DNA from: Arachidicoccus sp.
GTDB lineage: Bacteria > Bacteroidota > Bacteroidia > Chitinophagales > Chitinophagaceae
NCBI GenBank assembly: GCA_028283605.1
Contig: JAPWKH010000034.1
Coordinates: 74,464-138,463, forward strand
Direction of reading: 5' to 3'
DNA: 64,000 bases
The notes under the pieces are model-generated. The model saw nothing but the letters and a program-made list of their open reading frames with translations, was not told where the DNA came from and did not search any database. The stretch's first letter is position 1. Every line of letters starts with the position of its first letter. The position numbers were made by a program, and so were the translations under genes. This document shows positions 1 through 64,000 of this stretch, piece by piece.

Positions 1-2
1 AG

Positions 3-982
3 ATTACCATTACTTCTTCAGAGCTCGAAAGTGATGATATTCTTATTTCGGTAGATGTAAAAAAAGCGGAGGATTTTACACTTAAGTTGAGAAAGCCGCA
101 TTGGTCAACCGGTTATAGTGTAACAATAAATGGTAAAGAAACAAATGCAATACTTGACAATGACGGCTTTGTAAATATAAAAAGAACATGGCATGCCGGC
201 GATAAAATTATATATAGTCTGAAGAGAACTTTATATGCTGAAGCCATGCCTGATAATAAAAAGCGGATCGCGTTATTTTATGGGCCGGTATTACTTGCAG
301 GAAATTTAGGAGATACAGTCCCAGATCCGGTTTTAGGTACGCCTGTATTGCTTACAAACGATCAAAAAGTAAGCGATTGGGTAAAGCCGGTAAACGTAAA
401 AAATTTGCTGTTCAAAACTTCGGGTGTCGGACAACCTTTTGATACGGATCTGCAACCATTTTACAGCTATTACGATAAGCATTATATGGTTTATTGGGAT
501 TTCTTTACGCCTTCGGAATGGGCTGGCCGTAAAGCGGAATATTTTGCTGCAAGAGAAAGGGAAAAAGAACTGGATGCCAGAAGCATCGATATTTTCCGCA
601 TAGGTGAAATGCAGCCGGAAAGAGACCATAATCTTACCGCAAGCGGAGAAAGCTATGTAAGCGATGCATTTGGAAAACATGGAAGAGAAGCGCGTAGCGG
701 AGGGGAATTTTCATTTGATATGAAAGTTGATGAAACTGCCGCCGACAGCTTAGTGGTTACTTATATCGGTGCGGATAAATCCCGCAAGTTTGATATTCTT
801 ATAGACGGCAAATTATTGCTGACCGAAAGACTCCTGATGATAAAGCCGGCAATGAATTTTATAACAAAGTCTATGCATTGCCTCCTGAATTTATAAAAGG
901 AAAAAATAAAGTAAACATTACGTTTGCCGCGCAGTATCATTATACTGCGGGCCGTGTATTTGGCGCAAGAATTATTAGATAA
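3..982 (+). CDS. C-terminal part of a GH127/GH146-type beta-L-arabinofuranosidase family protein; 5' end outside window; apparent -1 frameshift near 827
   Basis: Frame is open from position 3. Motifs IALFYGPVLLAG, QPFY..YDKHYMVYW and GEMQPERDH. After about 827 the family-like tail TPDDKAGNEFYNKVYALPPEFIKGKNKVNITFAAQYHYTAGRVFGARIIR* lies in another frame and ends at TAA 980-982. Confidence 0.75.
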
Positions 983-1014
983 AAAGTAAAATGATATAGA
1001 AAAATAAACATATT

Positions 1015-2271
1015 ATGAGTAAAGTGGTAATTATAGGCGGAGGAATATGCGGATTATCTTCAGCAAGGTATTTGGCAAAAGCAGGTTGGGAAGTAATCGT
1101 TTTAGATAAAAATGATTTTACGGATAATTGTTCTTATGGAAATGCCGGCTTTGTATGTCCCAGTCATTATGTTCAATTGGCAACCCCGGGTATTGTGAAA
1201 CAAGGCATTAAATGGATGTTGAATTCCCGAAGCCCCTTTTATATTCAACCTCGTTTGAATAAATCTTTGGTTAACTGGGGCATCTCATTCATGAAAAGTG
1301 CTAAGAAAGAAAATGTAGAGCGACATGGGATTCCTTTAAGAGATATCGGCTTGCTAAGCCAGTATGAATATGAAAATGTTTGGCAAAAGGAAATGAACAT
1401 TGCGTATGAACACAAAGGCATGCTGGAAATTTTTCAAACGGAAAAAGGAAAAGAAGAATCTGCACATGTCGTAGCTTTTGGGCAAAGACTTGGATTGGAT
1501 GTTGAACTGATCGGTTTGGATGAATTAACACAATTAGAACCGAATACAAAAATAAATGCGATAGGAGCTATTAATTATAAATGTGACGGGCATTTAAGTC
1601 CGGGAAAATTGATGGAAGAACTAAAATCCGATCTCTTAAAATACAAGGTAAAATTGGTACCGCATGCCAAAGTTACGGATGTTATCATCAAAAATGGATC
1701 TATAGATTATGTTGTTACGGACAGTGAAAATTTTTATGCAGATGCATTCGTTCTCGCATCCGGTTCATGGAGTGGAAAACTAGCATCGAACCTCGGACTT
1801 AAAATGCCACTTGTAGGCGGCAGAGGATATTCCGTAACACTTCCAATCGATAAAAAACAATTAGATATTTTACACCCCGGCATATTGGTTGAAGGCCGTT
1901 GCGCTTTTACACCGGTGGAAGGAGATAAAATTCGTTTTGGCGGAACAATGGAAATAACGCAGACTGACGCGCTGCCCCGATACGGAAGGGTAGAAGGAAT
2001 ATTAAAAGCTGTGCATGATTTCTTTCCCGAAATTGATATTTCTTTTGAATCTGTCAAGGAAAAAATATGGTATGGTTTCCGCCCTGTTTCCGGAGACGGT
2101 ATGCCTTATATAGGAAAAACAAAAGCATATAGAAATCTCGTTGTGGCAACCGGCCATGCACAATTAGGAATCAGTTTAGGGGCGGCAACAGGATTATTGG
2201 TAAAAGAATTATTAGAAAGCGAAAAAACATCTGTAGATATATCGGCTTTTGCAGTTGAACGTTTTTCATAG
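1015..2271 (+). CDS. FAD-dependent D-amino acid dehydrogenase (DadA/DAO family)
   Basis: N-terminal VIIGGGICG dinucleotide fold, SYGNAG, WYGFRPVSGDGMPYIG, ATGHAQLGISLG; 418 aa. Confidence 0.85.
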   Translation: MSKVVIIGGGICGLSSARYLAKAGWEVIVLDKNDFTDNCSYGNAGFVCPSHYVQLATPGIVKQGIKWMLNSRSPFYIQPRLNKSLVNWGISFMKSAKKENVERHGIPLRDIGLLSQYEYENVWQKEMNIAYEHKGMLEIFQTEKGKEESAHVVAFGQRLGLDVELIGLDELTQLEPNTKINAIGAINYKCDGHLSPGKLMEELKSDLLKYKVKLVPHAKVTDVIIKNGSIDYVVTDSENFYADAFVLASGSWSGKLASNLGLKMPLVGGRGYSVTLPIDKKQLDILHPGILVEGRCAFTPVEGDKIRFGGTMEITQTDALPRYGRVEGILKAVHDFFPEIDISFESVKEKIWYGFRPVSGDGMPYIGKTKAYRNLVVATGHAQLGISLGAATGLLVKELLESEKTSVDISAFAVERFS

Positions 2272-2341
2272 CGTTTTACGAAACAATGGAATGGGCCGGC
2301 AATACTTTCGTTTTGCCACTTATAAAAATAAAAATTAACAG

Positions 2342-4087
2342 ATGAAGAAGGCATATATATTCCTAATAAGTTTCTCAATAATAATTAATCTGCCAGAAAC
2401 ATTATTTTCGCAAGTACAACCTAATCCTGATAGCGTTCGTGCACAAAGAGCAAGAATGCTCAAAGAACAAACCGAAGCGTATAACAACAAAGTGTTTACC
2501 CACGCCGACACTTTAAGAGGAAGTATTACGCCAGAGCGCGCCTGGTGGGACATTCAGAGATATGATGTAACCATAAAACCCGATTTTGTAAAAAAGTTTA
2601 CATCCGGCAGCGATTTGATAACTTATAAAGTTACGAAAGAATATCAGCCCGGTATGCAGATCGATTTGCAAGAGCCATTACAGATAGACAGCGTAATTTT
2701 TAATAAAAAAGAAAAATTATCATTTACACAGGAAGGAAATGCCTGGCATGTGCACGTACCGCATCAAAAGGTAGGAAGTATCAACAAAGTAGAAGTTTTT
2801 TTTCACGGTTATCCTCATATAGCAAAGCGGCCGCCATGGGACGGAGGATGGACTTTTACGGAAGATTCTCTTGGCCGTCCGTGGATGACTGTTTGTTGTC
2901 AGGGACTTGGCGCTTCTGTATGGTATCCTTGCAAAGATCATCAAAGTGATGAGCCGGATAAAGGAGCGTCTTTAACCATGATTGCGCCGGATACTTTGGT
3001 AGCGGTAAGCAATGGAAGGCTTCAATTCAGAAAAGAAAATGGAGATGGGACTGCAACAACTCAATGGTCAGTTTCAGATCCTATCAGCAATTATTGCATT
3101 ATTCCGTATATCGGAAAATATGTTCATTTTCACGAAGATTTTAAAGGCCGTAAAGGCCCGTTGGATTTAGATTATTGGGTGTTGGATTACAATCTTCAAA
3201 GAGCAAGAAATTATATGCCCGATGAGGTGCATCACATGTTGCAAGCTTTTGAATATTGGTATGGGCCTTATCCTTTTTATGAAGACGGTTACAAGCTGGT
3301 AGATGTTCAGAATACAGGAATGGAGCATCAAAGCGCGGTCGCTTATGGCAACAATTATGCATTCGGTTACAGAGGTCGTGATGAATCCGGTACAGGCTAT
3401 GGGCTGAAGTCCGACTTTATTATTCTGCATGAAAGCGGCCATGAATGGATGGGAAACAATATTACAACAAATGATCTTGCAGATATGTGGGTACACGAAG
3501 GTTTCACAAATTACGCCGAAGCATTGTATGTGGAATACAGATGGGGGACGGATGCAGCTAATGCTTATAATTTCGGCGAAAGAAGAAATATTAGAAACGA
3601 CAGGCCGATAATTGCAAGATATGGTGTAAATGAAGAAGGAAGCAGCGATATGTATTACAAAGGTGCAAACATGTTAAATTCCATCAGGCATAGTCTCGGA
3701 AATGATTCTTTATTCCATAAAATTCTGATTGGAATCAACAAAACATTTTATCATAAAACGGTTACCTCATCGGAAATAGAAAATTACATATCCGCGCAGG
3801 CAGGTTTTAATTATTCAAAAGTATTTTATCAGTATTTACACACTGTACAGATTCCGGAACTTGATTACTATTTCAGCGCGGATCGTAAGAAAGTATTTTA
3901 CAAGTATACAAATTGCATTGCAGGATTTAATTTACCGCTTGTGTTGCAAAATAATGCATCAACAATACGTATTATACCTGATGAAAATTGGCAAAGCATT
4001 TCGCTGAAAGACGATCGGCAAGCAGATCTTTTCAATGTGAAAGATATTAATTTCATGTATTACATTACTGTAAAGAAAGGTAAGTAA
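2342..4087 (+). CDS. M1 family metallo-aminopeptidase, secreted
   Basis: Signal peptide, GMEHQS, HESGHEW zinc motif with downstream WVHEGF, MYYKGA. Confidence 0.9.
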   Translation: MKKAYIFLISFSIIINLPETLFSQVQPNPDSVRAQRARMLKEQTEAYNNKVFTHADTLRGSITPERAWWDIQRYDVTIKPDFVKKFTSGSDLITYKVTKEYQPGMQIDLQEPLQIDSVIFNKKEKLSFTQEGNAWHVHVPHQKVGSINKVEVFFHGYPHIAKRPPWDGGWTFTEDSLGRPWMTVCCQGLGASVWYPCKDHQSDEPDKGASLTMIAPDTLVAVSNGRLQFRKENGDGTATTQWSVSDPISNYCIIPYIGKYVHFHEDFKGRKGPLDLDYWVLDYNLQRARNYMPDEVHHMLQAFEYWYGPYPFYEDGYKLVDVQNTGMEHQSAVAYGNNYAFGYRGRDESGTGYGLKSDFIILHESGHEWMGNNITTNDLADMWVHEGFTNYAEALYVEYRWGTDAANAYNFGERRNIRNDRPIIARYGVNEEGSSDMYYKGANMLNSIRHSLGNDSLFHKILIGINKTFYHKTVTSSEIENYISAQAGFNYSKVFYQYLHTVQIPELDYYFSADRKKVFYKYTNCIAGFNLPLVLQNNASTIRIIPDENWQSISLKDDRQADLFNVKDINFMYYITVKKGK

Positions 4088-4105
4088 CTTGCCATAAAAA
4101 AAATT

Positions 4106-5518
4106 ATGTTTGATAAAGAAATCTATAAAAAGAGGCGTTCTGTATTAAAAGAAAAAGTCGGCACCGGCCTTATACTTTTCATAGGCAATGAAGAAGTAGG
4201 AATGAATTATGCTGCAAACTCTTACCATTTCAGGCAAGACAGTACATTCTTATATTATACAGGCATTGATCTTCCCGGCCTTGCATTTATTATTGATATT
4301 GATGAGGACAAGGAAATTCTTTTTGGGAATGAACTTACCATTGATGATATTGTCTGGACAGGGCCTTTAGATCCTTTAACAGCTTGGGCAGACAAGGCAG
4401 GCATTACAATTACAAAGGCTTTCAAGGAAATCGATGCTTTGCTTAAAGCAGCTAAAGCTGCAGGAAAAGAAATACATTTTCTTCCGCCATACAGAGGCCG
4501 CCATGTGTTGAGGTTACAAGAATGGCTCGGATATGTTCCCAGCGAAATTGAAACGCAAATTTCGGAGAAGCTAATAAAATCAATAGTTTCAATGAGGTCG
4601 TACAAAAAACCGGAAGAAATTGCAGAAATGGAAAAGGCGGTAGATATTTCAACTGAAATGCATGAGTTGTTTTTTACATCTTTACAACCGGGCATTACAG
4701 AAAAATTTGTGGAAGGTATTGTTCATGGGCATGCTTTGAGTACGGGAAATAATCTCGCTTATCCTATAATTCTTACTATCAATGGAGAGACATTACATAT
4801 TCTTCCCCGCGACATTGAAATGGGAAAAGAAAGGCTGGCAATTTGTGACGCGGGGGCTGAAACTTCCATGCATTATGCAGGCGATCTTACACGAACTGCA
4901 CCGGTAAGCGGCAAATTTTCTTCCATCCAAAAAGATATTTACAATATTGTCTTACACGCGCAACTCGCATGCATTGAAGCATGTAAACCCGGTGTGCTGT
5001 TTCGTGATATACATGCTTTAGCAGGGGAAACACTTTTAAGCGGATTAAAAGATATTGGCTTAATAAAAGGAGATGTCCAGGAAGCCGTGTCGAAAGATGT
5101 ACACACATTATTTTTTCAGTGTGGGCTTGGGCACATGATTGGCCTTGATGTGCATGATATGGAAAACCTTGGCGAAAAATATATCGGTTATACTGATAAT
5201 ATAAAAAAGAGTACGGCTTTCGGATGGAAATCTTTGCGCTTAGCAAAAGCGTTGGAACCGGGCTTTACGCTGACTGTAGAACCGGGTATATATTTTATTC
5301 CGGTATTGATAGATCTATGGAAATCGGAAAATAAATTATCCCAATTTATTAATTATCAAGAGTTGGAAAAGTTTAAAGATTTTGGTGGAGTAAGAGTAGA
5401 AGATAATGTACTCATTACGCAAGGCGGATGCCGGATATTAGGCAATAAAATAGCACCCAAAACCATTGATGAAATTGAGGCTTATATATATCGTGTAAAT
5501 ACAATTCATAAAAAATAG
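4106..5518 (+). CDS. Xaa-Pro aminopeptidase/prolidase (M24B)
   Basis: FRQDSTFLY, DAGAE, GDLTRT, GLGHMIGLDVHD, TVEPG and GVRVED metal-ligand motifs. Confidence 0.9.
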   Translation: MFDKEIYKKRRSVLKEKVGTGLILFIGNEEVGMNYAANSYHFRQDSTFLYYTGIDLPGLAFIIDIDEDKEILFGNELTIDDIVWTGPLDPLTAWADKAGITITKAFKEIDALLKAAKAAGKEIHFLPPYRGRHVLRLQEWLGYVPSEIETQISEKLIKSIVSMRSYKKPEEIAEMEKAVDISTEMHELFFTSLQPGITEKFVEGIVHGHALSTGNNLAYPIILTINGETLHILPRDIEMGKERLAICDAGAETSMHYAGDLTRTAPVSGKFSSIQKDIYNIVLHAQLACIEACKPGVLFRDIHALAGETLLSGLKDIGLIKGDVQEAVSKDVHTLFFQCGLGHMIGLDVHDMENLGEKYIGYTDNIKKSTAFGWKSLRLAKALEPGFTLTVEPGIYFIPVLIDLWKSENKLSQFINYQELEKFKDFGGVRVEDNVLITQGGCRILGNKIAPKTIDEIEAYIYRVNTIHKK

Positions 5519-5554
5519 TACAATGACATATAGATGTTTTAATTTTTTTTTGGT

Positions 5555-8278
5555 ATGATAATCAAAGGTCTAAAACCAGGATTTTGCTTCGCATTTATAT
5601 TGCTAATTAGCAACGTATATATTTCTTTTGGGCAATTCAAGACCGATACGCTTATTAACGCAAAGACGAATAATTTTTTTATACAATTACATCCGGCTTC
5701 TCAGACGCTTAGCAGTTTATTGCCCGCAGATGATACGAGCTTAAACTTTATTCCAACTATTGCACAAAGTGAAAAGCCACAGGCAAGCAAAAATCATTCA
5801 ACCGGCATACTTTACGAATTTGGAGACATAAACATAGCTTCACGAAACAAAGGAACAAAAGACTGGAATTTTTATTCTTCTGCTGAAAGCCCTAATGCAG
5901 CTAAAAAATTAAACACTACTGATAGTGTTTTTGCCGCAGCCGATTTGTCTAACTGTTTTACTGAAAAATTGCCGTTGGATATTCAACGATTCTGGATAAA
6001 AAACGGCAATAATTTTTCATTAAGATTTGTGCTTCGCAACAATTCAGACAAGCCTGTTGAAATTGGCTATATCGGCGTCCCGATGATTTTTAATAATTTA
6101 CTGAGAGGCGAAGACTTGGAAACTGCGCATAAGAAAAATGTTTTTTATGACGCTTACACTGGCATGGATGCCGGTTATTTGCAAGTAACGAGGTTGAATG
6201 GTTTAGGGCCGGAGCTGTTGGTATTGCCGGAAGCCAATACTCCCTTCGAAGCGTATAATCCTTTATTGAAAGAAGCTTTGCCACGCAGCAGTGATTTTGA
6301 GGGATTTTACGAATGGGTAATATCAAGCCGTGCGCTTTATGAAACTTCGTGGAGCAAAACAGAACAATGGAATGATCCTTCTTCATTTGTATTACAGCCG
6401 GGCGCTTCAAGAACAATCGGCTTTAGATTTGTAACAGCGCCTTCAATAAAAAAAATTGAAGAAACACTTAGCGTTTATCATCGTCCTGTAGCGGTTGGCT
6501 TACCGGGCTATGTATTGCCCAAAAACGTTACAGGAAATCTATTTATAAAATATGACAGTAAAATATCTTCTATAAAAGTTTATCCAGAAAATGCCTTAAT
6601 AATAAAAAAAGCAGGCAATCTATCAACTGGTTGGACTAAATGGATACTGCAAGGAAATAAATACGGCAAAGCAAGAATAACCATTCAGTATGAGAATGGA
6701 TTAATACAAACTATTCACTATAAAATAATAGAAAGCGAGTCGCAAACTATAAAAAATTACGGACATTTTTTAAGCACAAATCAATGGTTTGACACGCCGG
6801 ATACTATTTTTCACCGAAACCCTTCTTTTATAAGTTATGATGATGAACTTCATCAACAGGTAACTCAGAATAACCGTGCATGGATAGCCGGCCTGAGCGA
6901 TGAAGGCGGCGCTGGCAGCTGGCTTGGTATGATGATGAAACAGTTTGTTATTCCCGATAAAAACGAGATAGCGCTCATAGAAAAATTTATCGATTCCACT
7001 TTATGGGGTGGTATACAATACAAAAGCGGCGATTTGCAATACGGTGTGCGAAAAAGCCTTTTTTACTACGAGCCTGATTCTCTTCCCAAAGGAACTTACA
7101 ACACATCCATCGATTTTAAAACATGGTCCGCATGGCCGTTAAAAGAAGCTGCATCTGTAGGCAGATCTTACAATTATCCCCATGTCGCAGCAGGATATTG
7201 GGTAATGTACAGGCTCGCGCGCAATCATCAGGGATTGGTTGCAAATCATCAATGGAAATGGTATCTGGAACAGGCATATCATACTTCGATGGCAATGGTA
7301 AATCTCGCGCCGTATTATACACAGTTCGGACAAATGGAAGGCACTATTTTTTATATGATATTAAAAGATTTGAAAGAAGAAGGCATGCATGATGAAGCAG
7401 ATATTCTTGAAGCTGCAATGAAGAAAAGAGCCATTCACTGGAGCCAGTTATCTTTCCCTTTCGGAAGTGAAATGCCGTGGGATTCTACGGGTCAGGAAGA
7501 GGTCTTTATCTGGTCGTTATATTTCGGATTTGAAGATAAAGCAAACGAAACAATTCAGGCAATACTGGGTTATATGCCCACGATTCCAAGTTGGGCATAC
7601 AACGGCAATGCACGCCGTTACTGGGATTTCTTATATGCAGGTAAATTGCAACGAGTAGAAAGAATGATACATCACTATGGTTCGGAATTAAACGCTATTC
7701 CGTTATTAACTTATTATCGGTTGCACCCCGATGATTTTTATACCTTAAGAGTTGCTTATGGCGGAGTTTTGGGTGGCATTTCCAATATTCAGGAAAATGG
7801 CTTTGCGCCATTGGCCTTTCATTCATTTCCAAATACATTGAAGGAAGACGGATATTCCGGTGATTACGGATCAGGCTTTTTTGGATATGCAATCAACACT
7901 GCTACGTATTTAATTCATCATCCGGATTTTGGTTGGGTAGCTTTCGGGGGCAATAGTGCGGAACATGGCGATTGGATAAATGTACAAATCACAACTGCCG
8001 CACAAAATAAAATATTTATTGCGCCTGCAAAATTGTGGATTACACTTGATGCGGGCAAACTTGATGAAGTAAGCTACAATCAAAAAACAGGCGAAATAAA
8101 AATATTGTTCGCTCCTTTAAATTCATATACTTCGAATGCTGTGCTTCGTATAGAAAATCCAGGTGTAGATAAAGTGTCGTATAAAGTAAAAGGTTATTCT
8201 TTGTCTGAAAAGGAAGCGTATGTGATTTCTTTAAGTGCTGAAAAGAAGGCTATTCTGCTTAGTAAGATTTCAGATTAA
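5555..8278 (+). CDS. Secreted DUF5695-like glycoside-hydrolase-like protein
   Basis: Signal peptide; 907 aa; YDAYTGMDAGYLQVTRLNG, LSDEGGAG, RSYNYPH, GSEMPWDSTGQEE and NARRYWDF resemble the DUF5695 family as I recall it. Confidence 0.65.
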   Translation: MIIKGLKPGFCFAFILLISNVYISFGQFKTDTLINAKTNNFFIQLHPASQTLSSLLPADDTSLNFIPTIAQSEKPQASKNHSTGILYEFGDINIASRNKGTKDWNFYSSAESPNAAKKLNTTDSVFAAADLSNCFTEKLPLDIQRFWIKNGNNFSLRFVLRNNSDKPVEIGYIGVPMIFNNLLRGEDLETAHKKNVFYDAYTGMDAGYLQVTRLNGLGPELLVLPEANTPFEAYNPLLKEALPRSSDFEGFYEWVISSRALYETSWSKTEQWNDPSSFVLQPGASRTIGFRFVTAPSIKKIEETLSVYHRPVAVGLPGYVLPKNVTGNLFIKYDSKISSIKVYPENALIIKKAGNLSTGWTKWILQGNKYGKARITIQYENGLIQTIHYKIIESESQTIKNYGHFLSTNQWFDTPDTIFHRNPSFISYDDELHQQVTQNNRAWIAGLSDEGGAGSWLGMMMKQFVIPDKNEIALIEKFIDSTLWGGIQYKSGDLQYGVRKSLFYYEPDSLPKGTYNTSIDFKTWSAWPLKEAASVGRSYNYPHVAAGYWVMYRLARNHQGLVANHQWKWYLEQAYHTSMAMVNLAPYYTQFGQMEGTIFYMILKDLKEEGMHDEADILEAAMKKRAIHWSQLSFPFGSEMPWDSTGQEEVFIWSLYFGFEDKANETIQAILGYMPTIPSWAYNGNARRYWDFLYAGKLQRVERMIHHYGSELNAIPLLTYYRLHPDDFYTLRVAYGGVLGGISNIQENGFAPLAFHSFPNTLKEDGYSGDYGSGFFGYAINTATYLIHHPDFGWVAFGGNSAEHGDWINVQITTAAQNKIFIAPAKLWITLDAGKLDEVSYNQKTGEIKILFAPLNSYTSNAVLRIENPGVDKVSYKVKGYSLSEKEAYVISLSAEKKAILLSKISD

Positions 8279-8333
8279 AAAATTGATCTATGTGCTTGAA
8301 ATATTAGCTCAAAATCATTCAAGTCCTATAAAT

Positions 8334-8358
8334 AAAAAACCTCTCTTTCGAGAGGTTT
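8334..8358 (-). terminator. Intrinsic terminator, possibly bidirectional, between convergent genes
   Basis: AAACCTCTC-TTTC-GAGAGGTTT hairpin preceded by an A-run. Confidence 0.7.
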
Positions 8359-8384
8359 CACAGTTATTCAAAACCAATATAAAC

Positions 8385-8969
8385 CTATAAACCTATATGA
8401 ATATTTACTCCTATGCCGGGTGCAGCCGGATATGCCGGTGCATAATAGGGTTGAGGTATCGTGTTTGCATAAGCCATATCAGCAGCAGCTAAATCTATAC
8501 CGGCCAGAAATTCCGGAAGTATTGTAGAGAATAGCCAACGACCGCCATACCAATATGTATAACCACAACGGGCAGGATCATAATACAAGTGATACGCAGG
8601 GAAATATACAGGCCTTGCATAAGCGTAACGATGTGCAGCTCCCCAAAAAACTTCTCTGCGATTTACATATCTGCCGCCTCTGTCATAATAACCTCTTTGA
8701 TTATAAACCCGGCCATTTACATAACCATGATTCGGATAACCGTGATTTGCATATGCCTGATTAACAAATTCATGATGAGCATATCCTGAACGGTTATCAA
8801 AACCTCCATGGGAGTTGCCCCCGTGTGAAAAATTTTGAGGAGCATGAGAATAGCCGCCATGTGAGCCGGAATTTTGATTATGACTGCCTCCACGATGCTG
8901 TGCTGATGCTGCTGTTGAAATCATTATCGCAGCGAATGCTATTGTAATTATATTGAAAAAATATTTCAT
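8385..8969 (-). CDS. Secreted Gly/His/Asn/Tyr-rich low-complexity hypothetical protein
   Basis: Signal peptide ending ASA-Q, G/H/N/S-rich region, aromatic C-terminal domain; followed by a terminator. Confidence 0.7.
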   Translation of the reverse strand: MKYFFNIITIAFAAIMISTAASAQHRGGSHNQNSGSHGGYSHAPQNFSHGGNSHGGFDNRSGYAHHEFVNQAYANHGYPNHGYVNGRVYNQRGYYDRGGRYVNRREVFWGAAHRYAYARPVYFPAYHLYYDPARCGYTYWYGGRWLFSTILPEFLAGIDLAAADMAYANTIPQPYYAPAYPAAPGIGVNIHIGL

Positions 8970-9090
8970 TTTAATACTGTTTAAATTGTTTGAAGATTGA
9001 CAGGGTTTTTAAAAATTGCTTTTGTTTTATATTATAAATATGACTGTAAATGCTCTCGGAAAGTTTAATCACATGAAAAAAATATGGACG

Positions 9091-9118
9091 AAAAAAAGCT
9101 GCCTTTTAGGGGCAGCTT
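9091..9118 (-). terminator. Intrinsic terminator
   Basis: AAGCTGCC-N7-GGCAGCTT with an A7 run (U-tail on the minus strand). Confidence 0.75.
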
Positions 9119-9145
9119 AATAAGTTATAAGATATTTATAAACTG

Positions 9146-9538
9146 TTATTCCAGTCTTTTCAGACGGAAGAGCAACTGCTGTATTCCTTCCTGATAATCG
9201 TCAATGATGGATTGCGAAAAATCTTCTTTAAATATTTTACGCTCTTTTTCAATATAATCATATTGATCTTTTACATGCTTAATATAGTCTTTCGGCCGCT
9301 TGGTTTCAGGTACTACGACTTCCAACGTACCGAGCAGTGCAAATGTGGTTTCTACCAATCGATCCGCCACTTCATTGAAAGTATCAATAGCCTGATCAAT
9401 AGAAAGATGTACTTCGTAACTTCCCAGGCCCGTTACAGACCAATGAACCAATTTCAAAGAATCCCTGAAAGAAACCAAATTGCCGAGGAAATCAGCCACT
9501 TCGCTGTTTCCTGAAGATGTTTGTTTTACTTTTGCCAT
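9146..9538 (-). CDS. Ferritin/Dps-like four-helix protein (DUF5856-like)
   Basis: KLVHWSVTG, YEVH, DRLVE pattern of the ferritin-like superfamily; 130 aa. Confidence 0.6.
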   Translation of the reverse strand: MAKVKQTSSGNSEVADFLGNLVSFRDSLKLVHWSVTGLGSYEVHLSIDQAIDTFNEVADRLVETTFALLGTLEVVVPETKRPKDYIKHVKDQYDYIEKERKIFKEDFSQSIIDDYQEGIQQLLFRLKRLE

Positions 9539-9627
9539 AAAATTATTTTTAAAAATCAGATTTATTATTATCTCTTAAATAGATATGAAGATAACGATAA
9601 ATCCCGGCAAGTCTTGTAATTATATTG

Positions 9628-10638
9628 TTATATAATATTTACTTCCCTTTCCAGTTCAATATTAAATTTTTCTTTTACACTTTTAATTATTTTTTCTGAA
9701 AGTGAATAAATATCGCTGCCTTTTGCTCCTCCGTAATTTACCAAAACCAATGCCTGCAAAGCATGTACACCAAAATTCCCTTCACGGTAACCTTTCCAGC
9801 CACATTGCTCAATCAGCCATCCGGCGGCAATTTTTTTATCGGAAGATTCTGCAATATTATATGCCGGAATAAGAGGATATTTTTCTTTTAAGAAAAGATA
9901 TTGCGCTTCGCTAACGGCCGGGTTTTTAAAAAAACTTCCAGCATTACCAATTATTTTTGGATCCGGAAGTTTGCTCCGGCGTATATTGATGACTGCTTGC
10001 GAAATATTTTGTATTGATAATTCGCTGATATTCATTTTATCCAGTTCCTGCTTAATAGCGCCGTATTCAATATGATATTCCGGATTTTTACTGAGGCGAA
10101 GCGTAATGCTTGTAATAATATATCTGCCTTTTAATTTTCTTTTAAAAATGCTTTCGCGATAACCGAATTCACAATCTTTGGCATTAAAAATTTGAATGTT
10201 TCCGTCTTCCACATGCAGTGCTTCCAGCTCATGAAAAGCATCTTTTAATTCAATGCCGTACGCGCCGATATTTTGCATTGGCGCAGCTCCTGCACAGCCG
10301 GGAATAAGACTTAGATTTTCTATGCCTGCATAATTATTGCGGATGCAATATTGCACCAGATCGTTCCACACAACGCCCGCACCGGCTTTTACATAAAAAA
10401 AATTCTCATCTTCATTAATTAGTTCTATTCCTTTCAATTCATTCTTCAGTACAAAGCCTTCGATATTTTTTGTAAATAAAATATTACTTCCTCCGCCAAT
10501 GATTGTTTTATTCTTGTGCTTACTTTCTTCCAACAGATTTTTTAATTCATCTATGGAAGAAAATGCAGCAAAGTATTCGGCAGAAATATCGATGCCGAAT
10601 GTGTTATAAGGCAGCAAAGAAATATTTTTCTGAATCAT
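9628..10638 (-). CDS. murB: UDP-N-acetylmuramate dehydrogenase
   Basis: YNTFGI, GGGSNILF, GAAPMQNIGAYG, GNAGSFFKNP, HALQALVLVN, LEREV. Confidence 0.95.
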   Translation of the reverse strand: MIQKNISLLPYNTFGIDISAEYFAAFSSIDELKNLLEESKHKNKTIIGGGSNILFTKNIEGFVLKNELKGIELINEDENFFYVKAGAGVVWNDLVQYCIRNNYAGIENLSLIPGCAGAAPMQNIGAYGIELKDAFHELEALHVEDGNIQIFNAKDCEFGYRESIFKRKLKGRYIITSITLRLSKNPEYHIEYGAIKQELDKMNISELSIQNISQAVINIRRSKLPDPKIIGNAGSFFKNPAVSEAQYLFLKEKYPLIPAYNIAESSDKKIAAGWLIEQCGWKGYREGNFGVHALQALVLVNYGGAKGSDIYSLSEKIIKSVKEKFNIELEREVNII

Positions 10639-10650
10639 AGTTCCGGCAAT

Positions 10651-12762
10651 TTAATTAATAAATGTCCACCAAACTCCCATACGAAGCCAAGCACCAAGCG
10701 CAGGATAGTTGGGCGCAACCCAATTGTAATGATTAAATCCGAATGTTTTATTGCTGTAATTTATGGTATTCAGCTGTGAATACTCAGCAAAGAATTTGAA
10801 GCGCGTAATCCGGAAATTCAGGTAAAAATCCACATCGGGACGGTTGCTGTACGATATATCGTTCTGGTAAAAAAATTGCCCGTTAAAAGGAGAATAATTA
10901 TCAGGCTTGTAAGGAGAAACATACCTTACTTCAAAGCCTGTAGCAATATACAGATTCTTGAAAAAATTTCCTTCAAATGCAATTCTGTTGCGCATAATCA
11001 GCGCAGGCACATGCAGATCCACGCTTCCTGCTTTTTGCTGTAGATAAGCTTCTATATACCAATGGAAAAATTTCCCAAGATTGGTTGCTTTTTCAGCTTC
11101 GATCTGCAACACGTTGAAAGGAGAGGTGGTTTGTGTTGCAGTAAAATAACCATTAAAATATGCATAATTTTTATATAAAAAATAATTACCGGTAAGTTTT
11201 AATTTCAGATACGGTAAATAATAATTTGCAAATATGTGTGTGATATTTTGATTGCTGAATTTACTTAACGCCTGTATGGGAAATCCTGAATGCGGATCAC
11301 CAACATTTTCTGAAGAATTATTATTTACGGATAATGAAGTGCCGGCGGTAGAATTATAAATATACGCCGGTGATTGGTTTACATTTCTTATACCCAGTTC
11401 AAGCGCCCCGATGCTGCCCAAATCTCTTCGCAGATTGAGATTAAAATCATAATTGCCGGAATAATTTTTTGCGCCTATATAAAAGCGGCCGCCCAAATCC
11501 ATATCCCATTTTTGATTCCTTGTTTTATTTCTGTAATCCGCACCAGCAAAGATGTTGTCAAATTCCTGGTTATATGTTTCGCCCAATTTCCCTTTGATGA
11601 TTTGATAATCGCCGTAAAGCTTTAAATATTGATTACTGTTCTTCTTTACAGGAAACAGATACAATGCAGCTTCGTTGGTAAAGATTTTCCAGCTGTCGTG
11701 AAAACGTACAGTATCTGACGGAACAATAAAATTATAATATTGCGAATAACTGCTCACATCAGGGTTGTCATCTACATAACTGTAATTTTGCGAACTGTAT
11801 TTAATTGTATGCTCAAATCTCATACGCGGATAAAATAAGCGGTAAGTAACCGTATCTTTTACGATAGAATCTTTCTGTCCCAAATCATACGCTTCGCGGA
11901 AATACAATGTAAAATCGTTAAATATATTCCCGGTGTTCACGCTTGCATTAAATGGATTGCTAGCATTCGTATTGTTCACGCCCAATTTTACCAACGCCTG
12001 CGATAAATCTCCCAAAGCAAGACTATCTAATCCGCTTGGATTTACCAAACCTCCATTGGTAGCGGCTTTTAAATTATTCCGTAAAATAATAAAATTTGCA
12101 TTATATCTTTTATTGGAGCTGTTAATGGAAAAATTCGCACGGATATTATTATTTGCAGTATTCTGATTTTGATATGCGCCCGGTGCATTCAGCAACCGGT
12201 ATTCAAATGTAAAATTCACATTTCCGTGCGCGCGCGGTTGTGTATGCAACACATCAATATATTGTTCGCCTTTTTGCCCAAGCATATACCCCAATACCGA
12301 ATAAGGTCTTGTGACAGTATAATATTTTGTATTTTCCAAAGTAAATTTATAAGGATCCATTGAGTGCAAACCCGCGTCCCAACCGGCATTCATATACGGA
12401 TTGAATAATAATGGTTGTGCAGGAGATCCAATATTTCCAAGATTAGTATAGGTAAAAGGCAATTGTAATCTTGTATGAAAATCATTAATTGTTGTGTCTA
12501 TCTGGCGTACCGCGGAAGAATCAAAATACCGGAAAGTGATGGTAATTGAGTCTTCATTTTTATCCCTTAGTTTTAACGAATCGCTTCCTTTATTCTGTTT
12601 TGTAATAGGATTTCCCTGGCTGTCGTATTGAACATTACCGTTTTGGTTACCGAACTGATTCTGCAAATTATTCAACCGGTTTATTTGTGCAAAAATGCTG
12701 CCGTCGGACAGAAGTACGAAAAATATAAAAAGAATAAAATAAGTGCTCTTGTTTATTTGCAT
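10651..12762 (-). CDS. Putative outer-membrane porin (Bacteroidota porin family)
   Basis: Signal peptide from ATG 12762 (track start 12801 is probably too far upstream), YTNLGNIGSP, beta-strand-rich body, C-terminal GVWWTFIN. Confidence 0.7.
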   Translation of the reverse strand: MQINKSTYFILFIFFVLLSDGSIFAQINRLNNLQNQFGNQNGNVQYDSQGNPITKQNKGSDSLKLRDKNEDSITITFRYFDSSAVRQIDTTINDFHTRLQLPFTYTNLGNIGSPAQPLLFNPYMNAGWDAGLHSMDPYKFTLENTKYYTVTRPYSVLGYMLGQKGEQYIDVLHTQPRAHGNVNFTFEYRLLNAPGAYQNQNTANNNIRANFSINSSNKRYNANFIILRNNLKAATNGGLVNPSGLDSLALGDLSQALVKLGVNNTNASNPFNASVNTGNIFNDFTLYFREAYDLGQKDSIVKDTVTYRLFYPRMRFEHTIKYSSQNYSYVDDNPDVSSYSQYYNFIVPSDTVRFHDSWKIFTNEAALYLFPVKKNSNQYLKLYGDYQIIKGKLGETYNQEFDNIFAGADYRNKTRNQKWDMDLGGRFYIGAKNYSGNYDFNLNLRRDLGSIGALELGIRNVNQSPAYIYNSTAGTSLSVNNNSSENVGDPHSGFPIQALSKFSNQNITHIFANYYLPYLKLKLTGNYFLYKNYAYFNGYFTATQTTSPFNVLQIEAEKATNLGKFFHWYIEAYLQQKAGSVDLHVPALIMRNRIAFEGNFFKNLYIATGFEVRYVSPYKPDNYSPFNGQFFYQNDISYSNRPDVDFYLNFRITRFKFFAEYSQLNTINYSNKTFGFNHYNWVAPNYPALGAWLRMGVWWTFIN

Positions 12763-12809
12763 GCCGGCAAAAATAATACTGTTACTGTGAAGAAAAATCA
12801 AATCCTTTT

Positions 12810-14102
12810 TTAAGAAGTCAATTGTTCGTACTCTTCACCCAATAAAGATTGTTTTTTGGAAGGCAACAATATTACTCGCAATGTAGAATCGTTGGTGAAA
12901 TAATTAAACATCCAGTTTAAGAAAATAACAAATTTGCTACGCACGCCTAATATCAGCATCAGGTGCAAAAACATCCAGACAAGCCATGCAAACATGCCTT
13001 TAAAATGAAACTTGGGCAAGTCAACTACAGCTTTTCTTTTGCCGATGGTTGCCATTGTTCCCGGGTTTTTATAAGTGAATGCATGTAAAGACTGATTCTT
13101 TTGTAAGCGAATAAAATTTTCGGCAAGGTTTACTGCCTGATGATTAGCTACGTTTGCTAATTGCGGATGGCCTTTCGGCCATTCTGTAGTTTCCATATAA
13201 GATATATCGCCGATGGCGTACACATCCGGAAAGCCTTTAACCTGATGAAATTCATCTACCGAAATTCTGTTGCCTCTCACAATCGTTTCTTTAGGAATGC
13301 CTTCAGGAATATTTCCCATAACGCCTGCTGCCCAAATCATGGTATTGGTTTGCAACGTTTTGCCGCCGCCAAGAAAAATCGTTTTGCCGTCGTAATCTTC
13401 CACTCTTGTATTCAGCATTATTTTTACGCCCATTTTTTCTAAATATGCCTGCGATTCTTCCTGCGATTTTTTACTCATGGTTCCAAGCGTAGCGCCACTT
13501 CCTTCGATTAATAATATATTTAATTCGGAAAAATCTATGGAAGGATAATCTTTGGGTAAAACAATGTTTTTCATCTCTGCCAGTGCACCCGCAAGCTCCA
13601 CACCGGTAGGGCCGCCGCCAACGATGGCGATGTTCAGGAAAGGTTCTTTTTCTTCTTTAGGAATATGAAGCGATTCTTCAAAGTTCAACAAAATCTTATT
13701 TCGCAATGCAATTGCTTGCGGCGTGGTCTTCATCGGATAAGCATATTTTTCAATATTCTTATTGCCGAAATAATTATTTGTACAGCCTGTAGCAATTACC
13801 AGATAATCATAATCGTATTCACAATTGATTGTATGAATTTTTTTATTTTCTATATCTATCTTCTCAATTCGTCCGATCCGTATATCAATATTTTTTTTTC
13901 CGTGAAAAATCTTTCTCAAAGGAAATGAAATGGAAGATGGCTCTAACCGCGCAGAAGCCACCTGATAAAACAACGGCTGAAATTCATGAAAATTATGAAA
14001 GTCAATAAGCGTTACATGATAATTGCTTTTGCTGAGTTTACGTGCTAATTTGAGACCGGCAAAGCCGCTGCCGACTATGATTATTTTTTTATCGGGTTGC
14101 AT
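12810..14102 (-). CDS. ndh: Type II NADH dehydrogenase (NAD(P)/FAD-dependent oxidoreductase)
   Basis: IVGSGFAG, FQPLFYQVA, VGGGPTGVELAG, AIGD, GTMATIG. Confidence 0.85.
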   Translation of the reverse strand: MQPDKKIIIVGSGFAGLKLARKLSKSNYHVTLIDFHNFHEFQPLFYQVASARLEPSSISFPLRKIFHGKKNIDIRIGRIEKIDIENKKIHTINCEYDYDYLVIATGCTNNYFGNKNIEKYAYPMKTTPQAIALRNKILLNFEESLHIPKEEKEPFLNIAIVGGGPTGVELAGALAEMKNIVLPKDYPSIDFSELNILLIEGSGATLGTMSKKSQEESQAYLEKMGVKIMLNTRVEDYDGKTIFLGGGKTLQTNTMIWAAGVMGNIPEGIPKETIVRGNRISVDEFHQVKGFPDVYAIGDISYMETTEWPKGHPQLANVANHQAVNLAENFIRLQKNQSLHAFTYKNPGTMATIGKRKAVVDLPKFHFKGMFAWLVWMFLHLMLILGVRSKFVIFLNWMFNYFTNDSTLRVILLPSKKQSLLGEEYEQLTS

Positions 14103-14175
14103 ACAATCAGGTGTTTAATATTTCAACTGCAAGGTAACGTAAACGGATTACTTTTGCTGCAAGAAAAAGCTATAT

Positions 14176-14523
14176 TTATTTAAGATGGCTAATGACCGCA
14201 TAAGCAAGCATTAAGAGTAATATTACCGTAACAACCGTAATGATAATGAACCACGTCTGCGAAGGTTGCAGCGCTTTGCTCTTCTTTTTACCGGCTGCAC
14301 TATTGACGAGTTTTTTGTTTAAAGACTGAGTGTGTTTTTTTATATTTTCAGTTGTTGAAAAAGCGGCAAGCCCTTCAAGCGCATCTTTGACAAATGCATC
14401 GTCGCGGGAGTTTTCAAATGCATATAATAATTCGTCTGAAAGATTATCTTTTAAAAAATCTTTCAACTCTTCACGTTTATCGGAAGGCTTTTTTACGGAT
14501 ATGTTTTTTTTACTTTTCGACAT
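14176..14523 (-). CDS. Putative membrane-anchored anti-sigma factor
   Basis: Overlaps the ECF sigma stop; DAFVKDALEGL motif; single C-terminal TM helix. Confidence 0.55.
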   Translation of the reverse strand: MSKSKKNISVKKPSDKREELKDFLKDNLSDELLYAFENSRDDAFVKDALEGLAAFSTTENIKKHTQSLNKKLVNSAAGKKKSKALQPSQTWFIIITVVTVILLLMLAYAVISHLK

Positions 14524-15082
14524 TTTTCCGTGTCATTTTTTCGATAGATATTTTCAGGTTTCTTTTGCCGTTTTGTATATAGCTTTTCACTTGTGAATCG
14601 CTGAAACCTGTTATTTCCGAGATTTCAAAATAAGATTTTTTATCCAAATAAAACAAAGAAATACATTGCCTTTGTTCTTTGTTCAATTCCTGCAACGCCA
14701 ATTGCATGTAGGTAAATAATTGATCATTTTGCAAATATGATTTCGGAATTTCTTCCTGCATCAGTTCTTTTAAATCATCCTTCCATTCTTCCAGTACTGC
14801 ATTTTTTGCGGAGCGCAATTGCATGAGGCAATGGTTTTTTGTAACGATATACAGCCATGCTTTAAATGACTGAATATTGTTTTTAGGAAAATCGTTGAGA
14901 ACTTTATAAAACACTTGCTGCACTGCATCTTTGGCTTCTTCTTCATTGCGCAGGTACTTCATGCAAACGCCGAGTAACAATAATGTATAGCGTTGCAATA
15001 TAATCCCCAACCAATAATTATCGTGTGTCTGCCGATATTTATCAATTAGGCTTTCGTCGTTATATTGTTCATATTTATTCAA
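14510..15082 (-). CDS. ECF RNA polymerase sigma factor
   Basis: EAKDAVQQVF, FKAWLYIVTKNHCL (region 2); SYFEISEITG, VKSYIQNGKRNL (region 4). Confidence 0.9.
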   Translation of the reverse strand: MNKYEQYNDESLIDKYRQTHDNYWLGIILQRYTLLLLGVCMKYLRNEEEAKDAVQQVFYKVLNDFPKNNIQSFKAWLYIVTKNHCLMQLRSAKNAVLEEWKDDLKELMQEEIPKSYLQNDQLFTYMQLALQELNKEQRQCISLFYLDKKSYFEISEITGFSDSQVKSYIQNGKRNLKISIEKMTRKNVEK

Positions 15083-15279
15083 TGAATAAAATACCTGTTT
15101 GCAAATAAGATGAATTTTTTTCGGAAATCCATAAAATTATTTCGATCGACAATTTGAAATATTTGTTATTCTTTATTCAACTTACATTCCCGAAAGAATA
15201 GTATAGCTTCAATTTAATCCACACTTTTCAATCATCTTTTCAACTGAATTACAAGAGAGCAAAATACTTCTCTTTGAAA

Positions 15280-17424
15280 TCATTTCTTGATAATCAATTT
15301 ATAGGTTTTAACACTATTTTTTGTGCCAGTAAGTTTTAGGATGTATAATCCCGGAGACAAGTTACTCACGTCAATACTATTGACGCCCGCCTTTAAGTCT
15401 GCCGAAAGTGCTGCTTCTCCTGATGTATTGAACATCTGTAATTGTTGTTTATCGCTTGTGCCATAAACATTTACTGTTCCTTTGGCCGGATTGGGAGAGA
15501 TAACTATATTAGGACTTATTTCAACTATGCGAGTGTCTGAATATGTAGATGTTGCATCTTTATCTGTTATTCGCAAACGGTAATAATTCTTTCCTTTCGC
15601 CGGCTTAGCATCATTATAAAAATAATTTGTCTGTGTTGCAGAGTTTCCTTTTGCCGATAGTGTCGCAATAGCACTGAAATGCATGCCATCCGTGCTTTTT
15701 TCAACAGTAAAATAATCTGTGTTTGATTCTTCTGCAGTCAGCCATTTAAGGGATACTGCGTTATTAGAGACCGATGCGGCAAATGAAACAAGCGCAATAG
15801 GTACAGTCGAAAGCATTGTTTGTGATGCTTGTGGATTATTCCCAAGCAGGTATAAAGCATAATTACCTGTGACCATATTTTTATTATATTCAATAATACG
15901 CGCATAATATTTTTTCGAAGTAGAAAGCCCTGTTACTGTTACTGAATTTCCTGTGTCATTGTACACAATAAAATTATTACCGAAAGCGCTTCCATACCCC
16001 CAAACAGAATCGGCATTATAATCATTTCCATCAAGCGGAAATTCCGTAAGCGCAAAATCTTCGCCTACTACGACCAAACGTTTATCGCCATTGCCTTTTT
16101 CCCAATTAATTGTAAGAGCGTTGGATGAAACATTGGTGAAAGTTATGTTCGATGCGTTTTTCGTTGGGTCAGCCATTAAATCAAAATCAGGAAACGATGT
16201 TGCCGCATCAATGCAATTCCATCCGAGATTATCCAGGTCTGTCCAAAATTGATTTTGATTGTCGCTTATGTCTCGTTTATTCAATATTATTACCCAACTG
16301 TATCCGTTGCCAGCGCGAACCTGTTCAGATGCAGTGCCATCAAGCGAACCTGTATGCCACCAATTATTATATTGATTTACCATCCATCCCTTGGCATAAT
16401 TACTGTTATTAGCGGAAGGCGTTGTCATAATTGCAATAGTGGCAGGTTGTAAAATATCTGGTTTTGTAGAAAACCCATCTACTGCAACCTGCAATTTCAA
16501 AAGATCTTTAGCCGTAGTTATCCATCCGCCGTGCGAATCCATTGCAGTTACATTAAAACCACCGTACTCCCAAGGCACATAAGTATTATTACCATAAATT
16601 GAAAGTGATGTATAACCATTTCCCACATATTCTCCTTCTCTTTCCTGCTTGTCACTTTTTAAATTTTTAGCTATATGCATATCATAGATGCCAAGCGGCG
16701 ACAATATGCTGTCTTTCACATAGTTTTCATAGTTTTTCCCGGTTAGGGTTTCTATCACTTCCCCGAGCATAAGGAAGCCGATATTGGAATAGTTATATCC
16801 TGTGCCGGGCGCAAAATCCAATCCTCTTTCCAGCTCATAAGTTATAAGGGCTTCTTTGCTTACAGGGTTACTTGTGCCTGTTAATAAAGTAACGCGCAAT
16901 GGATATGAAATCGGGTCGCAACCACTAAGAAAATAAGGATAAGGTGTAGTGGGGTCGGGATTACAATTATAGTCTCTGTTCCAACCTCCTTCGTGTTCCA
17001 GCAGATTTTGAATGGTAATATCATAAATGCGTGTATCCGTAATATTAGCATGTGAGAAAACTGGATGGTTTCTTAAAATACCTGAAACAGGATCAAATAC
17101 TTTTGACGTCAAACTAAGCTTTCCTTCTTCCAACAACTTCATAATAGCTACCGATGTTATCTGTTTAGACAGGCTCGCTATACGAAATAAATTATTAGGT
17201 TGTGTAGGCACTGTTTTATTCACGTCGGAATATCCGAAAGCTCTCAAATATATTAATTTTCCATTTTTGGATAACGCCATTGTTGCGCCGGGGATGTTCC
17301 ATGTATTCAAGAAATTACTGACAAGATTATCACTTTGTGAAAATCCTGCCACAGATACACCGGTTTGTGCATGGGTAATTATTATATTCAGTAAAATAAT
17401 GAAACAGAGTAAAAATATTTTCAT
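15280..17424 (-). CDS. Beta-lactamase-related serine hydrolase with FN3-like domain and T9SS C-terminal sorting domain
   Basis: FRIASLSK (SxxK), YNYSN (YxN), WHTG; VPIALVSF domain; C-terminal ISPNPAK...PGLYILK...KTYKLIIKK; ATG 17424 precedes the signal peptide. Confidence 0.85.
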   Translation of the reverse strand: MKIFLLCFIILLNIIITHAQTGVSVAGFSQSDNLVSNFLNTWNIPGATMALSKNGKLIYLRAFGYSDVNKTVPTQPNNLFRIASLSKQITSVAIMKLLEEGKLSLTSKVFDPVSGILRNHPVFSHANITDTRIYDITIQNLLEHEGGWNRDYNCNPDPTTPYPYFLSGCDPISYPLRVTLLTGTSNPVSKEALITYELERGLDFAPGTGYNYSNIGFLMLGEVIETLTGKNYENYVKDSILSPLGIYDMHIAKNLKSDKQEREGEYVGNGYTSLSIYGNNTYVPWEYGGFNVTAMDSHGGWITTAKDLLKLQVAVDGFSTKPDILQPATIAIMTTPSANNSNYAKGWMVNQYNNWWHTGSLDGTASEQVRAGNGYSWVIILNKRDISDNQNQFWTDLDNLGWNCIDAATSFPDFDLMADPTKNASNITFTNVSSNALTINWEKGNGDKRLVVVGEDFALTEFPLDGNDYNADSVWGYGSAFGNNFIVYNDTGNSVTVTGLSTSKKYYARIIEYNKNMVTGNYALYLLGNNPQASQTMLSTVPIALVSFAASVSNNAVSLKWLTAEESNTDYFTVEKSTDGMHFSAIATLSAKGNSATQTNYFYNDAKPAKGKNYYRLRITDKDATSTYSDTRIVEISPNIVISPNPAKGTVNVYGTSDKQQLQMFNTSGEAALSADLKAGVNSIDVSNLSPGLYILKLTGTKNSVKTYKLIIKK

Positions 17425-17556
17425 AGCAAAAAGTTTATTGGGGAAAGAATACTTAAAAGTAACCAAAAAATCAATGGATAAATAAATTTATCAGGTATGG
17501 AATTCTTACTTTTCTATTAACATACAAACTCCAATTAAAGCCTCGCATATTTTCAC

Positions 17557-17564
17557 TAATTTTG
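17557..17564 (+). promoter_or_regulatory. Bacteroidota sigma70 -7 element upstream of aguB
   Basis: TAATTTTG matches TAnnTTTG, 24 bp before the ATG. Confidence 0.55.
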
Positions 17565-17587
17565 CCGTTCAAAATTCGGTAATAAAA

Positions 17588-18460
17588 ATGGCAAAAGTAA
17601 AAGTGGGTTTGGTACAGATGTCTTGTGGAAAAGATAAAGAAACAAATCTTCAAAAAGCAATAGGTAAAGTTAAAGAAGCAGCTGCGAAAGGCGCACAGAT
17701 CGTGTGTTTGCAGGAACTTTTTACTTCATTATATTTTTGTGATGTAGAAGATTATGAAAACTTTAAATTAGCTGAAAGTATTCCCGGTCCTTCAATAGAT
17801 GCGTTGAGTGAAGTTGCAAAAGAATTAGGCGTTGTCATCATCGCTTCTTTGTTTGAAAAACGCGCCGAAGGATTGTATCACAACACGACTGCTGTATTGG
17901 ATGCTGATGGAACTTATCTTGGTAAATACCGAAAGATGCACATACCGGATGATCCTGCTTTTTATGAAAAATTTTATTTTACGCCGGGCGATTTGGGTTA
18001 TAAAGTTTTTCAAACGAAGTTTGCCAAAATCGGTGTGCTGATTTGTTGGGATCAATGGTATCCCGAAGCTGCTCGCATTACATCATTAATGGGAGCTGAA
18101 ATTTTATTTTATCCGACTGCCATCGGTTGGGCTACTTCGCAAGATGAAGCAACTAACGAAGAACAATATAATGCTTGGCAAACTATTCAGCGCAGCCATG
18201 CCGTGGCAAACGGTGTGCATGTTGTAAGTGTAAACCGTGTGGGTCTTGAACAAGACGGATTGATGAAATTTTGGGGCGGAAGTTTTGTAAGCAATCCTCT
18301 CGGGAGCCTTATTTATAAAGCCTCTTACGATGAAGAAGAAACAGCAGTCGTGGAAATAGATACGCAAAAAACCGACCATTATAGAACTCATTGGCCGTTT
18401 TTAAGAGATAGAAGAATCGATTCTTATCAACCGATTACAAAACGATTTATTGATGAATAA
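17588..18460 (+). CDS. aguB: N-carbamoylputrescine amidase (carbon-nitrogen hydrolase)
   Basis: QELF, YRKMHIPDDP..YEKFYF, ICWDQWYPE catalytic E-K-C triad; close to agmatine deiminase. Confidence 0.85.
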   Translation: MAKVKVGLVQMSCGKDKETNLQKAIGKVKEAAAKGAQIVCLQELFTSLYFCDVEDYENFKLAESIPGPSIDALSEVAKELGVVIIASLFEKRAEGLYHNTTAVLDADGTYLGKYRKMHIPDDPAFYEKFYFTPGDLGYKVFQTKFAKIGVLICWDQWYPEAARITSLMGAEILFYPTAIGWATSQDEATNEEQYNAWQTIQRSHAVANGVHVVSVNRVGLEQDGLMKFWGGSFVSNPLGSLIYKASYDEEETAVVEIDTQKTDHYRTHWPFLRDRRIDSYQPITKRFIDE

Positions 18461-18584
18461 TCTATTTCACCTGTTTATTTTTATTTTTTTTAATTGTCAG
18501 ATTGCAATTAGCCAAAATTATCATTGCTTTAAGAATGTGAAATTCTTATCGTTCATTTCGTAACTTTATAAAAATTAAAATATT

Positions 18585-18833
18585 ATGGAATCGGATGTTG
18601 CAATAAATAAATTGAAAATTACAAAATGGATTATTGATTTGGAAGATAAAAGTGTGTTGGAAAAAGTAGAACGTTTAATGAAGGAGAATAAAAAGCCCGA
18701 ATATGATGCGGCCTATGAAGCAACATTGTCTGACGAAGAGAAAGTAAAATATTGGCAGGAAGTGGGCATTTCCGGGGATGAATTATTTAATGGCGTTGTG
18801 GCGCATATCAGAACATTGCCGTGGAAAAAATAA
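18585..18833 (+). CDS. Putative antitoxin (small acidic protein)
   Basis: 82 aa; N-terminus resembles the antitoxin at 52906; overlaps the next gene; TAACTTTA -7-like element upstream. Confidence 0.55.
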   Translation: MESDVAINKLKITKWIIDLEDKSVLEKVERLMKENKKPEYDAAYEATLSDEEKVKYWQEVGISGDELFNGVVAHIRTLPWKK

Positions 18834-19153
18834 TTATTTATTTGCCTGAAGTAAAAATTTACTTCAATAATTTAATGGACGTTCTGTTTGAAAAAGAATA
18901 TTTCGGGTTTATAGAGAGCGCAGAGGAATACGTTTGGAAAATTCGGGATTTTATAGAAGAAAATATTTCAACTTATCCAACAAAAAAAACGCCTTTCGGA
19001 CTCTTACAATACGGCGAAAAATATTTGACTTATAAAGCAAACCAAAGCACTACGTGGTACATTTTCTTTTCGAAAATTGAAGAAACTTTTTTTGTAAAAT
19101 TCATCACCAACAACCATACAAGTTTATCTGCTGAATTGAACATTGATTATTAA
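18821..19153 (+). CDS. Divergent RelE/ParE-like putative toxin
   Basis: 110 aa; GTG start overlaps the upstream gene; strand-helix-helix-Pro-strands layout ending WYIFF...FITNNH. Confidence 0.5.
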   Translation: MEKIIIYLPEVKIYFNNLMDVLFEKEYFGFIESAEEYVWKIRDFIEENISTYPTKKTPFGLLQYGEKYLTYKANQSTTWYIFFSKIEETFFVKFITNNHTSLSAELNIDY

Positions 19154-19177
19154 TTATTGAATACTCATAAATTTCAA

Positions 19178-20221
19178 ATGACTTACCCCACACCGAAAGA
19201 ACTCGGTTATTATTTCCCTGCTGAATTTGAAAAACATTCCGCAACATGGTTGAGTTGGCCGCATAAAAACGAATCATGGCCAGGAACGATTGATAAAGTT
19301 TATCCTTATTATTCGGAGTTTATAAAAACATTGGCACAGAGCGAAAAAGTTTGTATCAATGTTAATAATGAAGCCATGAAATCCTTTGCTATCGGGCATT
19401 TAGAGAACGAAGGAGCAGACTTATCGCAAGTTGAATTTTATGTTCATCCGACAAATGATGCTTGGTGCCGCGATCACGGACCTGCTTTTGTTATTAATAA
19501 AAAAGAAAATAAGAAAGCAATTGTTGATTGGAATTACAATGCCTGGGGAAATAAATATCCGCCTTATGATTTGGATGATGTGATTCCTACTTTAATTGCA
19601 AAGGATTATGACATTCCAGTATTTTATCCGAACATTGTAATGGAAGGCGGTTCTGTAGAATTTAATGGTAAAGGAACGTTGCTTACTTCGACTTCCTGTT
19701 TGCTGAACCCCAATCGTAATCCGCATTTAACACAAAAACAAATAGAAGAATATTTAATAAATTATTACGGAGTAGAACAAATACTTTGGGTAGATGAAGG
19801 TATTGTGGGCGACGATACGGACGGACATATAGATGATACCATTCGCTTTGTAAATGAAGACACGGTTTTAACTGTTATTGAAAAAAACAAGTCGGATGAA
19901 AATTATCATTTGTTGCAGCATAATTTTAAGCAATTACAACAGATGCGCTTGTTGAACGGAAAGCAGTTAAATATCGTGGAATTGCCGATGCCGAACGCCG
20001 TAACCTACAACGGGCAAAGGCTTCCGGCATCATACGCCAATTTTTATATTGCTAATAAATTCGTGATCGTTCCGACTTATCGTTGCAATCAGGATGAAGA
20101 AGCGCTGGATATTATTCAGCAATATTTCCCTGAAAGAAAAGTGGTTGGTATTGATTCTACTGAAATCATTTGGGGATTGGGAAGTTTTCATTGTTTGAGT
20201 CAGCAAGAACCTGAAGTGTAA
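19178..20221 (+). CDS. aguA: Agmatine deiminase
   Basis: PAEFEKH..WLSWP, DAWCRDHGP, EGGS, DDTDGHIDD, ASYANF, GLGSFHCLSQQEP; ATG at 19178. Confidence 0.92.
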   Translation: MTYPTPKELGYYFPAEFEKHSATWLSWPHKNESWPGTIDKVYPYYSEFIKTLAQSEKVCINVNNEAMKSFAIGHLENEGADLSQVEFYVHPTNDAWCRDHGPAFVINKKENKKAIVDWNYNAWGNKYPPYDLDDVIPTLIAKDYDIPVFYPNIVMEGGSVEFNGKGTLLTSTSCLLNPNRNPHLTQKQIEEYLINYYGVEQILWVDEGIVGDDTDGHIDDTIRFVNEDTVLTVIEKNKSDENYHLLQHNFKQLQQMRLLNGKQLNIVELPMPNAVTYNGQRLPASYANFYIANKFVIVPTYRCNQDEEALDIIQQYFPERKVVGIDSTEIIWGLGSFHCLSQQEPEV

Positions 20222-20230
20222 AATATTTAA

Positions 20231-21166
20231 GTGAACAATTTTCTTTCTACTATATATAAAACTATTCTGCTTTACTGTATATGCTTCGCAGTATTTCATG
20301 TTTCTGCGCAAACGCAGCATTACAGCGAGTTGCAGATTACGAGCGACAACGACAGCTATACACTTCGTGGTAAGGACGGTTATTATACAAACGGATTAAA
20401 TATTGCTTTCCGTTGGAGAAATAAACGCAATCCGTCTTCAAGTACAATTCGTTCTGTCTCGATTGGACAATTAATGTATAATGCCAAAAACGGCAGCTAC
20501 AGTGAATTGTATGAATTGGACCGACCGGTAACTGCATTTCTTTACGGTGCATATACACAAACTAATTTTACAAAAAAAGAAAATGTGTTGCAATGGAATA
20601 TAATGCTTGGAACAATTGGTCCGCCTGCGTTTGGGCGTCAAATGCAGGAAGCGATTCATTCAACATTAGGAATGTATAAACCCAGAGAATGGGACTTTCA
20701 GTTAAAAACAGAAGTTGGTGTTAATGGCAGTTTTAAATGGTCGCCGCAATTGAAAAAGATAGGTAGCGCAGCAGATATAAAACCTATTATAAGTGCGACG
20801 GTCGGAAATACTTTTACTAATACAAACTTAGGTGCAGCCTTGCTTTTGGGGAAATTCAACAGCAATTCATCATCTGTTTTCTGGAATGCAAATTTGAACA
20901 GCAATCAGAAGGAATCTTTCTTTTATGCGTATCCGCAAATTATTTTCAAAGCTTACGATGCAACAGTTCAGGGCGGTTTGTTTATCAATGATAAAGGCCC
21001 ATATGTGGGAAGATTGAATCGCGCCGTTTTTCGTCCGCAAATCGGTTGGATGTATTCCAACGGAGGATTCTTATTGAATCTTGCTTTGTTCTATGAAAGC
21101 AAAGAATCGCTTACGCAAATTGAATCACAGTTTTACGGAAGGATAAGTTTGGGATTTTTATTTTGA
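20231..21166 (+). CDS. Lipid A deacylase LpxR-like outer-membrane protein (DUF2219-like)
   Basis: Signal peptide, SDNDSY, DGYYTNG, GQLMYN, DRPVTAFLY, GTIGPPAFG, GNTFT, terminal F. Confidence 0.7.
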   Translation: MNNFLSTIYKTILLYCICFAVFHVSAQTQHYSELQITSDNDSYTLRGKDGYYTNGLNIAFRWRNKRNPSSSTIRSVSIGQLMYNAKNGSYSELYELDRPVTAFLYGAYTQTNFTKKENVLQWNIMLGTIGPPAFGRQMQEAIHSTLGMYKPREWDFQLKTEVGVNGSFKWSPQLKKIGSAADIKPIISATVGNTFTNTNLGAALLLGKFNSNSSSVFWNANLNSNQKESFFYAYPQIIFKAYDATVQGGLFINDKGPYVGRLNRAVFRPQIGWMYSNGGFLLNLALFYESKESLTQIESQFYGRISLGFLF

Positions 21167-21168
21167 TT

Positions 21169-21193
21169 TTGTTATAACAATGTAATAACTTTG
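21169..21193 (+). promoter_or_regulatory. mazEF operator palindrome plus -7 promoter element
   Basis: Perfect palindrome TTGTTATAACAA (21169-21180), half-copy TGTAATAAC, and TAACTTTG (21186-21193). Confidence 0.6.
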
Positions 21194-21212
21194 TTTAAAT
21201 AAATTATTTATT

Positions 21213-21467
21213 ATGCTATTGACAAAAATCAGGAAGATAGGAAACTCCGCCGGCATAATATTGAGTAAGGAAACGCTGAAACATTTGGATATGCAGGAGT
21301 TTGTAAGTGTAGATATCGAAAAAGGTAAGATTGTTATTTCGCCCGTTAAAAGAAATCCGAGAGAAAATTGGGAAAAACAACTTTTGAATGCTGGGGCGAA
21401 AAATGATTCCGATAAAATGCTTGATAATATTTCCAACCAATTTGATCAGGAGGAATGGACATGGTAG
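21213..21467 (+). CDS. mazE: AbrB/MazE family antitoxin
   Basis: KIRKIGNSAGIIL swapped-hairpin motif, KIVISP, RENWE. Confidence 0.88.
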   Translation: MLLTKIRKIGNSAGIILSKETLKHLDMQEFVSVDIEKGKIVISPVKRNPRENWEKQLLNAGAKNDSDKMLDNISNQFDQEEWTW

Positions 21468-21781
21468 CAAAGCGTTTCGACATTTATTTTGTAGAGCTTG
21501 ACCCAGCGCAAGGAAGCGAGATAAATAAAACGAGACCGTGCGTAATTATTTCTCCGGATGAAATGAACAGAGCGTTAAATACAGTGATTGTTGCACCTCT
21601 AACTTCAACAATAAAAAATTATCCCACTCGCATAAACTGCGTGGTTGCAAAAAGAAAAGGACAGATTGCGCTTGACCAAATACGAACGATTGACAAAAGC
21701 CGTTTGAAAAGCAAACTCACTTCTTTATCAAAAAATAAACATCAAGAAATAACTGATATACTTATAGAAATGTTTAAATAA
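21455..21781 (+). CDS. mazF: PemK/MazF family mRNA interferase toxin
   Basis: LDPAQGSEINKTRPCVIIS, VAPLTS, DQIRTIDKSRL; start could be 21461. Confidence 0.92.
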   Translation: MDMVAKRFDIYFVELDPAQGSEINKTRPCVIISPDEMNRALNTVIVAPLTSTIKNYPTRINCVVAKRKGQIALDQIRTIDKSRLKSKLTSLSKNKHQEITDILIEMFK

Positions 21782-22829
21782 TTTTATCAAACCGTTTAAC
21801 ATCCGCTTCCACATCAATTGAAGTGTCATATAAAATATGTTGTGTTAATTGTTTTGCATAATACGGCGCGAGCGAACAGCCTTTGGTTCCCATGCCGTTT
21901 AAAATTCCTATTTGCAAATTTTTTTCATGTAATCCCACAAATGGCCTGCGTTCCGTATTTGCCGGGCGTAAAGCAGCTAAATGATCGACAACTTTATAAG
22001 GAAGTTTCAGATGATCTTTTAAATAATTTTCAACTTTGGTTTTGAAAGCAGCAGATGCATTTACACTTTCATAATTCCATTCATAAGTGGAACCTATCCA
22101 AAAAAAATCGTCTTTAAAAGGAACGATGCTGAATCCTTGCTTATATATAAAATCTCTCGGCAAATCAGGTATAGAAACAATCAAAGCCTCGCCTTTGTTA
22201 AAAGCAAAAGGAAGATGATTGAAATAAGAATTATTTATTGAATTAATACCATCGCAAAAAATAATTTTCCTGGCCGAAATATTCTTATAGTTTACGCCGT
22301 CATTCTTTATGGTTAATTCATTAATGTCAAAACTCGCAGCTGATAAGCATTGCAAACGGTCTATGTAATTTCGATATTGTATTAATAATGTTTGTAAATC
22401 GATACAATATGCCGGATGAATTTCTCCGATTCCAAAATCAAACTCAAAATATTTCTTCCATAAATTTTCCTCTTTGCAATGATGCAAATAAGCTGTGTCT
22501 TTTTCTTGCAATCTTTTCTCAAACGCTTGTTGCATTTGCATGGAAGTATGAATGTCAAGTACAGTAATTTCTTTAATAATATTTTCTGCTCTTATATCAT
22601 TACTGATTTGTTCATAAGCATTTTTTGCAAAAGGCATTAGCTCATCAATCTTCCATGTTTTTACGATTCTTCGTCCCGTTACAGGATTAATAACACCGCT
22701 TGCAACGCGCGATGCACTGTTGTAAATATTATTATCAATTACCCAAACCGATTGTTTTTCTTTTATTAAATAATAACTGAGAAATGTTCCGCAAATACCT
22801 TGCCCTACAATGATATAATCTACCTGCAT
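21774..22829 (-). CDS. FAD-dependent oxidoreductase (DAO/MnmC C-terminal-like)
   Basis: IIVGQGICG, ASRVASGVINPVTG, KGEAL, ALRP, NGMGTKG. Confidence 0.8.
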   Translation of the reverse strand: MQVDYIIVGQGICGTFLSYYLIKEKQSVWVIDNNIYNSASRVASGVINPVTGRRIVKTWKIDELMPFAKNAYEQISNDIRAENIIKEITVLDIHTSMQMQQAFEKRLQEKDTAYLHHCKEENLWKKYFEFDFGIGEIHPAYCIDLQTLLIQYRNYIDRLQCLSAASFDINELTIKNDGVNYKNISARKIIFCDGINSINNSYFNHLPFAFNKGEALIVSIPDLPRDFIYKQGFSIVPFKDDFFWIGSTYEWNYESVNASAAFKTKVENYLKDHLKLPYKVVDHLAALRPANTERRPFVGLHEKNLQIGILNGMGTKGCSLAPYYAKQLTQHILYDTSIDVEADVKRFDKII

Positions 22830-22835
22830 GAAAAC

Positions 22836-23789
22836 TTATTTGATAATTTTGAAACACCATCTTTTTAATTTTCCTTCAAAGTCAAACGGCGTTGTGGCTT
22901 TGGTGATGTCTTTTATTTCTGACGCTTTAATGTTTTCTTTATCTAAAATAAATTTTGTATAATTTGTACTAAAATACAAAATGCCTTTTGCAGACAATGC
23001 ATGCATAACGTCATTGATTAATTCTGTATGATCGATTTGTATATCTAAAATATCTTTCATTCTTTTACTGTTACTGAAAGTAGGCGGATCCATTATAACT
23101 AAATCGAAACTTTCAGGTTTCAGTGTCTTTAAATATTGTTTTACATCCGCATGAACGAACTGATATTTCTTTTTATCCCGCTGTTTATTAATATTAAAAT
23201 TATCTTCCGCCCAACCTAAATATGTTTTAGACAAATCAACCGATACCACGCTCGAAGCACCAGCTGATGCGGCATACACAGAAAAAGAACCCGTATAGCA
23301 AAATAAATTTAAGACACGTTTGTTTGTCGATTCATCACGCACCATTGCACGCGTAATGCGGTGATCGAGAAACAATCCGGTATCCAGATAATCGGTAAGA
23401 TTTACACGAAATTTCAATCCGCTTTCTTCCACATTAAAAAAATGGCTTTCTGTATTTAGCTTTTCGTATTGCGCTCCGGATTCCCGATGCGACATTTTGC
23501 GGCGCTGACGAATGAAGATTTTTTCCTTATCTGTTTCAAGGATTTTTGCAATTATATTCAAGCAGTCTTCCAGCCATTGCTCATGTTCGTCATCTTCCAT
23601 TCCATGCCGCCGCAGATACTCGGCAAGATAAATTTTGTCGGCATAAAACTCAATCGCGAAAGGGAATTCAGGCAAGTCGTGATCATACACTCGCCAGCAA
23701 GTTATATTTTGCCTGCGCGCCAGTTTGCTTCTGTGCTTATACACTTTCTGCAATCGGTTTTCAAACATTTGCAATTTATCATTCATCAC
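22836..23789 (-). CDS. Class I SAM-dependent methyltransferase (RlmK/RlmI-like)
   Basis: RVYDHDLPEFP, YLDTGLFLDHR, LNLFCYTGSFS, DLS..YL.WA..N, MDPPTFSNSK. Confidence 0.85.
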   Translation of the reverse strand: MMNDKLQMFENRLQKVYKHRSKLARRQNITCWRVYDHDLPEFPFAIEFYADKIYLAEYLRRHGMEDDEHEQWLEDCLNIIAKILETDKEKIFIRQRRKMSHRESGAQYEKLNTESHFFNVEESGLKFRVNLTDYLDTGLFLDHRITRAMVRDESTNKRVLNLFCYTGSFSVYAASAGASSVVSVDLSKTYLGWAEDNFNINKQRDKKKYQFVHADVKQYLKTLKPESFDLVIMDPPTFSNSKRMKDILDIQIDHTELINDVMHALSAKGILYFSTNYTKFILDKENIKASEIKDITKATTPFDFEGKLKRWCFKIIK

Positions 23790-23889
23790 TCAAAGTAAAA
23801 ATTAAAAAGTCAAAACAAGAACTAAATTTTATGATTGTATCACAACTGGTAAATATTATCTTTGAAATATTATTATAAATCTTTAAGCA

Positions 23890-24663
23890 ATGGCAACAAA
23901 AAAAGCAGTAAAAAAAGCTGCACCTAAAAAGGCAGTAAAAATCGCGTCAGAGAAATTTAATACTAATAAAAAAATAGAGAAAATATTATCCATAGACATT
24001 GGCGGTACACATATCAAAACTTCTGTATTAAACACCGATGGGAAATTGCTGAGTGAATATAAAAAATTGCCAACGCCACTGAAAGCTACGCCAAACGCGG
24101 TTTTGAAGACAATTGAAGAATTGGCAAAAGGTTTGGAATTTGATGTTATTTCCGCAGGATTTCCAGGTTATGTAAGAAACGGAATAATTCATACAGCGCC
24201 AAATCTCGGCACAGAATATTGGAAAGGATTCGAAATAGAAAAGGAATTGACTAAAATTTTTTCAAAGCCTGCACGTGTAGTAAATGATGCAGATATGCTG
24301 GGCTTGGGCGTGATGGAAGGCAAAGGATTGGAAATGGTCGCAACATTGGGAACTGGATTCGGAACCGCATTGTTTAATGAAGGGAAATTACTGCCTCATT
24401 TGGAATTGGCGCATCATCCTATAATAGGCGCGAAAGATTACGATAAAGTGATAGGAGATAAGGCGCTGAAAAAACTTGGTAAAAAGAAATGGAATAAAAA
24501 TCTGGAATACATCCTTTCTATAATCAAAGTCGTTGTTAATTATGACACACTTTTTCTTGGCGGCGGCAATGCGGAAAAAATAAATTTTAAGCTGGATAAA
24601 AATATAAAAATCGTTACCAATATCGAAGGCATCGATGGCGGTGCGAAACTGTGGAAGCAGTAA
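23890..24663 (+). CDS. ROK family sugar kinase (polyphosphate glucokinase-like)
   Basis: IDIGGTHIK, VVNDAD, TLGTGFGTALF, LELAH; TATCTTTG -7 element at 23857-23864. Confidence 0.8.
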   Translation: MATKKAVKKAAPKKAVKIASEKFNTNKKIEKILSIDIGGTHIKTSVLNTDGKLLSEYKKLPTPLKATPNAVLKTIEELAKGLEFDVISAGFPGYVRNGIIHTAPNLGTEYWKGFEIEKELTKIFSKPARVVNDADMLGLGVMEGKGLEMVATLGTGFGTALFNEGKLLPHLELAHHPIIGAKDYDKVIGDKALKKLGKKKWNKNLEYILSIIKVVVNYDTLFLGGGNAEKINFKLDKNIKIVTNIEGIDGGAKLWKQ

Positions 24664-24675
24664 CTTTGCAGCTAT

Positions 24676-26481
24676 ATGACTTCTCAGGAATTTCAGGAAA
24701 TAGCTAAAACCATTCCGAACCATCCGGGCATTTATAAATATTTCGATGATAGCGGTGCGCTTATTTATGTCGGCAAGGCAAAGCATTTGCGCAAACGCGT
24801 AAGTTCATACTTTAATAAAAACGTAAGCAACTTTAAGACTTATGAACTGGTACAGCGAATTGCGCGGATCGAGTTTACAATTGTAGATACTGAACAAGAT
24901 GCTTTTTTGTTGGAAAATTCTTTAATCAAACAATTCCAGCCGAAATATAACATCATGCTGAAGGATGATAAAACTTATCCATTCATCGTGATAAAGAAAG
25001 AACCTTTTCCGCGCATATTTCTTACCCGCAGAAAAATCAAAGACGGATCAGAATATATTGGCCCATTTACATCTGTTTGGCGTGTGCGTGAAATTTTGGA
25101 TTTTGTAAAAGAAAATATTCCGTTGCGTACCTGCAAACTGAACCTTACAAAATATAATATAGAAAAACATAAGTTCAAAGTTTGTCTGGAATATCATCTT
25201 GGTAATTGCAAAGGTCCTTGCGAAGGATTTCAAACTGCGGAAGATTATGCAGAATCCATTCAGCAAATCAGGCAAATCGTAAAAGGAAATTTGTCGCCGT
25301 TGATGCAGCATTTTAAAAAAGAAATGCAGGAATACGCCGCTGATATGCAATTTGAAAAAGCAGAGCTGATAAGGCAAAAAATTGCAGCTTTGGAAAATTA
25401 TCAATCCAAGTCGATCATTGTAAGTGCGCATCTCGGAAGCCTTGATGTATTCTCTATTTTGAAAGAACATGAAACGGCTTATGTCAATTATCTGATGGTT
25501 GAAAATGGCACAATCGTTCACACGCACACAGTTGAATTACAAGCACAGATCGAAGAAACGGAAGAAGATGTATTGCTTTTTGCCATTGCGCGATTGCGAG
25601 AACAGTTTAACAGCCTGGCAAAAGAAATCATTGTGCCGCATGAAATAGATTTTCCCGATAATGACATAAAAATTTCCGTGCCCAAAAGCGGTGATAAAAA
25701 GAAGTTGCTGGATCTCTCGGAGAAGAATGTCAATTATTTCAAAGAGGAATTGCGCAAGAAAAAAATATTAAATCTGGAAGGTCAATCCGAATCGGATAAG
25801 AATCGCGTGCTGGTGCAGATTCAGGGGGATTTATCGTTGCCGCAGTTGCCCGTACATATCGAGTGTTTTGATAACTCCAATTTTCAGGGATCATATCCCG
25901 TTTCGGCAATGGTTTGTTTCAGAAACGGTGTGCCGAGCAAAAAAGATTACAGGCATTTTAATGTAAAAACCGTGGAAGGAATCAATGATTTTGCGACGAT
26001 GAAAGAAGCTGTTTATCGCCGGTACAGCCGGCTGCAAAAAGAAAGTCTGGCTTTTCCTCAACTCGTAATTATTGATGGAGGAAAAGGACAATTAAGCTCC
26101 GCAATGGAAGCATTGCAGGAATTGAATTTAACAGGAAAAATGACTGTTATAGGCCTTGCTAAAAACGAAGAAGAAATATTCTTTCCCGGCGATACGCAAT
26201 CGATCAAACTTGACTGGGATAGTGAATCTTTAAAATTAATCAGAAGGATCAGAGATGAAGTGCATCGTTTCGGGATTACATTCCATCGCAACCAACGCTC
26301 CAAAGGAACTTTCAAAAATGAATTGGAAGAAATCGACGGCATCGGTGAAGCCACAGCCAATCAGCTTTTGAAACGCTTTCGTTCCATTAATCAAATCAAG
26401 CAATTAACCGAAAGAGAACTTACAGCAGAAATCGGCGGCAGCAAAGCCGCCAAAGTGTGGCAATATTTTCATCAAGGATAA
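24676..26481 (+). CDS. uvrC: Excinuclease ABC subunit C
   Basis: GIY-YIG (GIY..IYVGKA), IECFDNSN, IIDGGKGQ, RDEVHRF, HhH tail; TAACTTTG at 24661-24668. Confidence 0.97.
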   Translation: MTSQEFQEIAKTIPNHPGIYKYFDDSGALIYVGKAKHLRKRVSSYFNKNVSNFKTYELVQRIARIEFTIVDTEQDAFLLENSLIKQFQPKYNIMLKDDKTYPFIVIKKEPFPRIFLTRRKIKDGSEYIGPFTSVWRVREILDFVKENIPLRTCKLNLTKYNIEKHKFKVCLEYHLGNCKGPCEGFQTAEDYAESIQQIRQIVKGNLSPLMQHFKKEMQEYAADMQFEKAELIRQKIAALENYQSKSIIVSAHLGSLDVFSILKEHETAYVNYLMVENGTIVHTHTVELQAQIEETEEDVLLFAIARLREQFNSLAKEIIVPHEIDFPDNDIKISVPKSGDKKKLLDLSEKNVNYFKEELRKKKILNLEGQSESDKNRVLVQIQGDLSLPQLPVHIECFDNSNFQGSYPVSAMVCFRNGVPSKKDYRHFNVKTVEGINDFATMKEAVYRRYSRLQKESLAFPQLVIIDGGKGQLSSAMEALQELNLTGKMTVIGLAKNEEEIFFPGDTQSIKLDWDSESLKLIRRIRDEVHRFGITFHRNQRSKGTFKNELEEIDGIGEATANQLLKRFRSINQIKQLTERELTAEIGGSKAAKVWQYFHQG

Positions 26482-26628
26482 TTGGTGTTTTATTTACTGC
26501 ATTGAGGCATTTAATTGAAATAATTTTTAATTATAAAGGTAAACGTGTTGAGAATTGCAACTATAAAAAAAACATGCTACACATTTAATCGATGCAACGA
26601 TCAGAGTTCCAACTTCTCTTATTAGTAT

Positions 26629-26636
26629 TATCTTTG
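26629..26636 (+). promoter_or_regulatory. -7 promoter element of gltX
   Basis: TATCTTTG 8 bp before the ATG. Confidence 0.55.
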
Positions 26637-26643
26637 CCCGACT

Positions 26644-28164
26644 ATGGACAAGAAAATCAGAACACGCTTTGCGCCGTCGCCAACGGGCGGTTTGCATCTC
26701 GGCGGCGTACGCACGGTACTTTTTAATTATTTATTTACGAAGCAAAATAATGGTGAATTTATTTTAAGAATTGAAGATACAGACCAAACGCGCTTTGTGG
26801 AAGGTGCGGAAGAATATATTAATGAAACGCTTGCGTGGTGCGGCTTACAACCTGATGAAAGTCCTGTAAAAGGTGGTCCTTACGCACCTTACAGACAGAG
26901 CGAGCGTAAAGAAATTTATCGTAAATACGCGGAAGAATTAGTAGAAAAAGGTATTGCTTATTATGCTTTCGATACACCGGAAGAACTGGATACGAAGCGT
27001 AAAGAAATTCCGAATTTCAAGTATGATTTATCGACAAGAAATTCATTGAATAATTCTTTGACTTTGAGCGATGATGAAGTAAAAGAACTGTTGGATAAAA
27101 ATACACCGCACGTAATTCGCGTAAAAATGCCGGAAGAAAATGAAACCGTTTCTTTTGTAGATTTGATTCGCGGCGAAGTGCATTTCAACACTTCCGAATC
27201 GGATGATAAAGTTCTGTTGAAAGCCGACGGAATGCCGACTTATCATTTGGCGGTTGTGGTAGATGATTATTTGATGAAAATAACGCAAGCTTTTCGCGGC
27301 GAGGAATGGCTGCCGAGCGCACCGGTGCATGTGTATTTATGGAAGCATTTATTTGGCATTGAAAATATGCCGCAATGGGCGCATTTGCCGTTGATTTTAA
27401 AACCCGACGGCAACGGAAAACTCAGCAAACGCGATGGCGAACGTTTGGGCTTTCCGGTCTTCGCGATGAACTGGACAGATCCTCGTACAAACGAATCCAC
27501 GCAAGGCTTTCGCGAGCGTGGCTTTTTACCCGAAGCATTCGTAAATATGCTTGCCGTGCTCGGTTGGAATGATGGAACGGAACAGGAAATTTATTCGATG
27601 GATGAATTGCTGGAAAAATTTTCCGTAGAAAAAATTCACAAAGGTGGCGCAAAATTCAGTTATGATAAAGCGCTTTGGTTCAACCATGAATGGATTAAAA
27701 AATTATCGGCAGAAAAGTTATTGCCTTACATAAAAAATGTTTTCGCGGAGAAAAATATTGTTGTAAAAGATGATGCGGTCTTATTGAAAGTGATTGACTT
27801 GGTAAAAGAACGTTGCACTTTGTTGCCTGACTTTGTTGAACAATCATCTTTCTTTTTTCAATCGCCTGATACGCTTGATATTGCTTCCGTTCTGCCGAAA
27901 TGGAACGAACATAAAAATAATTTTTTTATAGAATTAATCCGTTCTTATGAACTCGCAACAGCGTTCGATGCAGAAACATTGGAGCATTCATTTAAAGAAA
28001 TGGCAGCAGCTTCCCAACTGAAACCGGGAGAATTAATGCTGCCTTTCCGCATTATGTTGGTCGGTGGAAAATTCGGTCCGCATGTGTTTGATATTGCAGC
28101 TGTGTTGGGGAAAGAGGAAACGGTTAAGAGAATAAAACGAGGACTTTCGATTTTAGAAAATTAG
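26644..28164 (+). CDS. gltX: Glutamate--tRNA ligase
   Basis: RFAPSPTG.LHLGG (HIGH-like), LRIEDTD, YRQSER, RGEEWL, KLSKR. Confidence 0.97.
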   Translation: MDKKIRTRFAPSPTGGLHLGGVRTVLFNYLFTKQNNGEFILRIEDTDQTRFVEGAEEYINETLAWCGLQPDESPVKGGPYAPYRQSERKEIYRKYAEELVEKGIAYYAFDTPEELDTKRKEIPNFKYDLSTRNSLNNSLTLSDDEVKELLDKNTPHVIRVKMPEENETVSFVDLIRGEVHFNTSESDDKVLLKADGMPTYHLAVVVDDYLMKITQAFRGEEWLPSAPVHVYLWKHLFGIENMPQWAHLPLILKPDGNGKLSKRDGERLGFPVFAMNWTDPRTNESTQGFRERGFLPEAFVNMLAVLGWNDGTEQEIYSMDELLEKFSVEKIHKGGAKFSYDKALWFNHEWIKKLSAEKLLPYIKNVFAEKNIVVKDDAVLLKVIDLVKERCTLLPDFVEQSSFFFQSPDTLDIASVLPKWNEHKNNFFIELIRSYELATAFDAETLEHSFKEMAAASQLKPGELMLPFRIMLVGGKFGPHVFDIAAVLGKEETVKRIKRGLSILEN

Positions 28165-28179
28165 TTAAAATTAATTATT

Positions 28180-28230
28180 GTGAATAAAAAAATAGCCATT
28201 ATCGGCGGAGGAAATTTAGGTTCTGCAATT
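28180..28230 (+). pseudogene. proC: Duplicated 5' fragment of proC (17 codons)
   Basis: 47/51 nt identical to 29097-29147 and encodes the same MNKKIAIIGGGNLGSAI; then runs into REP DNA and stops at TGA 28273-28275. Confidence 0.85.
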
Positions 28231-28400
28231 CAATATCAGGCGTTCCTAACGGAACGAGATAAATATGTTGATTGATTTTTCTACCAATCAAAATCTCCCG
28301 ATGGGACAAGCAAATTTATAGATTGTGCAATGCTCCATAGGAGCATTTGGTTGGTAGAATTAAGGATGCAAAGTTTCGTTCCTAAGGAACGGTTGATATA
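28231..28400. repeat. Cluster of four REP-like hairpins arranged as two nested inverted pairs
   Basis: CGTTCC-taac-GGAACG (28241-56), TCCC-gat-GGGA with TTCTACCAAT tail (28279-306), AATGCTCC-ata-GGAGCATT with TGGTAGAA tail (28329-59), CGTTCC-taa-GGAACG (28377-91). Confidence 0.8.
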
Positions 28401-28414
28401 CAATATCCAAAGCT

Positions 28415-28873
28415 ATGTCGAACAGTTATTCGCAAATTCACATACAATTTGTATTTGCCGTTAAATATAGGACGGCATTAATAAGCAATGAATGGAAAGA
28501 AAGATTATATCAATATATCACGGGGATTTTTCGACAAAACAAACACAAAGTTTTACAAATAAACGGAATGCCGGACCACATACATATTTTTATAGGAATG
28601 CGTCCGCATCAGTCTATTTCCTCATTGATACAAAATGTCAAAACAGAAAGCAGTAAATGGATTAAAGCACAAAAATTATCGCCGTCATTCGCGTGGCAGG
28701 AGGGTTATGGCGCTTTCTCGTATTCAAGAAGCCAAATAAATAATGTGGTTCATTATATTCAGAACCAGGAAAAACATCATAAGAAAGAAACGTTTTTGGA
28801 TGAATATAAAAAATTCCTGACGGCTTTCGAAATTGAATGGGATGAAAAATATATTTTTAAGCAATTGGAATAA
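28415..28873 (+). mobile_element. tnpA: IS200-family Y1 HUH transposase (TnpA / REP-associated tyrosine transposase-like)
   Basis: HIQFVFAVKYR, GMPDHIH (HUH), WQEGYGAFS, catalytic YIQNQEKHH; no tnpB; REP-like hairpins immediately upstream. Confidence 0.9.
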
Positions 28874-29096
28874 TGGCTTGATCAATTACTTTACAGAAAA
28901 GAAGAACAATAAATATTTCTTCCCTGAGAAACAATTAAATTGAATAATAAAATAATAATTATAAATAATTTTCGTCCCGAAACTATTGATTGGAAAAATG
29001 TGGTAGAAGAAATATCCCAGGTATAGTAGTTTATCTCACAAAACAAAATAAAACACAGGTGCAATGGTTTTAATTATTGACTAAATATATCTTTCA

Positions 29097-29897
29097 ATGA
29101 ACAAAAAAATAGCCATTATCGGCGGCGGAAATTTAGGTTCGGCAATTGCCGAAGGTATTATCAGCAGTGGCTTTGCTCAGCCTGAAAATATTTTTATTAC
29201 AAAAAGAAATGTTGAAACATTAGCTTCTTTACAAGAAAAAGGAGTGAATGTTTTGAGCAATAATGTACAAGCTATTGAAAACGCGGAATACGTTATCCTT
29301 GCCATAAAACCGTTTCAAATTAAAGATATAGTTGAAGAAATAAAACCTTCTTTGATAAAAGATAAACACATTGTAATCAGTGTGGTGACAGGCGTTTGGA
29401 TAAAAGATTTGATTGAACTCGTCGGCGAAGATTTTGCCATTGTCCGAGCTATGCCGAACACAGCAATTGCCATTCGCGAAAGCATGACTTGTATTTGCTC
29501 GCACAACACAAATGAAGAACAAACAATTTATGTAAGCAATCTGTTTAATCAGCTTGGCAAGTCGGTTGTCATCGATGAAAAGCTGATGGATGCTGCAACG
29601 GTTCTCGGCGCTTGCGGAACGGCGTTTGCCATGCGTTATATTCGTGCGAATATTCAAGGTGGTGTGGAGATTGGTTTTAATGCACAAATCGCAGCAACGA
29701 TTGCCGCGCAAACCGTGAAAGGCGCAGCAGAATTATTGCTCGTAAAACACACGCATCCGGAACAGGAAATCGACAAAGTAACTACGCCGAAAGGTTGTAC
29801 CATTGCAGGTTTGAATGAAATGGAACATCAAGGTTTAAGTTCTTCAATAATTCGCGGTATTACTACAAGTTATAAGAAGATTGTGAATGATATGTAG
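29097..29897 (+). CDS. proC: Pyrroline-5-carboxylate reductase
   Basis: IIGGGNLG, LAIKP, RAMPNT, VTTPKGCTIAG. Confidence 0.95.
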   Translation: MNKKIAIIGGGNLGSAIAEGIISSGFAQPENIFITKRNVETLASLQEKGVNVLSNNVQAIENAEYVILAIKPFQIKDIVEEIKPSLIKDKHIVISVVTGVWIKDLIELVGEDFAIVRAMPNTAIAIRESMTCICSHNTNEEQTIYVSNLFNQLGKSVVIDEKLMDAATVLGACGTAFAMRYIRANIQGGVEIGFNAQIAATIAAQTVKGAAELLLVKHTHPEQEIDKVTTPKGCTIAGLNEMEHQGLSSSIIRGITTSYKKIVNDM

Positions 29898-29900
29898 TTT

Positions 29901-29928
29901 AATTATGAATTATGAATTGAGAATTGAA
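29901..29928. repeat. Degenerate heptamer tandem repeat
   Basis: AATTATG AATTATG AATTGAG AATTGAA. Confidence 0.6.
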
Positions 29929-29943
29929 CAAACACGTTTACAC

Positions 29944-29970
29944 GTCATGCCGAACTTGTTTCGGTATCTC
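29944..29970. repeat. Single REP-like palindrome of a second family
   Basis: GTCATGCCGAA-CTTGT-TTCGGTATCTC; a GTCATnCnGAACTTGTTTC-type palindrome I recall as a dispersed repeat in Bacteroidota. Confidence 0.55.
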
Positions 29971-30056
29971 AAAAAAGAACTTACTAAGAGACTCTCGCCT
30001 TCGCGGTAAAGACGTTTATAGATTTTAATTATTTCAAATGTTAATCAGTTAAAACT

Positions 30057-30870
30057 ATGAGACATAGTTTAATTATCCTCATTGCAGCAGCTTTTTTTAC
30101 AGGCTGCATTACCGTTAAAAACAATCAGCTTGTTACCAATTCTGCAAACAATAACACTATTGTCGGCGGTAAATTATTTACTGCTGTATGGCAGCAACGT
30201 GCTGCGGAGTATAAAGCGTTGTGTGAGCAGGCTTATAATATTGCAACACTTCGCGTGCAGCAATATTATAACGCCGATACTTCAAGCAAAGCGAAAGCGA
30301 TTGTTACGGATATTGATGAAACGTTTTTGAACAATGCACCGTATGCTGTGCATCAGGCTTTGCAGGGAAAAGATTTCAGTTCTGCCTCGTGGAGCGAATG
30401 GACAAGCCGGGCCGACGCCGATACTTTAGCGGGAGCGCTTGCATTTTTTAAATTCGCAGCTTCGAAGGGAATGACTATTTTTTATGTAACCAATCGTAAT
30501 GAAGCTGACAGGCAAGGTACTTTGAAGAATCTGCAAAAGTTCGGTTTCCCGAATGCCGATAACGAACACCTTTGGTTGATGGACAAAACATCAAGCAAGG
30601 AAGAACGCAGACAAAAGATTGCTAAGGATTACGATATTGTTCTTTTGTTAGGAGATAATCTCGGTGATTTTTCTGCCTTATTCGATAAAAAATCGGAAGC
30701 AGAAAGAAGTGAAAATGTATTGAATAATAAGAGACGAATTCGGGCAGCGTTTCATCGTTCTTCCGAATCCGAATTACGGCGATTGGGAAGATGCGATGTA
30801 TGATTACAAGCACACATTTTCTTTGCAACAGAGAGATTCTGTGTTTAAAGCGAATGCGATATCGTACTAA
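30057..30870 (+). CDS. Class C acid phosphatase / 5'-nucleotidase lipoprotein e(P4); apparent +1 frameshift near 30731
   Basis: Lipobox FTGC, TDIDET (DxDET), VTNR, GDNLGDF. The family tail DEFGQRFIVLPNPNYGDWE...* is in the +1 frame and ends at TAA 30868-30870. Confidence 0.85.
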
Positions 30871-30933
30871 AAGTATTATAATTTGGTATTAGTTTTATAT
30901 TAACTCTTTTGAAATTTTAATTAAAATTGATAA

Positions 30934-32412
30934 ATGAAACCATTGTTACTTTTTTGCTTGCTCGGCTGTTGTATTTTATTTTGTAATGCCCAAAGCCAAC
31001 AAGATGTAGATTCGGTATTATATTATGCAAATCATTTTAATGATTTATCAAATAGAGAAGGGAAAGATGATTCTGCTGCTTTCTTATTAAAGCGACTGGC
31101 AATTTTTACGCCTAAAACTTTTCCGGATATATTTTCCGAAACAGTTGATAATTCATTCAGTCAACGATTTATTAAATTTTCGAAGGATGAAATGAGGGAA
31201 AATTTTGCACAATCAGATTCTGCTTTAAATTCCCTATTAGTAATGTTTAAAGAACAACGTAACACAGGTGAAAAAATACTAAACAAAGTTATAAGAGATA
31301 CAAATTCATTAATTCAAAAGTATTTAACACCACTTAAATATTGGGTTGATGAACAGAATTTGATACAAAAAAATAAACCAACAATAAATATGACTGAAGA
31401 TTTTTTTCAAAAATATATAAATCAATCTTCGTTAGATTCTGCAGATAAATTATACTATTTAAAATATGCACTTCTCCTTTATCAAATTGAAAAAGGACAG
31501 CCAACTAATAATAAATATTCGCAACAATTACTTCAAAATATCTATGAACACTTGAATTATTTGTACAGCTATTATTTATCAAATAATAGTAAATCAAATC
31601 GTGTCAATATCGCAAAAGCTAAATGGTTATATGCGTATGCAAGTTTTTCTATTGCAAACAATTATCTCGCAAATGATGAAAACAAAGAAGCAGAACCTTA
31701 TTTGAGGCAAGCTGCTCTGTTGTCTCCGAATCTTAATGATCAGTCAGTTAAGGCCGGCTATTTTTATGACGCAGTAACATTGACGCACAACCCTGAAAAA
31801 TTCGACTTTTATGGAGAGTATATAAACTTTTTAGAGAAGAAAAATTCTCCTAGTTCATCTGTTCAAAGCGTGTATGTAGATTATGCTTTGAATTATCCTG
31901 AACATAAAAAAGATTTAAAAGCGTATTATAATTCGCATAACGATACAACAGCGTCCCCATTTGAAAAATTTTGGGAAGATGCCAATAAAACAATCACCAA
32001 GCCTGCCCCCAATTTTTCCGTTAAAAAAATCGATGGCGAAACTTTTGATCTTTCTAACCACAAAGGGAAATGGATATTAATAGATTTTTGGGGAACGTGG
32101 TGTGGACCCTGTAGAGCAGAACACCAAGATTTGAATAACTTTTATATTAAATCAAAAGAAAATAAAAGAAACATTGAAGTGATTACATTTGCTTGTCGCG
32201 ATACTCTACCTACAGTTATGCAATATATGAAAGATTACCATTATACTTTTCCAGTAGCGATGCAACAAGAGAAACCGGATATTATAAAAATGTACCCTGT
32301 AAATGGTTATCCATCCAAAATGCTTATCAATCCAAAAGGCGAGTATGTTGTTATTCCTTTTGGTATTGATTGGGAAAACTTCATTAATGGATACATAGGA
32401 GATTCAAAATAG
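30934..32412 (+). CDS. TlpA-family thiol:disulfide oxidoreductase with long N-terminal helical region
   Basis: Signal peptide; LIDFWGTWCGPC; GYPSKMLINPKG. Confidence 0.8.
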   Translation: MKPLLLFCLLGCCILFCNAQSQQDVDSVLYYANHFNDLSNREGKDDSAAFLLKRLAIFTPKTFPDIFSETVDNSFSQRFIKFSKDEMRENFAQSDSALNSLLVMFKEQRNTGEKILNKVIRDTNSLIQKYLTPLKYWVDEQNLIQKNKPTINMTEDFFQKYINQSSLDSADKLYYLKYALLLYQIEKGQPTNNKYSQQLLQNIYEHLNYLYSYYLSNNSKSNRVNIAKAKWLYAYASFSIANNYLANDENKEAEPYLRQAALLSPNLNDQSVKAGYFYDAVTLTHNPEKFDFYGEYINFLEKKNSPSSSVQSVYVDYALNYPEHKKDLKAYYNSHNDTTASPFEKFWEDANKTITKPAPNFSVKKIDGETFDLSNHKGKWILIDFWGTWCGPCRAEHQDLNNFYIKSKENKRNIEVITFACRDTLPTVMQYMKDYHYTFPVAMQQEKPDIIKMYPVNGYPSKMLINPKGEYVVIPFGIDWENFINGYIGDSK

Positions 32413-32427
32413 TTAGTGAGGTGTTAT

Positions 32428-34593
32428 TTATCTCGCTCCCGGCGGGCAATGCTCTTTCAAATAATGTGTATAAATATTCGACAGAAACTCACGAGTGCCT
32501 TTGCCCTCCGAAATCGCATGTGTGCGATTGGGGAATTCCATAAAGTTGAACAGCTTGTTGTACTCTATCAATTTATTGATGACCATTTCTGAATTTTGGT
32601 AATGAACATTATCATCTCCCGAACCTTGCATTAATAATAAATTGCCTTTTAAATTTTGTGCATAGCTCAAAGGCGAGGCTTTTTCATATGTATTATCTGC
32701 ATCGGTCAGTAAGCCCATATAACGTTCTTCATAAACATTGTCATAAGTCGGTTGATAAGCCACGGGCGCAACGGCAATACCAGTTTTATAAACATCGCCG
32801 TGCTGAAATAACAAGTTTAAAGTAGTAGATCCGCCGCCGCTCCAGCCCCAAACGGCAACACGGCTTGTATCAACATAATTCCATTGAGCTACTTTTTTTG
32901 CCGCTTCGTATTGATCGTGAATATTCAGTATTCCTACTTTTTTATAAATGGAATGTCGCCATGCAGCGCCTTTTGGCGCAGGCGTTCCGCGGCTGTCGAT
33001 ACTCATAAAAATATATCCGTCTTTTTGTATATCTCCGTCGTATAAAAAGTTTCTTCCGCTTCCCCATTGGTCTGTAACAGTAGCCGCAGCAGGTTCTGTA
33101 TATACATAGAAAACCACAGGATATTTTTTTGTAGAATCAAAGTTTAACGGATAAGTTATTGAAGCGTCCATTGTAACATTGTCATCGGTAGTGATATGTA
33201 TAAATTTTACTTTATAAGGATCCGGTACAGATTGTATATGCGGTTTAACGCCGATCACTTCTTTTGTGGAAAGATCAAGCCAATCGGTATAAGGCATCGT
33301 ATTAGCGTTGGAAAAAGTGTGCTCTGCAAATGTACCATTGGGTGAAATGTCATAATCATTTGTGCCTTGTTCTTCTGCCGAAGATAATTTTTCTGCACTG
33401 CCCGAACCGTCAATTTTTGTTCTGTATAAATATTGTTGGGTAGCATTATCCGGCGAAGCCAGAAAATAAACATAACCTTCTTTTTCATTTACGGCGAGCA
33501 TGTCTATAATATCATAATCGCCTTTTGTAACCAGCGATTCATTTCCGTTTTTATCAACATGATATATATGCCGCCATCCGTCTTTTTCACTAACCCAAAG
33601 AAATGCTTTTCCATTTTCGATCCAATCCCAGCCGATTGGATTATCGCCATGCCAGCGGGATTTAATATCGACCCAAGTATCGCTTTGTTCTTTATAAAAT
33701 GCCTTTGCCACGCCGGTATTTACATTCGCCGAATACAGTACGGATACTTGCTGCTTTCTGTCTAATTGCTGCGCAACAATATTATCTTTATCTGCCCATT
33801 CCATTCTCGGTAAATAATGTTCACGGCTGTTGCCGGGAATATTCATCCAGGTTATTTTCTTGGAAGCTACTTCTGCCACGCCGATTTTTACTGCGGAGGG
33901 CTCTTGCCCTACAACCGGATATTCAACAGGCTTGATGAATGAATAAATTGAATCTGTATTATCGATCATCAGAAAGTTGCGAATGCTTCGTGCGTCTACG
34001 TTCCAGAAAGCAATCTTCTTGCTGTCCGGTGACCAGCGAAAACCATCGCGAGCGCCAAATTCTTCTTCATACACCCAATCGAATGTTCCGTTTATAATGC
34101 GGTCTTGTCCGTCAGTTGTGAGTTGTGTTATTTTATGAGAAGTTAAATCTTCTACATACATATTGTGTTTACTGCTGTATGCAACCTTGGTACCGTCGGG
34201 AGAGAGCTTGGCGAACATTAATGATTCTTTAGCTAAACCTTTTCCAAGCCAATATATATTTTTTGTGGGTATATCGTAAATAAAATAATTGCCGCGTGTT
34301 TTATAACGCCAGACTTTTTGTGAATTTGTATAAATCAGTATTTTCTTCTGGTCACTTGAAAAACTAAAATCTTCTATGGGAGTAGTAGTAACTTCATTAT
34401 TCGGTATGGTTTCAAAGACTGTGTCAACATGTTGTGAAGGAAGAGAAACTTTAATAATATATCCTTTGTCTTTTGTATAATATGCATTACCATCTTCTGT
34501 CCATTTGTATTTGGTTGCATAAGGTTGTGCGAAGACTGCATTAATTAAAACTAAAAACGTAACAGTAAAAATCGTTTTGAAAATATTTTTCAT
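32428..34593 (-). CDS. S9B dipeptidyl peptidase IV
   Basis: DWVYEEE, WSPD, GWSGGG nucleophile, DDNVH, NRTH. Confidence 0.92.
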   Translation of the reverse strand: MKNIFKTIFTVTFLVLINAVFAQPYATKYKWTEDGNAYYTKDKGYIIKVSLPSQHVDTVFETIPNNEVTTTPIEDFSFSSDQKKILIYTNSQKVWRYKTRGNYFIYDIPTKNIYWLGKGLAKESLMFAKLSPDGTKVAYSSKHNMYVEDLTSHKITQLTTDGQDRIINGTFDWVYEEEFGARDGFRWSPDSKKIAFWNVDARSIRNFLMIDNTDSIYSFIKPVEYPVVGQEPSAVKIGVAEVASKKITWMNIPGNSREHYLPRMEWADKDNIVAQQLDRKQQVSVLYSANVNTGVAKAFYKEQSDTWVDIKSRWHGDNPIGWDWIENGKAFLWVSEKDGWRHIYHVDKNGNESLVTKGDYDIIDMLAVNEKEGYVYFLASPDNATQQYLYRTKIDGSGSAEKLSSAEEQGTNDYDISPNGTFAEHTFSNANTMPYTDWLDLSTKEVIGVKPHIQSVPDPYKVKFIHITTDDNVTMDASITYPLNFDSTKKYPVVFYVYTEPAAATVTDQWGSGRNFLYDGDIQKDGYIFMSIDSRGTPAPKGAAWRHSIYKKVGILNIHDQYEAAKKVAQWNYVDTSRVAVWGWSGGGSTTLNLLFQHGDVYKTGIAVAPVAYQPTYDNVYEERYMGLLTDADNTYEKASPLSYAQNLKGNLLLMQGSGDDNVHYQNSEMVINKLIEYNKLFNFMEFPNRTHAISEGKGTREFLSNIYTHYLKEHCPPGAR

Positions 34594-34667
34594 TGTAGAT
34601 TAATTAAACTTTTTGAATGCAATGATAAAGATGAAATGTTTTATGCGATTTACATATTTTAACTTAA

Positions 34668-35750
34668 TTAAAACCATCCTCTTTTTTTGAAAACATAAAT
34701 CATCCAGGCAGGAATCAATAACATAAATGCAACTGCAACATAGAAACCGTATTTGTCCTGTAAGAAGGGTATATGTGTAAAGTTCATTCCGAATGTACCG
34801 CCGATAACGCTTGCAGGTGCGAGCAGGCAAGTTACAATCGCCATGATCTTCATAGATTCGTTCATTTTCAAATTCTCGTTGTTCATATAAAGGTCTTGCA
34901 GATTTGCCATTCCTTCTCGATAATTTTCTACCATTTCTGTTGCCTGAAAAATATGATCGTATACATCTTTCAAATATCGCTCGGTTTTTGGCTGGAAAGA
35001 ATTGTTATCGTTTTTTATCAGATTGCTTACTACATCTCTCGCAGCATATATTACATGCCTCAATATCATGATTTCTTTTCGAAGCAACAGAGTTGGTAAA
35101 TCTATACGGTATTTATTTTGCAAAATAGCATCTTCGCTTTTTTCTACCTTTTCTCCAAAAATATCCATCATTACAAAGTAATCATCTACAATAGCATCGA
35201 CTAAAGAGTAATATAAAAAATCAATACCATATTGTTGCATTTTATTTGTCTTATTCAGCAAACGCTGACGGACTTTACCAAAAGCATCTCTTTCGGGATC
35301 ATCCTGAAAAGTGAGGACAAATTTTTTACCCAGCACAAGAGAGATTTGTTCTTTATTTAATACTTCATGTGTTTTGTTGTATGACAGCATGTACATTAAC
35401 GAATAAATAAAATTGTCAAAAGCATCGTATTTGGATCGTTGACCGACACTGAGAATATCTTCTTCGATAAGCGGATCAATGCTGAACATGGCACAGACAT
35501 TTTTTATATCGCTTCGTCTTAATCCATCTATATTTATCCAGATATTTTTTTCAGAATTTATGAATTTTTCACACTCTCCAACCTCTGACAGATTATATTG
35601 ATTCACAGATGTATCATCATATTCAAATACAGTAATAATGCTTTGATTAGCATCAATTCTTAAAGTATTATCCGTTGGATTTGCATAATGAAATTGGAGC
35701 TTCTTTTTGGAATTAAGAATGTTGGATAAAAAAAAATTATTATTGCTCAT
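34668..35750 (-). CDS. corA: CorA family Mg2+/Co2+ transporter
   Basis: WINIDG, EDIL..QRSK, LVDAIVDDYF, FGMNF, two C-terminal TM helices. Confidence 0.92.
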   Translation of the reverse strand: MSNNNFFLSNILNSKKKLQFHYANPTDNTLRIDANQSIITVFEYDDTSVNQYNLSEVGECEKFINSEKNIWINIDGLRRSDIKNVCAMFSIDPLIEEDILSVGQRSKYDAFDNFIYSLMYMLSYNKTHEVLNKEQISLVLGKKFVLTFQDDPERDAFGKVRQRLLNKTNKMQQYGIDFLYYSLVDAIVDDYFVMMDIFGEKVEKSEDAILQNKYRIDLPTLLLRKEIMILRHVIYAARDVVSNLIKNDNNSFQPKTERYLKDVYDHIFQATEMVENYREGMANLQDLYMNNENLKMNESMKIMAIVTCLLAPASVIGGTFGMNFTHIPFLQDKYGFYVAVAFMLLIPAWMIYVFKKRGWF

Positions 35751-35768
35751 ACATGTTGTTAAAAGTAA

Positions 35769-37109
35769 TTAGCGCAAAACCATTTGCCTGTCGGCATCCA
35801 ATCTTATAAGTATAAAAATAAGGATTGTAAATGTAATTAAAGAAGAACCGCCATAACTTACAAGCGGAAGAGGAATGCCGACTACCGGAAATAAACCGAT
35901 AGTCATGCAAATATTAATTGTGATATGCAACAATAAAATACCTGCTACACAATATGCATATACGCGGGAGAATGAACTTCGTTGCCGTTCGGCTATTCGT
36001 ACTATTCGATAGAGTATAAATAAATAAATCATTAAAAATATGCTGCAACCTGCAAAGCCAAAAGCTTCGCCCAAAGATGTGAATACAAAATCGGTTTGTT
36101 GTTCAGGTACATATTTTCCGCGTGTTTGTGTTCCTTTCAAAAAACCTCTTCCCAGCAAGCCTCCGGAACCGATTGCTATTTTGCTTTGCCTTACATTGTA
36201 ATCATCCGGTTTGGAAATGCTTTTGTTGTTTTCTTCCCTGTTTATAGCATGCCGGTTTTGAGAGCAGTCATAAGTTTTACCAACCATTGCATAGATACGT
36301 GTGGATTGATAACATTGAAATACATCGTTAAATATATAAGGTACCGCAAATCTTTGTATGCCTACACAAAGTATCCATATACCAATAATAAAAGCCAATA
36401 AACTTTTACTCCGTTTTATTTTCTTTCTTAAAAAATATACGGAAACTGCTGCTATAACAGTCAGAATGATTGCCAGCGTATTCGGCTCCATAATTAATGT
36501 AGCTACGACTAAAAATGCAAATGAAAAACCTACAACTAATATCCATCCCGGCAATCCTTCGCGATACATCGGAATGAAGAAAGCGAAATAAACGATTGCC
36601 AATCCGGTTTCGTTTTGCATAATTGAAATCAGTGCAGGAAATAAAGCTATGGCGGCAGCAATAATCTGAGAGCGGACTTTGGTAAAATCCAAGTCTTGCA
36701 TGGATAAATATTTCGACAAAGCCAACGATGTAAAAATGGTGCATAATTGCGCAGGCTGTAAATTGAACCCGCCGCCTAATGGAATCCAGCTTCGGGAGCC
36801 ATTAACATTTTTACCGATGGCAAAGGTCAGAAACATTAGAAATATGCCAAATAAATAAAGCAAATTTGCAAAAGCTGTATAAAGTTTGCTGTCGCTTAGT
36901 AAAATGAATATGGCAAGTATAGCGGAAACGCCGGCAAAAATTAATTGTTTGCTATACTCAGTTTTTCCTGAAATAAAAGAGGCCGCCCAATTTATATCCG
37001 GATTGTATTCCACCATGAAGATGCACAAGATGCCGGTGCATACAAGAATCGCATACAGCAATACAAATATCCAATCTATTCCTTTAGTAAGTTGCTCTTG
37101 TTGATTCAT
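35769..37109 (-). CDS. rodA: Rod shape-determining protein RodA
   Basis: NGSRSWI, SKIAIGSGG..G.GF..GTQ, PEQQTDF, GIPLPLVSYGGSS; downstream of PBP2. Confidence 0.93.
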   Translation of the reverse strand: MNQQEQLTKGIDWIFVLLYAILVCTGILCIFMVEYNPDINWAASFISGKTEYSKQLIFAGVSAILAIFILLSDSKLYTAFANLLYLFGIFLMFLTFAIGKNVNGSRSWIPLGGGFNLQPAQLCTIFTSLALSKYLSMQDLDFTKVRSQIIAAAIALFPALISIMQNETGLAIVYFAFFIPMYREGLPGWILVVGFSFAFLVVATLIMEPNTLAIILTVIAAVSVYFLRKKIKRSKSLLAFIIGIWILCVGIQRFAVPYIFNDVFQCYQSTRIYAMVGKTYDCSQNRHAINREENNKSISKPDDYNVRQSKIAIGSGGLLGRGFLKGTQTRGKYVPEQQTDFVFTSLGEAFGFAGCSIFLMIYLFILYRIVRIAERQRSSFSRVYAYCVAGILLLHITINICMTIGLFPVVGIPLPLVSYGGSSLITFTILIFILIRLDADRQMVLR

Positions 37110-39200
37110 TTATTTTCTTTTTTCGCGCGCAGGTGAAGAAGATGTTTTTTTGTCTTCATTTATAATTACAGGAGATAAATGATTATGACTGTCTGTATCG
37201 TGAGGCAATTTTTTCTCTTTTTGAGTTGCTGCTACCCGAAGGCTGTCATCGTGCTTTGCCATGGCAATTGAATCTATTTCTTTTGCTTTTTCGCGAAGCT
37301 GTACTTGTTTAAGAGAATCTTTTTTTCTTCTCCATTCATAAATCTGCGGCGGAAATAAATTTACTTTGGATAATCTGTCCACATCCGCCTGAGAATCATC
37401 CGTAAGTGTATCGTTTAAATATTGCTCCATCATGCGCGCGCCGATAGGTGCAGCCCATGTAGCGCCGTAACCTGCATTTTCCACATATACTGCTATGGCA
37501 ATTTTAGGGTTATCGGCAGGCGCATAAGCAATAAAAACAGCTAAGTTCTTCAAGTGCGGCACTTGTGCAGTACCCGTTTTAGCAGCGTATTTTATTCCGG
37601 GAATAGATACATTTTGTGCCGTTCCCACTTCCGTTACATCTTCCATTCCTTGCTGAACAGTGCGGTAATCGGCATCGCTGATGTGTAACGGTTCATGCTT
37701 GATATGATACTTCGCAAGATAAACCGTATCGTCATCGCTTTGATGTTCCAAACTGTCCACAAAATGCGGCGTGTAATACCAACCTTTGTTGGCAATAATG
37801 CAGGCTTCATTCGCAGACTGAATGGGCGTAAGCAACATCTTGTCCTGTCCTATGCCCATTGTAACCATATTACAGCCAACCCAACGCGGACCGTAAGCTT
37901 CGTTATATATGGTCGTATCCGGAATATTACCGCCTTTTTCACCTGCAATATCGATACCCAACGGATTGCCGAAACCAAAGCCGTGCATATAATTGCGCCA
38001 TGCGGCATAGCCTTTTCTCGGGCTTCCGTATTTAGGATTATCAATTGTATTTTTAAACAGATTACAGAAAAATGAATTACACGAATTGGCAATGGCTAAT
38101 TTTAAATTATCGGCATGTCCTGCCCAATGCTCGTCGCAACGAATTCTGGTATTGCAACCGTAATAAGCACCGAGGCATGGATAGCCGCTTGCAGGCGTTA
38201 TCAATCCTTCATCCAAACCGATTAATGCGCCGACCGGTTTATAAGTAGAACCCGGCGGATATCGCCCTGTTACGGCTCTGTTTAACATCGGGCCGCTTGT
38301 ATCAGTAGCAAGAAATTCAATATGTTTCCTGTATTCGGCAGGGGAAAGGTCATTGGGATCAAAAGTTGGTGCCGTTACCATTGCAATGATGCCGCCTGTT
38401 TTCGGGTTAATGGCTATTGCGGCGCCGATTTTTCCCTGAAACATTTTTTCTCCCAACTGTTGCACTTTTATATCGATACTTGTATAAATATTTCTTCCTG
38501 CAACTGCAACCGTGTCAAATTCGCCATTGGCATAAGAGCCTTGCGGTCTTCCGCGATTATCGCGCAGGGAGCGCGTAACGCCTCTCTGGCCCATGAGTAT
38601 TGTCTCATATTGTTTTTCCAAACCTGTTAATCCAATATAATCTCCCGCCTGGTAACCTCCATCAGGATTTTTTTTCAGGTAATCGGCAGAGACCTCACCA
38701 ACCCTTCCTAAAAAGTTTGCGCCGCAATGATACGGATAGGAGCGTACCGGTCTTTCTTGTAAACTAAATCCCGGAAATTTATATAAGTTTTCATTAAGTT
38801 GCGCATATAATTCTTGTGTAAGTAAAGGCTCAAAAGTGCTTGGTTTGAAACGTGTATTTTTAAAGATAGCGGTGAGCATTCTTTTATTATACTCTGCCGT
38901 ATCAATATTTAATATTCTGCAGAGTAATGCTGTATCTACACCTTTTCGAGATTCGGATGGCGTAACGACTAAATCATAATTAACTACATTTTGCAAAATT
39001 GCACGACCGTGATGGTCATAAATAATTCCCCGATCTGGATATTGCACCTTACGTAGTATCGCATTGTTTTCTGCTTGTATTTTGTATTTAGGCGAAAATA
39101 ACTGGAGGTTGAGCAATTGTATTATTATGATTGCGAAAACCGCAGTAAATATGCCTAATATTATCCTGTTCCTGATATGATTATTATTTTGTACGAGCAT
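37110..39200 (-). CDS. mrdA: Penicillin-binding protein 2
   Basis: PDRGIIYD, YPPGSTYK (SxxK), SCN (SxN), KTGTAQ; probable ATG 39200. Confidence 0.93.
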   Translation of the reverse strand: MLVQNNNHIRNRIILGIFTAVFAIIIIQLLNLQLFSPKYKIQAENNAILRKVQYPDRGIIYDHHGRAILQNVVNYDLVVTPSESRKGVDTALLCRILNIDTAEYNKRMLTAIFKNTRFKPSTFEPLLTQELYAQLNENLYKFPGFSLQERPVRSYPYHCGANFLGRVGEVSADYLKKNPDGGYQAGDYIGLTGLEKQYETILMGQRGVTRSLRDNRGRPQGSYANGEFDTVAVAGRNIYTSIDIKVQQLGEKMFQGKIGAAIAINPKTGGIIAMVTAPTFDPNDLSPAEYRKHIEFLATDTSGPMLNRAVTGRYPPGSTYKPVGALIGLDEGLITPASGYPCLGAYYGCNTRIRCDEHWAGHADNLKLAIANSCNSFFCNLFKNTIDNPKYGSPRKGYAAWRNYMHGFGFGNPLGIDIAGEKGGNIPDTTIYNEAYGPRWVGCNMVTMGIGQDKMLLTPIQSANEACIIANKGWYYTPHFVDSLEHQSDDDTVYLAKYHIKHEPLHISDADYRTVQQGMEDVTEVGTAQNVSIPGIKYAAKTGTAQVPHLKNLAVFIAYAPADNPKIAIAVYVENAGYGATWAAPIGARMMEQYLNDTLTDDSQADVDRLSKVNLFPPQIYEWRRKKDSLKQVQLREKAKEIDSIAMAKHDDSLRVAATQKEKKLPHDTDSHNHLSPVIINEDKKTSSSPAREKRK

Positions 39201-39500
39201 GTTGATAAGGAAATGTAAATATAAAAAGTACAAACAAAATTAATCAATGGTTTTTCAAAGCAGGAAAATTATTCAATATTAATATTTATTGCTAACCAAT
39301 GCATTAAAAAAGAAAATTGAAAACCACGTAGGTTCATCTAAATATAAAAGTAATTATTCCGAAATAAATCTATAAATTAACATATGATAATTTTTATTAA
39401 ATTTAATTTTAATCATCATTTATTAGAATTGTACATTTATTTGACATGAAATATAAATTATTTGTAAATTTAATTTAAAATAAAAATAAAAAATTGATAT

Positions 39501-39523
39501 ACTTTTTATAAAAAATAAAAAGT
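39501..39523. promoter_or_regulatory. Putative ROK-repressor operator
   Basis: ACTTTTT-N9-AAAAAGT 23-bp inverted repeat 43 bp upstream of the ROK regulator; the surrounding DNA is very AT-rich, which lowers specificity. Confidence 0.45.
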
Positions 39524-39566
39524 TTTATATACTTTAGCAAAATAGTTAATAATTATAACCAAACTT

Positions 39567-40778
39567 ATGAAAAAAAAGAACTATTCTTATAAGAAAAATA
39601 TAATTAAAGAATTATTGTATATGAAAGTTCTTTCGTGTGCGGAATTGAGTAATAGAATTGAAAAAAGCATTGCTTTAACAACTAAAGTATTAAATGAAAT
39701 GATGGCAGAAGGTATTATTGTTTCCGAAGGCCATGCTCCTTCAAGCGGCGGACGGCGACCGATTACTTATTCATTGAAAAATGAATCATTTTATATAATA
39801 GCTGTAGCAATGGATCAGTTTGTAACCAGAATTGCGGTAATGGATCCTCAGTTAAATATTATAAACAATATAGCAAAAAGGGAATTGAATCTTGCGGAAA
39901 ATGCCAATGCATTAAATGAACTGGCAAGCTGCATTGAGAGCGAAATTGTATTAGCAGGAATTGATAGAAATAAAATCATAGGTATCGGAATCGGGATGCC
40001 AGGTTTTATAAATGCAAAGCAAGGGTCTAATTACACGTTTATGGGCGAGCATATTGCTACACATATACAATCTCAGGTAAAAATTCCGGTTTTCATTGAT
40101 AATGATTCATCTCTGATCGGGTTAGCCGAAAACAAATTCGGAGAAGCGAAGAACGAAAAAAATGCATTGATTATAAATCTGAGTTGGGGAATAGGGTTGG
40201 GAATGATTATCGATTCAAAGTTATTCAGAGGCGATGAAGGGTTTGCGGGAGAATTAAGTCATATTCCTTTATTCAGCAATGGAAAACTTTGCAGTTGCGG
40301 AAAAACTGGTTGTTTGGAAACAGAGACATCTCTCAATTATATGCTTGCTGAAGCGGAAAATAGCATTAAGAATGGCCGGCCCTCGGTTCTAAAAGATTTA
40401 TTGGCCAATGCCAAAGATCATGAAGAAAAATATGAAGCATTTATAAAAGCGGCAAAAATAGGAGATTCCCTCGTAATAGAAATTGTATCAAAAGTGAGTT
40501 ATAATATAGGCAGGGGGGTAGCGATACTCATACATTTATTGAATCCTGGAAAAATAATCATCAGCGGAAGATGCTCCGCAGCAGGAAAAGTATGGCTTGC
40601 GCCTATACACCAGGCGTTGTATGAATTTTGTATTCCCAAACTGGTAAAAAATATTACGATTGAACTTTCAAAAATGTCGCATACCGCAGAGATCATGGGC
40701 GCTGCAGCATTGGTAATAGAAAACATTCATTCCTGTACAATAGAAGCAATACATCCTAAACAATATCAATTAAACTAA
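39567..40778 (+). CDS. ROK family transcriptional regulator (NagC/XylR-like)
   Basis: N-terminal HTH and GGRRP, GIGMPG, IDND, GIGLG, GELSH, CSCGKTGCLE. Confidence 0.92.
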   Translation: MKKKNYSYKKNIIKELLYMKVLSCAELSNRIEKSIALTTKVLNEMMAEGIIVSEGHAPSSGGRRPITYSLKNESFYIIAVAMDQFVTRIAVMDPQLNIINNIAKRELNLAENANALNELASCIESEIVLAGIDRNKIIGIGIGMPGFINAKQGSNYTFMGEHIATHIQSQVKIPVFIDNDSSLIGLAENKFGEAKNEKNALIINLSWGIGLGMIIDSKLFRGDEGFAGELSHIPLFSNGKLCSCGKTGCLETETSLNYMLAEAENSIKNGRPSVLKDLLANAKDHEEKYEAFIKAAKIGDSLVIEIVSKVSYNIGRGVAILIHLLNPGKIIISGRCSAAGKVWLAPIHQALYEFCIPKLVKNITIELSKMSHTAEIMGAAALVIENIHSCTIEAIHPKQYQLN

Positions 40779-40814
40779 ACCGGAATTTCTCAACACTAAT
40801 AAAATAAAAACTTT

Positions 40815-43800
40815 ATGAAAAAAAGCAGACTATTTTCATGTAAAAAGGTTTTTCTATTATTCTTGGCAAGTGCGTTATGTATCTTGTCTTATGCACAGGA
40901 TCAAAGCATATCCGGCATAGTAAAGAGTAATAGCGGAACACCCTTAGGTGGCGTTACCGTTATTGTACAAAACAGTAATGTACATTCGCTCACCAAAGAT
41001 GATGGTACTTATACCATTAAAGCAGCTGTTGGTGCACATTTGATATTTTCGTATATCGGCTATCAAACGCAAACCTTAACGGCTTCATCCGCTTCTTTGG
41101 ATGTAATACTTGTTCAAAACGATATTGCATCAGCCGGAAATGATGTGGTAGTAACGGCGTTCGGAGTAAAACGGCAGGAACGTTCATTGGGCTATGCAGT
41201 ATCCACAATCAGTGCAAAGGACATTACGGAAACAGGTGCAACTAATTTCGCATCCGCTATGTATGGCAAGGCAGCCGGGGTAAAAATTGTGTCTCCTCCC
41301 GGCGGAGCATCTACTGCGGTAAGTGTACAAATCAGAGGATTATCATCTATTTCAAACAATACGCAACCCTTATATGTTGTGGATGGTGTGCCTATAAGAT
41401 TGTATAATGATTTGTCCGGAAATAGTGGGAACTCTTCAAATAATAATGGTTATTGGTCTAATACACAAATACAAGGAAACGGCGTATTGGATATTAATCC
41501 GAACGATATAGCAAGTATTTCCATCCTGAAAGGAGCTGCTGCAGCTGCATTATATGGCTCGGAAGCGACAAACGGAGTAGTAATGATTACTACCAAAAAA
41601 GGGAATAAAGGAAAAGGGTTGGGTGTAGATCTCAATTATGTAATTAATCAGGAAAAAGTTGCTTATGGACCGGATTACCAAAACGAATATGGTCCCGGCG
41701 ATGGTCCAATTTGGGGTACGCTCAATGAAGGTACTCAAAATGATTTATTTGTGCATGAATCCAATGGGGTTGTACATCCTGTATATTCTACCGATGCTCA
41801 ATTCGGGCCTAAATTTGATGGCCAGCAGGTAGAAGATTGGGATGGTACAATGAGATCTTATAACGCTCAGCCCAATAACTGGAAAGAATTTTACCAAACT
41901 GGTTACAATTCTTCTTTGAATGTAGCCATTGCAAATGCAGGTGATATAGGTAATTACCGTTTATCTTATAATAGAGTAGATTATAAAGGCATAATGCCGG
42001 GAAGTAACCTAAATAAAAATGTTTTCAACTTCAATGGAACATTAAATCTTAGCAAAGCAGTAAGTGTAGATTTATCTTCTACGTATAATTATACATTTAC
42101 TCATAATCGACCGTATCAAATGCATCAATTATTTGCTTCTTTTGGCGGCTTCTTTTCGAGGTTTGATGATATGAATACATATAAAACTCGCTATAAAACC
42201 ACCGATGGATATAAATATGTTACAGCCGGAGGTAATCAATATGATGTTGATCAGGCTTTTGCTTATTCCATGAATGCGACTAATTTATTGGATTATTTTT
42301 GGACAGCATTAAGAGACATAAATAATGAAACGCAAAATAGGTTTATGAATAGTGTAACTTTGAATATTGCACTTTCAGAACATTTAAAATTGCGTGGCCG
42401 TGTAGGGAATGATTACACTTCGTGGAATATAATTAACGATAATCATAATACGCAACCATCTTTTGTAGGACCAAGTGGGCAATATTCTACTCAGAATAAT
42501 CTTTATAACAGAGTGTATGGCGATGGATTGATTACCTATACGAATAAATTTTCTTCAGATTGGAATATTACTATAATGGGGGGTGTTACCGCTCGTAAAG
42601 ATGTATCTAATAATCAGTATAGCACAACACAAAATGGCTTAGTGCAAGAAAATTTCTTTAGTTTAAGTAATTCATCGGGCACTTTACAAACCAGCGCTAC
42701 AAGACAGCAACAAAATGAAAGTGCTTATTTCGGAACAGTAGATATTAATTTTAAAAACTTGCTGTACTTAGAAGGAACAGGAAGGCATGAAGGAATTTCT
42801 ACTTTACCTCCCGGATCAAACCAGTTTTTTTATCCTTCGGTAAGTGCAGGTTTCATTTTGTCTGATGCTGTAAAATTACCAACACTTTTTAATTATGCTA
42901 AATTGAGAGCTTCATATGCAGAAGTGGGTAATTATCCGGGTATTTATCAAGCTAATGTTTCCTTTTGGCAATCAAATGTTCCTAATGGAAGCGGCAACTA
43001 CATATATCAATCAAGTGCATCTTCTAATTTTGGTAATCTTAATTTAAAATCAGAATTAAAAAAAGAAATGGAATTTGGTTTGGAGACAAGATTACTGCAT
43101 AATATACTTGGATTAGATATAAGTTATTATAACAACAAGGTAGAAAGGCAAATTTTGTATTTATCAACGCCTTATTCTACAGGAACTTCAAGTGAGATTG
43201 CAAATGCAGGAAATCTATCTAACTATGGTGTAGAAGCGGCTTTGAATGCAAGTCCTATTACTTCTAATGATTTTAAATGGACAACAGGGTTCAATTTTTC
43301 TATAAACAAAAATAAAATTACCGCCTTACCAAATGGAGTCTCTACTCTTACTTTAAGCAATCAAGATGGTGGTTATGCTATTATCCAGGCAAATGTAGGA
43401 GACGCATTAGGAAATATATATGTACATCCAATTGCGACAGATGGTAATGGAAATAAAATTATAACCTCAAGCGGTATTTATCAAATTGATGCAAACTCCT
43501 ATAAATATGTTGGCAATATAATGTCAAAATTTGTAGGGGGCTGGACAAATACGCTTACTTACAAATCTTTTTCATTAGATCTAACATTTGATTACAGATT
43601 AGGGGGTAGTTTATTATCTATACCTACTTATTATCAAATCGGAGCAGGTATGTATAAGAACACTTTGCAATATCGTGATGCTGCACATGGTGGCATATCG
43701 TACAATATTGTTAATGGCGCTACTGTTCAGGCTGCGAACGGAACCTTTAATGATGGTATTATTTTGAAAGGGGTTCATTCCGATGGGAGCACAAATTCTA

Positions 43801-44129
43801 CAATTATTGACGCAAGCCATTATTATCAGTACACATATAATTGGGAAACCACCGGCGATTATGAAAACGCAGTTTTTAAAAATAGTTATATAAAATTTAG
43901 AGAAGCGGCGCTCAATTATAATTTACCGTCTTCCTTCGCACATAAAATTCATTTCCAAAGACTGCAATTATCATTAATCGGAAGAAATTTATTTTATATA
44001 TGGAAAACACTGCCACATGGCTTAGATCCTGAAATTGGTGTAGGTTCATCCTGGCTATCTCAAGGTGTTGATGGAGGTAATCCTGCTCCTACAAGAAGTA
44101 TGGGGCTAAGCTTAACGGCAGGTTTTTAA
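40815..44129 (+). CDS. susC: SusC/RagA family TonB-dependent transporter
   Basis: N-terminal CarboxypepD-like domain, LGYAVSTI, PLYVVDG, DINPNDIASISILKG..AAALYGS..TNGVVMITTKKG, terminal F. Confidence 0.95.
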   Translation: MKKSRLFSCKKVFLLFLASALCILSYAQDQSISGIVKSNSGTPLGGVTVIVQNSNVHSLTKDDGTYTIKAAVGAHLIFSYIGYQTQTLTASSASLDVILVQNDIASAGNDVVVTAFGVKRQERSLGYAVSTISAKDITETGATNFASAMYGKAAGVKIVSPPGGASTAVSVQIRGLSSISNNTQPLYVVDGVPIRLYNDLSGNSGNSSNNNGYWSNTQIQGNGVLDINPNDIASISILKGAAAAALYGSEATNGVVMITTKKGNKGKGLGVDLNYVINQEKVAYGPDYQNEYGPGDGPIWGTLNEGTQNDLFVHESNGVVHPVYSTDAQFGPKFDGQQVEDWDGTMRSYNAQPNNWKEFYQTGYNSSLNVAIANAGDIGNYRLSYNRVDYKGIMPGSNLNKNVFNFNGTLNLSKAVSVDLSSTYNYTFTHNRPYQMHQLFASFGGFFSRFDDMNTYKTRYKTTDGYKYVTAGGNQYDVDQAFAYSMNATNLLDYFWTALRDINNETQNRFMNSVTLNIALSEHLKLRGRVGNDYTSWNIINDNHNTQPSFVGPSGQYSTQNNLYNRVYGDGLITYTNKFSSDWNITIMGGVTARKDVSNNQYSTTQNGLVQENFFSLSNSSGTLQTSATRQQQNESAYFGTVDINFKNLLYLEGTGRHEGISTLPPGSNQFFYPSVSAGFILSDAVKLPTLFNYAKLRASYAEVGNYPGIYQANVSFWQSNVPNGSGNYIYQSSASSNFGNLNLKSELKKEMEFGLETRLLHNILGLDISYYNNKVERQILYLSTPYSTGTSSEIANAGNLSNYGVEAALNASPITSNDFKWTTGFNFSINKNKITALPNGVSTLTLSNQDGGYAIIQANVGDALGNIYVHPIATDGNGNKIITSSGIYQIDANSYKYVGNIMSKFVGGWTNTLTYKSFSLDLTFDYRLGGSLLSIPTYYQIGAGMYKNTLQYRDAAHGGISYNIVNGATVQAANGTFNDGIILKGVHSDGSTNSTIIDASHYYQYTYNWETTGDYENAVFKNSYIKFREAALNYNLPSSFAHKIHFQRLQLSLIGRNLFYIWKTLPHGLDPEIGVGSSWLSQGVDGGNPAPTRSMGLSLTAGF

Positions 44130-44175
44130 AAATTAATATATAAAAATAATTTTCAAAAGATTTAAATTTATAATA

Positions 44176-45775
44176 ATGAAACGAATAATCACAAATACAG
44201 CCGTAATCTTGATACTTTTCGGTTTATTCAGTTCCTGTAAAAAAACTCTTGATAATAATTTTACCAATCCGGAGTTGCCTACTACCGGATCTGTAGGAGC
44301 ATTATTTACAGGAATGCTGCTAAATAACAGAATACATTCTTCTTATTGGGATTACTATACTTTTATAATGACAGTAACGGCACCTTTTTCTCAAATGTGT
44401 GCAATAAGTCCAAGTAGTCAAATGTATATACCAAATGCAAGCTATACTGATGCCCGATGGTCAGATTATTATGATGGTTCCATTGGAGGTGGTACAACAT
44501 CGGTCGATTATAGATATTCCAGGTCCCGGGATTTTGAGTAATTATGCTGAAATGAATGCTGCATATTCTGCTTTATCAGAGGATAAAAAAGCTGATCAAT
44601 ATGTTTTTTTACAAGTTGGTAAAGTAATCGTTTGTGACCAAACTGCACAAATGATAGATTTATGGGGCGATATTCCTTATTTTCAAGCAAACTCAATTAA
44701 CTCTAACAGAAATATAGTAAATGCACCATTTGATGCAGCAGCTACCATTTATGATACCTTAATTTCTAACTTGAAAGATTTAAATACTTATTTTGCCGCA
44801 GCATCTCTTTCTTCTAATGCGCAATCTGCTCTTACTGCACAGGATTTGATATACAAAGGAAAATTAAGCAAATGGAGAGAATATGCTAATTCATTAAGGC
44901 TAAGGTTACTAATGCGTATATCAAATGCAAACGAAAGCTTTGCTAAAACGGAGGTTGCAACAATGCTGCAAGATCCTAATACATATCCTTTGCTTACTGA
45001 TAATGCAGATAATGCACAATTAAACCAATCTCCAAGCACATTAGAGAGTGATATTCAAGGAGGCATAGGACTTGCTCCATTCGCGCCTGATTATTTGTTA
45101 GATTCTATTATGGCACCTAATAATGATCCGCGACTTGCTGTATATTGGGATACTGTCTCGGGAGGTAAATATGTAGGATTTCCTATAACGGGAACGGCTT
45201 CAGATTATACAAATGCTGTGAATAATCATACTATATCGACTTTTGACAGCTCAACGTTTATATACAATTATAATGTTCCGGGAATATTATTTAACGCTGC
45301 TGAAACAAATTTTCTTGAAGCAGAGGCTTATGAGAGATGGGGATTAGGAGATGCTTCTATTCCTTACTATGCCGGAATTCAAAATTCAATTGATTTTTAT
45401 TACGGAATTAATGCTTCAAGAATTTTGAAATCAGGAAGCTGGCCCGTTTTAGCAGAGCCATCATCGACACAAATTAGTACATATGAAGCGCTTCCATCTA
45501 TTGCATATTCAGGATCTACAGAACAAAAACTTGCAAAAATATATACACAAAAATGGGAGCATTTCTTCATACTTCAAGCGCAGCAGGCTTGGGCTGAATA
45601 TAGACGGACAGGATATCCTCAGTTAAAATTTTATGATAATGTATCTTCTGACGGGGAAAATCCACCATTGCGATTATTGTATCCGTCTGCCGAAGCATTA
45701 TACAACGCTGATAATTATTCTAAAGTTGCTTCCCAAGATAAAAAAACAACTAAAATCTTCTGGGACGTAAACTAA
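44176..45775 (+). CDS. susD: SusD/RagB family lipoprotein; apparent +1 frameshift near 44490-44515
   Basis: Lipobox FSSC in ORF 44176-44541; WGDIPY, DPRL, IYTQKW, EYRRTGYP, RLLYP and KIFWD in ORF 44435-45775. Confidence 0.9.
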
Positions 45776-45803
45776 TAAACTAATTCCTTAAAACAAAAAT
45801 GAG

Positions 45804-45834
45804 GAGCCGTTCAGCATTCGCTGGCGGCTTTTTA
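45804..45834 (+). terminator. Intrinsic terminator after susD
   Basis: GAGCCG-TT-CAGC-attc-GCTG-G-CGGCTT followed by a T-run. Confidence 0.7.
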
Positions 45835-45846
45835 TTATATCCATTT

Positions 45847-48297
45847 TTACTCTTCTACATATATCCTTTTTACTCTTTGACCTACGGAAGTAAAAATTTC
45901 ATAAGCAATCGTGCCGCTCCACTCGGCGAGCCTTTGCACAGGGAGATTTTCGCCAAACACTTCCACATCGTCGCCTTCCTTTACATCAGGAATATCGGTA
46001 ATATCTACCATCGTCATATCCATCGCTACATTGCCGATAACTTTTGCCGGTTGATTTTTAATTAATACGTAACCGTTGCCATTGCTGAATCTTCGGTTGT
46101 AACCATCGGCATAGCCAATACGAATGGTTGCAATAGTTGTAGCCTTGTTGATTTTTCCTTTTTGATTATAACCAACTGTTTCGCCGGCTTGCTCATGTTT
46201 TATTTGTGCGATAGTCGTCTTCAGAGAAGCGACTGTTTTAAGATCTAATTTTTCAGGTGTATAATTCACACCATGCAGCCCGATACCTAACCGCACCATA
46301 TCAAATTGAAGTTTGGGATGACGAATGATTGCCGCCGAGTTGGCAATATGCCGAATGAATTTATATTGCAATGCATGTTCAATTTTATCGCAACAGCGAA
46401 TAAAAATATCCATTTGTTTTTTTGTAAAATCATCTTCCGCAGGATCTTCGCTGCCTACCAAATGACTGAAAGCAGATTTTATAATTAAAGAATTATGCGT
46501 TCTTAATTGATTGATTAATTCATCCGTTTCATTTTCTTCAAAGCCGAGCCTGTGCATACCTGTATCAATTTTAATATGAACCGGAAACTGCGCCACGCCT
46601 TGCTTTTGGAGAAATGCAGCGAATTCGTTTAATATTTTAAAAGAATAAATTTCCGGTTCGAGGTTGTGTTCTACAATAGTTTCGAAACCATATTCATCAG
46701 CATTCATTACCATTATCGGAACATTGATACCGGCTTTGCGCAACTCAACGCCTTCATCGGCATAAGCAACTGCCAGATAATCTATTTTATGATATTGCAA
46801 AATGCTCGCAATCTCTATACTTCCGCTTCCGTAAGCGAAGGCTTTAACCATCGCCATCATTTTGGTTGCAGGCTTAAGATGTTTGCGATATTCTTTTAAG
46901 TTGTGAACAATACCGGATAAATTTATCTCTAATCTTGTCTGATGAACTTTCTTAATCAATACATTCAATATTTCTTCGAAATGAAAGCTGCGTGCGCCTT
47001 TCAGCAGAATAGCTTCATTTTTAAACTTGTTGGGCTGAAAACGGTTTATGAAATCGTTGGTAGAATCATAAGTTTCTACAACTTCAATTTTATTTTTTAA
47101 TTCAGTATGATACGATTGCCATTCACGGCCGACAAGAATTAAACGATTAATTTTTTTATTCGGTAAAATGCTGATAATGCTTCTATAATTATTTTCATCA
47201 TTCTTATAAAAGTCTGACAGGATAAGGGTTTTGGATAATAACTGTTGATTAAGCAAATCTAAAGCCACATTGAGCGAATCAATATCCAAACTATAACTGT
47301 CATTAATAATGGTACAATCGTTGATGGCGGGCAATACTTGTAAACGCATATCAATTGCAGGCAGTTGCAACATTTTTTGTGTTATAATTTTTTCATCAAC
47401 ATTCAGGTAAATCGCTGCAAGCCAGCAAACACAGGCATTTTGAATAGATGCTTCATCAATAAATGGTATGGTAATCGAAGTTTTCCTTGCTTTATAGTGC
47501 GCCTTTATGGTTGTTTCTCGTTGCTCTTTTTGTATATCCGTTATTCTTAAAATTGGACTTCCATTTTTTCCATAAGAAAAAATTTGAGCGGCAGTATTTT
47601 TCTTTAATGCAGAAATTATCTGCTCGTCATCTGCATTTGCAATTACAGTATTTGCATGTTGAAATAATTTTATTTTTTCTTCCAGTTTTTGTTGTCTACT
47701 GATAAAACTTTTATCATGCGCATCTCCGATATTGGTAATTATCCCTATTTCGGGACGAATGATTTTTTCAAGATTTTCCATTTCATTTATCTCGGAAATG
47801 CCTGCTTCAAAAATACCTAGATTATCTTCTTTACTCATTTCCCAAACGCTCAATGGCACTCCGATTTGCGAATTGTAGCTGCGCGGGCTGCGAATGATTT
47901 TATAATTATCATTCAACAAAAAATTAAGCCATTCTTTTACAATTGTTTTCCCATTGCTGCCGGTAATGCCGATTACGGAATAATGAAATTGGGAACGATG
48001 ATAAGCGGCTAACTGTTGCAATGCAATCAGCGAATTTTTTACAAATAAGAAATTTGCATCTTTATATTTTCCGGTATCGGTATTTTCCTGTAAAACAAAA
48101 TTTCTGATTCCCTGCCGATATGCTTCTTCAACAAAATTAATACCATTGCGATGTTCCGTTTTTATTGCAAAAAATAATGAAACAGCCGCAAATGTAATCT
48201 TGCGGCTGTCAGTAATCAAGTATTCAATTTTTGTTTTCTTATTTATTAAAATGCTCTCTGCATCAATGATTGTGCTTATCTTATCTATTGTGTACAT
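45847..48297 (-). CDS. alr: Bifunctional MurF / alanine racemase
   Basis: GITGSNGKT and INDSY in the N-terminal Mur ligase part; AMVKAFAYG (PLP lysine), KIDTGMHRLG, GYADG, GNVAMD. Confidence 0.93.
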   Translation of the reverse strand: MYTIDKISTIIDAESILINKKTKIEYLITDSRKITFAAVSLFFAIKTEHRNGINFVEEAYRQGIRNFVLQENTDTGKYKDANFLFVKNSLIALQQLAAYHRSQFHYSVIGITGSNGKTIVKEWLNFLLNDNYKIIRSPRSYNSQIGVPLSVWEMSKEDNLGIFEAGISEINEMENLEKIIRPEIGIITNIGDAHDKSFISRQQKLEEKIKLFQHANTVIANADDEQIISALKKNTAAQIFSYGKNGSPILRITDIQKEQRETTIKAHYKARKTSITIPFIDEASIQNACVCWLAAIYLNVDEKIITQKMLQLPAIDMRLQVLPAINDCTIINDSYSLDIDSLNVALDLLNQQLLSKTLILSDFYKNDENNYRSIISILPNKKINRLILVGREWQSYHTELKNKIEVVETYDSTNDFINRFQPNKFKNEAILLKGARSFHFEEILNVLIKKVHQTRLEINLSGIVHNLKEYRKHLKPATKMMAMVKAFAYGSGSIEIASILQYHKIDYLAVAYADEGVELRKAGINVPIMVMNADEYGFETIVEHNLEPEIYSFKILNEFAAFLQKQGVAQFPVHIKIDTGMHRLGFEENETDELINQLRTHNSLIIKSAFSHLVGSEDPAEDDFTKKQMDIFIRCCDKIEHALQYKFIRHIANSAAIIRHPKLQFDMVRLGIGLHGVNYTPEKLDLKTVASLKTTIAQIKHEQAGETVGYNQKGKINKATTIATIRIGYADGYNRRFSNGNGYVLIKNQPAKVIGNVAMDMTMVDITDIPDVKEGDDVEVFGENLPVQRLAEWSGTIAYEIFTSVGQRVKRIYVEE

Positions 48298-48300
48298 AAA

Positions 48301-48993
48301 TTATTTCAATAAAAATTTTACATTTTCAGAAGCGGTAATTTTAATTTTCTGAAAGTCTATTTGTGGAGTTTGATTTGCCACATCTGCTTTTGCCATTGCA
48401 TACAATCTCACTTGTGGAGTGTATGTGGGAGTACTGTTATTCGCATCAATAATTTGTATGGCTTTTCCTACTTCTTGTCCCAATGGTTTTGCCAAAGCCT
48501 CTGCAATTGTTTTGGCATTTGCAATGGCTTTAGTTCTGCAAACATTTTTAAGTTCATCCATTTTGGAATAATCCACATGGTCGATGGAAGAATTGGCAAT
48601 GCCATTGTCTTCCAGCGCTGCAAACACTTTGCCTGCCGTCATTGCATCATGCACTTTTAGCTGATATGATTTGGTTTTAATTACATCTTTCGAACGAAGA
48701 AAACGATTTTTAAAATCGCTGATAATGTCGCTTGTACTTAAATCTTTTTCAATATTAATTCCAAGTGATTGTAGTGCGTTAATCATTTTTGTTTCCTGCT
48801 GTTCCACAGATTGCTTACTGTCGTTTTCAGAAATTGTAATGTTGATGTATATTTCATCGGGTACAATCATCGTATCTGCAGCCCCGTTTACCTCTACATA
48901 AGGTTGGTTGAAAATATTATTATTATCCGTTTGTGAGAAACTTTTAGATACAATTAATAAGAAGAATATTACAAGCAAATTAATACGTCGCAT
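48301..48993 (-). CDS. SIMPL (DUF541) domain protein
   Basis: VEVNGAA...PDE, AIANAK..AEALA..LG..VGK. Confidence 0.85.
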   Translation of the reverse strand: MRRINLLVIFFLLIVSKSFSQTDNNNIFNQPYVEVNGAADTMIVPDEIYINITISENDSKQSVEQQETKMINALQSLGINIEKDLSTSDIISDFKNRFLRSKDVIKTKSYQLKVHDAMTAGKVFAALEDNGIANSSIDHVDYSKMDELKNVCRTKAIANAKTIAEALAKPLGQEVGKAIQIIDANNSTPTYTPQVRLYAMAKADVANQTPQIDFQKIKITASENVKFLLK

Positions 48994-49135
48994 AGTTTTA
49001 AGATTATAGGTTAAAAATTTTATTTATAGATGCCAATTCCTGATTGATTCCATAAAAATATCAAATAAAAAAGTATTAAATAAATTCAAAACTTACTTAA
49101 GTGGAAGAGTTATGCTCATCTTCTATAAATCAATC

Positions 49136-50851
49136 TTACATCAATTTTTCCATTTCATCATTCACAAAATCCATCAATGTTTTAATGTGCGTAGGGGAGA
49201 AGTCGAACTTCAATCCTGCAGCGTTGAAAAGTTCCGGTAAAGTTTTTATACCGCCCAGACTTAATGCGTTGATATAATTCTGTAATGCCTTCTCTGGATT
49301 TTGTTGATACTGCATCCACAAGCCGATGGCGCCAAGTTGCGCAATACCATATTCAATATAATAAAAAGGCACTTCAAACAAATGCAATTGCCTTTGCCAG
49401 CCATAAGCGCGATATTCTTCAAGGCCTGTAAAATCAATAGTGTTTGTAGAAAATTCATTTAATATACGCAACCAGTTTTCTTTTCTTTCTTCCAAAGTAT
49501 GATTCGGATTTTCATATACCCAATGCTGGAATTTATCAATCGTTGCAATCCAAGGAAAGATGGTAATTACACGTTCCAGCTGATGAATTTTTGCGCGTTT
49601 TAATTCTTCTTCATTATCAAAAAATACATTCCAGTGATTCATTGTAAACAGCTCCATCGACATACTCGCAACTTCCGCAATTTCCATCGGATATTCTTTA
49701 AACGCGCTCAGTTCCAAATGATGCGCAAGAAAAGAATGAATGGCATGGCCGCCTTCATGTACCATAGTAGTTACATCGCTCATTTGTCCGGCAGCATTCA
49801 TAAAGATGAACGGCGCACCGCTTTCCGCCAACGGACAATTATAGCCGCCCGGCGCTTTACCTTTGCGGCTGTCCAAATCAAAATGATTCAGCTCTTGCAT
49901 TTTGCGCAAACAATCTGCGAAGAAAGGATTGAGTTCTTCAAAACATTTTTCTGTTTTTTGCAATAGTTCTTCTCCTTTTTTAAAAGGATGCAAAGGCTTT
50001 ACGCCTTCCGGTTCTGCTTCCGTATCCCAAGGTTTTAATACATCCAAACCGAGCTTTTGTTTTTTATATAGATTAATTTTCTCTGCCAAAGGCAACACAT
50101 GTATTTTAACGGAATCATGGAACTGAAAACAATCTTCTTTGGTGTAATCAAACCTCCCAAGCTCAACGAATTTATAATCTCTGTAATTGCTGAAGCCCGC
50201 ATTCTGCGCCACTTTCTGGCGTTTTTCAATTAGTTCGGAATATAAATTATTCAATGCGTCTTTATCTTCCTGTCTTCTGTTTTGTATTTTAAAATATACT
50301 TCTTCGCGCAACTTCCTGTCGGGATTTTCGAAAAATTTTGAAGCCTGTTGCAAAGTATATTCTTGTCCGTTTACTTCCACTGTCATCTTGCCTGCAATTG
50401 CGCCGTATTGCTGTTGCAAAACGCTGAGCTCTGCTTGCAATGGAATATTTGCTTCGCGAAAAAGCTCGATGCTTTTCTTCACGCTGCGCAAGTATGTAAA
50501 ATATTTTTCCTGATCCAATTCTTTTACAAAAGGCGAATCAATTAATTTTCTATTTAATAAATCTGCATAAGGTTGCAGCTTCGGCTGTATTTCCATACAG
50601 AAATAGGTAAATGCTTCTTCTAAAGATTTATCCGTAGTATCGCAAGTCATTTTAATTTGACGCCAACAAGCATCTTCGCTCACAACGGCTTCTGCCTCGC
50701 TTACGTCTTTGAGCCAATGTTCCAAATCTTCTTTCGAATTAATTTCTCTTTCGGATAAATTCTTAAAATAGGGTTCAAGCGTTTCCCAATTGGAAATTGT
50801 AAAATTTTCAGGTATGAAATGTCTTTGTAGTTTTTGAATATTTGCTGTCAT
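49136..50851 (-). CDS. pepF: M3B oligoendopeptidase F
   Basis: RKGKAPGGY, HEGGH, EIAEVASMSME, PFYYIEY. Confidence 0.9.
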   Translation of the reverse strand: MTANIQKLQRHFIPENFTISNWETLEPYFKNLSEREINSKEDLEHWLKDVSEAEAVVSEDACWRQIKMTCDTTDKSLEEAFTYFCMEIQPKLQPYADLLNRKLIDSPFVKELDQEKYFTYLRSVKKSIELFREANIPLQAELSVLQQQYGAIAGKMTVEVNGQEYTLQQASKFFENPDRKLREEVYFKIQNRRQEDKDALNNLYSELIEKRQKVAQNAGFSNYRDYKFVELGRFDYTKEDCFQFHDSVKIHVLPLAEKINLYKKQKLGLDVLKPWDTEAEPEGVKPLHPFKKGEELLQKTEKCFEELNPFFADCLRKMQELNHFDLDSRKGKAPGGYNCPLAESGAPFIFMNAAGQMSDVTTMVHEGGHAIHSFLAHHLELSAFKEYPMEIAEVASMSMELFTMNHWNVFFDNEEELKRAKIHQLERVITIFPWIATIDKFQHWVYENPNHTLEERKENWLRILNEFSTNTIDFTGLEEYRAYGWQRQLHLFEVPFYYIEYGIAQLGAIGLWMQYQQNPEKALQNYINALSLGGIKTLPELFNAAGLKFDFSPTHIKTLMDFVNDEMEKLM

Positions 50852-50915
50852 AATTTCTAAGTAAAAATCAAAATTAAAAAGTAAAAATCGAGTTCTGTAT
50901 TTGTAAAAATAAAAT

Positions 50916-50959
50916 AAAAAAGCGCAGGCTAAAGCATTTTAACATGGCTTTTCCTGCGC
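50916..50959 (-). terminator. Probable intrinsic terminator
   Basis: GCGCAGG...CCTGCGC stem with an upstream A-run. Confidence 0.5.
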
Positions 50960-50982
50960 GGCAATTTTATAGATTTAGGAAA

Positions 50983-51480
50983 TTATTCTTCTGTTTTTTT
51001 CTTTTTCGGGGCTGCTTTTTTCTTCGGCTTTTCTTCTATTGCAACAGATACTGCTTCTTCGATTGCAGGTTCATTTTCTGCTATTGCTTCTTCATATTCT
51101 TTTGCTGAAAAATCTACATTATTTTTTTTCAGAATACTATACCAGCGAATCATTTTTTTCATATCGCTTGAATACACACGATCAAAATCCATATCGGGAT
51201 AAATCTTTTCAAGATATTTTTTTACTGCATTTGCATCTTTATAATCGGGTAAATTTTCTGAAGAATTTTTTATAGCGGCAAACACTTCTGTGAGGTTCAC
51301 ATTATCGCGTACCGTAAAAACTTCTATACTTTCCAAATGGGAAAACTGGTGTATGCGTGAAGAGACAAATTTGGTAGTATTATCTTCTAATGAACGTACA
51401 ATTGCGCCATCGGCTTTGCTTCCTATCAGTTCGTATAACCCGCCTAAACCTGTTACAGAAATTATTTTATTATATTCCAT
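50983..51480 (-). CDS. DUF5606-like conserved Bacteroidota protein
   Basis: IISVTGLGGLY, SLED, LESI, D.DRVY.SDMKKMI.WY; Lys-rich tail. Confidence 0.75.
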   Translation of the reverse strand: MEYNKIISVTGLGGLYELIGSKADGAIVRSLEDNTTKFVSSRIHQFSHLESIEVFTVRDNVNLTEVFAAIKNSSENLPDYKDANAVKKYLEKIYPDMDFDRVYSSDMKKMIRWYSILKKNNVDFSAKEYEEAIAENEPAIEEAVSVAIEEKPKKKAAPKKKKTEE

Positions 51481-51579
51481 ATAATTTATTTTGTGGCTGC
51501 GAAAGTAAGTGATAATTTGAAAAATCGAAAGCCTTAGTTTTGATTTTCTTTATTTGCAAAATATTTATCGAGATAAAGC

Positions 51580-51613
51580 AAAAAAAACTGCTCAATTATT
51601 TTGAACAGCTTTT
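51580..51613 (-). terminator. Probable intrinsic terminator
   Basis: A8 run plus imperfect CTGCTCAA-ttatt-TTGAACAG stem. Confidence 0.45.
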
Positions 51614-51636
51614 CTTCTAAAAAGGAAAATTATATT

Positions 51637-52401
51637 TTATTTGAAATCCGCATCTGCAACATCGTTGCCATTAACAATAATGCTGTCTGCAATAATGCCT
51701 ACTTCCATTACACCGTTTGCCGTACTTATACTTTGTGTAAGTTTATAAGGAAATAATACATTATTTACAGGTTTATAATTATCGAAAATTATAGATAGAT
51801 CTAATCCATTTTGCGATACATCCTGACGAACCAACAGATACGAAACAGAATCGTAATATTCAGTAGATTTAATTCCTGATGGGGAAGTTACCTCAATGAT
51901 ATAAGCAGCTTTTTCATTTACTTTTGTCGTCCCTTTTGCAGTAAGCGCATACCCTGCTGTTGCATAAAATTCTTGTGGGAAAAGCCCTTTTGCTTCGCCA
52001 TATTTTTTTATCTCATCGGCTGAATAATCTGCTTTATTTCCCATTTGCTCTTTATAGCCTGCAATTCCGTCAAACACTTGCTTTGAAACAGTTTGTCCGT
52101 TCATAGATACATTTACCAGCAATTTATTAGGGTTCATTCTCTTGGTTTCGTAGGGAAGCTCTTGGCCTTGTACGCTTGCATTTCCTGTAGAATGTATAGT
52201 TTTTATTTTGTCGAGATTATCTTTTCCGCCAATAGCCTGAATATATTTGTCAATTATTTCCTGTGGCTTTACCTCATAAATATTTTTTTGTATTACAATG
52301 TGGCTGTGATGATGAATTGGGCTGATATTTTTTGCAGATGCAATAGAAGTGAAATTTGCCATACTGAAAAGTAATGCGCCGTATGTAATGAGTGTCTTCA
52401 T
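51637..52401 (-). CDS. Secreted hypothetical protein (LolA-like/lipoprotein-sorting-like fold)
   Basis: Signal peptide; IIDKYIQAIGG, YYDSVSYLL, DNYKPVN.VLFPY. Confidence 0.6.
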   Translation of the reverse strand: MKTLITYGALLFSMANFTSIASAKNISPIHHHSHIVIQKNIYEVKPQEIIDKYIQAIGGKDNLDKIKTIHSTGNASVQGQELPYETKRMNPNKLLVNVSMNGQTVSKQVFDGIAGYKEQMGNKADYSADEIKKYGEAKGLFPQEFYATAGYALTAKGTTKVNEKAAYIIEVTSPSGIKSTEYYDSVSYLLVRQDVSQNGLDLSIIFDNYKPVNNVLFPYKLTQSISTANGVMEVGIIADSIIVNGNDVADADFK

Positions 52402-52568
52402 TTTTTATAAATTTAAATATTATGCAATTTAGAAAAGAATCAATGAGATTTTATAAATATTTGATGAACGGTATAAAGAATAAAAAAATTAATTTTATGA
52501 GGGTTCAATGTGAAAATGATTAACCGGACACAATTTTATTATTAAAAATTATCTTATAGGATTTACAA

Positions 52569-52871
52569 ATGAATCATAGCAATTATATAATTATCCACAA
52601 CGAAGCAGAGCAACAATTTGAATACCACGAAGGCGGGGAAATTGCCAAGCTCGAATATCGTTTTTATAAAAAGGATATTGCGTTCATGCACACGGAAGTG
52701 CCGAAAGCACTGGAAGGAAAAGGTATTGCATCTGCATTGGCAGAGTATGCGTTTGATTACGCAAAGCAAATCAACAAACCTGTGATTAATTATTGTCCGT
52801 TTGTGAGCGTGTATTTGAAACGGCATCCCGAGTTGATTAAGCAGTTGGATAAGGAATATTATAAGGGATAA
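52569..52871 (+). CDS. Small GNAT acetyltransferase (YjdJ-like)
   Basis: HTEVP..LEGKGIA..L, CPFV..YLKRHPE. Confidence 0.85.
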   Translation: MNHSNYIIIHNEAEQQFEYHEGGEIAKLEYRFYKKDIAFMHTEVPKALEGKGIASALAEYAFDYAKQINKPVINYCPFVSVYLKRHPELIKQLDKEYYKG

Positions 52872-52905
52872 AACTGTAAATTTGTCTAACAAAAAATATA
52901 AAACT

Positions 52906-53139
52906 ATGAATACCGATGAACTGAAAATAAATTTGATTAACAAGATAACTTCTATCAACGATTCTTCTTTGTTGGAAGAAGTGAAGCAACTGTTGGATTT
53001 TGAAACAAATGAAAGTGTTTATCAACTGAGCGATGAACAAAAAAATCGAATTGCCGAAGCGAGAGCAGAATATAAAGCAGGAAATTTTCTGACTATTGAT
53101 GAAGCCAACAATGAAATTGAAAAATGGTTAGAAGAATAG
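52906..53139 (+). CDS. Putative antitoxin of a RelE/ParE pair
   Basis: Acidic 77 aa protein from ATG 52906; LSDEQK.RI.EA..E; TAAATTTG -7 element at 52877-52884; overlaps the toxin. Confidence 0.7.
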   Translation: MNTDELKINLINKITSINDSSLLEEVKQLLDFETNESVYQLSDEQKNRIAEARAEYKAGNFLTIDEANNEIEKWLEE

Positions 53140-53420
53140 TTTGGACAAGCAAAGCCATTGAAGAAAGAAAAGAAATTCTAGATTATTGGAATAAAAGAAA
53201 CCAATCAAAATTTTACAGTAGAAAACTGAATAAACTTTTTATCGAAAAGATTAATCACACTGCATTGCAGCCGTTCTCGGGCAGAAAAACCGATGATGAA
53301 AATATTCGCGTAAGAATTGTAAAAGAATACCTTATTTTTTACGAGATTGAAGAAACTCAAATTATCATTTTAACCATTTGGGACGGCAGAAGAAATCGTG
53401 AAGATTTGAGGATAAGATGA
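53124..53420 (+). CDS. RelE/ParE family toxin
   Basis: IVWTSKA, I.DYW, PFSGR, YLIFYEI, ILTIWDGRR. Confidence 0.85.
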   Translation: MVRRIVWTSKAIEERKEILDYWNKRNQSKFYSRKLNKLFIEKINHTALQPFSGRKTDDENIRVRIVKEYLIFYEIEETQIIILTIWDGRRNREDLRIR

Positions 53421-53712
53421 TTTTTAATTTAATAGAGATAAACAAAGAAGCATTTATTAATAAGAAGGATGAATTAATAAGAACGATAAATGTTCTCATA
53501 CAAAGTGAAAATTTAACCAAACAAAAAGAAATATTTTGATTAAACTTTTAAAATTATTTGATGAATTTTTTTATGAAAATAGATTGTTGAAAAAAGGATT
53601 GCTTACATATGCCGTTATCGATAGTTTAGAATTGGATTATACGTTTGGGGAACAGATTATGCAATTTGATAAATCAAAAATCACACATCGTAAACCTCCA
53701 ACTAAATCATAA
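53417..53712 (+). CDS. Unannotated ~98 aa hypothetical protein with apparent -1 frameshift near 53535
   Basis: ATGA overlap with the toxin stop; 40 codons to TGA 53537-39; the -1 frame is open from 53509 to TAA 53710-12. Confidence 0.5.
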
Positions 53713-53742
53713 ATCAGACATCACAAAATCATACATCAAATA

Positions 53743-55839
53743 ATGTATTCTTCCGAACAAACTAAAATATTAACGCAACAATCACAACAGTTTTTACAAA
53801 GTAACAATGCGCCGCAAGCCAATGAAATAGAGGCTTTTCGCAATGTATTGCGTTTTCACGAGTATCGTTATTATGTGTTGGATAATCCTTTGGTTACCGA
53901 TACGGAATACGATATTTTGTATAAAAAATTAGAAAAATTTGAAATTGAGAACCCTTCATTGATTACGCCCGATTCACCCACACAAAGAGTAGGAAAAAAT
54001 ATTACGAATAATTTTGTAACCGTACCGCATCTCGTGCCGATGTTGTCTTTAGAAAATTCTTATAATGCCGATGATTTGGTGGATTGGGACAGGAAAAATA
54101 AGGAAGCTGAAAACCTTTCTCACGTGGAATATTGTGTAGAGCCGAAGTTTGACGGCGCAAGCATTTCCTTGTTGTACGAGAATGATTTGCTCGTGCGTGC
54201 GCTTACACGCGGCGATGGCATCGAGGGCGAAGATATTACGACAAATATTAAGCAAATCCGCTCAATTCCTTTGGTGGCGCGGTTTTCGGAATACAACATT
54301 CAGCAAATTGAAATTCGCGGAGAAGTATTGATGTCAAAAAAATCGTTCAGAGAGTTTAATGAAAAACAGGCTGAACAAGGACAACAAATTCTTGCCAATC
54401 CGCGCAACGCGGCAAGTGGAAGCCTGCGCATGAAAAACCCGAAAGCCGTTGCGGAACGCGGTCTTGAAGCATTTTTATACCATATTGCTTATGTGGTTTA
54501 TAGCGATAATGAAGTTCCTGAGCTGATGAAAACGCATAGCGGAAACCTTGAATTGCTGTGGCTTTGCGGCTTTCGTTCGCCACAAAATGAAAAGAAAGTT
54601 TATCAAAGTATTGAGGATGTAATTGCGCACGTAAATGATTATGAGCAACTGCGCGACACGCTTCCTTACGAGATTGACGGCATGGTTATCAAGGTCAATT
54701 CATTGACGTTGCAGGACCAACTTGGTATGACTTCGCATCATCCGCGCTGGGCAATGGCGTACAAGTTCAAGGCGCGTCAAGCCACGTCCGTGCTGCGTTC
54801 TGTAGAGTTTCAGATTGGCAGAACAGGAACGATTACGCCTGTGGCAAAAATAGATCCGGTGTTCATAGGCGGCGTTACCGTTTCATCGGTTTCATTGTTT
54901 AATGAAGATATTATCCGCGAAAAAGATTTACGCATCGGCGATACGGTTTTGGTGGAGCGAGCGGGCGATGTGATTCCCAATATTGTAAAGCCGCAAACAG
55001 AATTACGCAAAGGAAATGAAGAGCCTATTATCTTTCCAAAGCATTGCCCTGTCTGCCATTCAGCGTTGCACAAACCGGAAGAAGAAAGTGCATGGCGCTG
55101 TATCAATCCGAATTGTGAAGCGCAGGTTGTGGAAAGAATGATTCATTTCGTAAGCAAAGATGCAATGGACATTCGAAGTTTTGGCGAGGCTAACGTAAAG
55201 AAGTTTTATCAGCTGAAATTGTTAAAAGATATTCCATCAATTTATCATTTGGACTTTGATGAAATCGCGAAGCTCGAAGGCTTCGGTAAAAAATCGATTG
55301 ATAATTTACAAGCCGCAATTGAAGCGAGCAAGCAGCAAAGCCTGAACAGATTAATTTTTGCTTTGGGCATTCGCTATGTCGGCGAAACGACGGCCAAAAC
55401 ATTAGCAAATAAGATTTCCAATTTATGGGAATTGCAAAATTTTTCCATAGAAGAATTATTAAATCTGGAAGATGTAGGACCTAAAGTTGCGGCAAGCGTA
55501 TATGACTTTTTTCAATCAAAAGAAAGCATTGAAATGCTGAAAAAATTAGAAGCGTCCGGATTGAATTTTGATAATATAAAATCAGCGAATACCAATATTG
55601 ACGGCAGTTTGGAAGGAACCACATTTTTATTTACAGGAATATTATCTCAACTAAGACGCAGCGATGCCGAAGCCATGGTGGAAGCAAAAGGAGGTAAAAT
55701 TTTAAGTGGCGTTTCTTCAAAATTAAATTATCTTGTTGCAGGTGAAGAAGCGGGAAGCAAGCTGGAAAAAGCGAAGAAACTGAACACCGTAAAAATAATT
55801 TCGGAAGAAGAGTTTTTGAAGATGATGAATGTAAAATAA
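53743..55839 (+). CDS. ligA: NAD-dependent DNA ligase
   Basis: MLSL, EPKFDG (KxDG), TRGDG, NPRNAASG, IDGMVIK, Zn finger, HhH, BRCT (GSKLEKA). Confidence 0.97.
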   Translation: MYSSEQTKILTQQSQQFLQSNNAPQANEIEAFRNVLRFHEYRYYVLDNPLVTDTEYDILYKKLEKFEIENPSLITPDSPTQRVGKNITNNFVTVPHLVPMLSLENSYNADDLVDWDRKNKEAENLSHVEYCVEPKFDGASISLLYENDLLVRALTRGDGIEGEDITTNIKQIRSIPLVARFSEYNIQQIEIRGEVLMSKKSFREFNEKQAEQGQQILANPRNAASGSLRMKNPKAVAERGLEAFLYHIAYVVYSDNEVPELMKTHSGNLELLWLCGFRSPQNEKKVYQSIEDVIAHVNDYEQLRDTLPYEIDGMVIKVNSLTLQDQLGMTSHHPRWAMAYKFKARQATSVLRSVEFQIGRTGTITPVAKIDPVFIGGVTVSSVSLFNEDIIREKDLRIGDTVLVERAGDVIPNIVKPQTELRKGNEEPIIFPKHCPVCHSALHKPEEESAWRCINPNCEAQVVERMIHFVSKDAMDIRSFGEANVKKFYQLKLLKDIPSIYHLDFDEIAKLEGFGKKSIDNLQAAIEASKQQSLNRLIFALGIRYVGETTAKTLANKISNLWELQNFSIEELLNLEDVGPKVAASVYDFFQSKESIEMLKKLEASGLNFDNIKSANTNIDGSLEGTTFLFTGILSQLRRSDAEAMVEAKGGKILSGVSSKLNYLVAGEEAGSKLEKAKKLNTVKIISEEEFLKMMNVK

Positions 55840-55954
55840 AGGCAGGTTGTAATAATCATAATAGTTGCTAATAATATTTAATATTACGCTAACAACAGAA
55901 AGACAACTTTAATTGGTAATTTTAGAATCATTTCTCACTTTAACTATTCAAGTT

Positions 55955-57229
55955 ATGCAATCCTCTGCTATTAAATTAATACTATTTTCTTCGGTATTGT
56001 ATTTTTCAAGCTGTAAAAATGGTTCTTCCAATACACACACAGATACAATGGTCGCCGATACTTTACAAAATAATTCTCCGGAAAAAAAACCTCCTACGGC
56101 AGATTATAAACCTTTCTTCCCCGGGCAAACAAGAGCGCCGGAAGTGAAAACACGTACGCCACTTACGGTGCAGGTTTTAGATACTACGCTCGGGCATCCT
56201 TGGGGTATCACAAATTTACCCGACGGCAGATTCCTAATCAGCGATAAATTCGGCACTATGCGTATTGAAACTTTAGAAGGAAAATTGGATAAAAAAATTA
56301 CCGGTTTCCCTAAAGTAATTCCCAAGGGACAAGGCGGCCTTCTTGATGTAATTGCCGATCCGGATTATGTTCATAACAGAACCATTTACTTTGATTATTC
56401 AGAACTGCAACCTGACAGCAGCGCTTTGCTTGCAATAGCGAAAGGCAACATATCGAAAGATGAATCTACCATTACAAATGTAAAAGTTATATACCGTGCT
56501 ACGCCTGCTTTTAAAGGGCATGGAAAATATTTGCAATATGGCTCAAGAATCCTTATTGATAAAAACAAAACTTTATTTGTAAGTTCGGGCGAACGTTCTG
56601 ACGATGAAGTGCGTGTACAGGCACAGTGGACAAAATCTTCTCTTGGAAAAATCATACACATTACCACCGATGGAAAACCTGTGCATGATGCTAACTTTCC
56701 TGATTCTGCAGATGCAAAACCGGAAATTTATGCTTACGGCTTTCGCAGCCCGGAAGGAATGGATTGGAACCCGCAAACAGGGGAAATATGGGAAGCGGAA
56801 TTTGGACCGCGCGGTGGCGATGAAGTAAATATTATAAAGCCCGGTAAAAATTATGGCTGGCCTGTGATTACGTATGGGATAGAATATCGCGGCGTAAAAG
56901 TGGGAGACGGCATTCAACAAAAACAAGGTATGGAACAACCTGTTTATTATTGGAATCCAAGCGTATCGCCATCGGGCATTACTTTCTATAACAGTGACAG
57001 CATTCCGGAATGGAAAGGCAATTTATTTTTGGGATGTTTAAGCGGCTCACATATCGACAGATTGATTATCAAGGACAACAAAGTAATCGGTGAAGAATGG
57101 CTTTTAGCCGATAAAGGAGAACGCTTTCGTGCATTACGTGTAGGGCATAACGGTGCACTATACGCAATTACCGATGGCGGTAAATTATATAAGATTTCAA
57201 CTCAACATATCATCAATAAAAAACCCTGA
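55955..57229 (+). CDS. PQQ-dependent (aldose) sugar dehydrogenase-like lipoprotein
   Basis: Lipobox FSSC, HPWG..LPDG, GQGGLLD, YG.RSPEG, EFGPRGGDEVN, NYGWP. Confidence 0.88.
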   Translation: MQSSAIKLILFSSVLYFSSCKNGSSNTHTDTMVADTLQNNSPEKKPPTADYKPFFPGQTRAPEVKTRTPLTVQVLDTTLGHPWGITNLPDGRFLISDKFGTMRIETLEGKLDKKITGFPKVIPKGQGGLLDVIADPDYVHNRTIYFDYSELQPDSSALLAIAKGNISKDESTITNVKVIYRATPAFKGHGKYLQYGSRILIDKNKTLFVSSGERSDDEVRVQAQWTKSSLGKIIHITTDGKPVHDANFPDSADAKPEIYAYGFRSPEGMDWNPQTGEIWEAEFGPRGGDEVNIIKPGKNYGWPVITYGIEYRGVKVGDGIQQKQGMEQPVYYWNPSVSPSGITFYNSDSIPEWKGNLFLGCLSGSHIDRLIIKDNKVIGEEWLLADKGERFRALRVGHNGALYAITDGGKLYKISTQHIINKKP

Positions 57230-57246
57230 AGCAAATTCAGGGTTTA
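57218..57246. terminator. Bidirectional intrinsic terminator
   Basis: Perfect 10-bp stem AAACCCTGAA-gcaaa-TTCAGGGTTT between convergent genes. Confidence 0.75.
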
Positions 57247-57420
57247 TGTAAGAATAATTGGTTTTGGTTGCAAAACTTAATCTAATTCATTATGAATTGA
57301 ACATAGAATATTAGAATGACTTTCCTTATTTCCTACAAAAAAGAAATTGAAACAATCTTCAATTTCTTTTTTACTATTCGTTTAAAACATTCGATAAAGA
57401 CTTTTCAGTCAGTACTCTTG

Positions 57421-58057
57421 TTATTTATTAGGCTGAGGTGTATAACGCAAATATGGTTTTATTTCTTTCACACCTTTAGGAAAGCGAGTCTTAGCTTCTT
57501 CTGTAGGTATATTAGGAGTAACAATTACATCTTCGCCTTCATTCCAATTTGCAGGAGTAGCTACGCTATAATTTGCGGTTAACTGCAATGAATCCACCAC
57601 CCGCAATATTTCATTAAAGTTTCTTCCAGTAGATGCAGGATAAGTAATAATTAATTTTACTTTTTTATCCGGGCCAATAATTAATAATGAGCGTACTGTA
57701 GCAGTTGCAGATGCATTCGGATGAATGAAGTCGTACAGTTCAGAAACCTTTCTGTCTTCGTCGGCAATGATAGGAAATTGCACATCCACATTTTGTGTTT
57801 CATTGATATCATTAATCCAGCCTTTGTGCTTATCCACACCGTCAACACTTAGCGCTAAAACTTTTACGCCACGCTTATCAAATTCAGCTTTTAGAGAAGC
57901 TGTTTTGCCTAATTCTGTTGTACATACAGGCGTGTAATCTGCGGGGTGAGAAAATAAAATTCCCCAGTTATCGCCCAGATATTCATAAAAATCGATATCT
58001 CCGATAGAAGTTCTTTGCCTGAAAGTTTGGCGCTGTATCGCCGAGTTTAATTGACAT
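57421..58057 (-). CDS. 1-Cys peroxiredoxin (Prx6); apparent +1 frameshift near 58012
   Basis: ATG 58057 gives MSIKLGDTAPNFQAK; the next frame gives TSIGDIDF...FSHPADYTPVCTTELG...YPASTGRN..EILRV.DSLQ...YLRYT. Confidence 0.9.
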
Positions 58058-58311
58058 ATTGAAATATTTGTTTTGTTGTTTACTGATAATAAAATTTGTG
58101 CAAATATATAAACACTCTACCAAAAAACAAGACTAATAATAATAAATTTTTTAATAAAATGTGAATAATTTGGGAGTAAAATGCCGGATATGCTTATTTG
58201 CAGATTAGTATATTAACACGTTCTTTGCAATATTATTTAATCATTAACAAAAGTTATACATCTGTCTTTATTCTTGTTAAATTAATTTCTTTGCACCAAA
58301 ATCAAAAGATT

Positions 58312-61300
58312 ATGCTATTAAGAAAAATTTTACCATTATTAATTGTCATTTTAATTCCGTTTTTTGGAATTGCGCAAGAAACAACATCGCAAATTCTTGG
58401 CACAATCTCCGATGGAACACATGGCTTAGAAGGCGCTACTATCGTAGCAATACATGTCCCAACAGGCACTAAGTATTCCACTACTTCTCGTAGAGATGGC
58501 CATTACAATTTGCCTGGTTTAAGAGTAGGCGGGCCTTATACCCTTACTGTTACTTTCGCGGGGTTTGTAGATCAAAAGCAAGAGAATATAACATTGAATC
58601 TCGGACAAGATTATGCAGGAGATTTTACTTTAGTAGCGGCAACATCAGATCTTAAAGATGTTGTTGTATCTTCTACAAATCAAAATAAGGTTTTTAATAA
58701 TAGTAGAACAGGTGCTCAGGAAATCGTAACTCGTAGTCAAATAGAAAGACTTCCTACAATTTCTCGTTCAATCCAAGACTTTGCTAAACTTGAGCCATCT
58801 GCAAACGGATTAAGTTTTGGAGGCGCTTATTCCGGGTTTAATAATATTACATTAAATGGTGCAGATTTTAATAATTCATTTGGATTATCTGGTACTTTGG
58901 GTGGCCAGGCAAATGCTCAGCCAGTTTCGTTAGATGCCATAGATCAAATCCAGGTTAATTTATCTCCTTATGATGTACGCCAAGGTGGTTTTACAGGTGC
59001 TGGCGTTAATGCTATAACAAGAAGCGGTACTAATCAGTTTAAAGGAACAGTTTATACTTATATAAAAGGCCCAGGCACGCAAGGGTATAATGTCGGAACT
59101 ACAAAAGTTCTTAGAACACCTTTCTCCTTTAATTTGGCAGGAGCGAGCGTTGGAGGAGCTATAGTCAAAAATAAGTTATTTTTCTTTGTCACAGGCGAAC
59201 AGAGTCTGCAAAATGCACCTGCAACAAGTATAATACCCTCTTCAAGTTCTAACCCTCCGGTTCCCGGAAGTGTATCTCAAGCAAATGCTGATACTTTAGC
59301 CAAATTAGCAGATTTCCTTAAAACAAATTTCAATTACGATCCTGGCGCTTTTCAAGGATATTCATTTAAGACTAATAGCTATAAAGTAAATGCGCGCATT
59401 GATTGGAATATAAATGATAAGAATACATTTTCTTTCATGTATAATTATTTAAAATCATATGCAGATCAATTTGCCAGCACAAGCAGGCCGGGCAGTACTA
59501 ATGGCCAAACAACAGGTGGACAACCCGGAACTTATTCAATGCCATTTTTTGGAAGCGGTTATAGAATTAATAATAATCTAAATGTTTATATGCTGGAACT
59601 TAACTCTCGTTTTAGTAATTCCGCTTCGAATAAACTGCAATTAGGATATACCAAAGAAAGAGATTTTCGCTCATCACAAGCATCCGGTAATTTCCCGCTT
59701 ACTGATATTTTAAACAGTGGAAATATATATACAACTTTTGGATACGAGCCATATACTTACAACAATCAGCTGAATATGAAATCATATCAATTAACTGATA
59801 TCTTTACAATGTACAAAGGAGGTCACGAAATAACTTTTGGTACACAAAATAGCTATAAAAAGTACCAAAATGCATTTGCCCCGGGATATAATGGAGGATA
59901 TCAATTTAGCAGCTTATCAGATTTTTATGCAGCAGCTATGGACACATCCAAACATTTAGCAAAAAATTATTATCAGTCTTATTCTACTTTGCCGGGCGGC
60001 GCATTTCCTTGGGCTTATGCCGGGGCAACAAATTTAAGTTTATTTGCTCAGGACAAATGGCGTGCATCTAACAAATTTACTTTAGTATATGGTATCAGAT
60101 TTGATTATACTACATACCAAAATAAATTTACTGATAATCCTAATTTTGACATGTTGAAATTCAAAAACGATGTTACTTATAATGTAGGTAAAGCACCAAA
60201 AGGTTTCTTGGTTGTTTCTCCAAGAATCGGATTTAACTGGGATATTAAAGGAGATAAAAGTTGGCAACTGCGCGGTGGTGCGGGTGTATTTGAAGGAGCT
60301 CCTCCTTTTGTGTGGATTGAAAATCAGGCAGCAAATAATGGTGTGCAATTCGGGTCATTTACAGCAACCAATTATCCATTTTTCTCAGATCCTACACAAG
60401 CGCTTAATTATTACTTAGCTACTCATAACCTTTCTCAAACGTCTACGCCAACAGGTTATTCAGTAAATATTGTTGATAAAGGATTTAAATATCCAACTAA
60501 ACTAAAAACCAATATAGCATTAGATAAAAAATTTACAGGTGACTGGGTTGTAACAGGTGAGTTTTCCTACACAAAAGACATTAATGCATCTTATATGTAT
60601 AATGCAAACTTGAACGAAACTAACGGATTTGCTATAACAAATGGTGGCGATACAAGAACAAGATATATACCTGCTTCATATACTGCAAATGAATATAGCA
60701 CTGTAGGTAACAAATATTATTCTACCGGAACTGATTTACAGCATCCGAATATTGGAAACGTAATTGTATTGGCTAATACACACAAAGGTTGGTCATATAC
60801 TGCAACTGTAAGAATTCAGAAAACATTTAGAAATCTTAATGCAAGCATAGCGTATACGTATCAGGATACAAGAACGGCTATGGAAGGCGGAAGTACTGCA
60901 AGTTCTTTGTGGTCTGCTCGTCCTGTTGCTAATACCGATCCGAATGCTCCCACTTTGGCTCGTCCAAGCTGGTACCAACCTCATCGTGTAGTTGGTTTTG
61001 CAAGTTATCACTTTGATTATGCAAAACATTTCTCAAGTTCAATCGGTTTGTATTACGAAGCTGCGCCTGCTTATGCAACTTCGTATGTATATAATGGAGA
61101 CCTAAATGGCGATGGTAATACAGGAAACGATTTGATTTATATTCCTAAGTCAAAAACAGACATTAATTTAATTGATGTTGGATCTTTCAAATCCGGAGCC
61201 GGTACAACAACAGGAACTACCACAGATCCAAGAACGGCAGACCAAATTTGGACACAGTTGAATAATTTCATAAATCAAGATCCTTATTTATCAAAACATC

Positions 61301-61671
61301 GTGGGCAGTATGCTAAAGCCAATTCAGTAGTTTTGCCATGGTATAAATTGTTAAATGTAAATTATACGCAAGATATTTATTTCTTTACCAACGGTAAAAA
61401 TGATATTAAAAATAAACACACATTACGTTTAAGTATAGATATAATTAATTTCGGAAATTTATTGAATAAAAACTGGGGAATTGTGAAAACTGCCGCATCT
61501 ACAAACTTCTTAAAATTAGAAGGTATAGCAGCAGACGGAAAAACTCCTTTATTTTCTTTCCCTTATGCAGATGCTTCAAACCAAGTACCTTTTGTTAATA
61601 GTTTTAATAATAATACTAGTATTTCTTCTCGTTGGCAAATGCAATTCGGTATCCGTTATTTGTTTAATTAA
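58312..61671 (+). CDS. TonB-dependent receptor, Oar-like, with carboxypeptidase-regulatory N-terminal domain
   Basis: Signal peptide from ATG 58312, GLRVGGPY, SLDAIDQIQV...YDVRQGGFTGA..NAITRSGTN, SPRIGFNWD, terminal QFGIRYLFN. Confidence 0.9.
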   Translation: MLLRKILPLLIVILIPFFGIAQETTSQILGTISDGTHGLEGATIVAIHVPTGTKYSTTSRRDGHYNLPGLRVGGPYTLTVTFAGFVDQKQENITLNLGQDYAGDFTLVAATSDLKDVVVSSTNQNKVFNNSRTGAQEIVTRSQIERLPTISRSIQDFAKLEPSANGLSFGGAYSGFNNITLNGADFNNSFGLSGTLGGQANAQPVSLDAIDQIQVNLSPYDVRQGGFTGAGVNAITRSGTNQFKGTVYTYIKGPGTQGYNVGTTKVLRTPFSFNLAGASVGGAIVKNKLFFFVTGEQSLQNAPATSIIPSSSSNPPVPGSVSQANADTLAKLADFLKTNFNYDPGAFQGYSFKTNSYKVNARIDWNINDKNTFSFMYNYLKSYADQFASTSRPGSTNGQTTGGQPGTYSMPFFGSGYRINNNLNVYMLELNSRFSNSASNKLQLGYTKERDFRSSQASGNFPLTDILNSGNIYTTFGYEPYTYNNQLNMKSYQLTDIFTMYKGGHEITFGTQNSYKKYQNAFAPGYNGGYQFSSLSDFYAAAMDTSKHLAKNYYQSYSTLPGGAFPWAYAGATNLSLFAQDKWRASNKFTLVYGIRFDYTTYQNKFTDNPNFDMLKFKNDVTYNVGKAPKGFLVVSPRIGFNWDIKGDKSWQLRGGAGVFEGAPPFVWIENQAANNGVQFGSFTATNYPFFSDPTQALNYYLATHNLSQTSTPTGYSVNIVDKGFKYPTKLKTNIALDKKFTGDWVVTGEFSYTKDINASYMYNANLNETNGFAITNGGDTRTRYIPASYTANEYSTVGNKYYSTGTDLQHPNIGNVIVLANTHKGWSYTATVRIQKTFRNLNASIAYTYQDTRTAMEGGSTASSLWSARPVANTDPNAPTLARPSWYQPHRVVGFASYHFDYAKHFSSSIGLYYEAAPAYATSYVYNGDLNGDGNTGNDLIYIPKSKTDINLIDVGSFKSGAGTTTGTTTDPRTADQIWTQLNNFINQDPYLSKHRGQYAKANSVVLPWYKLLNVNYTQDIYFFTNGKNDIKNKHTLRLSIDIINFGNLLNKNWGIVKTAASTNFLKLEGIAADGKTPLFSFPYADASNQVPFVNSFNNNTSISSRWQMQFGIRYLFN

Positions 61672-61693
61672 GGATTTCAATCAATATTCATTC

Positions 61694-61725
61694 AAAGGCC
61701 TCGCTTCGCGGGGCTTTTGTTTTTT
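61694..61725 (+). terminator. Intrinsic terminator
   Basis: AAAGGCCTCGC-ttc-GCGGGGCTTTT followed by a T-rich tail. Confidence 0.75.
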
Positions 61726-61833
61726 ATCCATTTTAAAATAAAATATAATGTGCTTCCAGCTCAGCAATCTTCTGTTATTCTCGCTTTATAAATTCCTTTA
61801 TATCCTTTACTTTTGCGCCACAATTTATTTTCT

Positions 61834-62556
61834 ATGGGAAGAATATTTGAAGTAAGAAAAGCTACAATGTTTGCGCGTTGGGATCGTATGTCCAAGCAGT
61901 TTACGCGCATCGGGAAAGAAATAAATATTGCCGTGAAAGCAGGTGGTGGCAATCCGGATACCAATCCTGCTTTGCGCCGTTGCATTCAAAATGCAAAAAG
62001 TGTGAACATGCCAAAGGATAGAGTAGAATCGGCTATCAAAAAAGCTTTGGGAAAAGATACTGAAAATTACGAAGAGCATTTATATGAAGGTTATGGCCCG
62101 CACGGCGTTGCCATTTTAGTAGAAACCGCTACCGATAATCCTACACGCACGGTGGCAAATGTGCGCTCACATTTCAACAAAGGCGGAGGTTCGTTAGGAA
62201 CAAGCGGAAGCGTGAGTTTCCAATTTAAAAAAATGGGTGTGTTTAAATTAAGTACTGAAGGTGTTGATGCAGATGAATTGGAACTTGAATTAATTGATGC
62301 TGGACTTGAAGAGCTTGGCGAAAGTGTCGATGATAAAGAAAATCCGGTGTTGGTTTTGCGTTGTGCTTTTACCGATTTTGGAAATTTACAAAAAGCGCTG
62401 GAAGATAAAAATATTACACCTTTAAGCGCCGAACTTGAATGGATTCCAACCGTTACCGTTCCTGTTTCCGATGAGCAAGCCGAAGAAGTAAGTAAACTGA
62501 TCGATCGTTTAGAGCAAGACGATGATGTAAATAAAGTGTTTCATAATATGCAATAG
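61834..62556 (+). CDS. yebC: YebC/PmpR family DNA-binding regulator
   Basis: GG.PD.NPALR, NMPKD.VE.AI, YEGYGP.GVA, TDN..RT, DDDV.KVFHN; TACTTTTG at 61808-61815. Confidence 0.93.
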
Positions 62557-62577
62557 CATATTTATTTTATAGCAAAA

Positions 62578-63132
62578 TTACAGCTTCGTTTTTGTATTTT
62601 GATGCAATAAAATCATAGCAAATACGGCGTAATTTAATATATCCACATAATTGGCATCAAGCCCTTCGCTTACCAATAATTTTTCTTCGTTGTGAAGAAT
62701 ACTCTTCATGCGCAGCAGCTTGGTTAATATCAAGTCTACAAAACTTTCCTGGCTCATATCGCGCCAGGCTTCTCCATAATCGTGGTTTTTTGAAAGCATT
62801 GTATTTTTTGCGAACAGTATTTGTTCGTCATATAATCTTTCCACATCGTTCGAGTTCATATCAGGCTCAATAGAAGGCTGGAGCTTTAGCTGAATCAATC
62901 CGATAACAGAATAATTTATAATTCCAATAAATTCGGAAGGAATATCATCGGCAACTTTTTGCGTTTTCAGTTCCTGCAAATTACGTATCCTTAAGGCTTT
63001 AATATATATTTGGTCAATGACGGAAATAGTGCGCAGCACGCGCCATGAAGTGCCGTAATCTTTTTCTTTCTTAATAAAAATATCTTTGCACTGAAAAATT
63101 ATATCGTCGAATTGTTGAGCTGTATGAGACAT
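62578..63132 (-). CDS. DUF1599-like duplicated-domain protein
   Basis: Two repeats: KDYGTSWR...DQIYIKALRI and KNHDYGEAWR...DLILTKLLR. Confidence 0.75.
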   Translation of the reverse strand: MSHTAQQFDDIIFQCKDIFIKKEKDYGTSWRVLRTISVIDQIYIKALRIRNLQELKTQKVADDIPSEFIGIINYSVIGLIQLKLQPSIEPDMNSNDVERLYDEQILFAKNTMLSKNHDYGEAWRDMSQESFVDLILTKLLRMKSILHNEEKLLVSEGLDANYVDILNYAVFAMILLHQNTKTKL

Positions 63133-63253
63133 AAAAAAAGTAATACTTGATTTTTACAAACGTACAGAAATTTTCGGCCGGAAATTTATAATAAGTTGTT
63201 TAGTTTGCAATGTTTAGAAATAAAATATTTCCTTCAAAAAATATATAATTGCT

Positions 63254-64000
63254 ATGTACACTCTCAATTGTAAAGGAACGCTTGTAGTAATCGACAAGCC
63301 ATTGGTAATGGGAATTATAAACGCAAACAATAATTCCTTTTACGAAGGAAGCCGCAATAACTCAATTGATCAAACATTAGCTTCTGCACGAAAAATGCTT
63401 GCCGAAGGCGCTGATATTCTCGACATTGGCGGACAAAGCACCCATCCGGAAAGTATTGCTATATCCGCAAATGAAGAAATGGATCGGGTAATACCGGCAA
63501 TAGAAATAATTGTAAAAAATTTTCCGGATGCCATCATATCTATTGATACATATTATTCCAAAGTTGCAAAAGCGTCCGTAAAAGCCGGCGCTAAAATAGT
63601 AAACGATATAAGCGCAGGCAATTTAGATATTGATATGATCAGTACTGTTGCATCGCTCAATGTTCCTTACATTGCCATGCACATGAAAGGCACGCCTCAA
63701 ACCATGAAGAATCTTGCACATTATGAAGATATTACACGCGAAGTGTTGGATTATTTTATTCAAAAAATTGATGAATGTAATAGAGCCGGAATTAAAGATA
63801 TAATTCTTGACCCTGGCTTTGGATTTGCAAAAACAATAGACCAGAATTTCGAACTAATGAGAAATTTGTCTGTTTTCAAAATCCTTGAAAAACCATTGCT
63901 TGTAGGTATTTCTCGAAAAGCAACAATTTATAAAACATTACATATTTCTGCTGAAGATGCATTGAATGGCACTACTGTTTTGAATGCATTTGCTTTGCAA
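63254..64000 (+). CDS. folP: Dihydropteroate synthase, runs off the window end (absent from the ORF track)
   Basis: ATG 63254; VMGIIN, GADILDIGG, ISIDT, IVNDISAG, MHMKG.PQTM, DPGFGFAK, GISRK, LNGT. Confidence 0.93.
   Translation, partial: MYTLNCKGTLVVIDKPLVMGIINANNNSFYEGSRNNSIDQTLASARKMLAEGADILDIGGQSTHPESIAISANEEMDRVIPAIEIIVKNFPDAIISIDTYYSKVAKASVKAGAKIVNDISAGNLDIDMISTVASLNVPYIAMHMKGTPQTMKNLAHYEDITREVLDYFIQKIDECNRAGIKDIILDPGFGFAKTIDQNFELMRNLSVFKILEKPLLVGISRKATIYKTLHISAEDALNGTTVLNAFALQ

Follow-up and report, generated by a model that had tools for sequence, protein, structure and literature searches.

A Y1 transposase gene with inverted, GTAG-tagged double-hairpin arms between gltX and proC in an Arachidicoccus genome

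The window, i.e. the whole 64-kb stretch of DNA analysed here, contains on its forward strand gltX, coding for glutamyl-tRNA synthetase (26644..28164; Pfam tRNA-synt_1c, E 5.4e-87), and proC, an intact ORF of 266 aa for pyrroline-5-carboxylate reductase (29097..29897; Pfam P5CR_dimer, E 6.4e-31, and F420_oxidored, E 1.3e-19). Between these two genes, on the same strand, lies tnpA (28415..28873), which encodes a protein of 152 aa matching the Pfam Y1_Tnp model with an E value of 9.5e-30. A preliminary description, made from the letters of this DNA, had reported a lone HUH/Y1 gene directly downstream of a group of hairpins and lacking tnpB, and this agrees with our results: no tnpB ORF was found beside tnpA, the next gene being proC. 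The gene is present in a single copy, as one match was obtained in the 3.59-Mb, 98.9%-complete genome.

The interval between gltX and tnpA includes four short hairpins (28241-28391), oriented forward, forward, reverse, reverse, which make up two inverted arms; their order and the sequences of the inner and outer pairs had been described correctly, and all were recovered in place. In each arm a TTCTACC/GGTAGAA tag stands between two hairpins, about 22 nt away from the outer one and 6-8 nt away from the inner one. In the forward arm (28228..28311, + strand) the outer stem is formed by CGTTCC (28241-28246) and GGAACG (28251-28256), with a TAAC loop and ATATCA at 28233-28238; the tag TTCTACC (28279-28285) follows, and then the inner hairpin TCCC-GAT-GGGA (28296-28306). 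The reverse arm (28328..28404, - strand) starts with the inner hairpin ATGCTCC-ATA-GGAGCAT (28330-28346) and continues with the tag GGTAGAA (28353-28359) and the outer hairpin CGTTCC-TAA-GGAACG (28377-28391), with TGATAT at 28394-28399. It ends 10 nt before the ATG of tnpA, which is the usual position for a reverse arm in this family. Variants of the inner stems were found elsewhere: in a near-identical metagenome contig, with a G at 28295, the forward-arm stem is extended to the 5-bp GTCCC/GGGAC, while the reverse-arm stem, GCTCC/GGAGC in the window, is GTTCC/GGAAC in two related loci, L109 and L110, a compensatory change.

A covariance model, R1, was built from the arms of 26 loci of other genomes only. 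Searched over the 64-kb window, it matched exactly two arm positions, namely the forward arm (38.2 bits, E 3.3e-7) and the reverse arm (47.1 bits, E 2.6e-9), the next match (E 0.06) overlapping both. Folded as single-stranded DNA, the inverted doublet (28228-28404) is able to form a single long hairpin of -33.2 kcal/mol, compared with -14.6 +/- 2.8 for shuffled sequences (z = -6.6), and none of 200 shuffles folded as well. The hairpin module is beyond chance, because of this fold and because both arms are matched by a model derived from other genomes. Rfam searches gave chance-level matches only, to eukaryotic miRNA and snoRNA families, and a promoter and terminator scan of the module revealed nothing above shuffles and no intrinsic-terminator-like site.

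Further copies of the arms were sought in the entire genome. The R1 search of the 3.6 Mb detected no arm beyond the two at tnpA, and regular-expression and blastn-short searches for the arm motifs returned zero further copies genome-wide. A population of REP or REPIN elements is therefore absent from this genome, since only two arms, both next to tnpA, were found.

The stretch downstream of tnpA (28874..29057) is AT-rich, with a GC content of about 25%, and is recognised, by comparison with the sister locus L109, as a decayed arm doublet. Of the arms it keeps only the flank AAAATAAAAC, a GGTAGAA tag (29002-29008) and, at 28970-28982, the weak hairpin TTTCG-TCC-CGAAA; R1 gave no match in it, and its folding was not significant (z = +0.69). 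In L109, a stretch of equal length located downstream of the gene (800-981 of that locus) carries a forward and a reverse arm, both intact.

The catalytic motifs of TnpA, D54-H55-I-H57, W94-Q95 and Y114-IQN-Q118-EKHH, are intact and are conserved in an alignment with its relatives. Behind them comes a C-terminal tail of about 30 aa, likewise conserved and helical in the structure that AF2 predicts for the protein (pLDDT 84.6), and ten residues, H121, H122, K124, F127, E130, Y131, L135, I140, Y146 and F148, are invariant in nine sequences of 43-85% identity. In NCBIfam, TnpA scores above the cut-off of the equivalog model for IS200/IS605, NF033573 (80.9 bits, cut-off 55), and below that of the REP_Tyr_transpos model, NF047646 (30.1 bits, cut-off 80). 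When the AF2 model was compared with known structures by Foldseek, the top 29 matches were all IS200/IS605 TnpA proteins, those of ISDra2 and IS608 having E values between 7e-9 and 5e-7, and the E. coli RAYT structure 4er8 came only at rank 30. These features fit TnpA_Y1 subclass 1.2, and the predicted activity is that of an HUH/Y1 endonuclease acting on single-stranded DNA. Judged by codon positions, tnpA is evidently under strong purifying selection, because the differences between the window and L109 are distributed as 8/5/49 over positions 1/2/3; the corresponding figures for proC are 28/10/113.

The nearest named relatives of TnpA belong to Chitinophagaceae, Flavobacterium, Mucilaginibacter, Ginsengibacter and Algoriphagus, and relatives at 73-74% identity are present in both Flavobacterium and Chitinophagaceae. 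The homologue clusters, among the matches listed, mostly consist of one member on one contig. Homologues are patchy within the family, and four genomes of the same genus are devoid of any.

Arms similar to those of the window were looked for around related genes. They bracket the Y1 gene in most of the 91 related loci examined, and CTACC tags in these loci are followed by a hairpin in 62% of the cases within 600 nt of the gene, versus 16% farther off. Arms in reverse orientation are most frequent 50-100 nt ahead of the start codon, and those in forward orientation just after the stop. The 91 loci contain 65 different stems, all ending in CC, followed by a 3-4 nt loop and GG, with a gap of 6-8 nt after the tag. 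Covariation was evaluated on 219 arms from 57 sources, in an alignment which was fitted to the model, so that the following counts are biased towards structure: 92.9% of the cells are paired, versus 78.2% in shuffled alignments, and 326 cells show two-sided stem changes, versus 85 in shuffles, a value reached by none of 500 shuffles, slid controls giving at most 60. The suggestion that the stem sequence varies under selection for pairing is thereby borne out. One-sided changes, of the wobble type, are limited to eight of 1786 cells, and G-T pairs are nearly absent; because of this scarcity, the stems fit a DNA structure better than an RNA structure.

In several related genomes the arms are abundant. 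At least 109 were counted in one of them (G012), and at least 72, 69, 35, 32, 31 and 22 in G026, G018, G008, G021, G034 and G019, respectively. These copies are spread over many contigs, in both orientations and far from any tnpA, and occur as singlets, inverted doublets of both polarities, tandems and gene-less doublets; gene-less arms exceed the genes 10-100 fold. Across genomes, the presence of arms tracks the presence of the gene (table 13/4/3/21, Fisher p = 5.6e-5), four relatives having the gene without an arm detected by R1, which covers one arm type only, and three having arms without the gene. At the level of the family, these comparisons support the view that the hairpins are cognate, structure-selected modules of the Y1 genes, because arms bracket the gene, stems co-vary and dispersed copies track the gene. 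The REP/RAYT-like system put forward in the preliminary description thus stands for the family, in that cognate dispersed arms accompany the gene, but not for the enzyme, which carries YIQNQ rather than YxxxNP and reaches 30 bits where the REP model demands 80.

The site occupied by the element is found empty in three genomes of the same genus (G001, G007 and G006), where the stop codon of gltX is separated by 13-41 nt from the start of proC. This comparison indicates that about 840 nt are inserted between gltX and the proC start in the present genome. The idea that the gene has been domesticated is accordingly doubtful, given these three empty gltX-proC sites, the four congeners without any homologue and the patchy distribution in the family. 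A closer empty site was sought in metagenome sequences with proC, where the best matches are only 73% identical.

On either side of the inserted unit there is a copy of 50 nt from the proC 5' end, in direct orientation, a feature that the preliminary description did not mention; the copies, at 28181-28230 and 29098-29147, are 94% identical. The upstream copy (28171..28230, + strand) is non-functional; its secure part, 28181-28230, is a remnant of proC codons 1-17, the reading frame of which extends to a stop within the element. The downstream copy (29070..29147, + strand; secure repeat 29098-29147 only) comprises the last 27 nt before proC and codons 1-17, and proC is kept intact because this copy is continuous with the gene. 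Only 50 nt of duplication are secure; a 10-nt match, TTAATTATTG (28171-28180), suggests that it may reach 61/79 nt, in which case an 18-nt deletion in the upstream copy took away the first base of the start codon, A. The copies differ by three substitutions, every one of them at a synonymous third-codon position; at two of them the three same-genus sequences side with the downstream copy, while the third is ambiguous. The breakpoint of the duplication or insertion lies within a perfect 16-nt palindrome of proC, TTCGGCAATTGCCGAA (29138-29153).

Flanking repeats were also found at other loci. At L072 the element is flanked by a duplication of 224 nt, whose copies differ by four synonymous and six non-synonymous changes and two indels, and a 40-nt repeat was seen at L060. 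The flanking repeats of L077 and L105 were rejected as target duplications, being parts of paralogous genes, and five other loci, with arms upstream only, showed no flanking repeats above shuffled controls. Insertion at proC is not a general rule, of the kind known for phage 21 in icd: 0 of 90 other loci adjoin proC or gltX, and no tnpA was found nearby in any of 80 metagenome proC loci. Only L109, a sister at 91% identity, has the same neighborhood as the unit in the window. In addition, 29 nt preceding the downstream copy (29058-29086) match positions 19-47 of L109, which are located there on the other side of the element, at the end of the contig.

The classification of Quentin, Siguier, Chandler and Fichant (2018, BMC Genomics 19:475, PMC6006769) defines subclass 1.2 by the motifs DH[IV]H, WQ and Y---Q--HH, a length of about 148 aa and a specific C-terminal domain of about 30 aa, with hosts in Bacteroidetes and Cyanobacteria and a low copy number; class 2 enzymes carry Y---NP instead. 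TnpA matches this subclass in its DHIH, WQ and YIQNQEKHH motifs, 152 aa, tail of about 30 aa, single copy and Bacteroidota relatives. However, subclass 1.2 was published as having neither associated REP nor terminal secondary structures (PMC6006769), whereas co-varying bipartite arms tightly bracket the gene here and in most related loci, and are dispersed in relatives. The arms contradict the published description of the subclass, not the membership of TnpA in it.

The REPtrons of E. coli, in which tnpA_REP (RAYT) genes are associated with REP and BIME sequences (Nunvar 2010; Ton-Hoang 2012; Messing 2012, PDB 4er8; Corneloup 2021, PMC8266576), are similar in combining a single-copy HUH/Y1 gene with flanking cognate palindromes that bear a GTAG-containing tag, in the arrangement of repeats as inverted doublets and tandem clusters, and in the co-occurrence of repeats and enzyme, which is observed here in relatives. 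They differ in the enzyme, which is of class 2 with YxxxNP while that of the window is of class 1 with YxxxQ and fails the REP_Tyr_transpos model; in the repeat, which here has two hairpins per unit, the tag between them and stems of only 4-8 bp; and in dispersion, dispersed copies being absent from this genome and numbering up to at least 109 in related ones. In E. coli the motif precedes the palindrome (PMC8266576), whereas here tag and stem are 6-8 nt apart and the tag comes after the hairpin on the GTAG strand. The resemblance to GTAG noted in the preliminary description is real, but this geometry sets it apart. Similarly, the REPIN-RAYT systems of Pseudomonas (Bertels and Rainey 2011, PMC3116915; Bertels et al. 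2017) share with the locus an inverted doublet able to fold into a long hairpin beside a single-copy Y1 gene under purifying selection. Vertical inheritance and large populations of REPINs are, however, ascribed to them, while the gene of the window has a patchy distribution among relatives, is missing from several congeners and is accompanied by no population; the doublet occurs once in this genome, and doublets of both polarities are dispersed in relatives. In the GTAG-tagged REP superfamily (Di Nocera et al. 2013, PMC3733652) a short stem-loop likewise comes with an unpaired GTAG tag, and head-head, tail-tail and head-tail dimers are formed, but the tag abuts the stem; that survey found such repeats in Proteobacteria, Cyanobacteria, Chloroflexi and the PVC group, not in Bacteroidetes. 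Finally, the IS200/IS605 group (IS200, IS608, ISDra2) supplies the closest transposases by sequence and fold, and recognition of single-stranded DNA hairpins is one of its features. Its gene-less PATEs are comparable to the gene-less reverse-then-forward doublets of relatives, which resemble element ends minus the gene. IS200/IS605 elements are unlike the unit in having same-strand hairpins at their ends, no target duplication and multiple near-identical copies, none of which holds here.

With some reserve, we consider it probable that the locus is a REPtron-like unit, formed by a subclass 1.2 Y1 gene and its cognate arms, which arrived recently and whose arms have not spread in this genome. 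By analogy with the TnpA proteins of IS608 and ISDra2 and with TnpA_REP of E. coli, the enzyme would bind the arm hairpins in single-stranded DNA, for example on the lagging-strand template, and would cut and rejoin at or near the tag, which may serve as cleavage or guide site, by means of Tyr114, with His55, His57 and Gln118 holding a metal ion. Such activity, or selection associated with it, may be what multiplied the arms of related genomes to between dozens and more than 100 dispersed copies. The unit of about 840 nt, consisting of forward arm, reverse arm, tnpA and the decayed downstream doublet, would have entered proC codons 1-17 within the genus, and the duplication of the proC start would have left the downstream copy as an intact proC. 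Several points count against the REPtron-like reading: dispersed arms are absent from this genome, inverted arms are at odds with excision from one strand as in IS608, a flanking duplication of at least 50 nt lies outside any known Y1 transposition, gene and arms occur apart in the four and three relatives mentioned above, and the covariation counts come from an alignment fitted to the model. To our knowledge, no such transposition yields duplications of 50-224 nt.

The arrival of the unit could instead be due to horizontal transfer followed by homology-facilitated illegitimate recombination, or to a Campbell-type integration of a circle carrying part of proC, the two proC 5' copies being then the donor and recipient alleles. 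We regard this origin as possible but on the unlikely side; it concerns arrival only and is compatible with the REPtron-like reading. Synonymous third-codon changes at three of three differences are expected for two functional alleles and have a probability of about 0.02 under neutral decay, although three differences are too few to decide, and the window-specific codon states common to the upstream and downstream copies are not those of L109. Horizontal transfer is further suggested by the relatives at 73-74% identity in Flavobacterium and Chitinophagaceae, and recombination by the match of 29058-29086 to a segment on the opposite side of the element in L109 and by the length of the duplications, which is foreign to Y1 transposition. 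On the other hand, only a few nt separate the left junction from the point where the forward arm has its conserved start, a position that a random illegitimate joint would rarely hit, and the 224-nt copies of L072, with their non-synonymous changes and indels, show a pattern of decay after duplication in place.

That the hairpins are mainly signals for the expression of tnpA, acting as insulator, attenuator or mRNA stability element rather than as enzyme substrates, is improbable. Hairpins in the leader of IS200 do limit expression (PMC3733652), most loci have the reverse arm at a fixed distance 5' of the start codon, and the ORF has arms directly at either end; yet the same arms are also scattered over many contigs at a distance from any tnpA, in either orientation and in doublets without a gene, the near absence of G-T pairs speaks against selection on an RNA fold, and the module is free of intrinsic-terminator-like sites. 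Even less credit, to the point of being very improbable, is due to an ordinary insertion sequence of the IS200 type present in single copy. The equivalog match, the predicted fold nearest to ISDra2 and IS608 TnpA and the absence of the unit from the equivalent site of three congeners, which means that it was inserted, would all be expected of such an element. Its ends, though, should be left- and right-end hairpins on one strand instead of inverted bipartite arms, and neither the single copy, repeated in homologue clusters which among the matches listed are mostly of one member on one contig, nor the long flanking duplication is in keeping with it. In addition, the Y motif and C-terminal tail point to subclass 1.2, kept separate from IS200 proper by Quentin et al., and gene-less arms are 10-100 fold more numerous than genes in relatives.

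The REPtron-like reading can be extended to a wider proposal, which we advance tentatively and hold to be rather unlikely in this full form. Enzymes of subclass 1.2 may have as partners a widespread and undescribed family of bipartite double-hairpin repeats with GTAG tags in Bacteroidota, as a counterpart of REP/RAYT in class 1, and the gene-bearing unit may insert by a non-canonical route leaving long target duplications of variable size, such as the 50 nt or more of the window and the 224 nt of L072. This route could be coupled to replication or directed by hairpins; it would differ from the peel-and-paste of IS200/IS605, and would let the unit land in the ends of genes while the gene survives; should the duplication be a product of insertion itself, this would amount to a new mode of transposition. 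What is known of REP/RAYT biology comes almost wholly from class-2 enzymes and from Proteobacteria. A class-1 enzyme (subclass 1.2), on the IS200 side of the tree, with its own co-evolving hairpin repeats in Bacteroidota would correct the sole published description of the subclass, and would suggest that the partnership with repeats arose, or was kept, on both sides of the Y1 family. The locus, with one gene, two arms, three empty sites in congeners, exact junctions and the sister L109, is simple enough to be a clean start for biochemistry and for studying the origin of a long target duplication; practical consequences would be modest. Database names for genes of this kind are inconsistent, either "IS200/IS605 family transposase" or "RayT" being used, and the arms are left unannotated.

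The four hairpins noticed in the preliminary description were confirmed exactly, in both position and form, and are a real, non-random feature of the window. The forward arm is made up of an outer hairpin CGTTCC-TAAC-GGAACG (28241-28256), the tag TTCTACC (28279-28285) and, 10 nt past the tag, an inner hairpin TCCC-GAT-GGGA (28296-28306). The reverse arm, its mirror image, contains an inner hairpin ATGCTCC-ATA-GGAGCAT (28330-28346), the tag GGTAGAA (28353-28359) and an outer hairpin CGTTCC-TAA-GGAACG (28377-28391). The resulting doublet is separated by 10 nt from the ORF at 28415-28873. Folded as single-stranded DNA, the region 28228-28404 reaches -33.2 kcal/mol (z = -6.6 against dinucleotide shuffles), and no significant fold was found in the 223 nt 3' of the ORF. 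An otherwise identical arrangement is found in a 1612-nt Logan metagenome contig (L108, from SRR22729506), with a single C/G difference, at window 28295 and L108 column 485. The G of L108 adds a fifth pair to the inner left stem, generating GTCCC/GGGAC, the commonest stem of the family; the C allele of the window makes this stem weaker.

The ORF encodes a Y1_Tnp protein of 152 aa (Pfam E 9.5e-30). No tnpB ORF was found beside it, the next gene being proC, and the description of a lone Y1 transposase held; its assignment to the RAYT class was wrong. With 80.9 bits, the protein scores above the cut-off (55) of the NCBI IS200/IS605 equivalog model; its 30.1 bits against the model for REP-associated tyrosine transposases fall short of the 80 required there. 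The nearest solved structures by sequence are the TnpA proteins of ISDra2, Sulfolobus and IS608, and the E. coli RAYT was not among the solved relatives at E < 1. An AlphaFold model (pLDDT 84.6), compared by Foldseek, retrieved IS200/IS605 TnpA structures as its top 29 matches (E 7e-9 to 5e-7), followed at rank 30 by the RAYT structure 4er8 (E 6e-6). The motifs DHIH, WQ and YIQNQEKHH, the protein length and a C-terminal tail, some 30 aa long and conserved in the protein alignment A1, make up the published signature of TnpA_Y1 subclass 1.2. This is a large family of 4292 clusters at E <= 1e-20, whose members are named in the source records either "IS200/IS605 family transposase" or "RayT".

Subclass 1.2 was described as IS200-related but without IS properties, low-copy, found mostly in Bacteroidetes and Cyanobacteria, and labelled "REP: no" (Quentin et al. 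2018, PMC6006769); in the literature searched, this was its only description, and it reports no repeats. GTAG-tagged REPs were reported from Proteobacteria, Cyanobacteria, Chloroflexi and the PVC group, with none in Bacteroidetes (Di Nocera et al. 2013, PMC3733652). In contrast to the published picture of a subclass without REPs, the window and most related loci carry co-varying bipartite arms at the gene.

The evidence for this comes from 91 loci encoding TnpA relatives of 42-85% identity. Of 320 CTACC tags no more than 600 nt from the gene, 198 were followed by a short hairpin; at greater distances the figure was 56 of 354. All 65 distinct stems have the form ...CC, 3-4 nt loop, GG..., with a tag-to-stem gap of 6-8 nt. 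Reverse-oriented units are most frequent 50-100 nt 5' of the start codon; the corresponding peak for forward-oriented ones lies 50-100 nt 3' of the stop. Reading of the flanks revealed that the arm is bipartite: the outer hairpin lies nearest the gene and is separated by about 22 nt from the tag, which is followed by the inner hairpin. A covariance model built from 26 arms of other loci, the window being excluded, gave two matches in the window and no others: a minus-strand one at 28328-28404 (47.1 bits, E 2.6e-9) and a plus-strand one at 28228-28311 (38.2 bits, E 3.3e-7). Overall 219 arms were found in 57 sources, many of them abutting the tnpA start and stop codons.

In the arm alignment, which had been fitted to the covariance model, the paired fraction of cells is 92.9%, compared with 78.2% after shuffling, and both sides are changed in 326 cells, against 85 in shuffles; none of 500 shuffles reaches 326, and slid controls give at most 60. 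An independent MAFFT alignment also contains compensatory pairs in the outer stem. Since one-sided changes of the G-T type are nearly absent (8 of 1786 cells), the pattern fits selection on a DNA hairpin that has to form on either strand, and not on an RNA fold. The notion of a Y1 enzyme with cognate hairpins of selected structure was right in spirit. An outer hairpin CGTACC-loop-GGCACG is common to several loci (L048, L059, L073, L076, L082, L091; 7 of 46 in alignment A3). In all of them the third pair from the loop is an identical A-C mismatch, possibly a conserved recognition feature comparable to the bulge of the E. coli REP.

A sister locus, on the ENA contig L109, encodes a TnpA 91% identical to that of the window, directly upstream of a proC 87% identical, in the order forward arm, reverse arm, tnpA, forward arm, reverse arm, proC, with complete doublets on both sides. 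Differences from the window at codon positions 1/2/3 are 8/5/49 in tnpA and 28/10/113 in proC; on this account tnpA is under purifying selection no weaker than that on a housekeeping gene. The two neighbours have diverged to a similar degree. The inner stem of the reverse arm, GCTCC/GGAGC in the window, is GTTCC/GGAAC in L109 and L110, a compensatory double change. Because the AT-rich window segment 28874-29057 matches the downstream doublet of L109 in length and landmarks, it is a decayed copy of that doublet. The element junctions are not the same in the two lineages: window 29058-29086 resembles L109 19-47, which lies on the opposite side of the element, where the contig ends. About 390 nt 3' of proC, L109 also contains a gene-less doublet (2171-2277), formed by an overlapping reverse and forward arm with one outer hairpin common to both, which is absent at the equivalent place in the window's genome.

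The gap between gltX and proC measures 13-41 nt in three same-genus genomes, against 932 nt in the window. On either side of the insert lies a copy of the proC start, at 28181-28230 and at 29098-29147, the two forming a 50-nt direct repeat (94% identical). This may extend to 61 and 79 nt if another match of 10 nt, TTAATTATTG, is counted together with an 18-nt deletion from the upstream copy. The downstream copy runs on into an intact proC of 266 aa; the upstream one is a dead stub. The breakpoint falls at the centre of a perfect 16-nt palindrome, TTCGGCAATTGCCGAA (29138-29153, proC codons 14-19), which may be a hairpin-like target or due to chance. The same layout, a forward arm and a reverse arm before tnpA and nothing after it, occurs at an unrelated locus, L072 (Ginsengibacter MAG JBDSFG010000244.1). 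Here 224 nt from the 3' end of the large upstream neighbour gene are duplicated, and the two copies (93% identical; locus coordinates about 1957-2180 and 3011-3229) flank the unit. Between them there are 4 synonymous changes, 6 non-synonymous ones and 2 indels, and the downstream copy carries frameshifts. Flanking repeats above chance were not found at five other loci with arms only upstream; long duplications, present in the window and L072, are therefore recurrent but not general, or soon lost.

The locus is most likely a REPtron-like unit. By analogy, TnpA would act on its own arms in single-stranded DNA, as IS608, ISDra2 and E. coli TnpA_REP enzymes do on their hairpins, with the tag as a putative cleavage or guide site. 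Entry of the unit into this lineage took place within the genus, and its arms have not been amplified. Entry may have occurred by a transposase-linked event duplicating 50-224 nt of target; duplication in place is favoured by the decay pattern of the L072 copies and by the left junction, which falls right where the forward arm begins. The other possibility is horizontal transfer with homology-facilitated illegitimate recombination, and transfer is favoured by the three differences between the two proC copies of the window, all synonymous.

The genome (3.59 Mb, 98.9% complete) contains a single tnpA. Genome-wide regex and blastn-short searches revealed no hairpin copies beyond the locus, a general scan for tagged hairpins gave 8 matches against 11 in the reversed-genome control, and the covariance model found 2 arms. 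The supposed REP population is thus absent from this genome, which holds solely the gene-linked doublet, and of the original interpretation the cognate hairpin/Y1 system stands, while the RAYT class and the REP population here do not. The preliminary description would have taken hairpins confined to this locus, together with identical multi-copy elements, as signs of an ordinary IS200; the hairpins are indeed confined to it, but multi-copy IS elements are lacking. Apart from the locus, the genome has a single candidate unit, a solitary hairpin with a tag, ACTACCAACATGGTAATTCC-TAT-GGAAT, at C11:178087, on a contig outside the window. It does not reach the threshold of the covariance model and may be a chance occurrence or a relic.

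The model was also run over 41 related genomes, where only 112 candidates per genome were scored, so that arm counts are floors: at least 109, 72, 69, 35, 32, 31, 22, 21, 12 and 11, on many contigs. The dispersed arms form inverted doublets of both polarities and tandems. Gene and arms occur together in 13 genomes, the gene only in 4, arms only in 3 and neither in 21 (Fisher p = 5.6e-5). Given this dispersal in relatives and the association of arms with the gene, the REP-like idea holds at family level, but not for the window's genome. Genomes with arms and no detectable subclass 1.2 gene (G027, 11 arms; G015, 5 arms), and genomes with the gene and no arms of the modelled type (G017, G030, G032, G037), where locus L011 shows a different repeat, indicate that orphan arms and other arm types exist. 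In G021, about 1 kb upstream of a tnpA cluster, two dense tandem-repeat arrays (L003, 1-290) are built of the 7-nt unit CAACATC, reported as a 14-nt period, and of AAGTCATTG-like units of about 9 nt. In a Bacteroidales MAG (L077), two paralogous genes of about 350 aa (999-2057 and 3003-4118), 80-90% identical in DNA in patches, flank a canonical cassette in which tnpA stands between a reverse and a forward arm. The paralogues may represent a tandem gene duplication that encloses the cassette.
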